A stretch of DNA of 64,000 bases from the IMG/VR virus record IMGVR_UViG_3300029297_000290; one strand, 5' to 3'. Of this stretch, positions 1 to 64,000 are shown piece by piece (position 1 is the stretch's first letter; each line of letters begins with the position of its first letter). The translations under genes were made by a program, and so were the position numbers. The notes below the pieces were generated by a model. The model saw only the letters and a list, made by a program, of their open reading frames with translations, did no database searches and had not been told where the DNA came from. This DNA is from an uncultured virus (IMG/VR IMGVR_UViG_3300029297_000290). Lineage: Duplodnaviria; Heunggongvirae; Uroviricota; Caudoviricetes.

Positions 1-1287
1 TTATTTGTCGAATATCTTCATAGCGTTTTTGCGGATGCTGTCAGCTATGTCAATATATGGTCTCATTGCCGAGTATTCGGCGTGCCCCGTCCACTTCATT
101 ACGATTGAGGGATCTATCCCCATGGAGATTGCATTGCTGATAAATGTACGTCTGCCGCAATGGGTGGAGAGCAGTTCATGTTTCGGCACAATGCGATCAA
201 CACGGGTTGCTCCGTAATATTGGGAGATGGTGACAGGTTCGTCAAACCCAAGCATCTTCCCAATCTTTTTCATCCGGGCATTAATATTGCAGAGAGGGAT
301 ATGTGGGATGGCGTATATGCCTTCAGTTTCTTTGTATTTTTCAAGGATCCGTCGGGAATGGGAGTTAAGGTCAATTATAAGTGGTTTGGATGTTTTCTGC
401 GATGTTACGGAGAAAGAATCCTTGCCGATGTCCGTTTTCCGTAGATTTGCTGCATCGGAATACCTTAGCGAGGTGAAGCAACAGAAGCAGAAGAAGTCCC
501 GGGTACGGTCAAGAGGAGTGCCAACTTCAAAAGGATAGTTTTCGAGTTTGATCAGTTCGTCCCAAGTCAAGTAGATTACAGGTCTTTTTATTGATTTGGT
601 TTGGATAGATGCATTTTGTGTCACATCATATTTTATATATCCCTTGGAGGTTGCCCATTTTATAAACCACCGGAAAACGGTGCAGTTCTTCCGGATTACA
701 TTATTTGCATATCCCTTTTGTCCTGCCTTGAATTTATTTGGAGATAACCTGTTGGATTGTTGCCATACGGCGAAATTCTCTATCAGTCCTTCATTGATGT
801 CAGCAAATGATAGGTTTGGTTTGTATTTCTTTAGCAATGCGCAGATATTACGGGCGCTTTTGATGGTGTTTGCCGACCATTGATGTATCCTTTCCCCATC
901 ACACAAAAATTGTGTGTAATATTGCCAGATTGTCAGATTCCTCTCGTTGTTTGCAACAATAGCATTACGGATTTGGTCTTTTGTCGGTATCTCATCAGAT
1001 TGCTCATATCCATAAAACACCTGATCAATTCGCTCCTCGAGATTTTCGAGTATTCGGTTGATTGTAGACGCAGGTATCTTATCATTGCCATGGAATGTAT
1101 TGCGGACGCATCGAGACCCATCCCATTTGGGTTTGCCATTTGGGTCAGTCCTGTCAACATGATACCCGACCGAGATTGTTACAGACTGACCATGATTCCA
1201 GGAGATGCGCAGCCGGAGGAGAGTGCCACGGAATATATAGAGGAGTTTACGCTTTATCGGAGTCATTTCCTTTACGATTATATGCAA
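1..1287 (-). CDS. int: Tyrosine recombinase / phage integrase
   Basis: Catalytic motifs LRYSD, HCGRRTF, GH...PY; N-terminal arm-binding and SAM-like regions typical of Bacteroidetes integrases; true start may be MTPIKRK. Confidence 0.93.
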   Translation of the reverse strand: MHIIVKEMTPIKRKLLYIFRGTLLRLRISWNHGQSVTISVGYHVDRTDPNGKPKWDGSRCVRNTFHGNDKIPASTINRILENLEERIDQVFYGYEQSDEIPTKDQIRNAIVANNERNLTIWQYYTQFLCDGERIHQWSANTIKSARNICALLKKYKPNLSFADINEGLIENFAVWQQSNRLSPNKFKAGQKGYANNVIRKNCTVFRWFIKWATSKGYIKYDVTQNASIQTKSIKRPVIYLTWDELIKLENYPFEVGTPLDRTRDFFCFCCFTSLRYSDAANLRKTDIGKDSFSVTSQKTSKPLIIDLNSHSRRILEKYKETEGIYAIPHIPLCNINARMKKIGKMLGFDEPVTISQYYGATRVDRIVPKHELLSTHCGRRTFISNAISMGIDPSIVMKWTGHAEYSAMRPYIDIADSIRKNAMKIFDK

Positions 1288-1558
1288 ACTTAGACAATGG
1301 CTTGATCTCTCTTGTAAACATCCCTCCGAGTCCGGTCAACAGCCACGTAGCCGACACATCATAATCGCGCACGAGATATGTGAGCCATTCTTGTTTGATT
1401 CTTCTCATTTCCTTTTTACAGGTGAAGAAATTCCAGTAGTTCTCATCATATTCGCGCGTGAAGGTCTGATAACCGCGTATGCGTTTCTGAGCTTTGATCA
1501 TATCAAGAGCCTCAAAAAAGCGGCGGGTTATGTCGGTACATTCCTGGGGTTCGTTCAT
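1247..1558 (-). CDS. Small HTH repressor-like protein
   Basis: VSATWLLTGLGGMF motif typical of phage CI-type HTH C-termini. Confidence 0.7.
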   Translation of the reverse strand: MNEPQECTDITRRFFEALDMIKAQKRIRGYQTFTREYDENYWNFFTCKKEMRRIKQEWLTYLVRDYDVSATWLLTGLGGMFTREIKPLSKFAYNRKGNDSDKA

Positions 1559-1564
1559 TTCTTC

Positions 1565-2155
1565 TTAGAAAGAATTAGATGTAGAGAAGGAAGAATAATC
1601 AGTCTTAGGATCATCCGATGATGAGTCTGATTTATTCCCTCCTTCTTCAGTTGTTATGTAAAATATTTGTCCGCAACATGTCACGAGGTCATTTTTTATG
1701 GAGAACCAACCTCTTTCGTCAAGTTTATTAACAGCTAAGAAATAAGTCTTCTTAGCCATAAAATCCATTTGACTCTTTATAAAAGAGGGTGCATTCGAGA
1801 TGGCTCTGGATAGAATCTCTATATATTCAGAAGCTGTTACCATGGACTCACTATCTTTCTTGTTTTCTGGATTAAGTCGATACAGATCGCAGAAAAGTAG
1901 AAACGTTTTTTGAGCCATAAGGCTAAATTCGCGGATATTCTGGATTTTATGGTTGTTTTTAGACTTATCGGTATCTGTTCGATTCATCCATAATATTGAC
2001 GCAAAATGTTTATCTATCTCAGCATTGTTTGAGCGATAGTTTGATTGCAGGATAAGTGTAATGTTGTTGACAATCTGAAATATGATTATCAGTATATTTC
2101 TGGAACACATAGTATTACATATATTAATGGTAAAAGTAGGGTATAAATATAACAA
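1565..2155 (-). CDS. Hypothetical protein (low-GC accessory)
   Basis: 196 aa ORF co-oriented in the lysogeny region; start uncertain. Confidence 0.5.
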   Translation of the reverse strand: MLYLYPTFTINICNTMCSRNILIIIFQIVNNITLILQSNYRSNNAEIDKHFASILWMNRTDTDKSKNNHKIQNIREFSLMAQKTFLLFCDLYRLNPENKKDSESMVTASEYIEILSRAISNAPSFIKSQMDFMAKKTYFLAVNKLDERGWFSIKNDLVTCCGQIFYITTEEGGNKSDSSSDDPKTDYSSFSTSNSF

Positions 2156-2884
2156 TTATTTGTTATCCCCGGATGATGGAGAGTGCAAAATCTTCAGTAT
2201 TCCCGTAACAGCTTTTTGAACATCTTCCAATTGAGCTTGGAGTTTTTCCGATTCACTGCCAATATCATTTTTATATTCTTCAATGTCCTTGTTTATTATC
2301 TGTTTTGCGTTGGTTATTTCGCTATCTATGGATTCTTTAAATTTTCTAAGATCCGTATCTGCATTATTCTTTAATTCGGAGATTAGCTCCTGGGTGCGCT
2401 TTGAAAGTTTTGTTGACTCTTTTTCATAAAGAGAATCCATTTCTGAGATCTTACTTTGTGCTTTTGTCGATAGGTCTGTTATGTGAGCGACAGAATCTCT
2501 CCCTTGCTTGACAAGTTCATCTGTCCTATACATTGAATATATAGAGAACACGAGGAATATAATCATGAGTACGCTTGCCCACAACATAAGGTTTGAGAAA
2601 TCTTCTTCAATCTCACGGTGCTGCATCTCAAGCATTTTGCCTATATGGTCGTTGCCGGCTTGGAGCTTCGAGACCGTTTCATGGTCGATTTTGACGATAC
2701 TGTCACGAACGGCTATCTCTTTAATTGTCGCTGTAAGATTGGCATGTTCCTGACAGATAACATCGCAGTCGGCATGAAAACGGTTTGTGTTTGATATATA
2801 GACAAGAACACCCAATATTACCACGCATACGAGAGATAGGATATATAACAAGGAGATACGTCTAATATTTATTTGTATAGCCAT
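2156..2884 (-). CDS. Membrane protein with two TM segments and C-terminal coiled coil
   Basis: Hydrophobic stretches ISLLYILSLVCVVILGVLVYI and LMLWASVLMIIFLVFSIYSMY. Confidence 0.7.
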   Translation of the reverse strand: MAIQINIRRISLLYILSLVCVVILGVLVYISNTNRFHADCDVICQEHANLTATIKEIAVRDSIVKIDHETVSKLQAGNDHIGKMLEMQHREIEEDFSNLMLWASVLMIIFLVFSIYSMYRTDELVKQGRDSVAHITDLSTKAQSKISEMDSLYEKESTKLSKRTQELISELKNNADTDLRKFKESIDSEITNAKQIINKDIEEYKNDIGSESEKLQAQLEDVQKAVTGILKILHSPSSGDNK

Positions 2885-2889
2885 TAATG

Positions 2890-3321
2890 TTATTTCATTT
2901 TTGATTTTAACAAAGCAATCATATTTTCAATTGAAAAGGCGGAGCCTCTTCTGTTGGAACCATCCTTTATAGAGGATAGAATATGCTCCAGCTTCGGAAT
3001 CCTATTCTTGATCTTTTGAGGAGTATTGGCTTCCGACGATATGTGTTTCGCGATTCTTACCGCATTCTCATTATAGCTGTGATTAAAATCCGCTATGGCT
3101 TCATCATACGACATGTTGACGTTGGCAGGCATACCTTCCCGAACCATTTTATAACTCCACTCAATGAACTCCCGCATAGAATCCATTCTTCGCTCGAACA
3201 CGGTGAAATCATTGGTGGTGTCCGCGATTTTGTTGGAGTCGGCGAAGATGCGTTGCCGATTATTTAATTCTTCTCTGAATTTGACCATTCGAGAGATTTT
3301 GTCATAATTGGATGTAGTCAT
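2890..3321 (-). CDS. Hypothetical protein
   Basis: 143 aa ORF with A-rich leader in leftward accessory block. Confidence 0.65.
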   Translation of the reverse strand: MTTSNYDKISRMVKFREELNNRQRIFADSNKIADTTNDFTVFERRMDSMREFIEWSYKMVREGMPANVNMSYDEAIADFNHSYNENAVRIAKHISSEANTPQKIKNRIPKLEHILSSIKDGSNRRGSAFSIENMIALLKSKMK

Positions 3322-3363
3322 AGTTTTTTGTTGAGTTTAGATGTTGAAATAATAGGTTTATCC

Positions 3364-4365
3364 CTACATGTCTTGAATTGCTGTCAATTTATTACCAGTA
3401 AAATACAGGTATCGATTATAGCGTTTATAAATCCATTGTTCTTTTCTCACATTTGCAGTCCTTATAGAATTAATCTCGTATGGTTCCCCCAATGAAGCAA
3501 GAACCATTTTCTTAGTCATACCAACATATATATCACCTTCAAGCATTCTAAATGCTGTGTTTTTACCATATAATTTTATCCATCTATTGTATGTCTTATT
3601 TTCCACAAAACAGAAAATGGTATTTGGGATCTGATTTAATTTTCCTACAAATTTACCCAATTGAGGATTTTCCATTATAGCTTCTAAATGACCATTGATC
3701 AATCCGATTTCAATACATTTAAAAACCGTTCCTGATGGTGGGCACTCTTCCCTCCCATTACTTAGATTCACAATATAATTTCTTCCACTCCACACAAACT
3801 CTTTATTAAGGAAATTGTTTTTCAGCTTTTCCCAATATCCAATAGTAATAAAATGAGGCTTATCGTAGCTGCCAGCTGCAAGATACGACATGTATATTCT
3901 TGGATAAACCTCTTTGTCTACCAAATATAGGGTCTTCTTTTCTCCTACCGGATTACCGTTTTGATCAACCTCTTCTAATGTGAAACAGTAATCAAGATAT
4001 GACTTTTTTTCATCAATATAACAAATTTTGAAATAACGATTGGCAATAGCGTCATATCTTGTTTTAGTTTTATAGTTATCATTCGGGCAATACACTTCCT
4101 TTTCTTGGAGAAGTATAGATGATTGAAAAGTTGGAGTCGTGTAAAAAGTTTTTGAATAGCCACCCATATTTTCAATATGTCTATCTTCGGGAAAGTAGAT
4201 AGTTTGCCCTGTAAGCCTTTTAATTTGGTCTATCTGGGGTATATTCTCGAGACTGTCATACGGAAGGAGCTGTTCTGTTTTAGTTATAGTGTAGCTGTTT
4301 ATCTGAGCCTTTACTGCAAACGTTGGAAGCAATAAAAGAATTGATAGAAAAAAAATGCGAATCAT
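3364..4365 (-). CDS. Secreted protein with C-terminal SmpA/OmlA(BamE)-like domain
   Basis: Signal peptide MIRIFFLSILLLLPTFAVKA; C-terminal VGMTKKMVLASLGEP...EQWIY...YLYF motif. Confidence 0.7.
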   Translation of the reverse strand: MIRIFFLSILLLLPTFAVKAQINSYTITKTEQLLPYDSLENIPQIDQIKRLTGQTIYFPEDRHIENMGGYSKTFYTTPTFQSSILLQEKEVYCPNDNYKTKTRYDAIANRYFKICYIDEKKSYLDYCFTLEEVDQNGNPVGEKKTLYLVDKEVYPRIYMSYLAAGSYDKPHFITIGYWEKLKNNFLNKEFVWSGRNYIVNLSNGREECPPSGTVFKCIEIGLINGHLEAIMENPQLGKFVGKLNQIPNTIFCFVENKTYNRWIKLYGKNTAFRMLEGDIYVGMTKKMVLASLGEPYEINSIRTANVRKEQWIYKRYNRYLYFTGNKLTAIQDM

Positions 4366-4391
4366 AAGGGAAATAAATTAAGGTGTTAAGT

Positions 4392-5099
4392 TTATCGTAT
4401 TGGCGAGGATATAATTCTTTTTGCCTTGAAGAGACCACGGATGTCGGAGAGAGGGACGGTCATCTGACCGTATGACTCATTGTCGGAGGAAAGTGTGAGG
4501 AAGTTATCAGTCAACAGGCGATTGATAGCCACGCGCTTCACCACAACAAACTCGGCAAAGACAGCCACGACTACTCCCTCCGCGTAATGCCAAGAGCGCT
4601 CCGGGATCTCCTTAGTTAATATGAGAGATCCGGAGATAATGGTAGGAGACATTGAATCACCCTCTACCTCAAATACCCGCAACTCATCAATCTCATTGCG
4701 CTCGTTTCCGGAAGGGATCAGCGGCATCTTCTCATCCCAAACATCAGAGCCGCTTGCAAGCGATTCCACAAAAGTCGCAGATGCAGAGGTGGGGATATAG
4801 TCAACCATCAACACGCCGTCATCCTTTTGTCCGGCTGAAAATACTCCTCCGATTTCATGAGCGTTCTGAGATTTTTCGGAAGAAAGCAGCATTTCACCTT
4901 CTCCCGTAAGGAGCCAAGTTAAATTTATATTCTTGAATTTATCTTTAATTTTACTTGCGGTTTCTTTAGTGATTCCACACTTTTCAGCTTTTATGTCATA
5001 AAAAATTTGAGGACTTTTCATTCCAAGTTCAATAGACAAAGCCCTGGCACTCAAATCTAAGTATTTGAGTAGTTTTTCTATGCGTTGATAATCAGTCAT
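4392..5099 (-). CDS. CI-like repressor (HTH + S24 autopeptidase)
   Basis: WLLTGEGEM HTH tail; VEGDSMSP Ser motif and VVKRV Lys motif; start moved to MTDYQR because upstream in-frame DNA is the operator region. Confidence 0.88.
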   Translation of the reverse strand: MTDYQRIEKLLKYLDLSARALSIELGMKSPQIFYDIKAEKCGITKETASKIKDKFKNINLTWLLTGEGEMLLSSEKSQNAHEIGGVFSAGQKDDGVLMVDYIPTSASATFVESLASGSDVWDEKMPLIPSGNERNEIDELRVFEVEGDSMSPTIISGSLILTKEIPERSWHYAEGVVVAVFAEFVVVKRVAINRLLTDNFLTLSSDNESYGQMTVPLSDIRGLFKAKRIISSPIR

Positions 5100-5110
5100 G
5101 TGTAAAATAA

Positions 5111-5176
5111 ATTCAAGAATAATAAAGAAAAATTCAAGAATTGTTTGTATATTCAAGAATTATTCTTTACCTTTGC
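5111..5176. promoter_or_regulatory. Switch 1 operators and rightward promoter
   Basis: Three ATTCAAGAAT near-palindromes (5111, 5132, 5151) plus TTTG...TACCTTTG promoter; leftward -7 element reads CAAAGGTA near 5200. Confidence 0.7.
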
Positions 5177-5207
5177 ATCATAAAATAAAAATCATCACAC
5201 AAAGGTA

Positions 5208-5570
5208 ATGAAAAAAGACAGAAAAACAAAGAATTCCATTTGGAATAAGTTCAGAATGGCTTTGGGGTGTCATTTGGAGGATCGTATGATTGAGGCGGGA
5301 CGGAAGAACCGACAAAAAGCCCTGTCAGAGTTGACAAACGAAATCGCAAAGGCATATCCGGAACTTTCAGTGACGCAATATTTCTCTTTTGCCATGCGGT
5401 CAGTGGTGCATGCTGCGGAGAGCGTCGACATCGCAGCCGAGGAACTAATCCAGGCGAAACAATGCCTTAAAAGAAGATCAACCGTACTCACTGCCGTAGC
5501 AATTGGATTATCATTATTATCCATTGCACTGTCTGTCCCAAGGCAACCAAAGCGGCTACGATTATGCTGA
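5208..5570 (+). CDS. Hypothetical protein at the cro position of switch 1
   Basis: ATG follows promoter/leader; overlaps opposite-strand ORF at its 3' end. Confidence 0.45.
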   Translation: MKKDRKTKNSIWNKFRMALGCHLEDRMIEAGRKNRQKALSELTNEIAKAYPELSVTQYFSFAMRSVVHAAESVDIAAEELIQAKQCLKRRSTVLTAVAIGLSLLSIALSVPRQPKRLRLC

Positions 5571-5892
5571 ACCTTGACCATCGCAGACTCTTTTCGGCAA
5601 TGGCATATCCCTTCCTTCCGTATTCGATACTCTCTTTCTTTTCAAGATTGGAAAGAAGGCGGTCTTCCTCCATATTCAGACATGAGTCAATCTCAGTTTG
5701 TATAATCTCCATATATCTGAGCAGTTTCAAATCACTGTTGGAGCGTAGTGGACGCGGGTAAGTGGTGAAGATGACCCCATTGTCTTGAAGTTCCTTCTCT
5801 ATTTCATCGGAATAGATGTCGGCAATCCTTTGAAAATCCTTCGGAAGAATAAAGCGGTTCTTGGACTCACGAATGGTTTTCATCACCTCCAT
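5488..5892 (-). CDS. Hypothetical protein with C-terminal TM helix
   Basis: MEVMKTIRES... ending WSRFSIIVAALVALGQTVQWIIMIIQLL. Confidence 0.6.
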   Translation of the reverse strand: MEVMKTIRESKNRFILPKDFQRIADIYSDEIEKELQDNGVIFTTYPRPLRSNSDLKLLRYMEIIQTEIDSCLNMEEDRLLSNLEKKESIEYGRKGYAIAEKSLRWSRFSIIVAALVALGQTVQWIIMIIQLLRQ

Positions 5893-5932
5893 GAGTGTCT
5901 GAAGATAGTGGACGGAACGGACTGACGGATTC

Positions 5933-6277
5933 TTAGCGGGTTCCATTGGCGAGGCTGCGTATGGTTTCTGAAAGGGTGCGGATTGTCTCCTGTTGGGAGC
6001 GGATGATGGCAAGCAGGTCTGCGGTTGAAGATGAAGCGTATGAATCGACCGCCGAGGTAGAGGAATCGGAAGGGTTGAGCATATCACCCTCGCCTGTCTT
6101 CAGCCACTCAACGTTAAGGTCAGGAAAAGATTCAGATATTCTTCGATAAGTAGAAGCTCTTGTGTTGACTGAAAATTTCCCGGAAGCACCATTGCTCAAT
6201 CCGCATAGTTGTTCAAATTTCATGGATGAAATCTTCTTATATGAGAGATACGTTTTTAATCTGTCAATAATTGGCAT
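5933..6277 (-). CDS. HTH repressor-like protein with C-terminal coiled coil
   Basis: IDRLKTYL...FEQLCGLSNG...LNVEWLKTGEGDML. Confidence 0.8.
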   Translation of the reverse strand: MPIIDRLKTYLSYKKISSMKFEQLCGLSNGASGKFSVNTRASTYRRISESFPDLNVEWLKTGEGDMLNPSDSSTSAVDSYASSSTADLLAIIRSQQETIRTLSETIRSLANGTR

Positions 6278-6381
6278 TGTTAAAAAATATTAAAAGCAAA
6301 ATTTAATCTTGATAATATTAGATAATCTAAGAATATCTGATTGATTTTGCGTCATGAAATAAAAACCAACACACAAAAGTA

Positions 6382-6636
6382 ATGAAAAGTATTGTAAATA
6401 CAAATATCAAACAGGATGAAAAGAGGAAAATGACTCTAAAGAGCCTATATCTTTCTTTCCCTAAGCGAACCTCTCCCAGGGCAGAGTTTGCAGAGATGAT
6501 TGCAGAGAGATGTGGAGTTACGGTCACAACTGCACGCAACTGGCTCCTGTATTCCATGAGACCGAATAATCCTGAACACATAGCCATCCTTTCCGAGATA
6601 ACCGGAATCGCCCCGGAGGATATGTGGGCGGAATAA
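6382..6636 (+). CDS. Cro-like HTH protein
   Basis: IAERCGVTVTTARNW HTH; divergent from repressor. Confidence 0.75.
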   Translation: MKSIVNTNIKQDEKRKMTLKSLYLSFPKRTSPRAEFAEMIAERCGVTVTTARNWLLYSMRPNNPEHIAILSEITGIAPEDMWAE

Positions 6637-6669
6637 ACTGACAACAACACCTAAAAGCAAAATACAGAT

Positions 6670-6942
6670 ATGGAATTTGAAGAATACGATAAGATCAAGG
6701 CGGCATTTGATGCGATTGTCGCATTGACGGAAGGAGATAACAAGAATGAGATAGTCCGGATGGTCGGATCATTGGCAGAACACTGCGGTGAAGGAGAAAC
6801 GATGATCCCATTTGTCGCCATCCTCATGAACTCGTCGCTCAATGAAGAGATAAAGGTTGATATTCTCAACGGTATACGCTTGGCATGGGATGAGGAGACA
6901 TTCTATAACAACATCTTCCTTGCCGGAAGCATCAGGAAATAA
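6670..6942 (+). CDS. Hypothetical early protein
   Basis: 90 aa ORF with CCTAAAAGCA leader. Confidence 0.65.
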   Translation: MEFEEYDKIKAAFDAIVALTEGDNKNEIVRMVGSLAEHCGEGETMIPFVAILMNSSLNEEIKVDILNGIRLAWDEETFYNNIFLAGSIRK

Positions 6943-6977
6943 CGCTATCCAAAACGAACCTAAAAGCAAAAACTATT

Positions 6978-7520
6978 ATGGAGAAAGAATTTTACACGTG
7001 TGATGATCGGGTCTACATCCTTGCAGATGGCAAGAGTGTGGAATTTACCGAGAAGGACACGGAATTAACAGATGAGATTCTCACGAAAGTTGAGAACTTC
7101 TATCCGGAGGCTCACAAGGCACTGACCGAGTGCTATTCAAAGAGTAGTCTCAATCAACCCTACTACCGGTATCTCATGGCTCGCAGATTTGTCAAATGCA
7201 ATTTTGGCAGTCTTGATACAGCGGAGAATGACATTGACGAAGATGGAGTTTTCCACTTCGAGAAAGTGGCTTGTCCGATGAGAGGAGAATGTAAGTTTGA
7301 GGGTTTGATATGTATGCCTAAGTTCAGCAGCCGATTATCGGAAGCAGAGCTGAGAGTAATGAGACTTTACTTCGAAATAAAAGAGGTTGACCGAATAGCT
7401 GACCAGCTTTATCTTTCCGTTCACACAGTCAAAAATCACATAAAGGCGGCATACGCCAAACTTGGGATTCACACAAGAGCGGAGTTTATCACATACGCGA
7501 ATAAGAATAACCTTTTTTAA
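6978..7520 (+). CDS. Transcriptional regulator with Cys cluster and C-terminal LuxR/GerE HTH
   Basis: CPMRGECKFEGLIC then LSEAELRVMRL...IADQLYLSVHTVKNHIKAAYAKLGI. Confidence 0.85.
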   Translation: MEKEFYTCDDRVYILADGKSVEFTEKDTELTDEILTKVENFYPEAHKALTECYSKSSLNQPYYRYLMARRFVKCNFGSLDTAENDIDEDGVFHFEKVACPMRGECKFEGLICMPKFSSRLSEAELRVMRLYFEIKEVDRIADQLYLSVHTVKNHIKAAYAKLGIHTRAEFITYANKNNLF

Positions 7521-7531
7521 TTAAGAATATC

Positions 7532-7738
7532 ATGGAAAGAGAGATAATAAGAGGCAATAAGGCTCTTGCCGATAGGCTCGGAGTGAGCAAGGGTACCGTC
7601 CAGAAATGGCGTAACAGTGGATTGTTGGCACAGGCAACGGTATCGGATTATGGCAAATTTATCCTTTATGATCTTGATAGGGTTATGGCATGTCTTAACA
7701 TCAGACCCGTGAGAAGAGGAAGGAGGGCAGCGATATGA
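7532..7738 (+). CDS. Excisionase-like HTH protein (DUF3853-like)
   Basis: IRGNKALADRLGVSKGTVQKWRNSG. Confidence 0.7.
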   Translation: MEREIIRGNKALADRLGVSKGTVQKWRNSGLLAQATVSDYGKFILYDLDRVMACLNIRPVRRGRRAAI

Positions 7739-7926
7739 GTAACGCAACAAAGATCGTAGTTATATTCCTTATGATGCTTATATCGGGCATAGCCGGATTG
7801 ATATTATTCTTTGGAGACACAGAAAGCATTGTCAAGACAATAATCTCAAAGCCGATAGGGATAATCCTCCTAATTGGATCATGTGTGCTCCATGAGAATC
7901 TGAAAGAGAGAATAAAATATTTGTAA
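7735..7926 (+). CDS. Small membrane protein
   Basis: Two hydrophobic helices; ATGA overlap. Confidence 0.6.
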   Translation: MSNATKIVVIFLMMLISGIAGLILFFGDTESIVKTIISKPIGIILLIGSCVLHENLKERIKYL

Positions 7927-7954
7927 ACATAAATCTAAAAACAACAAAAAAACT

Positions 7955-8911
7955 ATGAGTTTATTTAAGAAACCTTCGGAATTGGAAGTGAAACCCGGTA
8001 TCGTGGCAATGGTCTACGGTTCACCCGGCTCAGGCAAGTCAACCCTCGCATGTTCTGCGCCTAATGCGGTCATGATTGACACAGATGGCGGCGTTATGCG
8101 TATCAACGGTGCTCATCAGATCCCGACCCTTCAGGTCAAAAGATGGGAGGAGATCACGGCGGCAATTGAGGAAGTCAAGCATACTTCGGGAATCGATACA
8201 GTGATCATCGACACGGTTGGCAAGATGATGGCGTTCATGGAGGAGTATATCAAGAGGACAGCTTCCGGCAAGAAGATAGAACTGAACAGGGATGGCAGCC
8301 TGTCGTTGAAGGGATTCGGCAAGCGTAAGAACATGTTCATTGACTTTATACGTGGATTGACCACTCTCGGAAAGAATGTGATCTTTGTCGGTCATGATAA
8401 GGAGGAGAGTCGTGGCGAGGACACGGTCATAAGACCGGAGGTAGGCGGCAGCTCCACGCAAGACCTCATGAGGGAACTTGACCTTGTTGGATATATGGAG
8501 ATGAACGGTAACATCCGCACAATATCCTTCACACCGACCGACCGCTTCTATGCTAAGAACACATGTGACATGCCAGGCGTGATTCCTATTCCGGTACTCA
8601 TCAATGAGAAGAAAGAGATTGTCGGCAACAACAATTTCTTCACTGAGGTGATTGACAACTATCACCACCGTATAGCTCAAAGCCTGGAAAACAACCGGAA
8701 GCTGGAGGAACTGAAAGAGTTGATCTATGCCAACGTGGAGGAGGTGACGGATGCCGAGAGTGCCAACAGGTATATGGAATGGGTGAAAGGGTTGGAGCAT
8801 GTCTACAACTCAAAGGTCATTGCAAGCCGGGCGCTGAAAGTCAAGGCAGACCAGCTCAACCTTAAGTTTGACAAAAAGAAAAGCGAATACACCGATGGAA
8901 GTGCAGCATGA
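7955..8911 (+). CDS. Sak4-like AAA_24 P-loop ATPase (recombination)
   Basis: Walker A GSPGSGKS, Walker B VIIDT, VIFVGH, AKN motifs. Confidence 0.85.
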   Translation: MSLFKKPSELEVKPGIVAMVYGSPGSGKSTLACSAPNAVMIDTDGGVMRINGAHQIPTLQVKRWEEITAAIEEVKHTSGIDTVIIDTVGKMMAFMEEYIKRTASGKKIELNRDGSLSLKGFGKRKNMFIDFIRGLTTLGKNVIFVGHDKEESRGEDTVIRPEVGGSSTQDLMRELDLVGYMEMNGNIRTISFTPTDRFYAKNTCDMPGVIPIPVLINEKKEIVGNNNFFTEVIDNYHHRIAQSLENNRKLEELKELIYANVEEVTDAESANRYMEWVKGLEHVYNSKVIASRALKVKADQLNLKFDKKKSEYTDGSAA

Positions 8912-9494
8912 AGAAATATGGCGAGACATAGAAGGCTATGAGGGCTTATACCAAGTAAGCTCTCATGGTCGAGTCAAAAGCATGGACAAACCAATGTTTT
9001 ATGGCGATAGTGATAATGTAAAGAACCATGAATGTAGTATCCGAGCATCCCGAATCCTTAAAGGAAGGATGAAAAAGAATGGGTATATCCAAATAGGATT
9101 AAGCAAGGATGGAATCCAAAGAACCTTTACAGTTCACAGATTGGTTGCACAGGCTTTTATACCAAATCCCACTCATCATCCTTACGTGAATCACAAGGAT
9201 GAAAACAAGATTAATAATCATGCCGATAATTTAGAATGGTGTACTCCTACTTATAATACAAGGTATGGAAGTGGAATATGTAGACAATCAATGGCTGCCC
9301 GAAATAAGCCTAACGCTGTCAAAGGTATTCGTAAGGTATATCAGTATACCTTATCCGGAGATTATATCACAGAATATCCGAGTGTAAACGAGGCGGCAAG
9401 ACAGACAGGAATAAAACAGGGAACCATATCTTCAAATTGTCTTGGAGTGTCAAAATCTACTAATGGATTTATTTTTCGCTATGATAAAATATAA
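8895..9494 (+). CDS. NUMOD4-HNH-NUMOD1 homing endonuclease
   Basis: EIWRDIEGYEGLYQVSSHGRVKS; VHRLVAQAFIPNP...VNHKDENKINNHADNLEWCT; C-terminal EYPSVNEAARQTG. Confidence 0.9.
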   Translation: MEVQHEEIWRDIEGYEGLYQVSSHGRVKSMDKPMFYGDSDNVKNHECSIRASRILKGRMKKNGYIQIGLSKDGIQRTFTVHRLVAQAFIPNPTHHPYVNHKDENKINNHADNLEWCTPTYNTRYGSGICRQSMAARNKPNAVKGIRKVYQYTLSGDYITEYPSVNEAARQTGIKQGTISSNCLGVSKSTNGFIFRYDKI

Positions 9495-10347
9495 TATATA
9501 CCCCTCCTTACTTATAAAGTATCAGGAACTTTTAGATTATGAGTATCTATACAACGAGTATTGGGGTAACTCAGATGATCCAAAATATAATTTGGAAGAG
9601 TTTTATCTCATTCAAGAGGCTAATCTTATTAATTCTATTAATAGGGTGCCTTTTGAAAACGAAGCTGCAAGTTGTGGAACTGCCTTCAATGAAATCGTTG
9701 ATTGCCTGATTGAAAACCGGAAGTCAAGTCGTGAGGATTGCATCATAAAATCCAAGAAGGATAATAATGGCAACACTGTTATAGAGGCTCGGATTCATGA
9801 TTTCGTATTCGATTTTGACCTTCAGTTGTGTAGAGAGACAGCGGATTATTTCACCGGATCCATACCTCAGTATCTTGCAAAGGCGGTTATGTCTACCGAC
9901 TACGGCAATGTCCTTCTTTACGGGTTTGCTGATGAATGGGTATCGTCACAGATGTTTGACATAAAGACAACCGGAAAATATAGCTGGGGCAAGTTTGAGA
10001 AAGGCTGGCAACGGCATGTATATCCTTGGTGCGCGATAGAGTCTGGAGATGCGACAGAGATAGAGAGTTTCACCTACTATGTCATTGAATGGGCATACCA
10101 GCGCAAGGGCGAGCCGTTGAAGGCTAAGGGTGTGTATCTGGAGACCTACACCTACAATCATGAGGAGAGCGGTGTGATGATACGCGAGATATTGGAGAGT
10201 TTTATCGGGTGGCTTCTTTCCCGTAGGATATTCATTCAGGATCAGCGCATCTTTGGAGGCAAGAATCCGGAAGGCTGGCACAGCAGACCGGTGGATATTA
10301 AAGAGCTTGAAAAGGCAATATTTGGTAACAATCTAAAAACAGCATAA
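9481..10347 (+). CDS. PD-(D/E)XK exonuclease (Cas4/RecB-like)
   Basis: GTAFNEIVD, LYGFADE, FDIKTT, WQRHVY motifs; Sak4-exonuclease-SSB synteny. Confidence 0.75.
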   Translation: MIKYNIYPSLLIKYQELLDYEYLYNEYWGNSDDPKYNLEEFYLIQEANLINSINRVPFENEAASCGTAFNEIVDCLIENRKSSREDCIIKSKKDNNGNTVIEARIHDFVFDFDLQLCRETADYFTGSIPQYLAKAVMSTDYGNVLLYGFADEWVSSQMFDIKTTGKYSWGKFEKGWQRHVYPWCAIESGDATEIESFTYYVIEWAYQRKGEPLKAKGVYLETYTYNHEESGVMIREILESFIGWLLSRRIFIQDQRIFGGKNPEGWHSRPVDIKELEKAIFGNNLKTA

Positions 10348-10351
10348 TAAT

Positions 10352-10798
10352 ATGGCATACAGAATATCAGGAAAGATTCTTTCCATCGGGGAGTCAAAAA
10401 GCCTCATGTCTAAGTCCGGCACTCCTTTTGTAAAGCGTGATCTAATCATTGCCGTAAGAGTCTTTGATCAATACACCGGAAGACCCACGGAGGATATGAA
10501 CAACACTCCGAAATTTACCTTTATGAACGACAGGGCGCAACAGCTTGATCAGTTCAAGACAGGTGATATTGTGGAGATTGCATTTGATCTCACCGGAAGA
10601 CCGTATCAGAAGAATGGAGTGACGGAATATCTCAACGACATACGACCTGTATGGATTGGACTTGCGAGAGGTCAGCAGCAACGACCGGAGCCTACGCCAA
10701 TAAGTGATATTATACCGCAGGCAATGCCGCAGATGCAGCCATCGGCACCGGAACCGATTGCTCCAGTGCAAGAGCAAAACGAAGATCTTCCATTTTAA
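10352..10798 (+). CDS. DUF3127-like SSB-type OB-fold protein
   Basis: ISGKILSI...GDIVEIAFDLTGR and acidic tail EDLPF. Confidence 0.8.
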   Translation: MAYRISGKILSIGESKSLMSKSGTPFVKRDLIIAVRVFDQYTGRPTEDMNNTPKFTFMNDRAQQLDQFKTGDIVEIAFDLTGRPYQKNGVTEYLNDIRPVWIGLARGQQQRPEPTPISDIIPQAMPQMQPSAPEPIAPVQEQNEDLPF

Positions 10799-10810
10799 AT
10801 TTTCATAGTC

Positions 10811-11251
10811 ATGTTTTACGACCTATCCAACGAATTACAGGCTGAAAATTTCAAGAAGAGGTGCAATGCGCTCTTCCGCAAAAAAACCATCGTGGATCTT
10901 ACCGAGAAGAAGCCGCAGCGGACGAGAAGCCAAAACGCCTACCTTCATGCAGCTCTCGGCTATTTTGGACTGCAACTCGGCTATCGGATGGGAGAGGTGA
11001 AGGAATGGTATTTCAAGGATTTGTGTAATCCGGATCTGTTTGTCCGGATGGTCGAGGATAGGATAACCGGAGAGATGAGGAAGACTTTCCGGTCATCCTC
11101 CGACCTCGATACTGCCGAGATGACAACCGCAATCGAGCGTTTCCGCAATTGGGCGGCGGATGTCGCCGGGGTCTACATCCCGTCACCGGAAGAGCATCGG
11201 CTTGTGGAGCAGATGGAGATTGAGGTCCAACGTGCAAAACTGTATCTATGA
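10811..11251 (+). CDS. NinB/Orf-like recombination protein
   Basis: RTRSQNAYLH and RSSSDLDTAEMTTAIE motifs. Confidence 0.65.
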   Translation: MFYDLSNELQAENFKKRCNALFRKKTIVDLTEKKPQRTRSQNAYLHAALGYFGLQLGYRMGEVKEWYFKDLCNPDLFVRMVEDRITGEMRKTFRSSSDLDTAEMTTAIERFRNWAADVAGVYIPSPEEHRLVEQMEIEVQRAKLYL

Positions 11252-11475
11252 CAGAGAATCAGAAACTACTGCTTCCATACGTGGAGGCTCGCACTAACGA
11301 TGTAATCAATGACAAGACAAGCAGGGGGATTTTCCCTCTGCTTGCCACCGAGCCGGAGATTATCGCTGATATAAGGGGTGATGTTCTGGAGTGCATGAGG
11401 GAGCTTCACCGACAAAAAGTATTCACAGGCACGGAAACAATCAATGACGCTGCCTTAAAAAGATTTGAAAAATGA
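11248..11475 (+). CDS. Hypothetical protein
   Basis: ATGA-coupled 75 aa ORF. Confidence 0.6.
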   Translation: MTENQKLLLPYVEARTNDVINDKTSRGIFPLLATEPEIIADIRGDVLECMRELHRQKVFTGTETINDAALKRFEK

Positions 11476-12371
11476 TAGAGACAAGAAAGACAGAAGAGAG
11501 ATACACAACATCCGACCCCAAGATGATGCTTGGGAAATACACCACGTCAAGAGTCTACAAGACTTGGACTGAGGATGTGGTTGATGAGAATGGGGAGGTA
11601 GTCTCGATCGAGAGAAATCAGGTGCTGTTCGACAGAGGTGTCTACATAAGCAATGAAGTGCTTACTGAAATCAAGTTCTGGCTTGAAGAGGGATCGGTTA
11701 AGGAGATAGAGGTCTCCAACCAGAAGAGACTTTCCTATCTCGAAAAGAATAACCGTCTATTCCCTTATAAGGCGATTGTCGGGATAGATGGTAAGAAACA
11801 TTCGTTCCTTCTTTATACCACCTCCATACAGAATGCAACGGAGATCATCAATGATTATGTGGAACTTAATTTTGTCGGAGGCTACAACATCACCGGACTG
11901 AATGAGCTGGACTATTGCGTGATACTTGTAGATAAGTTGAAGACCATCCGCCAGCGCAATATAGAGCTTGATATTGCCTATCTCAATGACGAGATTTCCA
12001 TTGAGGAATATATCGGATCAAAGGTTGAGGACACGGAAGATGAGAGCGACAATGACAATGATAATGACCAATTGAAGCTGAGGTTCTACCAGATTGTTGC
12101 AAAGATAATCTGCCGACTTGATAAGGATGATGCCGATTAGGAGGAGTACGACCAGAAATTCATCGTGAGAACATTCAGTGCAGTCCGTGCGAACCTGATC
12201 ATCCAGAAGTATCTTCAGGACTGTCAGGAGGAGCGTTATCAGGAGTCGCTTGAACATCCTGACCGCAAGTTTGTGAAACGTGAGATATTGTCGTTTATTG
12301 AGGAATCAAAGATTCTCAGTGTCGGGGATTTCATTCCAAGGCAGTTCTCGGAAGCGTATGTGGAGGAGTGA
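11472..12371 (+). pseudogene. Protein with RpoB-insertion-like N-terminus, interrupted by an in-frame TAG at 12138-12140 (pseudogene or readthrough)
   Basis: ORFs 11472-12140 and 12165-12371 share a frame and read ...DDAD*EEYDQKFIVRTF... Confidence 0.65.
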
Positions 12372-12736
12372 TTATGGTTTATGCAAGACAAACAATCTAT
12401 TCGCAGCCTCCCAGCAAAGCAAATTCATATAAAATAATCAGTGTTGCCGGGCATCATAGACTCGGCAAGACTGATGCTATGAGGCGTTACGAGGAGAATT
12501 TCTTCATGCAGTGTTCGCTCAGAAGAAAGATGATCTCCACCCGATTTAAGATGACGGTGGATGTATATTTCAAGAGTGACCTTCCGGATCTTGACAATTC
12601 GCTTAAGATATTGCTGGATTGCCTTCAGGCGTGTGGGGCGATCAAGAATGACCGTCTATGTGCCGAGATCCATGCCCGGAAGCTCATAGACAAGAAGAAC
12701 CCAAGGGTAGAATTTGAGATTGAGGAACTAATATAA
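12368..12736 (+). CDS. rusA: RusA-like Holliday junction resolvase
   Basis: PPSKAN, PDLDNSLKILLDCLQ...IKND motifs. Confidence 0.8.
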   Translation: MIMVYARQTIYSQPPSKANSYKIISVAGHHRLGKTDAMRRYEENFFMQCSLRRKMISTRFKMTVDVYFKSDLPDLDNSLKILLDCLQACGAIKNDRLCAEIHARKLIDKKNPRVEFEIEELI

Positions 12737-12745
12737 TTAGAAAAG

Positions 12746-13756
12746 ATGAGCCTTAACTACATAGAATTAATAAACCGCTTTTGGCAGGAGGTCGAGATAG
12801 AAGGTTTTCTTCCCTCAGAGGCATGCGTCTATTTCAGATTGCTTGACGTATGCAACAAGTTAGGATGGCAAAATCCGTTCTCCCTCTCCAACGTACGGGC
12901 AGTCGCGCTCATGGGGATGACAGAGAAGTCATTTAGGACTGTGAGAGACAAGCTCGTTAGTCGCGGACTCATATCCTTCCGGCAGGGAAGCCGGAGAGAG
13001 AAGGCTCCTGAATATTGTTTCCCGATTTCAATAGATGGAGAGATAGTTTTTCCATGGGATTCCAAGAAGAAAAAAGAACCTTTGCAGGACGTTTTGGGGG
13101 TAAATTTTACCGCAAAACGGGAAGTAAAAACTACCGCAAAACGGGAAGTAAAAAGGGAAGCAAACGCTACCGCCATAAATAAACTAAAACATAAACAAAA
13201 ACAAAATATATCTGATGATATTGACGCGGGCACGAGCGCAAGCACAAATGAGGAAGGAATCTCAATCGCAAGGTTTGATTCTTTCATCCAGGATGTTTTT
13301 GATGGCAAGTTGCAGGTTTGGGAAGATTCAATGAGAATAAAATTTGGCATCGAAGATGTAAAAGATTATCTCCCTTCTTTCAGACAACATGCAATAGCAA
13401 CAGGGAATATTGATAAAATTCTAAACATAAGAGATTTTAGATTTTATTTTCAAAATTCTTATGAATATTTTACCAAGCAACGCCCCATAGAGGTTCTTGC
13501 GCAATATACCCGTGAGGCTAAAAGTGAAGACTATAAAAAATTCTGTAATTTCCTAAAGGACAAGGCTCCAAATGCCGCCGCTGAAATGATTCCTCTCTCA
13601 GAGGATGAATTCTGGAAACTCAAGGGATGCTACGATTCGCAGAAAATCGGGAACGCAGTCCTCGAGATTAATAACCGCGAATACAAGTTTTATAAACGCA
13701 ATTCGCTATTTCAAACTATAAAATCCTATTTAGCAAATGAATACAACAAATCCTGA
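12746..13756 (+). CDS. Phage replication initiator (N-terminal wHTH)
   Basis: MSLNYIELINRFW...LLDVCNKLGW; internal repeats; directly upstream of helicase. Confidence 0.7.
   Translation: MSLNYIELINRFWQEVEIEGFLPSEACVYFRLLDVCNKLGWQNPFSLSNVRAVALMGMTEKSFRTVRDKLVSRGLISFRQGSRREKAPEYCFPISIDGEIVFPWDSKKKKEPLQDVLGVNFTAKREVKTTAKREVKREANATAINKLKHKQKQNISDDIDAGTSASTNEEGISIARFDSFIQDVFDGKLQVWEDSMRIKFGIEDVKDYLPSFRQHAIATGNIDKILNIRDFRFYFQNSYEYFTKQRPIEVLAQYTREAKSEDYKKFCNFLKDKAPNAAAEMIPLSEDEFWKLKGCYDSQKIGNAVLEINNREYKFYKRNSLFQTIKSYLANEYNKS
13108..13154 (+). repeat. Tandem 23-bp iterons (24-bp period), probable replication origin
   Basis: TACCGCAAAACGGGAAGTAAAAA at 13108 and 13132, then partial copies and an A-rich tract. 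Confidence 0.6.
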
Positions 13757-15155
13757 ACCTCATAACCCTCTTGATCCCGAATGCCTGCCGCTCCATAACA
13801 CCGAGATGGAGAAAACGGCACTCGCCACCCTTATGACCTTCGGCAGCTCTTTGGAAGAGATCGGGGATGTATTGAGCGAGGATTGCTTCTATGACATCCG
13901 CAACAAGGAGATTTTCAAGGCTATAAAATCGGTCTATTCGTCAGGGCATTTCCCAGATATGACACTTGTCAGTTCTGAACTCGCCAAGATGGGGTCGGAC
14001 GTTACAATACTGGAGGTGACGGAACTTTGCGTGAACACTGTTAAGGTGGCAGACCTTCATCCTCATGTCCTGATTCTCAAAGATTATGCTCTTCGCCGGA
14101 AACTCTGGGAGATATGTTACCATGCGATGTGTCGCACATCAGGTGCTTCGGATGCTATTACTGCCATTCACAAGGATGTCAAGGATGGACTTGATGCGCT
14201 ATTTGATCAGGAGAAAAGTGAGTTGTCTACCTTGGGTACGGTATTCAAGAAACTCAATGAGAAGATGATTTTCAATCATGACCAGCCGGATGGTTTCATT
14301 TATGGCACACCGACCGGGTTCCCGGAATTGGATCGTGATGGAGGTCTTTGCGGTACAGATCTTATCATTGTGGGAGCCGAGACGTCGCAAGGAAAAACCT
14401 CTTTTGCAACGGCACTCGCAATGTCGGCTATCGAGTATGGGGATGGGGTAGCCTTCTATTCGATGGAGATGACATCCCTCCAGTTAGCTGCCAGAATTGC
14501 ATCCATGCGCAGCGGCATATCCTCAAAGAGGATTCTCCGGCAAAAGATGACAGAGGAGGAGATTTTCAAGATCGGCAAGGCTATGCAGGGGATAGACATG
14601 GATAAATTGTTTTTTGACGAGAAGTCGACTTCCTCACTTGATTCAATCGTGATGTCGATACGCATGATGAAATCAAGAAACGATATAAAGGGGGCGGTTG
14701 TAGACTACATGCAGCTTATCCAAAAGATGCCGGGGATGAGCACGGAGCAAGCTACCGCCAGATGCGCCAGAGATCTGAAGAATCTTGCAAAGGAACTTGA
14801 CATCTGGATTATAGCAATATCCCAGTTAAGTCGAGACCGATCCAATCCACTACCATCCATGTCGCGACTTCGTGATTCCGGACAGATTGAGGAAGCTGCT
14901 GATAATATCTATCTCATATATCGGGCGAGAGATAACAAGCAGACCTACCCGGAACCATTTACGGGTTATCCAACGGATGGTACGGCTATGGTCATCATCG
15001 GGAAGGGAAGAAACACGGGTACCGGTGAATTTCTTTGTGGATTCAAAGGGGAAAATACTCTTTTCTATCCGCTTACGGAATACGATAAAGCCACGATGGA
15101 ACGTGTCGGGACAGAACAAAAAACCGCCTTGAACAATGATGTTTTCCCATTTTGA
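13737..15155 (+). CDS. dnaB: DnaB-like replicative helicase
   Basis: GAETSQGKT, FYSMEM, VVDYMQL, ISQLSR, LRDSGQIEEAAD, KGRN motifs. Confidence 0.92.
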   Translation: MNTTNPEPHNPLDPECLPLHNTEMEKTALATLMTFGSSLEEIGDVLSEDCFYDIRNKEIFKAIKSVYSSGHFPDMTLVSSELAKMGSDVTILEVTELCVNTVKVADLHPHVLILKDYALRRKLWEICYHAMCRTSGASDAITAIHKDVKDGLDALFDQEKSELSTLGTVFKKLNEKMIFNHDQPDGFIYGTPTGFPELDRDGGLCGTDLIIVGAETSQGKTSFATALAMSAIEYGDGVAFYSMEMTSLQLAARIASMRSGISSKRILRQKMTEEEIFKIGKAMQGIDMDKLFFDEKSTSSLDSIVMSIRMMKSRNDIKGAVVDYMQLIQKMPGMSTEQATARCARDLKNLAKELDIWIIAISQLSRDRSNPLPSMSRLRDSGQIEEAADNIYLIYRARDNKQTYPEPFTGYPTDGTAMVIIGKGRNTGTGEFLCGFKGENTLFYPLTEYDKATMERVGTEQKTALNNDVFPF

Positions 15156-15192
15156 AAAAGTGTTGTAAAACATAAAAATAAATTGATAAATA

Positions 15193-15225
15193 TATTTGAA
15201 TTTTAAATACTATTTATTAATTTTG
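15193..15225 (+). promoter_or_regulatory. Conserved phage promoter, copy 1
   Basis: TATTTGAATTTTAAATACTATTTATTAATTTTG; near-identical copies at 36192(-), 36423 and 40226. Confidence 0.7.
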
Positions 15226-15254
15226 CATATCCAAAAGAACTAAAAGCAAAAAAC

Positions 15255-15659
15255 ATGAACATAGAAGGCTTAGCAGGTGGTGCCGCACCTGTCACAACAA
15301 AATCCGGTACAAGCTGCCATACGGCGGTAAAATCCCTTGAATACATATTTGATAAGGTTTCAGAAACCATGATCGCCAGCATTGATCCTGATGCTGACGG
15401 TAAGCAATCATTTTCCTTTGCATTTGAGGATGATGATTATCGGGTGGAAGGAGAAGGTTGGGTTGATATGGAATCAGAGCTAACCGGAGATGGATATGTC
15501 ACACCGACTATGTATGTGGTTAAGGGATGCTCGAGACTTAACGAACTTACAATAACCTATTGCGATGAGGATGAAAATATTCAATCCATGAATGAAGACG
15601 AAGTGGAATGTTTTCGCAAGATGCTGGATGAGATACTCGCAGATTTCGTCAATGATTAA
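15255..15659 (+). CDS. Acidic hypothetical protein
   Basis: 134 aa ORF after promoter, CTAAAAGCA leader. Confidence 0.65.
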   Translation: MNIEGLAGGAAPVTTKSGTSCHTAVKSLEYIFDKVSETMIASIDPDADGKQSFSFAFEDDDYRVEGEGWVDMESELTGDGYVTPTMYVVKGCSRLNELTITYCDEDENIQSMNEDEVECFRKMLDEILADFVND

Positions 15660-15679
15660 TCATTGATCTTTTAGGAAAT

Positions 15680-16015
15680 CCAATCGCCGTAAAGGATTGG
15701 AATGGCGAGATATTATCATCAGTATAGGGAGGATTAACTCCTCCACTCGTCACGACGGATTGAGTACATTGACATTGCGGGTTGTCGTGTGAAGCGCACG
15801 ACCGAGGCTCTTCCGAAAGCCAGTGTCGCACGTGATGCGAGTATGGATGTGCCGGGAATGAAACGGAAGATGAGGGCTGTGTTGTTACCCAAGAGGAGAA
15901 AGACAATAGTGATGTTCCGGTCACGATAAAGATGCGGATGAGGGGAGCGCGCCCAAGATCAGGAAACGAGCGTTTGAATTGGAAGCTTAGATTGTCTCTG
16001 TATAGGGAGGCATGA
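15680..16015 (+). ncRNA. Candidate large structured ncRNA
   Basis: Dense stems (TCCAATC/GATTGGA, GGAGGA/TCCTCC, GTCGTGTG/CGCACGAC, GACATTG/CAGTGTC); no credible + ORF. Confidence 0.4.
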
Positions 16016-16049
16016 GTATAGATATATAGATTTGAGGTTGATAATGGTA

Positions 16050-16133
16050 GCGCATGTAGCTTAATGGTAAAGCAGCACGGCGTGATTCTTGATTATGACC
16101 GTGCCGATGGAGGTTCGAGTTCTCCCTTGCGCA
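16050..16133 (+). tRNA. tRNA-like RNA with extended anticodon arm (no canonical anticodon)
   Basis: Acceptor GCGCATG/CTTGCGC, D arm GCTT-AATGGTA-AAGC, T arm GGAGG-TTCGAGT-TCTCC; GCACGG/CCGTGC encloses 18 nt. Confidence 0.7.
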
Positions 16134-16227
16134 CAACTACTTGGTTCTGGTAAAACTGAGCATCCGGCGAAAGCAGCAGATGGAGTGGTCTGCGGGTAAT
16201 TCCTCACCTACCCACCGGAGGTTTTTG

Positions 16228-16334
16228 GGGAGCGAAACTGCCACGGAAATGCCGCGTGGCGCGAACGGAGTGACGGCAGCGATGCTGCACACTGAAATCT
16301 GGCAAAGGTCGAGGGGTCGTTCCCTCCGCTCCCG
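16228..16334 (+). ncRNA. tRNA/tmRNA-TLD-like RNA
   Basis: Acceptor GGGAGCG/CGCTCCC, T-like arm GAGGG-GTCGTT-CCCTC, TGCCA/TGGCA helix enclosing an insert. Confidence 0.5.
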
Positions 16335-16404
16335 CGATTATATTTCATACATATAAATTTTCAGACATAGCATCCTCATGTAGTGATACAGTATGGATGC
16401 AACT

Positions 16405-16500
16405 GAGGAGATACAGCCAAGTGGACGAGGCGACTTCACCGACCAGCGTGAGGTTCGGAGCAATCCGACATCGTGGGTCCGAATCCCATTCTCCTCTCCA
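16405..16500 (+). tRNA. Atypical class II tRNA-like RNA, 8-nt anticodon loop, encoded CCA
   Basis: Acceptor GAGGAGA/TCTCCTC + TCCA; variable arm TCGGA-GCAA-TCCGA; T arm GTGGG-TCCGAAT-CCCAT; loop CGACCAGC. Confidence 0.7.
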
Positions 16501-16567
16501 TTTTTTTTGGTAAAGTTAATAATATTTAGCTCGGGAAATCGGCGGTCTGTGAAGATAGCCGACAAAT

Positions 16568-16639
16568 GGATAGGTCGTCTAAGGTAGGACAACCAGATTG
16601 TACAATTTGGAAGATGTGGGGTCGTATCCACCCTTTCCA
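16568..16639 (+). tRNA. Atypical tRNA-like RNA, 8-nt loop TTGTACAA (Tyr GTA-like plus 1 nt)
   Basis: Acceptor GGATAGG/CCTTTCC, D arm GTCT-AAGGTA-GGAC, anticodon stem CCAGA/TTTGG, degenerate T loop. Confidence 0.6.
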
Positions 16640-16813
16640 CTAAGGGTTATCCGTGAGGACTCCGGCTCCAAGAGAGGGGCGAAGCGTTCATAATATTTTG
16701 TTTTTAATAGTTTTTGCTTTGGGATTTAATTGTTGTCCCAAAGGAGGTTTTTTGTTAAGTGTTATATAATTATGGAATCATTTTTCTTAGGTAAAGAAGA
16801 TTATGGTTCATCT

Positions 16814-16845
16814 GTCGGCTGCCCGTGAGGGTGGCTGACTTTTTT
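16814..16845 (+). terminator. Intrinsic terminator-like hairpin
   Basis: GTCGGCTGCCC-GTGA-GGGTGGCTGAC followed by a T tract. Confidence 0.7.
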
Positions 16846-16847
16846 AT

Positions 16848-16936
16848 GGGAAGCAGAATATGAACGGTTATGTCCTGTCGAAATCGCAATGTGTGGTCAA
16901 CTGGCAGTATCCTGGGTTCGACTCCCAGGCTTCCCG
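16848..16936 (+). ncRNA. tRNA-like RNA with extended anticodon arm
   Basis: Acceptor GGGAAGC/GCTTCCC, canonical T arm CTGGG-TTCGACT-CCCAG, CTGTCG/TGGCAG enclosing ~21 nt. Confidence 0.65.
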
Positions 16937-16957
16937 CTAATTTAAAAAACAGGACGT

Positions 16958-17611
16958 ATGGGAAATGGGTATCTGACTTCGGTTGTATCGAAGGAGCGGT
17001 TTATTGATGATCTGCCGCAACAGGAGCTTTGTCTGTGGGGTCTGCGGCTGTTTGCATTGATAAACCTGTCATGGGACTATATAGACACGATATTGCAGGT
17101 TTGCAGAAATCACAGGATGGATGAGACGAAGCGGCTTGCACGTAGGGTGAGGGAACTTAAGAGGGAGTATGACCAGTTCCGGATATGCGGTCCGGTGGAT
17201 GGCAGCTTTGAGAAAGCGGAAACCCGTCATGGTCTGATAATCGAGGAGATTTATGAGGGGGATTTTGACAGGCTCTTTGCGAGTCTGACGCTGGAGGCTG
17301 ACCGTAGAAAGCTGACCGGGGGGGGTAGGGAGTTGTTTATCGCGGTGCATCAGGCATTGGCTCTGATGAATGCGGTGAGGATGTATGCCCGGTGGTGTGA
17401 CAGGCAGATGGCGAGTCATGGGGTGTGGCAGACGGATTGCTGCATGGTGCAGCAGCAGTTTCTTGACCTATTCCCGTTGATTCCGCAGTTTTTGCCGGGG
17501 GTGTTGCGCAATCCGGCATTTCATGAGACTTCGGCTCGGATAATCGCCAACAGACTTCATACGTTCGGTGAGCCGATTGGTGGAGGCAAGTATGTTTTTA
17601 AACGATTATAA
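16958..17611 (+). CDS. Hypothetical protein
   Basis: 217 aa ORF. Confidence 0.7.
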   Translation: MGNGYLTSVVSKERFIDDLPQQELCLWGLRLFALINLSWDYIDTILQVCRNHRMDETKRLARRVRELKREYDQFRICGPVDGSFEKAETRHGLIIEEIYEGDFDRLFASLTLEADRRKLTGGGRELFIAVHQALALMNAVRMYARWCDRQMASHGVWQTDCCMVQQQFLDLFPLIPQFLPGVLRNPAFHETSARIIANRLHTFGEPIGGGKYVFKRL

Positions 17612-17622
17612 CTGATAATATC

Positions 17623-17952
17623 ATGAGGATTTTTATTGTGGTTCCGGTTGAGAATCGGAAATTGGAGGAGGCGCGGCATGAGGCTGACTTGGTTAAGGCA
17701 TCGTTGTCGCGGAGAGGGCACACGCCTGTGTCGCCGTTTGACATTTATGTCGGAAAGGGTGCGAATAAGTACGACAGGGCGGCTGCATGGATGAGAGCAG
17801 CTTTGGATTGCGATTGTGTGTTTATGTGCGTGGGTTGGGGTAACTCGCCGACGTGTTGCACAATCTTTAACGCGGTAAGGAATTTCAGTGGGGTGGATGG
17901 CAACAAGGAATATAGGGTGATTTATGGGAGATCGAAGGATAAGAAGAGCTGA
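17623..17952 (+). CDS. DUF4406-like (nucleoside deoxyribosyltransferase-like) protein
   Basis: MRIFI...RGHTPVSP...LDCDCVFMCVGWGNSPTC pattern. Confidence 0.6.
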   Translation: MRIFIVVPVENRKLEEARHEADLVKASLSRRGHTPVSPFDIYVGKGANKYDRAAAWMRAALDCDCVFMCVGWGNSPTCCTIFNAVRNFSGVDGNKEYRVIYGRSKDKKS

Positions 17953-18136
17953 TAAATATCAGCCTTACTATTCCATCTACACCCTCAACAAATTTCTCAC
18001 TAAAGTGGGGAAAGTGATAGAAATGAATGATTGGATTGATGATAAGAATTTTGCAGAAGGCAATTATTTCTTGAATGAAGAGGATGCAATTGCAAGGCTT
18101 AATGAATATAGAGTGCGAAGATTGGCAATCGCTTAA
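17924..18136 (+). CDS. Hypothetical protein
   Basis: 70 aa, GNYFLNEEDA motif common in phage proteins. Confidence 0.55.
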   Translation: MGDRRIRRADKYQPYYSIYTLNKFLTKVGKVIEMNDWIDDKNFAEGNYFLNEEDAIARLNEYRVRRLAIA

Positions 18137-18170
18137 TCGGATGCAAGGCAAAGGAAGAAATCGATAAGTA

Positions 18171-18389
18171 ATGACGCAAGAAGAATTTAAGAATGCGGAG
18201 AGGGTGCTACCTAAAGATCATCCTCTCCGCATTCAGTTAGAGGAGGCTAAATGCGGACTCCATAACATGAATATGATGATCGCACATCAGAATATGAGGA
18301 TTGCTAACATTATGGAAAAGATAATGGAAGTAAGTAAAGAATTGAATCATGAAGAAACAGGACATAATAATCAATCTACGGCAGATTGA
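18171..18389 (+). CDS. Hypothetical coiled-coil protein
   Basis: 72 aa ORF in operon. Confidence 0.55.
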   Translation: MTQEEFKNAERVLPKDHPLRIQLEEAKCGLHNMNMMIAHQNMRIANIMEKIMEVSKELNHEETGHNNQSTAD

Positions 18390-18546
18390 AAAGGAAGCCG
18401 AGCGTTGCCATTGCTGGACGAAATACATCCCCAAGGAGGATGCGAAAAAGTACAGCATTGACAAGGAACTTGCCGAGGTGCAGAAGTTGCTTATGAAGAT
18501 TGATGATCTGGCATTTAATATGTCGGCAAAAGTGAAAGGATCATGA
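18349..18546 (+). CDS. Hypothetical protein
   Basis: 65 aa ORF coupled to next gene. Confidence 0.55.
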   Translation: MKKQDIIINLRQIEKEAERCHCWTKYIPKEDAKKYSIDKELAEVQKLLMKIDDLAFNMSAKVKGS

Positions 18547-18989
18547 CAACATTACAGACAAAACAGACTTATCCGGTGAGCCTTACTTTCAGCAAGATTA
18601 TCCGGAAGAGTGGAAGGAAGCCGACAGAGTGCAAGTGCGAGAAATGCAAGTCGCAGTGCCGCACGCCTTGTCTCGGCACACCGGAGGACATAATGAAGTT
18701 GATTGAGGCAGGGTATGAGGACAGGCTGGCACCGACTTCATGGCATGTCGGGATGCTTCTCGGTGTGCATGACCGACCGATCGAGATGGTACAGGCGAGG
18801 ATTGAGGATAACGGCTGGTGTACGTTTTATCATGACGGCTTGTGTGAGCTGCATGATAAGGGATTGAAGCCGACCGAGGGGAGGTTGAGTCACCATTCCA
18901 TCAAGCTTGACAATTTTGTGCCGAAGAAGAGCCTTGCGTGGCTCGTGGCTAAGGAGTGGATTAAGCTGGAGGGATTATTAAAAAGATAA
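18543..18989 (+). CDS. YkgJ-like Cys-cluster (Zn/Fe-S) protein
   Basis: CKCEKCKSQC...C...WCTFYHDGLCELHDKGLKPTE. Confidence 0.7.
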   Translation: MTTLQTKQTYPVSLTFSKIIRKSGRKPTECKCEKCKSQCRTPCLGTPEDIMKLIEAGYEDRLAPTSWHVGMLLGVHDRPIEMVQARIEDNGWCTFYHDGLCELHDKGLKPTEGRLSHHSIKLDNFVPKKSLAWLVAKEWIKLEGLLKR

Positions 18990-19001
18990 AATAGTTGAGT
19001 T

Positions 19002-20009
19002 ATGAAAATCAAGAGAACAATCAAGGTACCTACGGGTGAGATTTATGTCGCAGAGGGCGACAAAGGAATGTTGGAGTTCCTTACGGTTGGCGACTATGGC
19101 AAGGATGCCAATATCAAGGCTGACTTCCTTGGGATAACAAGAGAGCTGAACGGGGTGCCTAACGGTGAGCCGATGCCGCTCACAGAGAAATGGGTGATAA
19201 CCATCTCCACGCAGTACGGCTGCTCGATGGGTTGCAAGTTCTGTGATGTGCCGAAAGTGGGAGCAGGACGCAACGCCACTTACAACGATCTCAAGGAACA
19301 GGTTCTGACCGCTATCCGTCAGCATCCGGAAGTGACGCGCACAAAGCGTCTGAACATCCACTTCGCCCGCATGGGTGAGCCGACATGGAATCCGTCAGTG
19401 CTTGACTTCGGGCTGCATCTGCATAGCGAAATCAGACCTTTCCTTGGCGACTCTCTCATACATCCGGTGATAAGCACGATGCTTCCCAAGAACAACAAGA
19501 ATCTATATCAGTTCCTGTCAGATTGGGTATATATTAAAAACAATATATTCAAGGGTGATGCCGGACTTCAATTCTCAATCAACTCCACTGATGATGAGCA
19601 GCGTGACTATCTCTTTTCAGGCAATTCTCTTTCACTTGCTGATATTTCAGAGATAGGCAAGGATCTGCCGATGCCGATAGGTCGTAAGTATGCACTCAAT
19701 TTCGCCCTTGCCGACAACAGCATCATAGACGGCAAGCGTCTGCGCGAGTTGTTTGACCCGGCGAAGTTCATGTGCAAGATTACTCCGCTGCACCGCACGG
19801 CAAGCTGTGAGAGCAACGGCATAGCCACCACTGACGGCTACGAACTTTTCACACCCTACAAGGCAGTTGAGGAGGATTTGAAAGCCAACGGATTTGATGT
19901 GATTGTATTCGTGCCGTCCTACGATGAGGACAACGGACTTATCACCTGTGGGAATGCGATATTATCGGGCAAGCTGCCAACAAGTAAGTATGAAATCATT
20001 GAGGATTGA
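19002..20009 (+). CDS. RlmN/Cfr-like radical SAM enzyme
   Basis: ISTQYGCSMGCKFC, MGEP, FSINSTDDEQRD and C-terminal ITCGN. Confidence 0.85.
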   Translation: MKIKRTIKVPTGEIYVAEGDKGMLEFLTVGDYGKDANIKADFLGITRELNGVPNGEPMPLTEKWVITISTQYGCSMGCKFCDVPKVGAGRNATYNDLKEQVLTAIRQHPEVTRTKRLNIHFARMGEPTWNPSVLDFGLHLHSEIRPFLGDSLIHPVISTMLPKNNKNLYQFLSDWVYIKNNIFKGDAGLQFSINSTDDEQRDYLFSGNSLSLADISEIGKDLPMPIGRKYALNFALADNSIIDGKRLRELFDPAKFMCKITPLHRTASCESNGIATTDGYELFTPYKAVEEDLKANGFDVIVFVPSYDEDNGLITCGNAILSGKLPTSKYEIIED

Positions 20010-20012
20010 GTT

Positions 20013-20759
20013 ATGACAGACGAATTAAGAAATAGAACGTGGGCGGTGCTTCCTGAAGAGTTTAAGAGGGAGGTCAGAGAGATACACAAACATTATAGCA
20101 ATACTTACAACGCATACCAAGAAGGAGCATTTAATGCTATTAAAATGATTTTCGGTCTCCACAATCTCACCGCCGAGGAGCAGCCGAAGCCTAAGTTTGA
20201 GGTAGGAGATAAGGTAATCGTCAACGGGAAGTTTATTTCTGCAATCTACGACATAGATACGAAAAATTATCCCGATTGTCCTTATTACATAAGGAAGCTT
20301 GATGGTTACTATGGCTATTTTGCCGAGTCTGACCTCCAACTCTACACTGAACCCGAAGAAACTCCAAACGAGGATTCCTCGCCCGAAATCGGTAAGGATT
20401 CTACGGATTCAGAGTCAGAACTGAATCTTTGTGAATTGTTGGCTGATTGTGTAGGCATGGAGTTTTACTCAAAGTGGTGTGGGAAGTGCTATCTCAAATC
20501 AATTAACCCCGATGGCACGAATTTTACCCTAACATATAATGATGGCAAAGCAAGTTTTTGGTTGTTACCTAATGGAAAAGCTACAGAAGATGGCGAACTG
20601 ATGTTATTCCCATCTAAAGATGTGAGGACGTGGGAGGGGTGGCAACCCTATGAATACCGGCTGCAATCCGAGAGCAAGAAATACGAGAATATCCGCGAGC
20701 GTGATGCCTTCCTTGCAGGGGCGCAGTTTGCGGAGGATAATCTAAAATACGTCAAGTAA
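20013..20759 (+). CDS. Hypothetical mosaic protein (SH3/KOW-like segment)
   Basis: KPKFEVGDKVIV; LFPSKDVRTWEGW. Confidence 0.65.
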   Translation: MTDELRNRTWAVLPEEFKREVREIHKHYSNTYNAYQEGAFNAIKMIFGLHNLTAEEQPKPKFEVGDKVIVNGKFISAIYDIDTKNYPDCPYYIRKLDGYYGYFAESDLQLYTEPEETPNEDSSPEIGKDSTDSESELNLCELLADCVGMEFYSKWCGKCYLKSINPDGTNFTLTYNDGKASFWLLPNGKATEDGELMLFPSKDVRTWEGWQPYEYRLQSESKKYENIRERDAFLAGAQFAEDNLKYVK

Positions 20760-21124
20760 TGAAACAGAATCTTACAGTTGAACAATCCGCTCGACTGATT
20801 GAGTTGGGAGTGGACAAAAAGAGAGCAAGTAAATGTAGTTCATACATGAAAACTTCTGCAAGTTGCAGAGGAATCATACAAGTACCACAATATAATCCAA
20901 TCTTCACCCTTTCGGATGTGCTTGAAATGCTGCCGAAAGAGATGGAAGTTGATTTTCAAGGTAATGTTATCGCTTTACATCTTGTAATTGTTGCAAGCGA
21001 AAATAGTTGGGAAGTTAGTTATTCTGACAATAACACTTTGCAAACTGCTCCCGAACTGATAGACGCGCTATTCAATCTTCTTGTATGGGTGCTTACAAAT
21101 TATAAAGACCAAGTGAATAAATGA
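20759..21124 (+). CDS. Hypothetical protein
   Basis: LTVEQSARLIELG...FTLSDVLEMLP phage-type protein. Confidence 0.65.
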   Translation: MKQNLTVEQSARLIELGVDKKRASKCSSYMKTSASCRGIIQVPQYNPIFTLSDVLEMLPKEMEVDFQGNVIALHLVIVASENSWEVSYSDNNTLQTAPELIDALFNLLVWVLTNYKDQVNK

Positions 21125-21336
21125 AGAAACAGAAAGAAAAGGCAATCATTCGCAGAGGTGATTACAGAATCACAGAGAAACTTGATAAAGGATTTGACGA
21201 AGTTGAGAGGATATGGTATTATTTGCATATCAATACATACCACGCAACGGGAAGCAAACAGTGGTGTTGTCTTAGAGCGTCAACAGACCTTAGCAAGTTG
21301 GAGCATATCTTAGACCATCTTCAACCGATTATTTAA
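21121..21336 (+). CDS. Hypothetical protein
   Basis: Coupled 71 aa ORF. Confidence 0.55.
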   Translation: MKKQKEKAIIRRGDYRITEKLDKGFDEVERIWYYLHINTYHATGSKQWCCLRASTDLSKLEHILDHLQPII

Positions 21337-21347
21337 AAAGTGAAGCT

Positions 21348-21638
21348 ATGAGACAATTAACAAAAGAAGAAGCAATCGCCTTTTGCGATAACAAACTTTA
21401 CGAGGGAATGACCTCACGACAGATTGCCGAGTTTCAAATGATGCAGGATAGACTCTGTGTGCCATTTGATGTATTTCATAAAGCCGCTGAGGAAGCACTT
21501 GGCAGACCCGTATGGACGCATGAGTTTGCCGATTGTGATAGCCTGTTGAAAGAACTGATGGGTGACAAAGAACCACCTACGTTTGAAGAGATTATCAACC
21601 TTATCCCCGAAGAGAAAAGAATACTGATAAAGATATGA
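21348..21638 (+). CDS. Hypothetical protein
   Basis: EEALGRPVWTHEF motif; 96 aa. Confidence 0.65.
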   Translation: MRQLTKEEAIAFCDNKLYEGMTSRQIAEFQMMQDRLCVPFDVFHKAAEEALGRPVWTHEFADCDSLLKELMGDKEPPTFEEIINLIPEEKRILIKI

Positions 21639-21916
21639 CGATAGAAGATAAGGCGAAAGCATACGCGGGGAATAAACGTAGGCAGTTAACTACGGGTCAA
21701 GTTGTAGGTCTCCATATTGCAGACCTTGAAGATATTCTTTGCCAAGCCTACCTCCAAGGAGCAAAGGACGCTGAGAAAGAATATTCAGACAGAGTTATGC
21801 AGGCAATAGTATTGCTTGAACCTAACTTTGAGCAGACTAAAATGTTCAAGAACATTCAGAATAAGATTGTCGCGCAAGCGATGGCTGAAATAAACGATAA
21901 GATGAATAAATCATGA
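21635..21916 (+). CDS. Hypothetical protein
   Basis: ATGA-coupled. Confidence 0.6.
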   Translation: MTIEDKAKAYAGNKRRQLTTGQVVGLHIADLEDILCQAYLQGAKDAEKEYSDRVMQAIVLLEPNFEQTKMFKNIQNKIVAQAMAEINDKMNKS

Positions 21917-22239
21917 CAAGAGAAGAACAATTACAAAGAGAAATAGAAGTGCCGTCAATGTACAATCAAATGAATGGCATGGAGAATGTATTCATTAACG
22001 GCGCAATCAAAGGTGCTGAATGGGCTGACACTCATCCTGCGTGGGTGATGTGCGAGGATAGATTACCGGAAGATGGAGAGCAAGTCTATTGCTACATGAA
22101 AAGTGGCTCATACGAAATACTTGTATGGAACGAGCGCTTCGAAGTATGGGATGATGCAGAAGGCTATGATTGTTTCTGCGACAAAGACCAAGTGTTGGCT
22201 TGGTTTGAGTTGCCTGAGTTTAACCCGATAAAAGAATAA
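21913..22239 (+). CDS. DUF551-like protein
   Basis: WVMCEDRLPE...VLAWFELPE. Confidence 0.7.
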   Translation: MTREEQLQREIEVPSMYNQMNGMENVFINGAIKGAEWADTHPAWVMCEDRLPEDGEQVYCYMKSGSYEILVWNERFEVWDDAEGYDCFCDKDQVLAWFELPEFNPIKE

Positions 22240-22242
22240 GAT

Positions 22243-22413
22243 ATGAAAATAAGCACATTAATTGACATGCTTAAATATTTACAAACGACTGAAGGTGATG
22301 TTGAAGTAAAAGTTGCAACAGAGGGAAATGAGCTTGCAAAACATAGAATTATTAATGTTTGCGGCAATGCTCATGTTCTAATTGTGATAAGCAAGAGTGC
22401 ATTTCCACTATAA
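22243..22413 (+). CDS. Small hypothetical protein (56 aa, below ORF-track cutoff)
   Basis: MKISTLIDMLKYLQTTEGDVEV... translated by hand. Confidence 0.55.
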   Translation: MKISTLIDMLKYLQTTEGDVEVKVATEGNELAKHRIINVCGNAHVLIVISKSAFPL

Positions 22414-22441
22414 TATAATGAATCAAAAGAATAAGAAAACA

Positions 22442-22717
22442 ATGGAAACAAAAGATTACAAAGCTCCGACAAGGAGAATGACAACCGCTGAATTTCAGCG
22501 CAAGGTGGAGTTGGCGATCATCAGCGAACGCCATAGTGACGAACCCGAACAGATACAGACTGTATGGTTGGGGTATGTCCTCGGGAATATCAAAGGTCTG
22601 TTCATCGCAGTCGGCAAGGATGGAGTGGATGGCTGCTACTACGAAGCTACCTACCGCTCCGAGACTGACGATGTGTGGATTGATGTGTATGAGAAGAAAG
22701 CGCAGATAAAACTCTAA
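22442..22717 (+). CDS. DUF6275-like protein
   Basis: VWLGYVLGNIKGL...YYEATY...IDVYEK. Confidence 0.65.
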   Translation: METKDYKAPTRRMTTAEFQRKVELAIISERHSDEPEQIQTVWLGYVLGNIKGLFIAVGKDGVDGCYYEATYRSETDDVWIDVYEKKAQIKL

Positions 22718-22945
22718 CAACAAAATCAAAGAATGGTAAGTCTGTAAGACCAGGCATCGCCCCGTGGACCAAAATATGTGATTATCACAGGCGATTAAGT
22801 TGCCGTAAAAAAAGGCGTAATTCAAACGTTCACTTTGTGGTAGATAGCTGCTAACCATGCTCTATCCTAAGCAGTCCGACCGAAAAATGGCGTCGATAAA
22901 CTATGTTGCAAACCACCCATTCTTTTTTTTTAATTTGAATAAGAT

Positions 22946-23290
22946 ATGACAATAAGGGAACTGAAAGAACTTGACGACAAAGACATTCGTAAGTTTGCCT
23001 ATGAGAGTCTGTACAATACCAAGAAGCTATCCAACACCAACGTGGATTGCTTTGTGACTGGATTCAAGTGCATGAGGAATAGGGTTCACGTCAACATGTC
23101 CGACACATTGCAGGATATCGTTGATTCCATCATAAAGAAGATAAATGATATAGACATGTCGGCAAGCTATGGTGGCAGATGCTACACCAAGGAGGAGAAC
23201 ACCTACATCCATAAAATTTCGGATGTCAAGGCTGACATTGTGAAACTTCTGGAAAAGATAGAGGACTATAAAATTGAATTGACTGTATAA
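22946..23290 (+). CDS. Hypothetical protein
   Basis: 114 aa ORF. Confidence 0.6.
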   Translation: MTIRELKELDDKDIRKFAYESLYNTKKLSNTNVDCFVTGFKCMRNRVHVNMSDTLQDIVDSIIKKINDIDMSASYGGRCYTKEENTYIHKISDVKADIVKLLEKIEDYKIELTV

Positions 23291-23293
23291 GCT

Positions 23294-23467
23294 ATGACCG
23301 TAAAAGAACTGAAAGAGATATTATCCGACTATCCCGACAACATGGAAGTGGCTATTGATATTGATTGGGCTGAGGATGTTTTATGGGTAGTAGATTATGT
23401 TAGTCCTGACTATACGAAATGCTATCTAATAATAGGGAACACCGAGGGGTTTCAATATAAACAATAA
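23294..23467 (+). CDS. Small hypothetical protein (57 aa)
   Basis: MTVKELKEILSDYPDNMEV... translated by hand. Confidence 0.6.
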   Translation: MTVKELKEILSDYPDNMEVAIDIDWAEDVLWVVDYVSPDYTKCYLIIGNTEGFQYKQ

Positions 23468-23479
23468 ATTTTATAATAT

Positions 23480-23800
23480 ATGGACGATAAAGAGATAGAC
23501 AAGCTGGCGAGGGAGATTGCAGAACTGCATTTTTTGAATTGTCCCGAAGACTCTGAAATATTGAAAGAGCATATCCACGATATAAAAGTTTATATCCGTG
23601 ATATTCTCCGCACCCATGCGATTGTGCCGAAAGAGAAAGTGATTGAAGCATACAATGGTTGGGAGCAGTTTTTTGGCTCCAAACAAGAAGATGCTGCACA
23701 AGCTGGCAGGTGGCAATTAGAGGATATTTTTGGTTCCGAGCTTGATTTTAAGTCACTCGGCAAAGAACTCTTTAACGACAACGGCAATGAGCAAGAATGA
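23480..23800 (+). CDS. Hypothetical protein
   Basis: 106 aa ORF. Confidence 0.6.
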   Translation: MDDKEIDKLAREIAELHFLNCPEDSEILKEHIHDIKVYIRDILRTHAIVPKEKVIEAYNGWEQFFGSKQEDAAQAGRWQLEDIFGSELDFKSLGKELFNDNGNEQE

Positions 23801-24179
23801 CATATACCGTCGTTTGGCAGAAAGGCTGTCAGACGAGCAAAAGGAGAGAGTTAACAAGTTTCTGTCCGAATGTGAACCATCAGGAACCTACGAAGAGATT
23901 CAGTTAAAGCTAAAAAGTCTGTTTACCGACAAGAATGACACAACGACCATCAAAGGGTGGCTATGTCGCGATGAAGATGGATATTTGGCAATCTTCTATG
24001 ACGAGAAGCCAGAGCGATACTTCCCCAAGTCTATTGATGGATTCCCAAAAATGTCAGGCATTTGGACAAATTTCAATGGCAGCAGCGATGTTCTATCTGA
24101 CAATTTTGCTCCGTGTGAAATCACATGGGATAGCGACCCCGTTGAAGTTGAGATAAAAATTAAAAAGATTGAGGAATGA
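23787..24179 (+). CDS. Hypothetical protein
   Basis: MSKNDIY...GWLCRDEDG...ITWDSDPVEVEI. Confidence 0.6.
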   Translation: MSKNDIYRRLAERLSDEQKERVNKFLSECEPSGTYEEIQLKLKSLFTDKNDTTTIKGWLCRDEDGYLAIFYDEKPERYFPKSIDGFPKMSGIWTNFNGSSDVLSDNFAPCEITWDSDPVEVEIKIKKIEE

Positions 24180-24519
24180 AACCGACAACAAAAGCGAGCA
24201 TCAAGTACGGATTGATTATGATGCTCCCGACACTGATTGCAGTAATCTTTTATCCGATATGGCTCATCTCTATATGGACGGCAGAAGGCTATCGGATAAT
24301 ACGCAAGTGGGCGATTAAGAAAGTGTATAACGTTAAAGTTGATGAAGGATGAAAACCTCAATATAGAAACGCTTCTTTCGCCGTGGTCACAACATCCAAG
24401 GCGGAGGATATGCCGCCAAGTCTAACGGATGGTGTGCGAAGCACGAAGCGAAGTCTACGAGAACGAGATTCAAGAGACTTATGGATAAACTTTTTAAGGA
24501 TGATTAAAATGAGGAAGAT

Positions 24520-24858
24520 ATGAATAGAATCTGCTATTTCGGTACAAGGGGAAAGCCTGGGCATTACGCTCATCCCCTCGTCGGCTCGTTCACTGCCGCA
24601 GAACTTGAAAACATAAGCAAAATAGACCGTGCTATATATCACGAACACATAGAGCATGACGGATTCGGTTACGGATTCCTTCCACCTTTCATGTGGTATG
24701 CCATTCCATATAGCAAGGACGACAAAAGACCCGGTTGTATATCAGCCATATTTGTTGAAAACGCCAAAACATCAAAGGAAATCCGGGAAGCGATATTGAG
24801 CGACCCCGAACTGCGTTGGAGATTTGGAAAGAGATTCCCTAAAGAAGATGAGATATGA
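24520..24858 (+). CDS. Hypothetical protein
   Basis: YFGT...GHY...DDKRPGC. Confidence 0.6.
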   Translation: MNRICYFGTRGKPGHYAHPLVGSFTAAELENISKIDRAIYHEHIEHDGFGYGFLPPFMWYAIPYSKDDKRPGCISAIFVENAKTSKEIREAILSDPELRWRFGKRFPKEDEI

Positions 24859-25043
24859 ACCGACCGACAGACCCGAAGAAATGCAAGCATTATGAAGATG
24901 GATTTTGTGGATGCTTTCCTATCAAGGTGCGCAATACATGGCTCATCAGTGGGAATCGCACCACGATGAGCGGCAAATCCTGTGAACTATTAAGAAAGAA
25001 AGGGAATTGTCCCGACTTCACCCCTAAAACAAAGAAACAATGA
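24855..25043 (+). CDS. Small Cys-rich protein
   Basis: PKKCKHY...CPDFTPKT. Confidence 0.55.
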   Translation: MNRPTDPKKCKHYEDGFCGCFPIKVRNTWLISGNRTTMSGKSCELLRKKGNCPDFTPKTKKQ

Positions 25044-25210
25044 GCAACCCTAAAGACTGCAAATATTACATCAATGACGGCTGCTTTGATGACGATCTAT
25101 GTGCCAAGAGAGTAAAACTTCTAAAGGTTGTGGAAATCAACAGGCATTATAATTGCGGTTGTCTTGGCCGTGGCTGTCCGTATTTCACCCCTAAAACAGA
25201 TAAGATATGA
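25040..25210 (+). CDS. Small Cys-rich protein (paralog of previous)
   Basis: MSNPKDCKYY...CPYFTPKT, 56 aa, ATGA-coupled on both sides. Confidence 0.55.
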   Translation: MSNPKDCKYYINDGCFDDDLCAKRVKLLKVVEINRHYNCGCLGRGCPYFTPKTDKI

Positions 25211-25689
25211 TAATTACTCGAACGGATTTACCGAACCTAAAACTAATTGGAAAAGTTGTTGGCATAACAAGCGGATGCTTTGATTTGCTTCACTTTTATC
25301 ATTTGCGCTATTTGGAGCGTTGCAAGGCTCTCTGTGACTTTCTCATTGTAGGAGTTGACAGCGATCTCCTCGTATGGCAGAATAAGCAGAAGACACCCAT
25401 TATTCCGGAACATCACAGGATGGCTATGGTTGATGCCTTGAAATGTGTAGATGCTACATTCCGTATGGATGTTGTATCTGATATTGACGATTATGCTGTG
25501 ATTGCGAACGCCGATAAAATGTTCAAGAATTTACCTAAGATTTACGGATCGGAAGTCACTCCTCATGAAGGTGTATCTCTTGTTCTGATACCGGATATAG
25601 AAGAAGTCTGCTCAACTACCGAATTAATAGAGAGAATAAGAACCGCACAGTCAATAATGAAAGAACCAGTTAAAACAGATAAACAATGA
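25207..25689 (+). CDS. Cytidylyl/adenylyltransferase (TagD/RfaE-II-like)
   Basis: GCFDLLHFYHLRYL...LIVGVDSD...R...VD...STTELIERI. Confidence 0.85.
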   Translation: MIITRTDLPNLKLIGKVVGITSGCFDLLHFYHLRYLERCKALCDFLIVGVDSDLLVWQNKQKTPIIPEHHRMAMVDALKCVDATFRMDVVSDIDDYAVIANADKMFKNLPKIYGSEVTPHEGVSLVLIPDIEEVCSTTELIERIRTAQSIMKEPVKTDKQ

Positions 25690-25713
25690 AAACAAAAGCA
25701 AGTAACGCAGCCT

Positions 25714-25992
25714 GTGCTGCATACGAAGAATGCAATGACAAAGATTGAGAATGATAAAGTCTATGTGCTTTTCTTCAAGGACACATACGTTGACGTGACA
25801 GGAGACGAGGAACCGCCCGAAGTCATGGGTGTGTTCACCTCCGTGGAGGAAATAGAGAAGTACATGAGCGGAGATTCGTGGCTTCAACAATATATCCGCG
25901 AAGATAACAAGTGGATAAGGAAGAGCATGATGGATTATCCCCATGACGTATACTATTACTATGAGGAGTTTGAACTTAACAAGGCTGAATGA
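25714..25992 (+). CDS. Hypothetical protein
   Basis: KVYVL...VMGVFTS motif; start uncertain. Confidence 0.55.
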   Translation: MLHTKNAMTKIENDKVYVLFFKDTYVDVTGDEEPPEVMGVFTSVEEIEKYMSGDSWLQQYIREDNKWIRKSMMDYPHDVYYYYEEFELNKAE

Positions 25993-26192
25993 TGGCAAAG
26001 ATTAAGAATGGCATAATCATAAACTGCAAAGTTTATGAAGCGGTAGAAACAACCGATAAAGAAGTTCCTTGTGGACTATGCGATTTGTTGGGAATATGTA
26101 CTGATGATTGTAAAATGTTCAATAGTACTGAACATGAAGATGTCTATTTCCGTCTCCACCAACCAATGACTGATAAAAACAACAAGAAATGA
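25989..26192 (+). CDS. Small Cys-containing protein
   Basis: GIIIN...CGLCDL. Confidence 0.55.
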   Translation: MMAKIKNGIIINCKVYEAVETTDKEVPCGLCDLLGICTDDCKMFNSTEHEDVYFRLHQPMTDKNNKK

Positions 26193-26650
26193 AGAAAGAT
26201 AATAGCCAGGAATCACAAGTGTCGATGAAGATGAACACCTACGTTTCCCAACTACCTTGGGTAAAAACAAGCGAGGATGCAATCAGAGAGCGTGCGCATA
26301 ACTGCATGTTGTCAGAGACCGAAGATCTAAGCTGCGAAGATGATAGAGTACTCGCCGAATTGCGACACAGGTTTGAGCATCTCTACGTCCGAGGAGCGAG
26401 GGACTTTCTTAGCCTTCCGATCGCTGAACGTCTGACCGAGGAGGAAGCGAAGAACATTAGAGGAACCTACGCCTATGCGTTGAAACGTGCATTGGAGAAT
26501 ACCGGTAATCGGGAATATCTCTACGGCTACATGGAGGCGTTGCGCAATGTGTTCGGATGTAACTTTTTCGGCAGTCCCGAAGAAGTTGTGAAGTCTATCA
26601 TTGACGCAAACGTGGACGTGCTAAAAAGAATCAAGGAGAAAGGAGACTGA
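26189..26650 (+). CDS. Hypothetical protein
   Basis: 153 aa ORF. Confidence 0.6.
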   Translation: MKKDNSQESQVSMKMNTYVSQLPWVKTSEDAIRERAHNCMLSETEDLSCEDDRVLAELRHRFEHLYVRGARDFLSLPIAERLTEEEAKNIRGTYAYALKRALENTGNREYLYGYMEALRNVFGCNFFGSPEEVVKSIIDANVDVLKRIKEKGD

Positions 26651-26778
26651 ATCATGAATGAAATAGCAATGTATTTGGGTTATAGCATACTTGGGATTGT
26701 CGCGCTTGTCGTGCTGCTCCTGCTGGGTGTCTTGCTTGGCGGCTTGATAGTTAGATTAATTTATAAAATATTTGGCTT

Positions 26779-26961
26779 ATGAAGAAAAAGAAAACAGAGG
26801 ACGAGGAAGTGTATCACTTGACACCGAAAGCCATATTCTTCAGCTGCCTTGCAGACGCTCATCTGCTTATAGATGATATAAATCCCAATAGGGATGCCGA
26901 GACTGCATGGGAGCTTTTTGAAATAAGGATGATGAAGCATGGATATATCAAGGATGAGTAA
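26779..26961 (+). CDS. Hypothetical protein
   Basis: 60 aa ORF. Confidence 0.5.
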   Translation: MKKKKTEDEEVYHLTPKAIFFSCLADAHLLIDDINPNRDAETAWELFEIRMMKHGYIKDE

Positions 26962-27102
26962 TGAATTAAAGATATAGCAGAGACCCGAATGGCAGAGGGC
27001 GAGGCATCTCACAGTGAAACTTAGGAAACTTCGCAAACCTCCCTCCTCAAAGACGGAAGAGGGTGCTTCGCCCGAAGTCATTCAATAAAACTGAGATGAG
27101 AT

Positions 27103-27828
27103 ATGAGGATATTAATTAGTTCAATTCTATATGATTCTGATTATTTCAGAATAGAGAAAGACGTAAGACAAGTTCGTATTCCAAAACATTTTGTGGAATT
27201 GGGATATAATTGGGCACACCATGATTTTGAGACCTATGATGCAGATGAGTTGGAAACGCTCACCGTGGAAGTGTTCATGCTCTTCGTCAAGAAAGGCAAG
27301 AGGAAGAGATGCCGCTTTTTCAAGACATTGAATGATTTATTAATTGTGTTGAAAAAGGATTACAGGCTATATGTTCCAGAGTCTGAGATTGAGCAATGTA
27401 TGTGTATCTCTGCATCCGGATTAAAAAATAATAATGATATGAAAACAGAAAATCACGTCAGCTACGAGCAGGCTGTCAAGTTGAAGGAACTTGGATTCAG
27501 CGAGCCGTGCAGAGCCTTCTATTGGACGGCTGATGGTCAGTTCAAGGAAACAGACCAAAAGGTTCATGCCAACAACCCAAATTGCACCACTATGGTAGCA
27601 GCTCCGCATGTGTGGGATGTGATGAGGTGGTTAAGGGAAGTTCATGACATACACATTGAACCCGATTTTGTCTATAAAGGTAATTATGATACTTATGTCA
27701 AGTCCGGCAAAAGAAATATATACCGCCCGATACCAGCGAGGTTTAAATCTTATGATGATGCTGTTTCCGCTGGCTTAGACGCTGCGTTGGGAATGTTGAC
27801 AAAAGAGAAAGGGAATGAAACAGAATAA
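27103..27828 (+). CDS. Hypothetical protein (possibly two fused genes; second starts MKTENHV)
   Basis: C-terminal half VSYEQAVKLKELGF...APHVWDVMRWLRE resembles a standalone phage protein. Confidence 0.6.
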   Translation: MRILISSILYDSDYFRIEKDVRQVRIPKHFVELGYNWAHHDFETYDADELETLTVEVFMLFVKKGKRKRCRFFKTLNDLLIVLKKDYRLYVPESEIEQCMCISASGLKNNNDMKTENHVSYEQAVKLKELGFSEPCRAFYWTADGQFKETDQKVHANNPNCTTMVAAPHVWDVMRWLREVHDIHIEPDFVYKGNYDTYVKSGKRNIYRPIPARFKSYDDAVSAGLDAALGMLTKEKGNETE

Positions 27829-27973
27829 ACTATGTGGCAACTGCCGATTGTGGCAAAAGTGGGAGCATGGCGAGTATCACAAGCACGTCTACGGCATCTG
27901 TTGTCTGCCGGGTGTCTTCACGACTTCGGATTTCCCGTGTGACCGACCAAATGAGTTTGTTAGGAATGATTGA
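27815..27973 (+). CDS. Small Cys-rich protein (52 aa)
   Basis: MKQNKLCGNCRLW...GICC...PCD translated by hand. Confidence 0.55.
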   Translation: MKQNKLCGNCRLWQKWEHGEYHKHVYGICCLPGVFTTSDFPCDRPNEFVRND

Positions 27974-28508
27974 GCCTTATCTCCACACATATCGGGTCTA
28001 CGGGCAGCCGAAAATCAAGAAACCGAAGGAACTGAAAGGTCTGAAGCCGAAGTTCAAGGTCAGCCAAGGGGATTGCAAGTCAGCCAAGAGAGACGATGTC
28101 TACGTTGTCGGCAATGACGTGTGGGTCTACTTCGCTGACCTTTTCAGCAGATACGCCACGTTTCCCGATGTTGGGGATATGACGCTACCGACTGCCGCGA
28201 TTGCCGCGAAATATAACTTAGACCGGAAGCGGTTCAAGACTTTCGTCTACGCTGACGGCTGGTGCCGGATCTTTAACCGCAATGAGGGTTATGTGGTATT
28301 TCCTAATCTGATTTGGGAGATGAGACGGACGAGATATGTGCCGGAGTTGATTTATGATGTCTGCGATGCGTTCATGAGGTTATCCGAGACTGACAGAGGA
28401 TTTTGCCGATGTGGTATGGATGTGCTTGATGAGCGCACCGCGACATACGAGAGAGTGATAAGCGAAATGGTTTATAAATTTGTAAAAGAAGATAGAGGAT
28501 ATGAATAA
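27966..28508 (+). CDS. Hypothetical protein
   Basis: Start MIEPYLHTY chosen because upstream frame overlaps the Cys-rich gene. Confidence 0.6.
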   Translation: MIEPYLHTYRVYGQPKIKKPKELKGLKPKFKVSQGDCKSAKRDDVYVVGNDVWVYFADLFSRYATFPDVGDMTLPTAAIAAKYNLDRKRFKTFVYADGWCRIFNRNEGYVVFPNLIWEMRRTRYVPELIYDVCDAFMRLSETDRGFCRCGMDVLDERTATYERVISEMVYKFVKEDRGYE

Positions 28509-29043
28509 ATATATTGATGAGGATGAAATCATCCAACTTTCACAGGCAATAGCATATTTTCAGACCTGTGTTAATAAAAGTAAGTCGGAGATTGAGAGGT
28601 TTTACTTCTCACGGAAGTTATCGGATTTGAGACATGAGTATGAGATAAAGCTTGTTTCCTTCAAGAGTATTCAGGAAGAGTGTCAGGAAAGGGAGATTAA
28701 GAATCGGAATCTCATGGAGAGAGATAAGGCAATAAAGGAGCTTCTAAATGAAGGCGCATTTACTAAAGAGGCATACGAAGAGCATCTTGATGCAATTCGT
28801 GTCAGAAATGAAGAGGAAAAGAGACATAAGGATCGTGAGCTTCAATCATTGAAAGAGAAATATCAGGAATATCTTGCAAAAACAAAGGCTAAAAATCCGA
28901 TGGATGAGGAATCATTCTTGAAAAGCAAGAGGTTTAGGCGGGAACCGATCAATCTTCCGGAGGTGACGTATGACGAATATGTGGAAGAAATTATTGAACT
29001 TCGCATTGACGAAAACAATGAAGTTAAACTTCATGCATTTTAG
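28501..29043 (+). CDS. Coiled-coil hypothetical protein
   Basis: 180 aa, E/K-rich. Confidence 0.65.
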   Translation: MNKYIDEDEIIQLSQAIAYFQTCVNKSKSEIERFYFSRKLSDLRHEYEIKLVSFKSIQEECQEREIKNRNLMERDKAIKELLNEGAFTKEAYEEHLDAIRVRNEEEKRHKDRELQSLKEKYQEYLAKTKAKNPMDEESFLKSKRFRREPINLPEVTYDEYVEEIIELRIDENNEVKLHAF

Positions 29044-29089
29044 TAGATTGATTTATAAAAATTGACTATCTTTGTAAAAAGTTCATTAT

Positions 29090-30502
29090 ATGGGGAAAAT
29101 AGATAATTATATTGATTTCAGCAAGGGGGCATCCAGCACGATAACGAGTCTTAAAAATAAGGCAGTGGTTGTTCCGTCATGGAAGCGTCTCAGATTAGCG
29201 TATGATGCAAGTCAACATGAGGTTTTGACAGACACACAGAACCTTCGTGATAAAATGCGACCAGATAACACGATCGAGAAGTCAACCCGCCTTTCGCTCG
29301 GCATGGAGAAACTTCTTGTCAGTAGGATGTCACAGTTCATGTTCACCATCCCACCCAAGAGGATCTATAAGAATACTGAAGGGAATGAGACCCGTCAGCA
29401 GATAGCAAAGGCGATCGAGGCAATCTACAAACATGCCCGGATCACAGCGCACAATCTGAAACGTGCGGAGCAATACTTCGCCTGTTGCGAGATATTCACG
29501 CTCTGGTATGTCACCAAGGATCCCAACACCATCTATGGATTCGATTGCGACTACAAGCTCAAATGCAAGACCTTCTCGCCCAAAGATGGGACCGCCCTCT
29601 ATCCTCTGTTTGATGAACATGATGATATGATTGCCATGTCTATCGAGTATTCGCGGACGGTAGAGACTGAGACTGTCAACTATTTCGAGACCTGGACGGA
29701 AGATCGTCACTACAAATGGAAGAACGGACTCGGTGTCGGAGGCTGGGAGTTAGCGGAGCCTCCCACAGAAATCAAGATCATGAAAATTCCCGGTATATAC
29801 CTTTCCCGCGAGGAGGCTATCTATGAGGATGTGGCGGAAATCCGCAAGGAGATTGAATATACATTATCCCGCAATGGCAATATCCTTTCCTATAATGCAG
29901 CTCCAATCCTGAAGGTTATCGGGGAACTTGTCGATGATAGCGAGAGGAAGGGTGAAGACCAGAGGGTGTGGAGGCTTGAAAAAGGTGGTGAGATCGGATA
30001 TGTGGAGTGGAATCAGTCAAACGCAGCCATGTCATATCAGATCAGTCAGCTTGTCGACCTGTTCTGGACGCTCTCCCAGATGCCTGACATATCATTCGCA
30101 AACATGCAGAAGCTCGGCAACATCGGATATGACGCACGAGAGACCCTGCTGACAGATGCACATCTGAAGGTGGGTGACGAAGCCGGGGATTGGTTGGAAG
30201 CATTTGACCGGGAGACTAACGTCATTAAGGCTTTTCTTAAAGAGATGCACACCGAATGGCGCGATGAGATTGACAACGTGGAGGTAGAGCATGCAATCAC
30301 ACCGTTTATTCAGAAAAACGAGAAGGAGGAGATAAGCAAGCGCATGACCGCCAACGGGGGTAAACCAATCGAGAGCCAACGCGAGTCAATTGTGCGTTAT
30401 GGCATGTCGCTCGATCCCAATAAAACAATGGAGGAAATCCGCAAGGAAGAAGAGGAGAGTGCGAGTGTAGCTATTCCAGACATCTTCGGGAGCGGGCAAT
30501 AA
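29090..30502 (+). CDS. Portal protein (SPP1 Gp6-like)
   Basis: 470 aa, portal-like size and pattern (LYPLFDE, YNAAPIL, SQMPDISF); own TATCTTTG promoter. Confidence 0.8.
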   Translation: MGKIDNYIDFSKGASSTITSLKNKAVVVPSWKRLRLAYDASQHEVLTDTQNLRDKMRPDNTIEKSTRLSLGMEKLLVSRMSQFMFTIPPKRIYKNTEGNETRQQIAKAIEAIYKHARITAHNLKRAEQYFACCEIFTLWYVTKDPNTIYGFDCDYKLKCKTFSPKDGTALYPLFDEHDDMIAMSIEYSRTVETETVNYFETWTEDRHYKWKNGLGVGGWELAEPPTEIKIMKIPGIYLSREEAIYEDVAEIRKEIEYTLSRNGNILSYNAAPILKVIGELVDDSERKGEDQRVWRLEKGGEIGYVEWNQSNAAMSYQISQLVDLFWTLSQMPDISFANMQKLGNIGYDARETLLTDAHLKVGDEAGDWLEAFDRETNVIKAFLKEMHTEWRDEIDNVEVEHAITPFIQKNEKEEISKRMTANGGKPIESQRESIVRYGMSLDPNKTMEEIRKEEEESASVAIPDIFGSGQ

Positions 30503-30519
30503 AGGAGCCTATTGCCATC

Positions 30520-30556
30520 AAAGACCACGGTTCACCAATAGTCGTGGTCTTTCTTT
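30520..30556 (+). terminator. Terminator after portal
   Basis: AAAGACCACGG...TCGTGGTCTTT plus T-rich tail. Confidence 0.65.
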
Positions 30557-30700
30557 ATGCCTACACGAAAAAAAGAGACGGTCCCCACATACGCGGAAAC
30601 CGTCTCAAAGGATTGGTCGAAGACTCTCAAAGACTGAACTCCAACAGTTCCTGTCCTAAAGAGTGTAGCGCGTTCTTAATCTTAAACTTGACTTACGTTT

Positions 30701-31129
30701 TTATTGCTTCTCTTTTGTTGATTTGACAAACAATCCCACAAGGGAGACTCCTCCAATGCCAAATAGGAACAAGGCGGCATTCTCATGTCCGGTGAAAACA
30801 AATGTAGTGGCAAGACCCATAAGGATAACAGCAAGGGAATATCCCATATATTGACCTCTCTTGATAAGATTGATTTTCTTAAAGGCAATCTCCTTGTTGT
30901 CCTTGCGAGTCTCAGTCCTTTCCGTTATCTGGCTATCTTGTTCCTTTTCCGCCATCTGCATTATTCTTTCAGCTCCATTGGGAATGATATCATCATATCC
31001 CTTCATGATATTGGGAGGAGGAAGAGGTGCGGATAAAAACTCTGTTTTCACAAAAGCTGAAATGACATGAGAATCCGAAGATTGCTCAAGAGGCGCGGAA
31101 TACGAAACGGATTCTGGATCCGGATACAT
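30701..31129 (-). CDS. DUF2335-like membrane protein (moron)
   Basis: SAPLPPP...YDDIIPNGAERIMQMAEKEQ + two TM helices. Confidence 0.85.
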   Translation of the reverse strand: MYPDPESVSYSAPLEQSSDSHVISAFVKTEFLSAPLPPPNIMKGYDDIIPNGAERIMQMAEKEQDSQITERTETRKDNKEIAFKKINLIKRGQYMGYSLAVILMGLATTFVFTGHENAALFLFGIGGVSLVGLFVKSTKEKQ

Positions 31130-31169
31130 ATTTCGCGCCTCAGGTGAATTTGAATCGCGTACAGAGGGA

Positions 31170-31361
31170 TTATTTGATTAGTCTTGATTCATAAGCCTTG
31201 GTGATATAAGATCCAACCTGTCTCCAATAGTCGGCTATGTTCTGTGCATCGGTCTTATTGTTGGAATCTATCGGTTCAACATCAATTACGGACGGCCAGA
31301 ATATGCTTGCCATTCCAATAAGGAAGCTGCCTCCCATAATTTTCTTTAATTGAGCTTTCAT
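31170..31361 (-). CDS. Small moron protein upstream of DUF2335-like gene
   Basis: SFLIGMASIF...TDAQNIADYWRQVG; leftward TAATTTTG promoter at 31389-31396. Confidence 0.65.
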   Translation of the reverse strand: MKAQLKKIMGGSFLIGMASIFWPSVIDVEPIDSNNKTDAQNIADYWRQVGSYITKAYESRLIK

Positions 31362-31635
31362 ACTCTCATGAGGTTTTAAATTATTGTGCAAAATTATATA
31401 ATAAAAACCAAAACTATTATTGAATCCATTCTCAATTTAAGAATTAATATGAATTTTTAACTATTACCGTAATGTCATGTTCTATCCTTCAAAATTCCCT
31501 CACAACCCTAATGTGAGGGAATTTTATAGCCCTCCGAGGTCAAAATCGAACGAAACCGAGGGTCTGTTTGAAAAATTTTTCGAAAAAATTCCTAATTTTG
31601 TTTGCGCATTGCTAAATTGTTATTAATTTTGCGGT

Positions 31636-31941
31636 GCCACATTGATTGATAGGCTTAACCTATTTCGCGGAGCAAGCGGTTATTTGCTCAATATAATTGG
31701 GCTTTTTTTATGCCCACACATTAGGATATTGGCGGTTGCCTATACGTAAGTTAAGATTTAGCCTTTCGAGGTGAAGTCCATCAACTTTCAGCAGCGTATA
31801 GGTGACCCTCTCTTAAAATAGGCGATTGTCTATTGCGTAAAGAACGTGACCCCGTGAAAATGTGGGCTTATCAATCTTGTGGCAGCGCAATATGGCAGTC
31901 GCTTTTCCTATGCCTATCACGTTCAAAAAAGCCACAAGATG
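31636..31941 (+). ncRNA. C4-like antisense RNA leader of the antirepressor operon
   Basis: Two long hairpins (31734-31807, 31821-31903); loop of second is complementary to 31636-31654 and 31931-31940. Confidence 0.65.
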
Positions 31942-32766
31942 AACGAATTAGTAATTCAAGGAGGCAATGGTCAAGATGTGACCACCTCACAAATTGTTGC
32001 ACAAGTATTTGGCAAACGTCATTCAGACGTTCTTCGAGATGTGCGAAATCTCAAATGTAGCGATGATTTCCGTAAACGCAATTTTGCGCTGATGGTGGAA
32101 ATGAAAGAGTTACCACAAGGAGGAGCGCAAAAATCGGAATTTTACGAAATGACCAAGGACGGGTTCTCATTCCTCGTCATGGGTTACACGGGCGCAAAGG
32201 CAGGTCAGTTCAAGGAGCAGTTCATCGCGGAGTTCAACAAACGCGAGATGATGCTGAAAAGCGATGACTACATCCTCATGCGCTCGCAGCAGATTCTTCA
32301 GAAGAGAATCGAGTTGGCAGAGCAGAAGGTGAAGCAGCTCGAGGCAGACAACGAGACCAAGCGCCAGCGCATCGAGCAGCAGACGGAGACCATCGAGCAG
32401 CAGAACGTCACCATCAAGGAGCAGGCTCCCAAGGTAAACTACTACGACCAGACGCTCCAGTCGGTCAACACACTCACCACAACGCAGGTCGCAAAGGAAA
32501 TCGGGCTCGACGCATCGAAGCTCAACAGGAAGATGAACGAGGCGGGCGTGATATTCCGTCAGTCGGGGCAGTGGCTCCTTCGCCAGCCGTATTCGTCATG
32601 GAACCTCTCGGCTACACGGACGCAGACCTACACGCGGTCTGACGGCACCACCGGGACATCGACCTACACGGTGTGGAACGAGCGCGGCAGACGCTTCATC
32701 CATGCACTGCATGAGAGCGGCTACAACGCAAGGGCGGCGGTCAAGATGATAAAGAGTGCGGAATGA
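31939..32766 (+). CDS. Rha-family / KilAC(ANT) antirepressor
   Basis: TTSQIVAQVFGKRHSDVLRDVRNL...MTKDGFSFLVMGYTG; C-terminal APKVNYYD...TTTQVAKEIG...TVWNERGR. Confidence 0.9.
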   Translation: MNELVIQGGNGQDVTTSQIVAQVFGKRHSDVLRDVRNLKCSDDFRKRNFALMVEMKELPQGGAQKSEFYEMTKDGFSFLVMGYTGAKAGQFKEQFIAEFNKREMMLKSDDYILMRSQQILQKRIELAEQKVKQLEADNETKRQRIEQQTETIEQQNVTIKEQAPKVNYYDQTLQSVNTLTTTQVAKEIGLDASKLNRKMNEAGVIFRQSGQWLLRQPYSSWNLSATRTQTYTRSDGTTGTSTYTVWNERGRRFIHALHESGYNARAAVKMIKSAE

Positions 32767-32769
32767 GAA

Positions 32770-33156
32770 GTGGAGCCCGAAAAAACGATGGAAACAATGA
32801 AGACGATAGATTCAATAGAGAGCGCGATATTTGAGTCGGCGAGAGAGTGGGTATGCCTCCATGACGCGGACGGCAATCAGGAGAAGGGCAACACCGTGGA
32901 GATGATCCTCCGACTGGTGTCGGATTGTGTGGGCGACCTGATGATGCCCGACATGGAGCCGATTGTCAGGGCGGTGTGCCACTACATCACCACTAAGGCG
33001 AAGGGAGAGGAGGCCGACAAGGCTGTCGAATCCCTCACAAAGCTGTTGGAGATAAAGTCACGCATCGACGATACACGTCCTTACTTCGAGATACTATCCT
33101 TCGGTGTGGAAGACTACCTTGAACAGAAGCTGCTGTTCCAGATAAACGGCAATTGA
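32770..33156 (+). CDS. Hypothetical protein
   Basis: 128 aa ORF after antirepressor. Confidence 0.6.
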   Translation: MEPEKTMETMKTIDSIESAIFESAREWVCLHDADGNQEKGNTVEMILRLVSDCVGDLMMPDMEPIVRAVCHYITTKAKGEEADKAVESLTKLLEIKSRIDDTRPYFEILSFGVEDYLEQKLLFQINGN

Positions 33157-33199
33157 CAGAATTTAAGTCCCGACATTGGGATATGTCAGAGTTATTTGC

Positions 33200-33297
33200 T
33201 AACTTTGCAATGGCGAATGCCACCCGTGAGGATTGCGGTTCGATTCCGTCTCACATTTAGGGGTGTCTGATTATTTCAGAAACCCCTTTATTTTTTT
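33200..33297 (+). ncRNA. Candidate sRNA with tRNA T-arm-like minihelix
   Basis: TAACTTTG promoter 33200; GTGAG..GCGG-TTCGATT-CCGT-CTCAC; terminator 33259-33297. Confidence 0.5.
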
Positions 33298-33454
33298 AGT
33301 ATAATTATCAAACCTTAGGTCTTTATAACCTAATTCTTTTACTTTTCCATATTGGTTGATAAGAACAATATCCCCCAATGGAAGATTGTTGCGTTTCATG
33401 TAATTTGTTCGATGTAAATTTCCTAAAATATTTTTATATATTAAACTTATTTAT

Positions 33455-33534
33455 TAATTTTGTGTCATACTTGAAAATATTATTACATGCGGGGGGTGTA
33501 CCGAGAAATCGGAGCCTCCCGTACCATTTTTTTT
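33455..33534 (+). ncRNA. Candidate sRNA convergent on the MuF toxin 3' end; hairpin ends in ACCA
   Basis: TAATTTTG promoter 33455; stem 33488-33523, CCA, T8. Confidence 0.5.
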
Positions 33535-36172
33535 AATATAGCTTATTAAACATTATGCCGCTTTGTGTGAGGCAAATGATTCTTTTAAATCTTCTGAAAG
33601 GCATTCCTTTATTTATCATGCCAATGTAACGTGATATGGCACGTGTAAATTCGGGATCATTATATTCTGTATTTGGTAGAAATATTACTGCTACTTCCAC
33701 ATTATCCTTGGATGAACAGTGTTTTAAGCCTCGAACTATATTGTTGGGGGTTCCTGTTTCACATGAGGCTAATTCAAATAGAGAACCGTCCCAAGAACCT
33801 TCAGTGTATCGTTCTCCAATTCCCTTTCCAGATTCTTTCTCTAAAATAACTGAATGGCCTTGTTGGAAACCAATTTCTTGCACCTTGGTTTCATACCAGC
33901 CCTTCTCTTTGTCAATGTTATGTTCACTATGCGTAGCTTTCAGGCCTCCATTCTTGGGATTGAACTCCACATCCTTGTAATTCTTATCATTCTTCAGTCT
34001 CTCGTATTCTTTTCGGTTCGCTTCTATACGAGCTATTTCTTGGGGAGATTTTGTATTATCCTCTCTTGTGTCCGTTGATTTATTCAATATCCCATCCACG
34101 ACCTTCTTGTTATCCTTGATGAAATACGGCAGCGTTCCGCGTCCTTCGGCAGCCGTGATACGGTCTTCATTATCATGTATCCAATCTTTGAATTTGTCCG
34201 GTACGTCAATGACCTCATTGACGGATGGCTGCTCCTCTTCACTGTCGGGGTCATAATCCATGAACTCATCCTCGGTCTTCAGTATAGGGATGCAGTAGCA
34301 CATGCAGTTTGACCCCCAGAAGCATTTGCCGTTTCTGTGGATATACATGATGTGATTCTTTGATAAGGTCAGGTCGTAGACTTTCCCGGAATAATTGACA
34401 ACATCTTTTTGAAATACCGTAGCGGTGGATGAATGGCATTCCGAGATTTTCCAACAAGAATAATTGCTTCTTATCAAAGTACCATCCTTCTTTTTGCTGA
34501 CACTTGGAGGTTGAAGCGCGAAGGAGGGTCTGTTCCCGACCTTCAGGATTAATTCGGAAAGATCTGCGGCAAGTTGCTCGGACGTTGTGAAATAGACACG
34601 CTCTTCATTCTTACCCCGGAAAAGATGGCCATGATTCCCGATGAAGCATTTAGGGCCTCTTATATATCCATCACACTTCAGGAAGGCATCAAGGAATATG
34701 CGTATCTGTCGCGGCGATGCGTTTTTTATCTCCGAGGGGATAAACTTATTCCGGCATGTCCCGAACCGGGCAACATATCGGTTCAATGCCGAGTTGTAGA
34801 TATTCACATTGTCTTTTGAAAGTTTAGGATTATATTCCATCCTCCGGGCAACATCGATAATCGGGAGTCGTGCAGGCTCACCATCCTTCTGCGAGATGAC
34901 CACTCCGGTTCCATGCTGAATGCTACCATCGGAAAGATAGTAACCCATGAACTCGCAGAAATCATCAAAATTCACCTCCCTATCCTCCAATTGGAAAGAA
35001 GGCACATCGGCAGCATGATAATGAGCACCCCTATAAAATGCTCCGAGAGATTTGCGGAAATTCATTGCTTCGGCATATCTTATCTCATCTGTGTTCTTCC
35101 CCAGATACACCATACGATGCTCCGGAGTCACCAAACAATCAAGAGAGCGATTGTGGAACCATATCATCTTCCCATCTCGTTCGTAGCATTGTTGAGTCAC
35201 GATGTTCACCCATTCCATTTCTTTCGTGGCGGGATTAAGAGACAATATAGCATCATCGGGAAGCACATCTTTAAAGAGCTTCCATCCACGTCCGGTCAAT
35301 ACTTCGCTATCATCTGAATAGCACTGCGGATGCCACCCCTTGAAGTCAAACGACTTCGGATATTTTCCGGCAAGCTCATCGCAGATGTCCTCCACATGGT
35401 GTCCGTTCTGTGTTGTCTTCACCTCGAATCCGACAACAAAATCAAACTGCTCCCACCGTTTCTGTTCGGCGGTGCGGTAAGCCATATTAATCTCGGTGCG
35501 TGCGAGTCTTTGCGCGTTCCTTGCAGATGAGCGGTAGACACCGGTACCTGGATGATATGCCTTGGCATTATCAGACAATTGCAGGTTGCCGAACTTGTCA
35601 CGGATCTTGCGGAAACGTTTGTCCGGTTCCTTCAGATATTGCTTTACATCGGCGGCGAGACTCATTGCAGACGTGCCGGGATCAATGGCGGCAGACAGAC
35701 TCTCCTCCAGCTCTGTCTTATATTGCTCCGTCAGATTCCACACACGCTTGCTTAGATTCATGCCGTTTTCCACACGATTCTGAAAAGCCTTCAGTGCATC
35801 CGAGTTTAACCGGAAATAGCGGGTGTACTCCTCACCATTGCGGTCAGTTCCGGTGTATACTTTCAGTACCTTCTGCGCCACAAGATCCTGAACGAGATTG
35901 CTCTGTTTCCATTCTTCGGATGTGGAGGACATGATCACACCCATCAGGTTATTCATGAACTCTTTCTGTAATTTCAGAAATGCGGATTTCGTTTCCGGAT
36001 AATCGTTGAAGGAGAATGGTTTGGCCTGGTCAATATCAAAGAGAGATGCCAACGAGAGAGATTCGCGAAGCATCTTATCATATACACTGTTTATTGCAGA
36101 TAGGTATTTTTCTATCCGCATTTTAAGCCGTTTGTTATTCCGTTGGAAATTCGGCAATCTTACTTTCCCCAT
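33533..36172 (-). CDS. MuF (SPP1 gp7-like) minor head protein with intein and C-terminal nuclease-toxin-like domain
   Basis: NAQRLARTEINMAYR, ICDELAGKYP, GWHPQ|intein|CMCYCIP; C-terminal PD-(D/E)XK-like CdiA-CT-type region. Confidence 0.88.
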   Translation of the reverse strand: MGKVRLPNFQRNNKRLKMRIEKYLSAINSVYDKMLRESLSLASLFDIDQAKPFSFNDYPETKSAFLKLQKEFMNNLMGVIMSSTSEEWKQSNLVQDLVAQKVLKVYTGTDRNGEEYTRYFRLNSDALKAFQNRVENGMNLSKRVWNLTEQYKTELEESLSAAIDPGTSAMSLAADVKQYLKEPDKRFRKIRDKFGNLQLSDNAKAYHPGTGVYRSSARNAQRLARTEINMAYRTAEQKRWEQFDFVVGFEVKTTQNGHHVEDICDELAGKYPKSFDFKGWHPQCYSDDSEVLTGRGWKLFKDVLPDDAILSLNPATKEMEWVNIVTQQCYERDGKMIWFHNRSLDCLVTPEHRMVYLGKNTDEIRYAEAMNFRKSLGAFYRGAHYHAADVPSFQLEDREVNFDDFCEFMGYYLSDGSIQHGTGVVISQKDGEPARLPIIDVARRMEYNPKLSKDNVNIYNSALNRYVARFGTCRNKFIPSEIKNASPRQIRIFLDAFLKCDGYIRGPKCFIGNHGHLFRGKNEERVYFTTSEQLAADLSELILKVGNRPSFALQPPSVSKKKDGTLIRSNYSCWKISECHSSTATVFQKDVVNYSGKVYDLTLSKNHIMYIHRNGKCFWGSNCMCYCIPILKTEDEFMDYDPDSEEEQPSVNEVIDVPDKFKDWIHDNEDRITAAEGRGTLPYFIKDNKKVVDGILNKSTDTREDNTKSPQEIARIEANRKEYERLKNDKNYKDVEFNPKNGGLKATHSEHNIDKEKGWYETKVQEIGFQQGHSVILEKESGKGIGERYTEGSWDGSLFELASCETGTPNNIVRGLKHCSSKDNVEVAVIFLPNTEYNDPEFTRAISRYIGMINKGMPFRRFKRIICLTQSGIMFNKLY
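34307..35323 (-). mobile_element. Intein (339 aa) with LAGLIDADG homing endonuclease
   Basis: Block A CYSDDSEVLT, block B LVTPEHRM, EFMGYYLSDG and FLDAFLKCDG, VYDLTL...WGSN|C. Confidence 0.9.
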
Positions 36173-36191
36173 GAACTTTTTGAATTTGGTA

Positions 36192-36224
36192 CGAAATTAA
36201 CAAAAAGTATTTATATTTTAAATA
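36192..36224 (-). promoter_or_regulatory. Conserved phage promoter copy upstream of MuF
   Basis: Reverse complement TATTTAAAATATAAATACTTTTTGTTAATTTCG matches the other three copies. Confidence 0.6.
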
Positions 36225-36344
36225 TATTGATGTGTATATATGGATGATTCTTAATAATCAATATAAAATTGACTCAGTGGGATCAATTTCAACCTAATAC
36301 GATTTCACATTTGCATAATTCCATAAAAATTAGTAATTTTGGAG

Positions 36345-36413
36345 TGCTTTTAGGAGCTGTTGACTCAGCTCTATCTTTTGGATAGCGTTGCCTGTGAAGG
36401 TAGCGCTTTTTTT
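36345..36413 (+). ncRNA. Candidate trans-acting sRNA (~70 nt)
   Basis: TTTG-N20-TAATTTTG promoter 36310-36341; 5' TGCTTTTAGG; terminator AGCGTTGCCT-GTGA-AGGTAGCGCT-T tract. Confidence 0.6.
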
Positions 36414-36422
36414 GTTTAAAAA

Positions 36423-36455
36423 TATTTGAAATTTAAATACTTTTTATTAACTTTG
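36423..36455 (+). promoter_or_regulatory. Conserved phage promoter upstream of packaging genes
   Basis: TATTTGAAATTTAAATACTTTTTATTAACTTTG. Confidence 0.7.
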
Positions 36456-36492
36456 AACTATATTATCTATCTTTAATTCAGAAGGTATAGCA

Positions 36493-36696
36493 GTGCTAAA
36501 AATCAATATCTCAAACAATGGAAAGCATTGGGATAAGAAGGTCAGTATTTTCGGCATCCCGATATACCATCGCCACGACTATACCGCAGAGCCGGAAAGA
36601 AAGACCGTAGGGTTCAACTGCCTTCCGTCCGACCTGGTAGAGATAGATGATGATTGTTTTCCTGAAGAAAAGCAACATAAGAATCAAAACAAATAA
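36493..36696 (+). CDS. Hypothetical protein
   Basis: 67 aa, SIFGIPIY motif. Confidence 0.5.
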   Translation: MLKINISNNGKHWDKKVSIFGIPIYHRHDYTAEPERKTVGFNCLPSDLVEIDDDCFPEEKQHKNQNK

Positions 36697-36777
36697 GGAT
36701 TTCCAGGCTCCAGGGAGTCTGTTTACTCGGGTGTTGGATTCGGTTATCAGCGAGAAAAATTAAAAATAACAGCGAGA

Positions 36778-37206
36778 ATGAATCAAAAAAATATAGAACC
36801 GCATCAATTCAAGAAGGGTCAATCCGGCAACCCGAAAGGTCGTCCTGTGAATAGGGCAGACAGATATGTCGAGAAGAAGTTCGGGAAGAAAAGATTGAGG
36901 GAATTGAAGAATGAATGTTCAGCCGCTGAAATAAACTCGGCGGAACAGTATGTATTGCACATGAGCAAGCCGGAGATAGAGTCTGTCAAAGATGACGAGG
37001 AAGCCCCCAATTACTTCAGGAGTCTGTGTAATTCAAGCGTGACAGACTTCTCAGTAGGCAGGACAACAACAGTTGACAGGCTTCGCGACCGTCAATACGG
37101 AAGCGTGACGCAGGATGTCAACGTTTCCGGAGAGGTGGGCTTCATGAGCATACTACGCGAGAACGGAATCATAGATGAAGAGGGAAACCTCACCGAAGGA
37201 GAATAA
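36778..37206 (+). CDS. Terminase small subunit-like (DUF5681 N-terminus)
   Basis: HQFKKGQSGNPKGRP. Confidence 0.75.
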   Translation: MNQKNIEPHQFKKGQSGNPKGRPVNRADRYVEKKFGKKRLRELKNECSAAEINSAEQYVLHMSKPEIESVKDDEEAPNYFRSLCNSSVTDFSVGRTTTVDRLRDRQYGSVTQDVNVSGEVGFMSILRENGIIDEEGNLTEGE

Positions 37207-37218
37207 GGCAATCAATGT

Positions 37219-37710
37219 ATGGCGAAGGGGAGCGGAAATACAAGATGTTCATCACATGGTGGGAATCCTTATCATGTCAATGGAGTACGCAAGGAATATT
37301 GGGAGTTGCCTCAATCTCAGCAGCGCACAGTGCAATCCCTGATGAAGACCTATAGCAAGGGGATGAGGGATAATCTTCGCGAGAAAACAGTTATGATGAA
37401 ATCTGACGGTAAAGAAATTCAAGTTGGATTTAATCGAGAAGGTTGCGACCACCTTGTAAGGGATGCTATGATGAAGTTGAGTGGTAAATATTTTAGTAAG
37501 AACTCCCTTTATAATTTTGATAGAATATTGGAGAAAGCGGTAGAATTACCATCATCACATGCGTTATACAAGGAACGGCATGATGGGAAGACCAAATTCT
37601 TTAAGTATACTGACAATGAGGGGCGAGGGGTAATTATTAAAGTTGCTTATAATCCCACGGCAGGTGATAAGAAACGTTACTTTCCATACTCACTTGATGA
37701 TATTTCATAA
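37219..37710 (+). CDS. MAKGSG-leader protein with BECR-fold (LPD3-like) putative RNase domain
   Basis: N-terminal MAKGSGNTR; IQVGFNREGCDHL...FFKY...VIIKV...YFPYSL pattern. Confidence 0.55.
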   Translation: MAKGSGNTRCSSHGGNPYHVNGVRKEYWELPQSQQRTVQSLMKTYSKGMRDNLREKTVMMKSDGKEIQVGFNREGCDHLVRDAMMKLSGKYFSKNSLYNFDRILEKAVELPSSHALYKERHDGKTKFFKYTDNEGRGVIIKVAYNPTAGDKKRYFPYSLDDIS

Positions 37711-37851
37711 AAAAAGGCTCGGTCCGCCACTTCCGCATAGCGAGCGGAGGGAAGCCGAGCGAGGGATAGCAACCGCCGGAAGCACTTCTTTTGAAGCATC
37801 TGGATCGGAAATACACTATCTAACGAGATAACTCCTTTGATTGCAAAATTA
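37711..37851 (-). ncRNA. Candidate sRNA convergent on the RNase-like gene
   Basis: Leftward TAATTTTG at 37844-37851; stem GCTCGGT/GCCGAGC 37717-37760 and U tract at the gene stop. Confidence 0.45.
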
Positions 37852-37877
37852 ATAAGAAATCCTCAACAATAAAAATA

Positions 37878-38639
37878 ATGTTCAACGAATTATCCAGATA
37901 CGACGATTATATCCCCGACTGTCTATTCCCGACAGACAATCAGATGGAGATACCGACCTTGCGGCTCGATGTTCAGCCAAGGTTGGTGGAGATACCGGCA
38001 TATTGCTTCGGGGAGCAAAAACGAACCACCAATATGTATGGTCACGGCATATTGCACTTCTATACCGATGACTACCGCTGGCAATCCGTCTATAAGCACC
38101 CTGAGAAGATATTGAAATACAATCCCGGTTCAATCGTTGAACCTAACTATTCGCTTTTCAATGAAACGCCGATGGCTTTCGGCTTGCAGGGTATCTATAA
38201 GAAACGGTGGATAGGCAGACAGATGCAGGAGCGCGGTATCGGAGTGTTCGTTGACCTGAATGTTGCCAATAAGTTCTATGCCGCTAATCTTTTCGGTGTC
38301 CCTAAAGGCTACGGAGCGTTCTGCACTCGTGGATATTCCGACCGCATTCCGGCTTTGGAATATGAATATATGATTGCTCAGAGGGTGGCTGATGGCAATA
38401 GGATGACCTTCGTGGTTTATGGAGGTGGCGAGGATGTAAAGGCTTGGTGTCGCGACCACGGCTGCGTCTACATCACGCCAATCGTATCAATCAAGAGCAA
38501 GCTCAAAGCAATAGAGAGGATGAAGGAGAATGTCGCATCGTTCGACAATGCGTCACTTATCGAGTCTTTACCTGTAAAACAATTCCCGACCGCGAAGGAA
38601 CTTTATGCGAAACAAGTAATAGATTTTAACAACCAATAA
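37878..38639 (+). CDS. DUF4417-like protein
   Basis: LHFYTDDYRW...VEPNYSLF...IYKKRWIGRQMQERGI. Confidence 0.75.
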   Translation: MFNELSRYDDYIPDCLFPTDNQMEIPTLRLDVQPRLVEIPAYCFGEQKRTTNMYGHGILHFYTDDYRWQSVYKHPEKILKYNPGSIVEPNYSLFNETPMAFGLQGIYKKRWIGRQMQERGIGVFVDLNVANKFYAANLFGVPKGYGAFCTRGYSDRIPALEYEYMIAQRVADGNRMTFVVYGGGEDVKAWCRDHGCVYITPIVSIKSKLKAIERMKENVASFDNASLIESLPVKQFPTAKELYAKQVIDFNNQ

Positions 38640-38654
38640 AATATTGGATGATAC

Positions 38655-40208
38655 ATGGTCATGTTCGATTCGCTCAAAGATGAAAAATTATTCATAGCAT
38701 ATCACCGGCTCATAACCCTTTGGAAAGAGGACTGGAACCGCTTTGTCAGGGATGCTCTTGGCGCAACTCTCGACCGCGAGCAACAGCAGATAATATCCTC
38801 TGTCCAATTCAACCCACGTACCTCCGTGGCTTCCGGCACATCACGGGGAAAGGACTTCGTGGCGGCATGTGCGGCACTCAGTTTCCTTTATCTTACCCCG
38901 CGATGGAACACGAGGGGTGAGCTTGTGCAGAATACCAAGATAGCACTCACAGCACCGACAGACAGACAGGTCAAGATAATCATGATGCCGGAGATCTCCC
39001 GGCTATGGAACCGGGCGAAGACACGCGTCCCCGGATGGATGGGGCGGCTTAATTCCTTCAGCATCCGGTTTGACAATGACGAATGGTTCCTTGCCGGATT
39101 CAAAGCTGATGAAAATAACCATGAGGCGTGGTCGGGATTCCATGCCGTCAACACCATGTTTGTCGTCACCGAGGCTTCCGGTATGTCAGAGAACATCTTC
39201 TCGGCGATAGAGGGCAACCTTCAGAATAACTCCCGGATCCTGATAGTCTTCAATCCCAACACCACTACCGGATATGCAGCCAAGAGCCAGAAGGAAAGTC
39301 GATGGGCGAAGTTCAAGCTCAATTCGCTTAATGCGGAGAATGTTATCCGCAAGAAGGTGATTTACCCCGGACAGGTGGACTACGAATGGGTGAAGGATAA
39401 GGTTGACCTTTGGTGTTCGCCGATTCAGAAATCAGACTTCAATGAAGGTGAGGGGGATTTTGAATGGGAAGGGAGATATTACCGACCTAATGACCTTTTC
39501 CGCATCAAGGTGCTCGGCATGTTCCCGAAGGTCTCCAGCGATGTTCTGATTCCTTACGAGTGGATAGAACTTGCCAACAGACGATGGGAGGAATACCGCC
39601 GTGAGGGATTCAAGACCGCGAAATCATGTCGCCTTGGAATTGATGTGGCGGGTATGGGTAGAGATAGTAGCGTTCTCATCCCGCGCTTCGGCAGTTATGT
39701 CCCGGAGATCATCAGTCACCACTCGGCAGGTCAGGCAGACCACATGAAGGTGGCGGGTATGGCTGTGCAATATCTCCGCTATAAGGGATGCAAAGCGTTT
39801 GTAGATACCATCGGCGAGGGTGCCGGAGTCTGGGCGCGATTGAGAGAACAGGGATGGAAGAATGCATTCTCATGTAAATTCTCCGCCGGAGCGAGAGAAC
39901 TTCACGATGTAACCGGACAATACACATTTGCCAATATGAAGGCATATCTCTATTGGGCGGTTCGTGATTGGCTCGATCCCAAAAATAATAACCTTCCGGC
40001 ATTTCCACCGGATGACCGATTCATGGAGGAGGCTACCGAAATCAAATATTTCTTCCAAAGTAACGGTGCGATAGCGATGGAGAAGAAGGAGGAGACAGCC
40101 AAGAGACTGAGGAGATCACCGGACACCTTCGATGCCCTTGCAAACACATTCTATCCATACAATCTTAGCATTTTGTCAGATGAAGCATTGCTAAATGCAG
40201 GACTATAA
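38655..40208 (+). CDS. terL: Terminase large subunit
   Basis: VASGTSRGKD, VVTEASG, FNP, LGIDVAGMGRDSS, VDTIGEG, SPDTFDALA. Confidence 0.92.
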   Translation: MVMFDSLKDEKLFIAYHRLITLWKEDWNRFVRDALGATLDREQQQIISSVQFNPRTSVASGTSRGKDFVAACAALSFLYLTPRWNTRGELVQNTKIALTAPTDRQVKIIMMPEISRLWNRAKTRVPGWMGRLNSFSIRFDNDEWFLAGFKADENNHEAWSGFHAVNTMFVVTEASGMSENIFSAIEGNLQNNSRILIVFNPNTTTGYAAKSQKESRWAKFKLNSLNAENVIRKKVIYPGQVDYEWVKDKVDLWCSPIQKSDFNEGEGDFEWEGRYYRPNDLFRIKVLGMFPKVSSDVLIPYEWIELANRRWEEYRREGFKTAKSCRLGIDVAGMGRDSSVLIPRFGSYVPEIISHHSAGQADHMKVAGMAVQYLRYKGCKAFVDTIGEGAGVWARLREQGWKNAFSCKFSAGARELHDVTGQYTFANMKAYLYWAVRDWLDPKNNNLPAFPPDDRFMEEATEIKYFFQSNGAIAMEKKEETAKRLRRSPDTFDALANTFYPYNLSILSDEALLNAGL

Positions 40209-40225
40209 TTTTTTTATTTAAAATA

Positions 40226-40258
40226 TATTTGAATTTTAAATACTTTTTAATATCTTTG
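40226..40258 (+). promoter_or_regulatory. Conserved phage promoter upstream of head operon
   Basis: TATTTGAATTTTAAATACTTTTTAATATCTTTG. Confidence 0.7.
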
Positions 40259-40341
40259 CAAAACGAAATCTAAAAGTTCGGGACAATCACAAATTGTCTC
40301 ATGTACAGAATATTCTTACTACTACTACTTATTTCATTATA

Positions 40342-41055
40342 ATGAACAAGAGACAACGTAAAGTTTTACAGATGTTGAAACCGAAAGTGAAGGCGCTCGG
40401 GTTCAACGAAAAGGAGCTGAAGAGTGTCGCTGCCAAGATTGCCGACAATCTGACCTCCGAAGAAGATGCCTCAGATGAGGATGTCAACGCAGAGATTGAA
40501 ACATCCATTGAAGCGGTGCTCCCATACCTTGTTCTCGGTCAGTCATACGCCAACCGCGTGATCAACGACTCCAAAAAGAACGTGAACGAGGAAGATGATG
40601 ACGACGATGAGGAGGATGATGAGGAAGAAGTCATCGTGAAATCAAAGTCCAAGTCAAAAAAATCCAAAGCAAAAGACAGCAAATTTGATGAACTCACGGA
40701 GCTTATCAAAACCCTTACGGAGAGTAACAAGGCTCTTGCCTCGGACATTGCCTCCATCAAGGGAGAGAAAGTGACGAATACCCGTCGTGAAAAGCTGGAG
40801 ACTCTTCTGAAGGGAACAGGCTCATTCGGCAAGGGGATTCTCCGCAGCTTCGACAAGCTCTCATTTAAGGATGAGGACGAGTTCAATGATTTCCTGACGG
40901 AAGCGGAGGAGGATTTGAAAACCTTCAACCAGGAACGTGCCAACGCCGGACTGGAGCTTCTCGGAGCACCGGGTACCGGAGGAAGTACGAAAGGAAAGAA
41001 GGATGAACCCAAAGTTTTATCAGAGGATGAGATCAAGGCAATAGCCGCCATGTGA
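40342..41055 (+). CDS. Capsid scaffolding protein
   Basis: Charged, acidic run, helical; position before decoration/capsid genes. Confidence 0.7.
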   Translation: MNKRQRKVLQMLKPKVKALGFNEKELKSVAAKIADNLTSEEDASDEDVNAEIETSIEAVLPYLVLGQSYANRVINDSKKNVNEEDDDDDEEDDEEEVIVKSKSKSKKSKAKDSKFDELTELIKTLTESNKALASDIASIKGEKVTNTRREKLETLLKGTGSFGKGILRSFDKLSFKDEDEFNDFLTEAEEDLKTFNQERANAGLELLGAPGTGGSTKGKKDEPKVLSEDEIKAIAAM

Positions 41056-41080
41056 TCACCTTGCAAATTCAAGCAATTAA

Positions 41081-41479
41081 ATGGGAGCAATCGCAGATTT
41101 AACAGAGAAGGGCGCAGTCTATTCCGACGGCATGGATTCCATCGTGATACGTCGCTGCGGTGCATGCCTTATCGGCGGATGCACACTCGACATGACCGGA
41201 TTCCCGGACGATACCGTTCGTGCCGGACATTTCGTGATTCATGAGACAATCACCGACACCTACAAGCCTCTTGGCGTTAAGGATGGTGCATACGTCGCAA
41301 TTCCAGAAGGTCACACCTATGAGGGTGTTGTGCTTGCATCAAAGTCAGCGAAGCAGCCGTTTGTGTCAGTGATGTATGAGGGAGAGGTCAATGATCTTGC
41401 ATCGCCATACCCCGTGACCGACACTATCAAAGAGGCGCTAAAGACAACCCTTCCGGGTCTTTATTTCAAACACGACTAA
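41081..41479 (+). CDS. Head decoration / minor capsid protein
   Basis: 132 aa beta-rich protein between scaffold and capsid. Confidence 0.65.
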   Translation: MGAIADLTEKGAVYSDGMDSIVIRRCGACLIGGCTLDMTGFPDDTVRAGHFVIHETITDTYKPLGVKDGAYVAIPEGHTYEGVVLASKSAKQPFVSVMYEGEVNDLASPYPVTDTIKEALKTTLPGLYFKHD

Positions 41480-41494
41480 AAATCAAAACAGATT

Positions 41495-42850
41495 ATGGCA
41501 CAGCCTTCAATTTTTCAAAAATTCATCGAGCAGTTCATGCCGGTTCTCGGACTTTATATCACCGAGAAAGTCAACGGCAAGAGTGAACGCGAGAGGACAT
41601 ATCTTTTCAAACAACGTCTGACCCCGGTTTACTCTCCCGATCAGAAATGGGAGGGAACCTCGGCAAACACACGCTACGTTGCCGCAGACTATGTGGCACT
41701 CGACTCGCCGCTTCCCCTCAAACGTCGCAGTCAGATCTCCTCATCCAACGGCAAGCTGCCGAAGATCGGCATGAGAAAGGTGCTCAACGAGACTGACATT
41801 AATAGCATCAACATCATGGAGGGACAACTCTCCCAGATAAAGGATCCGGAAAGCTCGGCATACGTCCAGAAGAAGCGTCAGATTATCAAGAAACTCGCCG
41901 ACGACCCGACCGCCTGCGCCATCGGTCTCGATGAGCTTAATGAGTTCGCATACCAGTATGGTATCTCCAACGGCATCGTTCTCGTCAAAGGTGATCCGAA
42001 CGATGGTAATACTGGAATTGGTATGCGCGTAGATTATGGCTACAAGGATTCCAACATCTTCCGCACGGAGACCCCAGAGGATTGCACTGGTGATGATTTT
42101 CAGCGCATCGTTGACAAGGCTAACGCCGATGGCAATTCTATAGCCGTTGCGATGATCTCCAAGTGGAGACTTGACCGCATACGCCGCACACGTTGGGCGC
42201 GTGAGCTTGCCGCCGATTACAAGGAGCAGACCTACACCGACACTACAAAACTCCCCGTCCCCTCTGTCAAGACCTTCTCCGAAGCCTTTGAGAACGAGTA
42301 TGGATTTGGCTTCATCGTGGTCAATCGCACCATTCTTCAGGAGAAGAATGGCAAGGACATTCCTGTTAAGCCGTTCAACCAAGATCGCGTTGTTTTCCTT
42401 CCAAATGCTGATAAGGATGGTTCGCTCGTTTACGGTACTCTTGCCGAAATGACCCATCCGGCGAAGCATGTGGAGTATTCCACCGTTGACGAGTACAAGC
42501 TCATTTCTCGCCTGTGTGTCACGGAGCCTTCACTTACCGAAGTAACGAAGGGACAGGCTCTTGTCCTTCCGGTGATAGAGGATGTAGACGCAATCTATGT
42601 TCTTGACTTCTCTAAGGCTGTGGAGCTTGACCCCTCCGATGCGACCGATGAGGGAGCGGTAGATACCAACATCACCATCTCCGGCACACAGTATCAGAAG
42701 GCAGCTGTGATCAAAGCTCTCAATGACATGGGAGCAAACGTGAAGGCATCAGCTAAGGATGCTGCGGTCATTAAGGCTATTAATGCCCTCAGCGACGAGG
42801 ATACCGCCAAACTGATGGAGGCTATCAAGGACTCAAAAGCATCCGTGTGA
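41495..42850 (+). CDS. Major capsid protein
   Basis: 451 aa; VAADYVALDSPLPLKRR...GKLPKIG pattern of Bacteroidetes phage capsids; synteny. Confidence 0.85.
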   Translation: MAQPSIFQKFIEQFMPVLGLYITEKVNGKSERERTYLFKQRLTPVYSPDQKWEGTSANTRYVAADYVALDSPLPLKRRSQISSSNGKLPKIGMRKVLNETDINSINIMEGQLSQIKDPESSAYVQKKRQIIKKLADDPTACAIGLDELNEFAYQYGISNGIVLVKGDPNDGNTGIGMRVDYGYKDSNIFRTETPEDCTGDDFQRIVDKANADGNSIAVAMISKWRLDRIRRTRWARELAADYKEQTYTDTTKLPVPSVKTFSEAFENEYGFGFIVVNRTILQEKNGKDIPVKPFNQDRVVFLPNADKDGSLVYGTLAEMTHPAKHVEYSTVDEYKLISRLCVTEPSLTEVTKGQALVLPVIEDVDAIYVLDFSKAVELDPSDATDEGAVDTNITISGTQYQKAAVIKALNDMGANVKASAKDAAVIKAINALSDEDTAKLMEAIKDSKASV

Positions 42851-42897
42851 TAATCATATAAAGGATCTAAATAGTTATTGTTGTTTTTTTGAGAATT

Positions 42898-43248
42898 ATG
42901 AAGACAATCAGTCAAGCATTGAAAGATGAGATCCATTATCCGTTGGGCGATGGATTCATCGAGAACAAACTTTTATCGCGAGGTCTCAACGGGGAAGAGA
43001 TTATCACAGCCGAAATAATGGCAGAAAAGTCGTTCAAAGGTGCTGTGGCTGATTGTCTCATATCTCTTATTGAAGCACCTAACTTCTCGGAATCCGACAT
43101 ATCGGTTTCACTCAGCAGCGCAGACAAAGAACATATCCTCAAACGAGCCAACCGCCTCTATGCCGCCATCGGGGAGGAAGAGAAGGTCATTTCTGACCAA
43201 CCGAAGGTGCGCATAGGGTTCCCGAATACCCGCTATGTCCGTCATTAA
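42898..43248 (+). CDS. Head-tail connector (DUF6706-like)
   Basis: APNFSESDISVS; position after capsid. Confidence 0.65.
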   Translation: MKTISQALKDEIHYPLGDGFIENKLLSRGLNGEEIITAEIMAEKSFKGAVADCLISLIEAPNFSESDISVSLSSADKEHILKRANRLYAAIGEEEKVISDQPKVRIGFPNTRYVRH

Positions 43249-43561
43249 TTTAAAGCCACACTATCTCCGGTGGCTGACCATTTCCGGAGGCTATGAAGAT
43301 GATAATGGTGACTGGCATCCGGGAGAGGAAGAGTGGAGCGAACCGATGGGGTGTCACGCAGTCCCGGCAGGACAAGCCAACATCATCACGTACGCCGACG
43401 GAACGACCGCCACCTATTCATTCACCATCGGAAGACTCCGCCCCGATTGCCGTGAATTTATGGTAGGGGAGAGGATTCTTCTGAATATCGATGACAAAGA
43501 GAGGGAGTTTCATGTCAAGGGATTCCACCGTTGGCAATTGCAATCAAAGATATGGGTGTAG
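43235..43561 (+). CDS. Head closure protein
   Basis: GGYEDDNGDW...VKGFHRWQL; synteny. Confidence 0.6.
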   Translation: MSVINLKPHYLRWLTISGGYEDDNGDWHPGEEEWSEPMGCHAVPAGQANIITYADGTTATYSFTIGRLRPDCREFMVGERILLNIDDKEREFHVKGFHRWQLQSKIWV

Positions 43562-44034
43562 AATGCACAAATCCGCAAGGGTTTCTTGACAACCTTTTTG
43601 CGAGGATGCAGGAAATCATCAGAGAGGAGTTCATAAGAGCCTTTTCCTATCTTGGGGAGCAATGTATCAGAAAGGTCAGAGATAGACCTGGAGATGCAAG
43701 CTGGTTTGATCAGACGGGTAATCTTAGAAGTTCAATCGGCTACGGAGTGTTTGAGGATGGTCGCAAGACTATTCAATCAGCGTTTGAATCGGTCCTGAAA
43801 GGGGCGCAAGGTTCAGCCATCGGCAGAAAGGAGCTTGATAAATTGGCGGGCATGTATTCCGACACCTTCGCACTTGTAGTGATTGCCGGAATGGAGTATG
43901 CCGATTATGTTGAGGCTATGAACAACAAGGATGTTCTTGCAACCACCGAGATATGGGCGCGACGCGAAATGAGCAGATATGTAATCATGGCGATTACGAG
44001 AGCAGAAAGACGAATCAATAAACTCATTATTTGA
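43552..44034 (+). CDS. Neck protein (HK97 gp10-like)
   Basis: DQTGNLRSSIGY...AGMEYADYVE. Confidence 0.75.
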   Translation: MGVECTNPQGFLDNLFARMQEIIREEFIRAFSYLGEQCIRKVRDRPGDASWFDQTGNLRSSIGYGVFEDGRKTIQSAFESVLKGAQGSAIGRKELDKLAGMYSDTFALVVIAGMEYADYVEAMNNKDVLATTEIWARREMSRYVIMAITRAERRINKLII

Positions 44035-44037
44035 CAC

Positions 44038-44433
44038 ATGGTGAACGAATTTGACATATTGGGTGATGTCTACCACTATCTGAAAGACTCCGAGCTTGCC
44101 AAAGTCGTCACAGGTCAGGTAAGCAAGACCGGACGAAAGACAGATAAGGAAGACATTTGTATATCGGTTCTTTCGGATGTTCCTATTTCGCAATTGCAGG
44201 AAGCCTTTGTTAATGTCAACATCTATGTCGCAGACCTCCCGGATGGCAAAGGTGCATACATTGAAGACACAATAAGACTAAAGAAGATTTGTGCGCTTGC
44301 ACTGCAAACCCTAAAGGTTGGCAGTGGGGAAGGTTTTAGAATCTCCCTATCAACGCAGAAGACTTTCAAGGTGGAAGGTGCAAACGAACATTTCATCAAT
44401 AATAAGATTTTATATCAATTTTGTAACGATTAA
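44038..44433 (+). CDS. Tail terminator protein
   Basis: VNVNIYVADL; synteny. Confidence 0.6.
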   Translation: MVNEFDILGDVYHYLKDSELAKVVTGQVSKTGRKTDKEDICISVLSDVPISQLQEAFVNVNIYVADLPDGKGAYIEDTIRLKKICALALQTLKVGSGEGFRISLSTQKTFKVEGANEHFINNKILYQFCND

Positions 44434-44445
44434 AGAATCAAGACT

Positions 44446-44964
44446 ATGATACAACTGATGTGGGGCGAGGCGTTGGCTGCCATTGCTAAGAAAAAGGCTG
44501 ACGGTTCTTACGATGCCTTCCAGAAACTCCCCAAGTGTGTGGAAAATGCACTCCAGCTCAATACCACAAAGGGTGAGAAGAAAGAAGCCAAGGTGGAAGG
44601 TGGAGGAATTGAAGCTATAAAATATAATGCAAATGCTTACTCCCTTGCAATGTCTTTCCGCCGGGGACTTGTTGACGGCAAGATGCGCACTTTCCCATTC
44701 GATGCCGATGAGGTTGACGGTGTGGTTGATGGCGTTTACTATCTTCGCGTCCAGCCGGAAGATAAGGCTTCAGGAGGTCTTTCAGTTAAGGAGGTGGTAA
44801 TATCCACAGAAGACACCTACACAACAGCTGAAGGTGCCATCAAGGTTGTGACATTCGACTTCATCAAGCCGGAAGGGGAAGATGAGAATGGCAAGAAGAT
44901 TCCGACAATCAATTGGGATCCTATACCCGACCTTACTGCCGCCGTTCCTACACCCGCTACCTGA
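44446..44964 (+). CDS. Major tail protein
   Basis: LQLNTTKGEKKEAKVEGG; synteny. Confidence 0.7.
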   Translation: MIQLMWGEALAAIAKKKADGSYDAFQKLPKCVENALQLNTTKGEKKEAKVEGGGIEAIKYNANAYSLAMSFRRGLVDGKMRTFPFDADEVDGVVDGVYYLRVQPEDKASGGLSVKEVVISTEDTYTTAEGAIKVVTFDFIKPEGEDENGKKIPTINWDPIPDLTAAVPTPAT

Positions 44965-44970
44965 TAAAAG

Positions 44971-45681
44971 ATGCTCACTAAGGAAAATCTGAACGAGACT
45001 CTCGCGGATGCGGTCATGGATCGACCGCGGGAGTTTCGCATAGATGACCGGAGATTCCTACTCTGGTCTCCGACCTTGGGAATGTCGCTCATGCTCTCAC
45101 GGCACTTGTCAGGACTTGAAATCAACAGGGCTCTGATGGCGAAAGACCCGACAATGGAGATTCTGAGGCTCGCGACCACCAATAAGGAGAAGTGCTGCCA
45201 CATCCTTGCAATCCACACCTTCCGGAGGTGTCGGCATCTGACAAACTCAGAACTAATCAAGCAGAGAGCCGGGTTTTTCAGAGACCATCTGGAGACCAAG
45301 GAACTCGCCCAGCTTCTTCACATGATTTTCATGGAGCCGGATGCCGATAGCCTGATCACTCTTTCCGGACTCCGGGAGCAGCAGGAGAAACAGGCGCAGA
45401 TTGCCAAGGTCAAGAGGGAAAAGAACCGGACAATGACCTTCGGAGGACTTACGATGTATGGTGCTCTTATCGCTCCGGCAATGTCGGCTCTCAACATGAC
45501 AATGCATCAGGTCGTGTGGGAGATAAGCCTTACAAACCTAAAGATGCTTCTTGCTGATACCGTCTCCACCGTCTATTTGTCGGAAGAAGAGGTAAAAGCA
45601 ATCAATGCCGAAGCATCAAAAGAAAAATATGGAATGACTCCCGAAGATATTGCCAAGCTGAAGGCGATGGATTGGGATTAA
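44971..45681 (+). CDS. Tail assembly chaperone
   Basis: Between major tail and tape measure genes. Confidence 0.6.
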   Translation: MLTKENLNETLADAVMDRPREFRIDDRRFLLWSPTLGMSLMLSRHLSGLEINRALMAKDPTMEILRLATTNKEKCCHILAIHTFRRCRHLTNSELIKQRAGFFRDHLETKELAQLLHMIFMEPDADSLITLSGLREQQEKQAQIAKVKREKNRTMTFGGLTMYGALIAPAMSALNMTMHQVVWEISLTNLKMLLADTVSTVYLSEEEVKAINAEASKEKYGMTPEDIAKLKAMDWD

Positions 45682-45699
45682 CAAACTAATGAATTAACC

Positions 45700-48600
45700 A
45701 TGTCGCTGAATTTCACAATAACGGCAGATAACCGCAATTTCCTTAACTCTCTGGTCGAAAGTCAGAGGGCGATGGACTCTACTGTAAGAAATATAGAGAG
45801 CAGCGGCATGAATATAGAATCGTTCTTTACACGTATCGGTAGAGCAGCGGCATTATTGGGTACATCCATGTCGCTTGGTGAGTTTACGCAGCAGATATTT
45901 CAGACCCGCTCGGAAATCCAATCTCTTGAAACCTCATTCAATAACTTGTTGGGAAGTGAGAGCAAAGCAAAGGCTATGTTTTCCCAAATAAGGGAGTATG
46001 CAGTTCACACACCGATGATGCTCAATGATCTTGCATCCTCGGCTCAAATGATGCTTTCATTCAATATCCCAGAAGGTGATGTTATGACATACCTGAAGGC
46101 AATTGGTGATATCTCTATGGGTGATGCTCAGAAATTTCAATCACTTTCACTCGCCTTCTCACAAGCATCATCCACCGGAAAACTTATGGGTCAGGATCTC
46201 ATGCAGATGATCAATGCAGGATTCAACCCACTCGCCACAATGTCAGAGAGGACAGGAAAATCTATTTCCGAGCTGAAAGATGAGATGTCCGCCGGAACCA
46301 TATCCGCTAAGATGATGCAACAAGCCTTCATTGATGCAACATCAGAGGGTGGCAAGTATTATGGGATGCTTGAGTCACAAAGTCAGACCCTCGGTGGTGC
46401 GATGTCAAACCTTCAAGGTGCAATGGACGATATGTTTAACTCCATTGGTGAAGAGATGGAGGGCATATTCAGTACAAGTCTAAATGTTGCCACATCTGTT
46501 GTTCAGCATTGGGATGATGCGTTTGGTGCAATAGCTGTAATTGCTGGCTCATTTGGTATTCAAAAGGCGGTCGAGATGGGTGGTATGGCTTATGCAAGAA
46601 GCGTGACCTCCTATGGCTATGATGTGGAACTTCAGCAACTCCGTGCGCTCCTTCCGGCAAAACAGGAGGAGGAGCAGACATCACTCCAGCAGGCAGTCGC
46701 AAGTGGAAGATTAACGGAAGCTAAGGCAGCCGAGATAGCAGCTACCCGTGAGCAAGTCAACGCTCAATTGGAGGAATTGACAGCTAAGGAAGCAGCCGCA
46801 AAGGCAGAAGAAGCCACCGCATTACAGAAGGCTCAGAACGCTGCGCAAGAGCTTGCAGATGCAGATGAGATGGTCAATAGCTATGCCGAAAAATTGGAAG
46901 CTCTTACTCAATTGGGGGATGCCGAGCAAATAGAGGCTGCATACACAGAATTGGAGACAGCCGAAGCATTACGCAACGAGATGGCTAACATTGCCAACAC
47001 TGCAAGCGAAGAGGCACGCACCGCAGCCACTAATGCAGCCGCAGCAGCAGAGGCGAGACAAACTCTCGCCACGCAGATCGACACGGCACAGACAGCTGGA
47101 AATACAGCAGCAACCGGGATTCTAACTATCGCAAAGGAGAAACTTGCCGTTGCCGTTGCCAAAGTCAATGCAGTCATAAAAGCAAATCAATTCATGATTG
47201 TCACTGCGGCGGTCATTGGATTGGGAACAGCCATATACAAGCTTTGTACGGCAGTGACAGAGGAGGAGCGTATGCTTGCCGATGCGAAAAGAGCTTCAGA
47301 AGAATTGTCGGCATCATACGATATGGAGATGGTGAAACTTTCGGAGTTGAGTAAAAAATTGGCCGAAACGAAAAAAGGCTCTGAAGAGTGGAAAAGCGTG
47401 AAGGATGCTATTGTTGCGAAATACGGGAAGTATAATAGCAATCTCGATGAGGAGATTTCCAAAACCGGCGCACTCGCTTCTTCTTATGATACGTTGGCTG
47501 AAAGCATAAGGAAAACCATGCTTGCCAGAGCAATGGATGAATACGATAAGAATAATGAAATTGATTTCACCGGCACACAGCAGAAGATAAGCCAAGGTCT
47601 TGAAGGCTCATTCACCAAATGGGAGGATACCGGCCGTAAGGATGAGTATATGCGCCCTATTTATGAAAAGAAACAGGTCTTCCTCACTGAGAAATCAAAA
47701 CAAGAGATACGCAAGGCGATAACTTCATATATGGCTGGCGCTGACATTTCTCTCACCAAACAGCTCAAAGAGTATATAGCCCAGATTGGGGTGAATGGTC
47801 TCACAGGAAACAATGCCCTCAAGGAACTTGAAGCAGAGAGGCGCAAGGCTCTTGCAAAGAAAGAAGGGGGTAAACAGATAGCCAAAGACTTTGGTGCCTC
47901 GGAAAAAGAAGCTGAACTGCTATGGCTGACAAGAGGTGCGACATCCAACGACATCAAAGAAGACGAGACTCCTAAAGACAGCCGTAAGTATTGGGAGGAG
48001 GAAGTTAAAAAACGCAAGAATGCCTATGAAAGTATTCTGAAGACCGATAAGGAGGGTTCGGCACAAGCCAAAAAAGCCTATGAAGAGGCTGTCGCGGAAC
48101 TTAACAAATACAACACCATAGAGAAGACTTCACGCTCCGGTCAAACCGCCGACCAGATAGCATCCAAGGAAAAGGAGGCTAATCAGAAACTCATTGACCT
48201 GATGAAACAGCAGACCGATGAGCGTCTGAAAGCTCAGAAGGAGCATGAGATGCAGCTATGGCAGAACCGTATCGACCTCATGAGCGAGGGGGAAGCCAAG
48301 ACCATCGCCCAGATGAGGCTCGACCAGCAGAAGGAACGGGATACCATTCAGGAAGAATTAAAGAATGCTAAGGATGCTGAGATTGCACGTCAGAAGGCTC
48401 TCTTCGATGCCCAAGAGGATGTCAAGGCTGCTGGAAACAAGAAATACGCCAAAAAGGTCTTCAATCCAACAACGGATGTAGACCAGAGCGAGATAAAGGT
48501 AATTAAAGATCGTTATAAGGAGCTTAATGACCAATTACTCCGGAGTCAGAAGAAAGCCGAGCAGGAAAGGCTTGATGCTGCCAAGGAGTCAATGAACGCA

Positions 48601-50931
48601 TATCTGAAAGAGTTCGGAAATTATCAGCAAAAACGGAAGGCTCTTAATGACGAATACGACAAGAAAATCAGTGCTGCTCAGAATCAAGGAGAGCGGATGC
48701 AGCTTATCGGACAGAAAGATAAGGCTCTTGCCGATCTTGACTATTCAGAATGGGTGGAGAGTGGCGACATCGCGCTTGCATTTGGCAACATTGAGAATCT
48801 TTCAAAAGACACTATCAACAAACTTATCTCCGATATGGAGAGGTATCGCGATAGGGTCTTGGCAACTTTTGATCCTCAGAAAATCAAGGATTATGAGGAA
48901 GCTCTGACTGCATTGAGAGATGTTCAAGCCGATGATTCATTCTTCGATACAACCAACGAAATCACGGAGAGCCTTAAAAATAGGCTATCTCTGCAAAGAC
49001 AGCTTGCAGATGAGGAGGCAAGGCAATCGCAACTCATCGCTCAGAAAGATACTCTTGAACAAGAATTGAAATCTTTGACAGAGCAGATATTTGCAACAAC
49101 ACAGGCACCGGGGATTGCTGCCGTTGACCCACTTGGTGAAAAGCAACAACCTCCAATAGTTGACGAAAAGGATGTCAGGAGAGCCGACCAATTGCGTGTG
49201 CAACTTGCTAACGTCAGCAAAACGATTGATCAGTCTGCGAAAAATTCGGACAGATTGGAGTCAAGTCTTCGTAAGACAGGGAAGGTGAAATTCTCAGATA
49301 TGAGAAAATTCGCCAAACAACTCTCATCTGTTGGCAATGCTGCATCTTCGCTGGCTTCAATATTCTCAGATGATCTCGCCGATTCTATCAACTCTGGCGT
49401 GAATGCCTTCGGCAATATGATTGATGCCGTTGATACAGTTGCAAGCAACATAGATGCTCTTGCTAAGGGTGCCAAGGATGCGGTCAAGGACACGGTGGAT
49501 GCTTCAAAAGATATTGTTGATGGTGCAAGTTCGGGCATGAAGGCTACGGCTGCAACAACAGCCACAAGTCTTTCTACCATGGAAAAGGCATCTGCAATTC
49601 TCGCCATAATCGGTGCTGCAATCCAGCTTGCTACGATGGTTGCATCGCTTTTTAACAACGACAAGAGCCACCAGAAGAATATTGAGAGGCTTCAAGACCA
49701 GATTGATGCTCTTGAAAAGTCTTACAAAAGGCTTGGCAAGGCTGCGGACAATGCCTTCTCCGTTGATGCAAGTAATCTTATCAGTCAACAAAATCAACTT
49801 CTTCTCCAACAAAAAGTGCTTATAAAACAACAGATGGCTGAAGAGGAGGCTAAGAAGAAGACAGACAAGGACAAAATCAAGGACTACCAAGACAGACTTG
49901 ATGAGATTGACGAGACTCTTGAAGACAACAAAAAGAAGGCTAAGGAAGCAATCATCGGCACGGACATAAAATTCGCTATCAATGACTTTGCAGAGGCTTA
50001 TGCTGGTGCTTGGGAGGACGGCACCGATGCTGCTCAGAAGTCAATGGCAGCAGTCAAGGGAATCATCACCTCCGCTCTCAACGAAATGCTCAAAAGCAAG
50101 GTTCAGCCGTTCGCGCAGACCTTCTACGATAAACTCGCGGAGGCGATGGAAAAAGGCTATTTGACGGATTCTGATTTAGTGGCTCTTGACGCAATTAAGG
50201 CTCAGATGGATGGTATCGCCGAAGGACAGCGCAAGCAGTACGAAGAGATTCTTCAACGCTATAAGGATCTTGACGAATTGCGTGAGGAACTGACCGACAT
50301 ATCATTTGATTCAGTTCGTGACAATTTCAAGAGCAAGCTCATGGATATGGAGTCTGATGCTGCATCATTCAAGGAGGATTTCAGCGAGATGCTCCGCTCT
50401 GCCATCACTGAGAGCCTGATGGATACGAAGTATGACGCGATGCTCAAAGAGTGGTATCAGGACTTTGCAGATGCTATGCACGATCAATCGCTGACTGATG
50501 AGAAACGTGACTCGCTCCGTCAGCAATATGAGGATATTATCAACCAAGGTTTAGCCGACCGGAATGCGATAAATGACCTTATCGGCGGAGGTTCATATTC
50601 TCAGACCGCTTCCACAGGAGGATGGGAGTCGATGGGTCAGGACACAGCCGAGGAGTTGAATGGACGCTTTACTGCATTGACCGAGTTGGAGGTCATTAAC
50701 AACGATCTCAACAGAGAGCAAAACGCCATAGCCTTGCAGATACTATCAGCAATCCAAGGGTTGAGCCTCTATTCTTCCGATAACGGTGACGATTCAACAT
50801 TGCTGGCAATAAAGGATATGATGTTTCTTTCCACAGGCTACTTAGAGGATATAGCGAGATATACCAAGATGCTTATATCCATAGCCGGAGGGATTGACAA
50901 ACTTAAAGATATAATGGAGAAACGACTATGA
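45700..50931 (+). CDS. Tape measure protein
   Basis: 1743 aa, Ala-rich coiled coil; GKLMGQDLMQMINAGFNPL tape-measure domain. Confidence 0.92.
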   Translation: MSLNFTITADNRNFLNSLVESQRAMDSTVRNIESSGMNIESFFTRIGRAAALLGTSMSLGEFTQQIFQTRSEIQSLETSFNNLLGSESKAKAMFSQIREYAVHTPMMLNDLASSAQMMLSFNIPEGDVMTYLKAIGDISMGDAQKFQSLSLAFSQASSTGKLMGQDLMQMINAGFNPLATMSERTGKSISELKDEMSAGTISAKMMQQAFIDATSEGGKYYGMLESQSQTLGGAMSNLQGAMDDMFNSIGEEMEGIFSTSLNVATSVVQHWDDAFGAIAVIAGSFGIQKAVEMGGMAYARSVTSYGYDVELQQLRALLPAKQEEEQTSLQQAVASGRLTEAKAAEIAATREQVNAQLEELTAKEAAAKAEEATALQKAQNAAQELADADEMVNSYAEKLEALTQLGDAEQIEAAYTELETAEALRNEMANIANTASEEARTAATNAAAAAEARQTLATQIDTAQTAGNTAATGILTIAKEKLAVAVAKVNAVIKANQFMIVTAAVIGLGTAIYKLCTAVTEEERMLADAKRASEELSASYDMEMVKLSELSKKLAETKKGSEEWKSVKDAIVAKYGKYNSNLDEEISKTGALASSYDTLAESIRKTMLARAMDEYDKNNEIDFTGTQQKISQGLEGSFTKWEDTGRKDEYMRPIYEKKQVFLTEKSKQEIRKAITSYMAGADISLTKQLKEYIAQIGVNGLTGNNALKELEAERRKALAKKEGGKQIAKDFGASEKEAELLWLTRGATSNDIKEDETPKDSRKYWEEEVKKRKNAYESILKTDKEGSAQAKKAYEEAVAELNKYNTIEKTSRSGQTADQIASKEKEANQKLIDLMKQQTDERLKAQKEHEMQLWQNRIDLMSEGEAKTIAQMRLDQQKERDTIQEELKNAKDAEIARQKALFDAQEDVKAAGNKKYAKKVFNPTTDVDQSEIKVIKDRYKELNDQLLRSQKKAEQERLDAAKESMNAYLKEFGNYQQKRKALNDEYDKKISAAQNQGERMQLIGQKDKALADLDYSEWVESGDIALAFGNIENLSKDTINKLISDMERYRDRVLATFDPQKIKDYEEALTALRDVQADDSFFDTTNEITESLKNRLSLQRQLADEEARQSQLIAQKDTLEQELKSLTEQIFATTQAPGIAAVDPLGEKQQPPIVDEKDVRRADQLRVQLANVSKTIDQSAKNSDRLESSLRKTGKVKFSDMRKFAKQLSSVGNAASSLASIFSDDLADSINSGVNAFGNMIDAVDTVASNIDALAKGAKDAVKDTVDASKDIVDGASSGMKATAATTATSLSTMEKASAILAIIGAAIQLATMVASLFNNDKSHQKNIERLQDQIDALEKSYKRLGKAADNAFSVDASNLISQQNQLLLQQKVLIKQQMAEEEAKKKTDKDKIKDYQDRLDEIDETLEDNKKKAKEAIIGTDIKFAINDFAEAYAGAWEDGTDAAQKSMAAVKGIITSALNEMLKSKVQPFAQTFYDKLAEAMEKGYLTDSDLVALDAIKAQMDGIAEGQRKQYEEILQRYKDLDELREELTDISFDSVRDNFKSKLMDMESDAASFKEDFSEMLRSAITESLMDTKYDAMLKEWYQDFADAMHDQSLTDEKRDSLRQQYEDIINQGLADRNAINDLIGGGSYSQTASTGGWESMGQDTAEELNGRFTALTELEVINNDLNREQNAIALQILSAIQGLSLYSSDNGDDSTLLAIKDMMFLSTGYLEDIARYTKMLISIAGGIDKLKDIMEKRL

Positions 50932-51359
50932 CAAAGGAGATAGAAAAGATAATGAATGACGCAATTAGCCTTAACGCATGCCGTAAGGCTTTGGAGATTG
51001 ACAGCATGGAGAAAGCCATTTTTATCCTTCTGTCTCCGCAGGGTCGTGAGTTCGCACTCCGTACAGGATTTCCGGATGTTAAGACCTTCCGCGACAATAT
51101 TGAGGAGGTCAGCAAAGTTGATGGAGTCTTTGTCGATCAATCCGGCAATATCCTCAATCATGACTGCGTGGCGGTCGGCGAATCCCATGTCGAAGTCTGG
51201 GCAGAAGGAGCAGAAAAGCTGATTCATGTCATGGCGATGCACGGCGCAAAAGTGACGCTATACGCAAATGATTATGCCGTATGCACAATCACGGAAGTGA
51301 ATGGTGGCACGGTGGAGATTATTAACGATGGCACAGCCGTCATAAACATAGAGAGGTAA
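50928..51359 (+). CDS. Hypothetical protein in tail module
   Basis: 143 aa, coupled to tape measure. Confidence 0.65.
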   Translation: MTKEIEKIMNDAISLNACRKALEIDSMEKAIFILLSPQGREFALRTGFPDVKTFRDNIEEVSKVDGVFVDQSGNILNHDCVAVGESHVEVWAEGAEKLIHVMAMHGAKVTLYANDYAVCTITEVNGGTVEIINDGTAVINIER

Positions 51360-51796
51360 TGAACAGAGAAGTGAATCTTATCATCAACGGCAAGGATGCC
51401 CGTAAGCAGTGGGGTGTGGTGACTACATCAAACACACTCTCCGCACTTCTTGCACCTCCATCTATGAAGAGCAGGGCAACATTCGACTCGCGCCTTGAAG
51501 ATGGAATCCGCATAGACACATCCTCGCCGAAGGTGGCACAGCGCGACATAAGCATTGAGATTCAGATGACCGCGCAATCTCCTGAAGATTTTTATGCACG
51601 CCACGCCGCCTTCTGCGAGGAACTTCAAAAGGAGGAATTTGAGCTATACACCACCGACCGCCCGGATGTCGTGTACCGGTTCGTCTATAACTCATGTCCT
51701 CAATTCACACAGTTCTGCCGGGGAATAGCAACCCTTGCACTGAAAGTCACAGAACCCAATCCCAAAAACAGGCAACCGGATGAATCAGAAAGTTAA
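51359..51796 (+). CDS. Distal tail (Dit)-like protein
   Basis: LIINGKDA...WG...LLAPP...EPNP. Confidence 0.65.
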   Translation: MNREVNLIINGKDARKQWGVVTTSNTLSALLAPPSMKSRATFDSRLEDGIRIDTSSPKVAQRDISIEIQMTAQSPEDFYARHAAFCEELQKEEFELYTTDRPDVVYRFVYNSCPQFTQFCRGIATLALKVTEPNPKNRQPDESES

Positions 51797-54700
51797 CATA
51801 TTATCTCCCACCGGAGTGAAGATTCTGGAGCATACGCTTTCGGAAAATGACGTGCGCAAGTTCACACTCATGACCGAGGATTATATTCAGCTATCTTTTC
51901 ATTCCCAACAGGCTCTTGCCTTCCCGGTCGGTTGCTCTGTCGGCGATTTTATCACAACCGAGGAACAGGTCGGCACATGGAATGCTGCCACCGGAGTATG
52001 GGATTATCAGATAAAATTTGATAACTATTATTGGTCTTGGAAAAACAAGATCCTCCGCTACATTATTCGTGACGTTGACTCAGCAAAGGAAACATCCTTC
52101 ACTCTTACCGCCACAATTGATATTCACGCTGCGATCATCAAGAACTGTCTTGATTTTCTTGGTTTGGAATACGGAGGTTCGCCTTTCCGTGTAGACAAGA
52201 CTACATCCCTTTCATTGGAGGCTAAGCTCGTCAGATATGAGAATCTGTCCGTCCTTGGAGGTATTCAGGCAATTGCTGAAGCCTTTGAGTGTGAATGGTG
52301 GGTAAAAGATAACGCTATCTATTTCGGCAAATGTGAGAATAAAAAGGAAAATCCATTAGTCTTTGAGGCTGGTGTCAATGTATTATCCATTTCATTCTCG
52401 CAGGCAAAAACAACCGCACCAAACAGAATCTACGTCTACGGATCATCTCGAAACCTGCCATCCAACTACCGCAAGGTGGACGGTAACGACACAATAGGCG
52501 GCGTGGTGGTCAAAAGACTCATGTTACCGGAAGGCACACCATATTTGCAGACCTCCGAGAATATCCCGGAGGCTCAGATTGTGGAGCAGGTTGTCGTGCT
52601 TGATGATGTCTATCCGAAGACCGACCTGACCATCTCCGAAGAGCCGGAGACCTACACCTCGAAAGCGGAGAATAGCGAGGGAGAGAATGTGTCGCAAATA
52701 TTCTACCGTATCAAGTATGGGAATGATTTCCCTTTCCTTTCGTCTTATATTCTCCCTAATGAGGAGTTGCATATAATCTTCCAATCCGGTCTTCTCAACG
52801 GTATGGATTTCGGTATCAAGTTCAACCCCAAAGGTCTGAATGAGAAAAACACCGATGGCAGCATCAATTCCGATGCCCAGATGTTTGAGATTGTTGCCAA
52901 TGAGGATTATGGCAGAATCCTTCCGGACGATATTCTTAAACCTAAACAAGGAGATAAGTTTATCATCACCGGATGGGACTCAACAAAGATGGCAGATCTC
53001 GGACTTATTGCTACTGCCGAGCAACAGCTTCTCGAAGAGGGACAGAAAGCTCTTGTCGAATATGCTAAGGATCTTTCTTCATGTACCTGCCCGATGGCGT
53101 GGGATTTCATGAAGAATCTTCTCAGTAATGAAGATCAGCCAATACCGGGAGATGAGGTTATGATCATTGATACGGTGCATTTCGGCACAGGAGGGCGCAA
53201 AAGTCGTATCCTCGGCTACGAATACCGTCTTGACATACCCTACGCCAATTGGACGTATAACTGCGGCGAGAATATCTCCGTGTCGCGTCTCAAATCAATT
53301 GAGAATAAGATTGAAGGGTTAACGAAGACCGGAACAAAGGTGCAGATGCAGAATAGTCTCGACTTCCTTTCAAAACGCTATTCTGACCGCACCGCATACC
53401 TGCTGACTTCTGATGAAGGATTTCAGGTGGGGGATTTTTTTGCAGCCGTTTCCGGTGCAATGCTTGGTAAAGAGAAAGAGACGGGACAGACATATCTTGA
53501 AGTGGACAAGATATATGCACGTGTGAGGGCGTATTTTGAGGAACTGACCGTTGTTGAGGCAAATACACTTGCTGGAAAGCAATACATCACACCGGGAGGG
53601 AGTGTCAAATGTTCTTTTGTAAGAGAGGTGCGGAATGAGGATGGTGTCCTTGTCGGCTGGCGATGTTATTTTATATCAGATCAGGATGGGGAAAAGACCG
53701 AGACAAAGATAAATGTCGGAGATCAGGCTATCTCTGAAATGTTCAATGCAAAAGAAGGTGTCGCAAACAAGGTGTCTAATCATCGTTGGTGGCGTCTTGT
53801 GACGGCAGTGTCTCAGGATGGACATGAGGAGTCAGGCAACAGATATGGATATATCGAGGTGTCAGCATTTGATTGTGAAGAGGGATCTGATGTTCCAGTG
53901 GCAGGTGATGTCATCGCCCAGTTCGGCAACCGCACAGACCATGACCGTCAGGCAGCCATGATATTCTCTACCGTTGATTCAGATGCCCCATCAATAAAAC
54001 TTCTCTCTGGTATTGATTCGTATTCCATTGCGGGGAAAGATGTCATTTCGTATGGATATGATCCGGTGAAGGGGAATGCCTATTTCAACTGCTATGGAGA
54101 TATGTATGTCGGAGACCCCGACGGCTCCACATTCATCAGATACAATCGTGCATCAAGATCAATGGATGCAAGATTACGTCTTTCCATAGCATCCACCATT
54201 GACGACAAGCTGATAGCCGATTACGTCAAGGATGAGGCGGACAAGGCAAACGCTGCGCTGAAAGATAAGGTGAACGAGCTTCAGAATCAGATAGACGGCG
54301 TTATCGAGACATGGAATGAGGACACAGACCCAACCAAGACGAACTATCCCGCATCCGATTGGAACACCGATGAGGAACGGATGAAACATGCGGGTGACGT
54401 GTACTTCAACATAGGTGCGTATGACCCCGTGAACAACCCAAATGCGGGTCATGCGTGGCGTTGGTACTACAAATCCCCGACCGACTACGGGTGGATTGAG
54501 ATAGCGGATTCCGATGCCGTGCGTGCGTTGGAATTGGCTCACATGTCCGTGATGGACACAGATGTCCTCTTCATTCAGACCGACTCGCAGACAAATACAC
54601 CTACACTTCCTACCGTCAATGCTTCTGGCGTGATAACCGACCCGAAAGGTTGGACTACCGACGCACCGCAATGGGTGGATGGCAAGTATATATGGCAGAC

Positions 54701-57700
54701 CACATACGTCAGAAAAGGTGACGGAAAATCATCATTCTCTGACCCGACCTGTATCTCGGGCAGAAACGGAAAGGATGGACCCCAAGGCGTACCGGGCGAG
54801 ACAGGAGCAGACGGAAAGACATACTACACATGGATTCGCTATGCCGATGATGAACACGGCAACGGCATCTCCAACAATCCGACGGGCAAGGACTATATCG
54901 GATTCGCATATAACAAGGAAACGGCGATTGAGAGCAACAATCCCACCGACTACACATGGAGCAAGATTAAGGGTGAACAGGGGGCGCAGGGTCTGCGCGG
55001 TCTGCAAGGAGAACAGGGCGAGCAGGGCATCCCCGGTCAAAAAGGAGCGGATGGCAAGACATCATACTTTCACATCAAATATTCCGCAGTCCCGAATCCG
55101 ACAGATGCGTCACAGATGACCGAGACACCAAGCACCTACATCGGCACATACGTTGACTATACCGAGGCAGACTCTTCCGACCCGAAGAAATACACATGGT
55201 CACGCTTCGAGGGTATGCAGGGCGCGGATGGTTCTGATGGAATACCGGGAACGAACGGTGTTGACGGAAAGACCTCATATCTTCACATCAAGTATTCAAA
55301 CGACGGTCAGACATTCACGCCTGCGGGCGGTGGGCTTGCACTCGGTGAACAGCCGGGTGATTGGATAGGGCAATATACTGACTTCAATCAGAAGGACTCC
55401 ACAAACTTCTCCGACTACACATGGAGCAAGATTAAGGGTGAACAGGGTAATCAAGGTGTGCCGGGTCAGAAAGGTGCTGACGGGAAGCAGTATTGGACTT
55501 GGATTAAATACTCCGACAATGCCAACGGCACACCGATGTACGACACACCGAACACAAACACCAAGTATATCGGCATCGCGGTAAACAAGGAGACACAGGC
55601 GGAGGGTTCTGACCCGAAAGAATACACATGGTCACTATTCAGAGGTGACGACGGTACAAGTGTTGCCATTGATTCGCAGTCAGTGAAATACTCCACCGTA
55701 CACACATCCGCGCAACCTGCGGATTCCACATTCACCCTCACCACCGTACCGACACTAAGCGAGGGTCAGTTCCTATGGAGCATGACCACCGTGGAATACA
55801 ACAACGGCAAGAGCACCAAGACCTACGCCGTGTCTAAGATAGGCACAAGCGTCAAGGTCAAGACCACCGAGGTGAAGTATGCGAAATCCTCCACATCCAC
55901 GCAACCTGCCGACACCGCCTTCACCTACAACAACATCGGTGACGCGGGGGTGAAGATGGGCGAATATCTTTGGACTCGCACCACCGTGACATACACCGAC
56001 AATACCTCTTTGAAAAGTTACAGCGTCAGCCGAATAGGTGCGGATGGCTCTGACGGCATCCCCGGTACACCCGGTGCAGACGGGCGCACGCCATACGTTC
56101 ACTACGCCTACGCGAACTCCGCAGACGGCAAGACAGGGTTCTCCACGACCTACTTTGCCAACGCATTATATGTGGGCGTATGCTCTGACTACAACCAAGC
56201 TGACCCGACCACATACGGCAGCTACGAATGGGCGCGACTGAAAGGTGACAAAGGAGACAAGGGTGAACAGGGTCTGCGTGGATTACAGGGAGAAAAAGGA
56301 GAACAGGGCATAGCAGGTGCAAAAGGAGCAGACGGAAAGACAAGCTATTTCCATATCAAGTACGCTCCCGTTCAGAATCCCACCGCATCGCAGATGACCG
56401 AAACCCCGTCAACATATATCGGAACGTATGTGGATTACACCGCAGCGGACTCTTCCGACCCAAGCAAGTACACTTGGGCGCGGTTTGAGGGCATACAGGG
56501 AGCGGACGGAAGTCAGGGCATCCCCGGCAAGAACGGCGCAGATGGCAAGACAAGCTATCTGCACATCAAATACTCCAATGACGGCAAGACATTCACTCCT
56601 GCACAGGGAAATCTTGCGATAGGCGAGACCCCCGGCGATTGGATAGGTCAGTACACGGATTTCACGCAAGCGGATTCGACTGACTTCTCAAAATACACAT
56701 GGAGTAAAATCAAGGGTGATGACGGGTCAAATGCCAAGAGCGTCACGGTGAACGGTGAGCAGACATTCAGCTACACCAACAACTTCACCTCTGCGGCAAC
56801 ACCGACAAGCATAACGCTGTCCGCGACATTGCAGAACACCACGGGTTATCAGTGGAGCTACAAGCGTTCCAATCAGTCGTCATTCACGAACATAAGCGGT
56901 GCTACGGCGGCTACATTGGCAGTCGCGGCAAACAACACCACATACTTCCCGTCGGGAATCCACGCCTGTACGTTCAGATGTACTTCGGGCAGCGTCTATG
57001 ATGAGATGACTCTTGTCAAGGTGTCGAGCGGCGCGACGGGTGCAAAGGGAGATACGGGTGCTAAAGGTGCCGACGGCTACACAGTGATACTCTCCAACGA
57101 AAGCCATATATTCAAGGGCGACACGGAGAAAGCTGTCGAGGCAAGCACATCAAGCGAGGTCATAGCCTATAAGGGTTCCACAAGGGTTGCAGCCACAATC
57201 GGCACCGCGACAGGACTTCCCACGGGCATGACAATCACGGTTGCTAACAACGGCACGACAACCGCCAAGTTCACGGCAAAGGTGACTACTGCGCTCACTA
57301 CAAAATCGGGAGTCGTGAGCATACCTGTCACGGTGGACGGCAAGTCATTCACCCGCACGTTCTCATGGACGCTTTCTTTGGATGGAATCGGTATCACGGA
57401 AACGGCTGAATACTATGCCATCTCAAATTCAAGCGCGACCGCGCCTGCCGACAGCGCGTTCTCGACCACGGTTCCGACCACCACGACCGCGAAACCCTAC
57501 CTGTGGAACTACGAAAAAACCACATACTCGAACGGAGTATTCAAGAGTACATCAAAACGTGTCATAGGCGTTCACGGACAGAATGGTACTGACGGTGCAG
57601 GTATAAGCAAGGTTGAGAACTACTACCTTGCATCTGCCTCCGCAAGCGGTGTCACCACATCTACATCGGGATGGACTACAGATGCGGCAAGCACGAACGC

Positions 57701-60700
57701 CACAATCTCCGACACTAAGCCCTACCTGTGGAACTATGAGAAGATTACATACACAAAGGGCAACCCAACCACGACTTCCCCTCATATCATAGGTAAGTAC
57801 GGCAAGGACGGCAACGGCATAGACCGCATAGAGGAGGAATACTACCTCTCCACCTCACGCACGGCGTTACAGGGTGGCTCATGGTCAACGACAAGACCGA
57901 CATGGAAGGCGGGTCACTACTATTGGACACGCACGCATATCTATTACGACAACGGCGACAGTGAGGTGACTGACGGAATCTGTGTGACAGGAGAGATGGG
58001 TACATCCGTGCTTGCACAATACTCCGCCAACGGCTCGTCATGGCACTCTTCCTACACATCGGGCGACCAATGGATGCGCACCTCCGACGACAACGGGGCA
58101 ACGTGGTCTGCTGCGGTCAAGATTACGGCGAGCAACTTTACAAACAATCTCTTATTGCAGACTGAGAATCCAAACACAAGGATAAATTATCAAAAAAAAT
58201 ATCCGATAGCACCGGGTAGTCTGTTGGCAGTAGGCATAGGAAAGAAAGTGACAATTTCCTTTGACTACGAATACTCCAATGTTTCCACCGTGGCTGCGGG
58301 AGACACCACATCAAATAAATTCAAATACCGATTCGGTGGCGAAGTCGCATTAAAAAAACCTGACGGAACCAATGATTACAGTTTCTATTATTGGCATACC
58401 CTGCCGCAAGGGAAAACGGGATTAAGCGGAAAGGGTACGTTTAAGAAAGCAATGACCATACCATCCATTGCGTCTGACTCGGCAAAGACCATGTATCTGT
58501 TGGCACAGGTATTGGGTGGGACGGTCAAACTCTCCAATTTCAAAATGGAGTATGGGGAAAATTCAGACCCTGTATGGAACCCGAACACATCCGAAATGAC
58601 AGGGAAGTGGCGCAAGTTCCAATGGGCAAAGGTGGCATCCGCGACCACACCGCCGACGAGCGGTTGGCAGGACACCCCTTTGACGGCACCTGCGGGAGAG
58701 TATGTTTGGATGCGCAGCGGCATGGTGGTCCCACCTGCAACCGAACCGACAGCATGGGAAACAGCAATAAGAGTCACGGGCGACAAGGGAACCGACGGGC
58801 AGAGCATATATTCACTTGACCTAAGCAACGAGGTGTCGGGTATAATCTGCAACTCATCGGGTGCGGTCACGGGTTCATATCCGACATGCAAGGCTACTGT
58901 ATGGAAAGGTGCAGGCAAGGTCACGGCGGGCGTGACATACTCCATAGCGTCAAGGACGGGCATATCAAACGCGAGCATTGACTCAAGCGGCAACGTCACC
59001 ATGAGCGGGATGACGGCTGATAAGGCTGAAATTGTCGTGCAGGCTGTCGTGAACGGAGTGACGCTGCAAGCCACGATAACACTGTATAAGGTAAAGCCGG
59101 GTGCGAATGGTACGGCTGCGGTCATGTATTCCATTGAGCCGAGCGTTGACAACATCACACGGTCAATGACGGGAGGTTTATCCATATCCTCTGTGACGTG
59201 CGATGTCTACAAGACCACGGGCAACACCGCAAGAGTAAAGGATTCAGCCAAGTCTCTGTACTATCAGCGTATCCCCGACATAACCACATGGACTAAGCTG
59301 ACGCTCACAAACGGCGTGTCCGCTGCAGTGGGTGTATTATCCACGACCGAGGCGGTGATATTCGAGCTGCGTGACGGCTCGACCGTTCTCGACAGGGAGC
59401 GTGTCCCTGTATTGTCGGATGCGGGCGACTTGGATATTGGTGGTCGTAATTTATTGTTAAAAACAGGTGTAGAACATTCCAATACCGAATATCAAACCGC
59501 AAGATACTTTCTTGCTACCGTCCCGACTGTTGGAGATACATATACATTTACGCTATGGGGTACATTGGCATCCAATAAAACTGAATTTGGAATTTGGAAT
59601 AGTGGTGGCATGGTAAAACTATCCTCTTTAAAGAATGTTGCAAAAGGTGTTTATCAAGCAACGTTCAAGTGGACTAATGGTAGTGGATCCAACCTTGTAG
59701 CCAATCCCACATATATTAGTATATATGCTGTCCCGAGTTCAGCGTCGGGAACTTCCACAATCAAGCATGTAAAACTCGAAAAAGGCAACGTATCTACCGA
59801 ATGGTCGCCTGCTCCCGAAGATTTCGACTACATCACGGAAGCGATAAAAGGCAACACCGTGGTAAACGGAGGACTTGTCCTGTCAAGCCTTATCAAGCTC
59901 GGTTCTTGGACGGGAAGCGGCAATGACGCAACCATGTCAAAGGTGTGGGCAGGTATGAACGGAGTCTACGGGAATGGCAAGTCAATAGCCTCATGGTGGG
60001 GTGGCGACATGGTGGATAAGTTCTACACGGACGCAGGCGCGGCAAGACCCACGGCACTTACAAGCGGATTCGCGGCAGGTGTGGTACGCATGGACGGTAC
60101 AGGCTATCTTGCGAAAGGCAACATCAAGTGGGATTCGGACGGCTCTGCCGACTTTGCGGGCGGCAAGCTGCACATAGACTCCAACGGCAACTTGACGCTC
60201 GGCGCAGGTGTGGCTATCGGCGGCAATCAGACGCTCGCGGGAGTCACCAACTTCATAGCAGGCATAAGCAATCTTCTTGTAGCCGAGGATGCGAACGGAA
60301 AGGTTGTTTCATGGTCTGACGCGAATCTGACGACAAAGGCGGTGCGGATAAAGGCGGCGAAGAGTTTCTATTCAACAGGAGGCGTCTCCGCCCTCGGCAA
60401 CGGCAATGTGTCGGGCAGCGGCGGTGGCGGCTCGTATGGTCTGATGAAGGCGTGGCCATCCGCCGACCCCGGAACAAACACCACAGATGCACTCGCTGCG
60501 AACCTCGGCTATGACCTGCACACAAGGGTCAAGAGTCTTGAAGGTGGCAGCGCATTGTCCGTAACAACAACGGGTAGCGGCAACGCAGTGACCGCGATAG
60601 CCAAGAACGGCACCGCAATCACCGTGACCAAGGGCGCGACATTCCTCACGAGCCACCAGTCGCTTGATCACATCAATAGTCTTGGCAGACTCACAGCGCA

Positions 60701-63700
60701 ATCGGGAACCACAAAAGGGACGCCGGGACTTCGTATGTACGAGGTTTATAACAATGGTTATCCCGTAACTTATGGCAATCTGATAAAGGTGCAAGGTGGT
60801 GTCTCAAACGGCGGCGGCGAACTGCTTTTAGGATGGATGACAACCAACACAGATACAGGTCGCGTGTTATACCGCAGTCAGCGCGACGGAACAGCCAATT
60901 CATGGACTCCGTGGAAAACCGTTGCGTGGACTTCCGACATCCCCACCTCGATGGCCTGGACTGCAATCACGAGCAAGCCTACGACCCTATCGGGTTATGG
61001 TATAACGGATGGCATCACTGCTGCGACCGCCGCCTCCACATACGTCAAGAAAGCGGGCGACACCATGACAGGGGCGTTGCAGATAAACATTGACAATGCC
61101 GTCAAGCACCTCGGATTTGGACGTGCAGGATACAACTACATCGCTGCAACCGCAGCAGGCGGTACATTGGGATTTGTCACCAACGGAAAGGCGGCAGGAA
61201 CCGCTGCCAACTGCGACCTCATCATACAGGCAAACAAGCTGAATCCCGGCACCACGAACCTTGTAGACCTCGGCGAATCGGGACATCGCTGGAAGAACGT
61301 ATACTCCGTACTCGGCAACTTCTCCGGGCAGATCACCTCCTCTGTCGCGACAGGCACGAAGCCATTCAACGTGACCTCCACGACACTCTGCGACAACCTC
61401 AACGCCGACCGTCTCGACAACTACCACAAGGAATCCTTCGAAAGCTACTGCAAGACCACCATTGACGCGACAGCACTCGACGCAAACACATGGTACCCCG
61501 TCACAATGGCTATCGGCAACTCATTGCAGACGCGCATAAGGATTGAGGGCAGCAACGATGCTCCCGGCGCATGGAACACCCGAACCGACAAGAGGATGGC
61601 TCTTATGCTTGACTACACCGTCAACGGATCATCCTACGGTTGGACTTCGGCACAACGTGTCGTCCACAAGTTCATAACCGGTGCGGGCGCGACAGGAAAT
61701 CCCGTCTGCGGATTGGGGCAGCTAACCAACTCCTCCACGGAATACATCTATGTACGCGGCGGTGCGAAGTACAACTTCTACACAAGCCGGTTCATCATCC
61801 CCACACTGCGCACCGCATCCTACACCGTCAGCAGCCAATCCATCGCCCCAACCACGACACAGCCCGCCCTGATAACCCGCAACGATGCGCTCACCACCGA
61901 CAACGTGGCGAGTGCTACCAAACTTGTAACCGCCCGCACCCTGTGGGGGCAGTCGTTCAACGGCACGGCGAACGTCAGCGGCGACATTACAGGCACAGGC
62001 AACATCATCCCCACCACTACCCATGCATCGACCATAGGCACCTCCACAAAGGTATATGAGCGTGCCTATCTGCGATACATAGATACGGATAGCGGCTACA
62101 ACCTGCGCATCTGCGTCGCCGGCACCGAGAAAATATCGGTGCATACAAACGGTAACGTCGGTATTGGACAGACCGCTCCCGCCTATAATCTTGACGTGAC
62201 GGGCACACTGCGCACGACAGGGCAGGCAACCCTGGCAAGCGTGAGGATAGGAGACTGCACAATCACATGGGATTCCGCAAGCAAGGCATTGAAGTTTAAT
62301 ACGGGCATATATTCCACGGGAGGCGTCTCCGCCCTCGGCAACGGCAATGTGTCGGGCAGCGGTTCGGGAAGTTCCTACTCCCGCTTGGACGGGTGGACTG
62401 ACTACACCGCAGACAAGTCGCTCCACGTCCTCTCTGCGAAATTAGGCTACGATCTATACACCAACAAGGCAGACAAGACGCTGTTGGCATCCTATATAAA
62501 GACCGACGGCACCAACGGCACCGCTCCCGGTGTCACCGCGCTAATCAACAAGCTGACGGAGGGGGATTCCAACGTCACAGACTCCACCCTGTTTGTGACA
62601 TCCCATGCGTCAACACCTGCCGGCAACAACTATTACCGTAGGAAGGCAACATTTGTTTGGAACTACATCAAGGGTAAGACGGATGCCCTCTATCTGAAAC
62701 TTTCGGGGGGCTCGATGGCAAACACCAATCTTGTGACGAATCTCAATGCAGATTTGTTGGACGGTCTTCACGCATCCCGATTCACCCGTGTATGCTCCGG
62801 TAGGACTCTTGAAACAGGAACAAAATACATACTTCTCGGCACATTGCCCACATCATCCAATTCCACCTTTGACTCGCTACACATAACGGGTGACATAGGC
62901 GGCTTCGGAGGAACCGAAAAGGCAGTGATCGACATATATGCCGGCAGACGTAACGGTGTAGGCATAAGAGGATTTGTGACTAACCAATCCTCAGCCACGT
63001 GGGACATCGGTGTCAATGCCGCAGGACAGGTGTATCTTATACTGAAAGGTCAGTATGTGACATACAACCTAAATCTCTTCGCATTGCAGGCTACGATAGA
63101 TTGGACGGGAAACACTTCCACACCGACGGACACCACATTCACATTATTGTCGGCAAGTACACGGATCAGCCGTTTTGTTGATGCAACATTCAAGGGAACT
63201 GCGGACGTGGCTTCAAAACTCGGCTCAGCCACCGTCGGAAGTGGGGTGAAACCGATATATCTTAGTTTGGGAACAGCCACCGCATCGTCTTCCACGGTGG
63301 GGGCGGCAAACCGTCCCGTGTATATGAACGCTGGCACAATCACAGCAGGGACATACACGTTCGGCAACGCAAACGGCAACGCCCCGATAAGCAACGGTAC
63401 GGTCAACACCAACCTTAATGCCGACATGTTGGACGGTGTGCATAACGGGAGTTTAACTGCTAAATATATAACTGCCATTACATTCGATAATGCTTCGGAT
63501 ATACCCTCTAATGCTTTTATGTGGCAAGCTAACGGCAATGTTACAGATGTAACTACAATGGCATACAAAAGTGGGATCTCCATAGGGAATGGTATGGCTC
63601 GAGCATGGCAGATCTTTTCTGGACGAGGCAACAATCATGTCTATTATCGTAATGCGAAAGAGGACATGTCGGGATGGAACGATGATATAAAGACGATTGC

Positions 63701-64000
63701 CTTCACCACCGACAACGTGGCTTCCGCCTCGAAATTGCAGACCGCACGCACCCTGTGGGGCAAATCATTTGATGGCACTGCAAATGTCACGGGCAACCTC
63801 ACAAGTGTCGGGAATATCACTGGTTCCGCTGCCATGACAATAAAAGCCAACGGTGCGCTCACACTCCATAGCACTGCAAACATCGCACTGAAAGCCAACG
63901 ATGACGATACGAAATCCGTGATATTAAACGCCTCCGCATTCAAGCCTTACGATGCCGCGACGACCAAGTTGACTCTCGGGAGTGCCACTGCGCGTTGGGC
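51780..64000 (+). CDS. Giant tail hub/fibre (host-recognition) protein, >4070 aa, truncated by window end
   Basis: ATG at 51780 (MNQKVNILSPTG); same frame reads at 54780 (PQGVPGETGADGK) and 63960 (TTKLTLGSATARW); an in-frame stop would have produced an ORF-track entry. Confidence 0.88.
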   Translation, partial: MNQKVNILSPTGVKILEHTLSENDVRKFTLMTEDYIQLSFHSQQALAFPVGCSVGDFITTEEQVGTWNAATGVWDYQIKFDNYYWSWKNKILRYIIRDVDSAKETSFTLTATIDIHAAIIKNCLDFLGLEYGGSPFRVDKTTSLSLEAKLVRYENLSVLGGIQAIAEAFECEWWVKDNAIYFGKCENKKENPLVFEAGVNVLSISFSQAKTTAPNRIYVYGSSRNLPSNYRKVDGNDTIGGVVVKRLMLPEGTPYLQTSENIPEAQIVEQVVVLDDVYPKTDLTISEEPETYTSKAENSEGENVSQIFYRIKYGNDFPFLSSYILPNEELHIIFQSGLLNGMDFGIKFNPKGLNEKNTDGSINSDAQMFEIVANEDYGRILPDDILKPKQGDKFIITGWDSTKMADLGLIATAEQQLLEEGQKALVEYAKDLSSCTCPMAWDFMKNLLSNEDQPIPGDEVMIIDTVHFGTGGRKSRILGYEYRLDIPYANWTYNCGENISVSRLKSIENKIEGLTKTGTKVQMQNSLDFLSKRYSDRTAYLLTSDEGFQVGDFFAAVSGAMLGKEKETGQTYLEVDKIYARVRAYFEELTVVEANTLAGKQYITPGGSVKCSFVREVRNEDGVLVGWRCYFISDQDGEKTETKINVGDQAISEMFNAKEGVANKVSNHRWWRLVTAVSQDGHEESGNRYGYIEVSAFDCEEGSDVPVAGDVIAQFGNRTDHDRQAAMIFSTVDSDAPSIKLLSGIDSYSIAGKDVISYGYDPVKGNAYFNCYGDMYVGDPDGSTFIRYNRASRSMDARLRLSIASTIDDKLIADYVKDEADKANAALKDKVNELQNQIDGVIETWNEDTDPTKTNYPASDWNTDEERMKHAGDVYFNIGAYDPVNNPNAGHAWRWYYKSPTDYGWIEIADSDAVRALELAHMSVMDTDVLFIQTDSQTNTPTLPTVNASGVITDPKGWTTDAPQWVDGKYIWQTTYVRKGDGKSSFSDPTCISGRNGKDGPQGVPGETGADGKTYYTWIRYADDEHGNGISNNPTGKDYIGFAYNKETAIESNNPTDYTWSKIKGEQGAQGLRGLQGEQGEQGIPGQKGADGKTSYFHIKYSAVPNPTDASQMTETPSTYIGTYVDYTEADSSDPKKYTWSRFEGMQGADGSDGIPGTNGVDGKTSYLHIKYSNDGQTFTPAGGGLALGEQPGDWIGQYTDFNQKDSTNFSDYTWSKIKGEQGNQGVPGQKGADGKQYWTWIKYSDNANGTPMYDTPNTNTKYIGIAVNKETQAEGSDPKEYTWSLFRGDDGTSVAIDSQSVKYSTVHTSAQPADSTFTLTTVPTLSEGQFLWSMTTVEYNNGKSTKTYAVSKIGTSVKVKTTEVKYAKSSTSTQPADTAFTYNNIGDAGVKMGEYLWTRTTVTYTDNTSLKSYSVSRIGADGSDGIPGTPGADGRTPYVHYAYANSADGKTGFSTTYFANALYVGVCSDYNQADPTTYGSYEWARLKGDKGDKGEQGLRGLQGEKGEQGIAGAKGADGKTSYFHIKYAPVQNPTASQMTETPSTYIGTYVDYTAADSSDPSKYTWARFEGIQGADGSQGIPGKNGADGKTSYLHIKYSNDGKTFTPAQGNLAIGETPGDWIGQYTDFTQADSTDFSKYTWSKIKGDDGSNAKSVTVNGEQTFSYTNNFTSAATPTSITLSATLQNTTGYQWSYKRSNQSSFTNISGATAATLAVAANNTTYFPSGIHACTFRCTSGSVYDEMTLVKVSSGATGAKGDTGAKGADGYTVILSNESHIFKGDTEKAVEASTSSEVIAYKGSTRVAATIGTATGLPTGMTITVANNGTTTAKFTAKVTTALTTKSGVVSIPVTVDGKSFTRTFSWTLSLDGIGITETAEYYAISNSSATAPADSAFSTTVPTTTTAKPYLWNYEKTTYSNGVFKSTSKRVIGVHGQNGTDGAGISKVENYYLASASASGVTTSTSGWTTDAASTNATISDTKPYLWNYEKITYTKGNPTTTSPHIIGKYGKDGNGIDRIEEEYYLSTSRTALQGGSWSTTRPTWKAGHYYWTRTHIYYDNGDSEVTDGICVTGEMGTSVLAQYSANGSSWHSSYTSGDQWMRTSDDNGATWSAAVKITASNFTNNLLLQTENPNTRINYQKKYPIAPGSLLAVGIGKKVTISFDYEYSNVSTVAAGDTTSNKFKYRFGGEVALKKPDGTNDYSFYYWHTLPQGKTGLSGKGTFKKAMTIPSIASDSAKTMYLLAQVLGGTVKLSNFKMEYGENSDPVWNPNTSEMTGKWRKFQWAKVASATTPPTSGWQDTPLTAPAGEYVWMRSGMVVPPATEPTAWETAIRVTGDKGTDGQSIYSLDLSNEVSGIICNSSGAVTGSYPTCKATVWKGAGKVTAGVTYSIASRTGISNASIDSSGNVTMSGMTADKAEIVVQAVVNGVTLQATITLYKVKPGANGTAAVMYSIEPSVDNITRSMTGGLSISSVTCDVYKTTGNTARVKDSAKSLYYQRIPDITTWTKLTLTNGVSAAVGVLSTTEAVIFELRDGSTVLDRERVPVLSDAGDLDIGGRNLLLKTGVEHSNTEYQTARYFLATVPTVGDTYTFTLWGTLASNKTEFGIWNSGGMVKLSSLKNVAKGVYQATFKWTNGSGSNLVANPTYISIYAVPSSASGTSTIKHVKLEKGNVSTEWSPAPEDFDYITEAIKGNTVVNGGLVLSSLIKLGSWTGSGNDATMSKVWAGMNGVYGNGKSIASWWGGDMVDKFYTDAGAARPTALTSGFAAGVVRMDGTGYLAKGNIKWDSDGSADFAGGKLHIDSNGNLTLGAGVAIGGNQTLAGVTNFIAGISNLLVAEDANGKVVSWSDANLTTKAVRIKAAKSFYSTGGVSALGNGNVSGSGGGGSYGLMKAWPSADPGTNTTDALAANLGYDLHTRVKSLEGGSALSVTTTGSGNAVTAIAKNGTAITVTKGATFLTSHQSLDHINSLGRLTAQSGTTKGTPGLRMYEVYNNGYPVTYGNLIKVQGGVSNGGGELLLGWMTTNTDTGRVLYRSQRDGTANSWTPWKTVAWTSDIPTSMAWTAITSKPTTLSGYGITDGITAATAASTYVKKAGDTMTGALQINIDNAVKHLGFGRAGYNYIAATAAGGTLGFVTNGKAAGTAANCDLIIQANKLNPGTTNLVDLGESGHRWKNVYSVLGNFSGQITSSVATGTKPFNVTSTTLCDNLNADRLDNYHKESFESYCKTTIDATALDANTWYPVTMAIGNSLQTRIRIEGSNDAPGAWNTRTDKRMALMLDYTVNGSSYGWTSAQRVVHKFITGAGATGNPVCGLGQLTNSSTEYIYVRGGAKYNFYTSRFIIPTLRTASYTVSSQSIAPTTTQPALITRNDALTTDNVASATKLVTARTLWGQSFNGTANVSGDITGTGNIIPTTTHASTIGTSTKVYERAYLRYIDTDSGYNLRICVAGTEKISVHTNGNVGIGQTAPAYNLDVTGTLRTTGQATLASVRIGDCTITWDSASKALKFNTGIYSTGGVSALGNGNVSGSGSGSSYSRLDGWTDYTADKSLHVLSAKLGYDLYTNKADKTLLASYIKTDGTNGTAPGVTALINKLTEGDSNVTDSTLFVTSHASTPAGNNYYRRKATFVWNYIKGKTDALYLKLSGGSMANTNLVTNLNADLLDGLHASRFTRVCSGRTLETGTKYILLGTLPTSSNSTFDSLHITGDIGGFGGTEKAVIDIYAGRRNGVGIRGFVTNQSSATWDIGVNAAGQVYLILKGQYVTYNLNLFALQATIDWTGNTSTPTDTTFTLLSASTRISRFVDATFKGTADVASKLGSATVGSGVKPIYLSLGTATASSSTVGAANRPVYMNAGTITAGTYTFGNANGNAPISNGTVNTNLNADMLDGVHNGSLTAKYITAITFDNASDIPSNAFMWQANGNVTDVTTMAYKSGISIGNGMARAWQIFSGRGNNHVYYRNAKEDMSGWNDDIKTIAFTTDNVASASKLQTARTLWGKSFDGTANVTGNLTSVGNITGSAAMTIKANGALTLHSTANIALKANDDDTKSVILNASAFKPYDAATTKLTLGSATARW
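54760..56720 (+). repeat. Collagen-like Gly-X-Y segments alternating with repeated ~45-60 aa modules
   Basis: GEQGAQGLRGLQGEQG; GADGKTSYFHIKY block at 55041 recurs at 56322. Confidence 0.8.
60378..62362 (+). repeat. Identical 44-bp direct repeats (60378-60421, 62319-62362), 1941 bp apart, in frame
   Basis: GGAGGCGTCTCCGCCCTCGGCAACGGCAATGTGTCGGGCAGCGG twice. Confidence 0.85.

Follow-up and report, generated by a model that had tools for sequence, protein, structure and literature searches.

A convergent RNA resembling a tRNA acceptor end behind the nuclease tail of a phage MuF protein: a candidate RNA antitoxin

How can a temperate phage carry a putative tRNase on its own head protein with no immunity gene of the usual size behind it? 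To our knowledge, the immunity factors described for polymorphic toxins are proteins, and for many phage RNase tails no antidote has been identifiable. The locus considered here lies in a 64,000-nucleotide stretch of DNA from an uncultured virus (hereafter the window), a Bacteroidales-type temperate phage with integrase, DnaB, portal and tape measure genes; two further sequences, a near-identical virus record and a metagenome contig, carry the same region. Its MuF gene (Table 1) has portal, terminase and capsid-type genes around it. Relative to these head genes, the entire MuF gene lies in inverted orientation, and a Rha cassette stands between it and the portal. An intein-like insert (about 34307-35323), recognized by eye and by a weak LAGLIDADG_3 match below the cut-off, sits inside the MuF domain and has an apparent LAGLIDADG remnant. 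The window protein, its domain split by the intein, gives no PF04233 match; homologous tails are fused to PF04233 in 3 of 39 cases. Leader-like elements were also seen in this region. A long structured leader (31620-31880) precedes the Rha/KilAC antirepressor gene (31879-32766) and has neither an Rfam match nor a homologue in the fetched loci. Paired leader elements with strong hairpins (36316-36415 and 36184-36420; z -4.4) lie between the divergent MuF and terminase-small-subunit genes, and a 46-50-bp piece recurs elsewhere in the phage.

A preliminary description of this locus, made from the sequence, held that no immunity gene of typical size lies 3′ of MuF. The ORF list of the window bears this out, a 42-aa ORF being the only exception on the same strand. 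Sequence searches found no homologue of this ORF and gave no support to the idea that it is perhaps a remnant of an earlier toxin tail.

Table 1. Features of the MuF locus and of the LPD3-like locus, in window coordinates.
Feature	Position	Strand	Basis or remarks
Unit 1, promoter box TAATTTTG	33455-33462	+	box in 36/38 toxin clusters
Unit 1, AT-rich 5′ leader, 26 nt	33463..33488	+	
Unit 1, acceptor-stem minihelix with A73-CCA	33489..33526	+	stem 33489-33522, ACCA 33523-33526
Unit 1, U-run (eight T), overlaps MuF stop	33527-33534	+	
MuF stop codon	33533-33535	-	
MuF-type minor head protein, 879 aa	33533..36172	-	ORF list; tail homologues fused to Phage_Mu_F and annotated minor head protein
C-terminal PD-(D/E)XK domain of CdiA_C kind, predicted tRNase	33536..34075	-	AF2 (pLDDT 95), Foldseek, VIA
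42-aa ORF	33271..33399	-	ORF list; stop 33271-33273
Unit 2	33200..33297	+	promoter box TAACTTTG 33200-33207, small hairpin, T-arm, terminator-like hairpin with U-run
LPD3-like protein, stand-alone, probable BECR-fold RNase	37219..37710	+	
Unit 3	37708..37851	-	TAATTTTG 37851-37844, about 130 nt of structured RNA with hairpins, U-run at LPD3-like stop

The last 180 residues of MuF have 279 relatives at E 0.001 (among 50% representatives), and their nuclease-like character, proposed earlier, is supported by fold. The top Foldseek match of the AF2 model (pLDDT 95) is 4g6v_A, the CdiA-CT of 1026b (E 1e-3), which is also the top VIA match (Z 10.9, rmsd 3.0, 124 residues aligned; next match 6.1), at a sequence identity of 14%. 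The window domain does not match PF18451; 5 of 39 homologues do so weakly (best E 0.001), and among the atlas neighbors of the domain PF18451 is present on 12-22% of members. A search of solved-structure sequences with A1 returned nothing, a search of viral contigs with the single protein found no relative, and A1 matched in only 2 of 401 Bacteroidota genomes. The conserved columns E62, E/D92, E/D101 and K118/K123 are spaced like E187, D214, D223 and K242, the residues through which CdiA-CT 1026b cleaves tRNA-Ala in the acceptor stem (PMC9086364, accessible text). Judging from this spacing, E761, E791, E800 and K817 or K822 of the full protein are candidate catalytic residues that would match the catalytic center of 1026b residue by residue. 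By these matches the MuF tail has a PD-(D/E)XK fold with an E-D-D-K-type center; its toxicity, nuclease activity and tRNA target are predicted from a fold match at 14% identity.

Facing the MuF stop lies unit 1. The preliminary description had proposed an opposite-strand promoter at 33455 and an acceptor-like stem in an RNA that ends at the toxin stop, and all of these were found in place. The promoter box has the form TAnnTTTG, which we take to be the Bacteroidetes -7 box, with the start presumably about 4 nt behind it; promoters of this type fall outside the scope of a sigma-70 scan. Of the 63 ORFs of the window, 3 have an antisense TAnnTTTG no more than 150 nt from the stop, two of them being the MuF toxin and the LPD3-like gene. 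The leader of unit 1 has counterparts in L080 (28 nt) and L091 (30 nt), while most other relatives start at the stem; from these sequences, the long leader is a trait of one lineage. An alternative in which the window lost its -7 box and 33455 is a -33 box was considered and ruled out, the long leader being found also in L080 and L091. The minihelix consists of a 7-bp stem (including G1·U72, C2-G71 and G3-C70), an extension, an internal loop and a GAAA-capped hairpin, and it is the best match in the window to the RNA model R1, which was built partly from unit 1. A fold of unit 1 is seen for the + strand (z -3.6) but not for the - strand (z -0.3), and unit 1 is therefore no terminator of the MuF mRNA. 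ARAGORN found no tRNA genes in the window, and no cloverleaf with anticodon, D and T arms was present; Rfam gave no match at gathering score at these RNAs, either in window 28000-42000 or in 37 loci (17 and 20 further).

A survey of MuF-CT homologues, suggested in the preliminary description, found the convergent promoter and the acceptor-like stem to be conserved, with covariation. After removal of five truncated or read-through loci, the 107 homologue loci with a match gave 102 usable ones in 38 clusters at 80% identity. In 36 of 38 clusters the antisense box is no farther than 150 nt from the stop, compared to 7 of 172 other ORFs in the same loci, and the combination of promoter, 7-bp stem and NCC was called in 27 of 38 clusters vs. 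1 of 172 control ORFs; at the window itself, the automatic call took a wrong stem. Strict calls that demanded neither feature (n = 26) have G1 in 24 and U73 in 25. The alignment A5 covers 32 of the 38 clusters (no call in L064, L074 and L078; wrong calls in L001, L075 and L077 dropped), and its 96.8% pairing is partly circular because the A5 rule demanded G1, the stem and C74. The informative part of the covariation test is the two-sided changes, found in 6 of the 7 stem pairs (43 cells; 0 of 500 shuffles; at most 8 cells in slid controls). Pair 1-72 is G·U in 29 of 32 clusters, and pair 2-71, always paired, is C-G in 19 and U-A in 13, with at least 5-6 switches on the toxin tree. The toxins that share this stem are about 50% identical. 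G1 stands 4 nt after the promoter box in 27 of 32 clusters, and the encoded 3′ end has a full CCA in 19 and CC in 27; L074 and L078 depart from this pattern. Downstream of the CCA, most relatives have a separate terminator hairpin, which overlaps the last codons of the toxin.

With R1 the RNA was detected in L064 as well, and in all but one of the five excluded loci; that one continues in L190. L077 carries a partial tandem duplication of the RNA downstream of the toxin. The RNA contains no conserved ORF (inner lengths occur in all three frames, and slot ORFs of 0-38 codons are unconserved), nor was a conserved small ORF found on either strand across the 38 clusters, where the next genes are varied phage genes. 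Expression was sought with the commoner relative L018: assembled contigs of 4 of the 19 listed runs, which carry no strand or end information, cover parts of the toxin gene, and those of two studies stop at 2982-2984, near the terminator.

Which tRNA the stem resembles was judged against the 35 tRNA ends of one Muribaculaceae genome carrying such a locus. The family stem, mostly G1·U72, G3-C70 and U73-CC, is like the ends of host tRNA-Gly; among the 35 ends, G1-C72, C2-G71, G3-C70 and U73 occur together only in Gly tRNAs. Host tRNA-His has G1-C72, U2-A71, G3-C70 and C73, and is the only one with a genome-encoded CCA. Host tRNA-Leu(UAG) shares its three pairs with Gly and has A73. Only the window and L091, whose toxins are sisters (99/94), have A73 in the RNA, a single event that is suggestive at most. 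The family consensus suggests tRNA-Gly (and His) as the toxin target, and for the A73 variant of the window a different tRNA, such as Leu(UAG), may be the target. More speculatively, G1·U72, which is near-constant in the family and missing from those host tRNAs, may block charging or cutting of the RNA.

Of the three units, it is unit 1 for which the tRNA likeness holds; in unit 2 it is limited to the T-arm sequence, and unit 3 has no NCCA end and no T-loop. For unit 2, the promoter and the T-arm were as described, the latter (33235-33249, inside a 5-bp helix) being a genuine tRNA T-arm sequence. Its proposed end at the stop of a short leftward ORF was not: the stop of the 42-aa ORF lies inside the last hairpin (33259-33297), which is terminator-like and gives z -4.3 on both strands. 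No homologue of unit 2 was found with a T-arm pattern (40 loci, mostly real tRNAs, none alike), and none relevant with a looser pattern among 106 distinct of the 120 matches listed; in an nhmmer search of 392 fetched loci only the two near-identical records matched, and no partner toxin was found. A second intergenic T-loop hairpin in the window (16905-16935, also given as 16915) is not beside a toxin, and such hairpins therefore occur elsewhere without one. Tentatively, and with some doubt, unit 2 might be regarded as an orphan module left by tail replacement.

The same layout had been said to recur at 37711-37851 behind another RNase-like gene. A structured RNA does occupy the same slot there, with no recognizable tRNA mimic. 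The LPD3-like gene matches PF18798 at E 5e-5, below the cut-off, and 6 of its 15 homologues carry PF18798; many BECR/RelE chains top the VIA list of its model, yet within the common range (best Z 4.6), and Foldseek found nothing. Unit 3 folds weakly (z -1.3), and no loci of close homologues were found for it. It fits the pattern of the LPD3 family, a box and a structured RNA behind the gene.

This pattern extends to other nuclease families. In 301 Bacteroidales genomes, 16 of 17 PF18451 matches are followed by a convergent box, hairpin and terminator, the exception being a match below the cut-off that looks unrelated. The RNAs of CdiA_C toxins differ by subfamily, and several end, by eye, in a stem and NCC with other acceptor identities. 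Among 21 LPD3 matches, two inside a 3158-aa protein were left out, and the convergent box was found at 18 of the 19 examined (14 of 14 over the cut-off); these RNAs are structured, not acceptor-like. A survey of MuF proteins served as control (30 loci from 47 matches, 29 assessable). The convergent non-coding unit accompanies 17 of 17 nuclease-type tails, compared to 0 of 7 short MuFs and 0 of 5 other tails (L364, L369, L370, L379 and L381). Six of the nuclease-type tails were assigned to their class by non-blind visual inspection, and six are genes already counted among the CdiA_C matches. In the nuclease-type L363 the unit lies at about 205 nt. In G002 (contig C24, 214500-216300; L181, L183, L185 and L349), two tandem CdiA_C-type tails have their own RNA each, and the first tail is frameshifted with its RNA kept. 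Behind other RNase tails (other CdiA_C subfamilies, LPD3, PBECR2), the slot holds different RNAs, particular to each.

Behind MuF tails of other kinds, small protein genes were seen. In L369 (metallopeptidase-like) and L370 (papain deamidase), a convergent, leaderless TAnnTTTG promoter drives a 78- or 83-aa ORF, respectively; L379 has an antisense 78-aa ORF and L364 a same-strand 64-aa ORF. The small genes of L369, L370 and L379 are likely unannotated immunity genes, and the small genes behind studied MuF toxins are immunity genes (PMC5576092 and PMC11699363, accessible parts). Since such genes sit there behind other MuF tails, the RNA fills the slot of small protein genes. Behind the nuclease tails themselves, no protein immunity gene was found across the 38 clusters.

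R1 hits occurred in 5 of 151 genomes, namely the seed, the toxin array L186/L215 and three chromosomal copies (L187-L189); among 151 phylum-wide genomes, only the seed genome was hit. L187, L188 and L189 are intergenic minihelix RNAs with a promoter and no toxin nearby, and the RNA of L187 is nearly identical to the phage RNA of L073. A subfamily pattern gave four viral matches, two of which are convergent to the toxin. In L190 (1-300) the minihelix RNA lies on the toxin's own strand, the module being apparently inverted, and in L191 (1350-1540) the minihelix ends a longer RNA with further structured modules, behind an unrelated gene. The toxin-less copies (L187-L189, L191) show that the RNA also occurs apart from the toxin; they fit orphan immunity, and also a toxin-independent role. 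L075 has a T-arm RNA similar to unit 2 in front of its minihelix, downstream of the toxin, and the longer RNAs of L191 and L075 are perhaps stacked RNA antidotes. Toxin and RNA also move as cassettes outside phages. In L215 (5400-11500 and 14465-16001; G522 contig C26), such cassettes lie between 47-bp CRISPR repeats beside a regular CRISPR array, like giant spacers; one is LPD3, two are CdiA_C-like and one is a minihelix with a toxin remnant. Rfam RNAs of other kinds were seen in related phages, RT-3 at L019:3504-3684 and c4-2 at L016:5082-5163.

On this comparative evidence, and in line with the preliminary description, unit 1 is probably a substrate-mimic RNA antitoxin of the MuF tRNase with a type III-like action. 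The prophage would transcribe it from its own housekeeping promoter, and trimming would leave a minihelix that ends in NCCA and reproduces the acceptor end of the target tRNA, a structure that the covariation bears out. The RNA would then occupy the substrate site of the toxin as a poorly cleaved or sacrificial decoy, and the lysogen and the virion-building cell would therefore be protected. We give slightly less than an even chance to the broader proposal of an RNA immunity layer for the virion RNases of Bacteroidota phages, in which at least three unrelated families (CdiA_C-like, LPD3 and PBECR2) would each have a substrate-copying RNA that discloses the target; modules would be swapped and stacked as cassettes, some of them stored between CRISPR repeats, and orphans would provide chromosomal poly-immunity.

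Other readings of unit 1 account for parts of these data. Bacillus type I systems have a convergent, tail-to-tail layout, as do these loci, and because the RNA overlaps the toxin transcript in most relatives, where the terminator covers the last toxin codons, a cis-antisense RNA could pair with the 3′ end of the toxin mRNA and trigger its decay, the hairpin only stabilizing the RNA. This is unlikely: it leaves unexplained why a 7-bp stem with G1·U72, G3-C70 and U73-CC is kept across such divergent toxins and why the RNA is restricted to nuclease tails. Complementarity to the toxin mRNA is true for the convergent loci and false for L190, whose same-strand RNA speaks against antisense action, and the orphan copies have no target mRNA. 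Ordinary features are a still weaker contender, and very improbable: bidirectional terminators or the footprint of an insertion at a tRNA end, together with chance promoter boxes. The stem in the window does run directly into the U-run, the 64 kb contain 48 copies of TAnnTTTG, and the last hairpin of unit 2 can also terminate the upstream Rha operon. Against this stand the enrichment of the box over control ORFs, the separate terminator after the CCA in most relatives and the lack of a tRNA gene in the window; and the possibility, raised in the preliminary description, that the hairpins are only bidirectional terminators fails for unit 1 with its one-strand fold and conserved stem, both strands of which covary.

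Two further readings accept the tRNA likeness. The RNA could be a decoy against tRNA-attacking defences of the host or of rivals, such as a toxSAS reading the tRNA-Gly acceptor stem, with the toxin slot merely convenient. FaRel2 selects tRNA-Gly/Thr via acceptor pairs and modifies a minihelix (10.1101/2024.07.05.602228, accessible text), and the orphan copies would fit such a role; however, each toxin family has its own RNA type, swapped together with the tail, A73 is shared by sister toxins alone as one event, and short MuFs lack the RNA, and we hold this reading to be improbable. There is also a small chance that the RNA partners the nuclease without inhibiting it, as a cofactor, a guide or a substrate with a working cleavage product, for example one co-packaged in the virion. 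Such a partner would show the same strict linkage and substrate likeness, and these data do not distinguish inhibition from activation; against it, the RNA holds the position and orientation of the small protein genes behind non-nuclease tails, which are immunity genes in studied MuF systems, and no protein immunity gene is present.

If the antitoxin reading of unit 1 is true, a 40-70-nt tRNA-end mimic would explain how these phages survive their own nucleases, and RNA antitoxins would extend far beyond the known type III families. The tRNA target of each toxin would be predictable from its RNA, and the RNA would offer a direct route to the cloning and assay of otherwise lethal nucleases. The role of MuF toxins in gut phages would become testable.

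In type III toxin-antitoxin systems (ToxIN, TenpIN, CptIN) and in AbiF, an RNA antitoxin blocks an RNase toxin directly; in the former, the antitoxin is a tandem-repeat array upstream of a toxin with a ToxN/MazF-like fold and is co-transcribed with it. The putative direct block of an RNase by an RNA is the idea shared with unit 1. In contrast, the RNA here is a single unit rather than a repeat array, lies downstream, is usually convergent and has its own promoter; it gives no evidence of a pseudoknot and mimics a tRNA end, and the PD-(D/E)XK fold of its toxin is unrelated. Unit 1 would therefore act like a type III system but outside the ToxIN, TenpIN and CptIN families as these are defined. 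With the MuF polymorphic toxins (Jamet 2017, PMC5576092; Bxa/BAH/Bsi, PMC11699363; accessible parts of both), the locus shares a probable MuF N-terminus with a variable C-terminal toxin, a unit, here putatively protective, right behind the stop and stacked extra modules; the immunity factors described in those parts are proteins, whereas here the unit is a structured, non-coding RNA under a promoter of its own. CdiA-CT/CdiI of 1026b (PDB 4g6v; PMC9086364, accessible text) has the same PD-(D/E)XK fold, a similar acidic/lysine spacing and cleaves a tRNA acceptor stem; here the domain is carried by a phage head protein at 14% identity, with no CdiI gene and a predicted target of Gly/His type, not Ala. 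In polyvalent proteins (Iyer 2017, PMC5512222), the PBECR and LPD3 domains are predicted phage RNases, MuF-fused or stand-alone, as here; the accessible text names no RNA partner for them, whereas here a convergent structured RNA lies behind each such gene. Literature searches, mostly outside subscription journals and without supplementary files (neighborhoods may be covered in those of Jamet 2017 and Iyer 2017), found no description of RNA immunity for MuF, CdiA_C, LPD3 or PBECR toxins, and none is named in the accessible parts of PMC5512222, 10.64898/2026.08.28.747851 and 10.1101/2024.07.05.602228. A tRNA-end RNA in the antidote slot suggests an undescribed kind of RNA antidote. Its nearest parallel in recognition comes from the toxSAS work, which also treats phage tRNAs against tRNA-targeting defence and in which, according to its accessible text, a minihelix with Gly acceptor pairs suffices for recognition by a tRNA-attacking toxin (10.1101/2024.07.05.602228); there the minihelix is synthetic and the toxin belongs to host defence, whereas here the minihelix is encoded in the genome, beside the phage's own nuclease.
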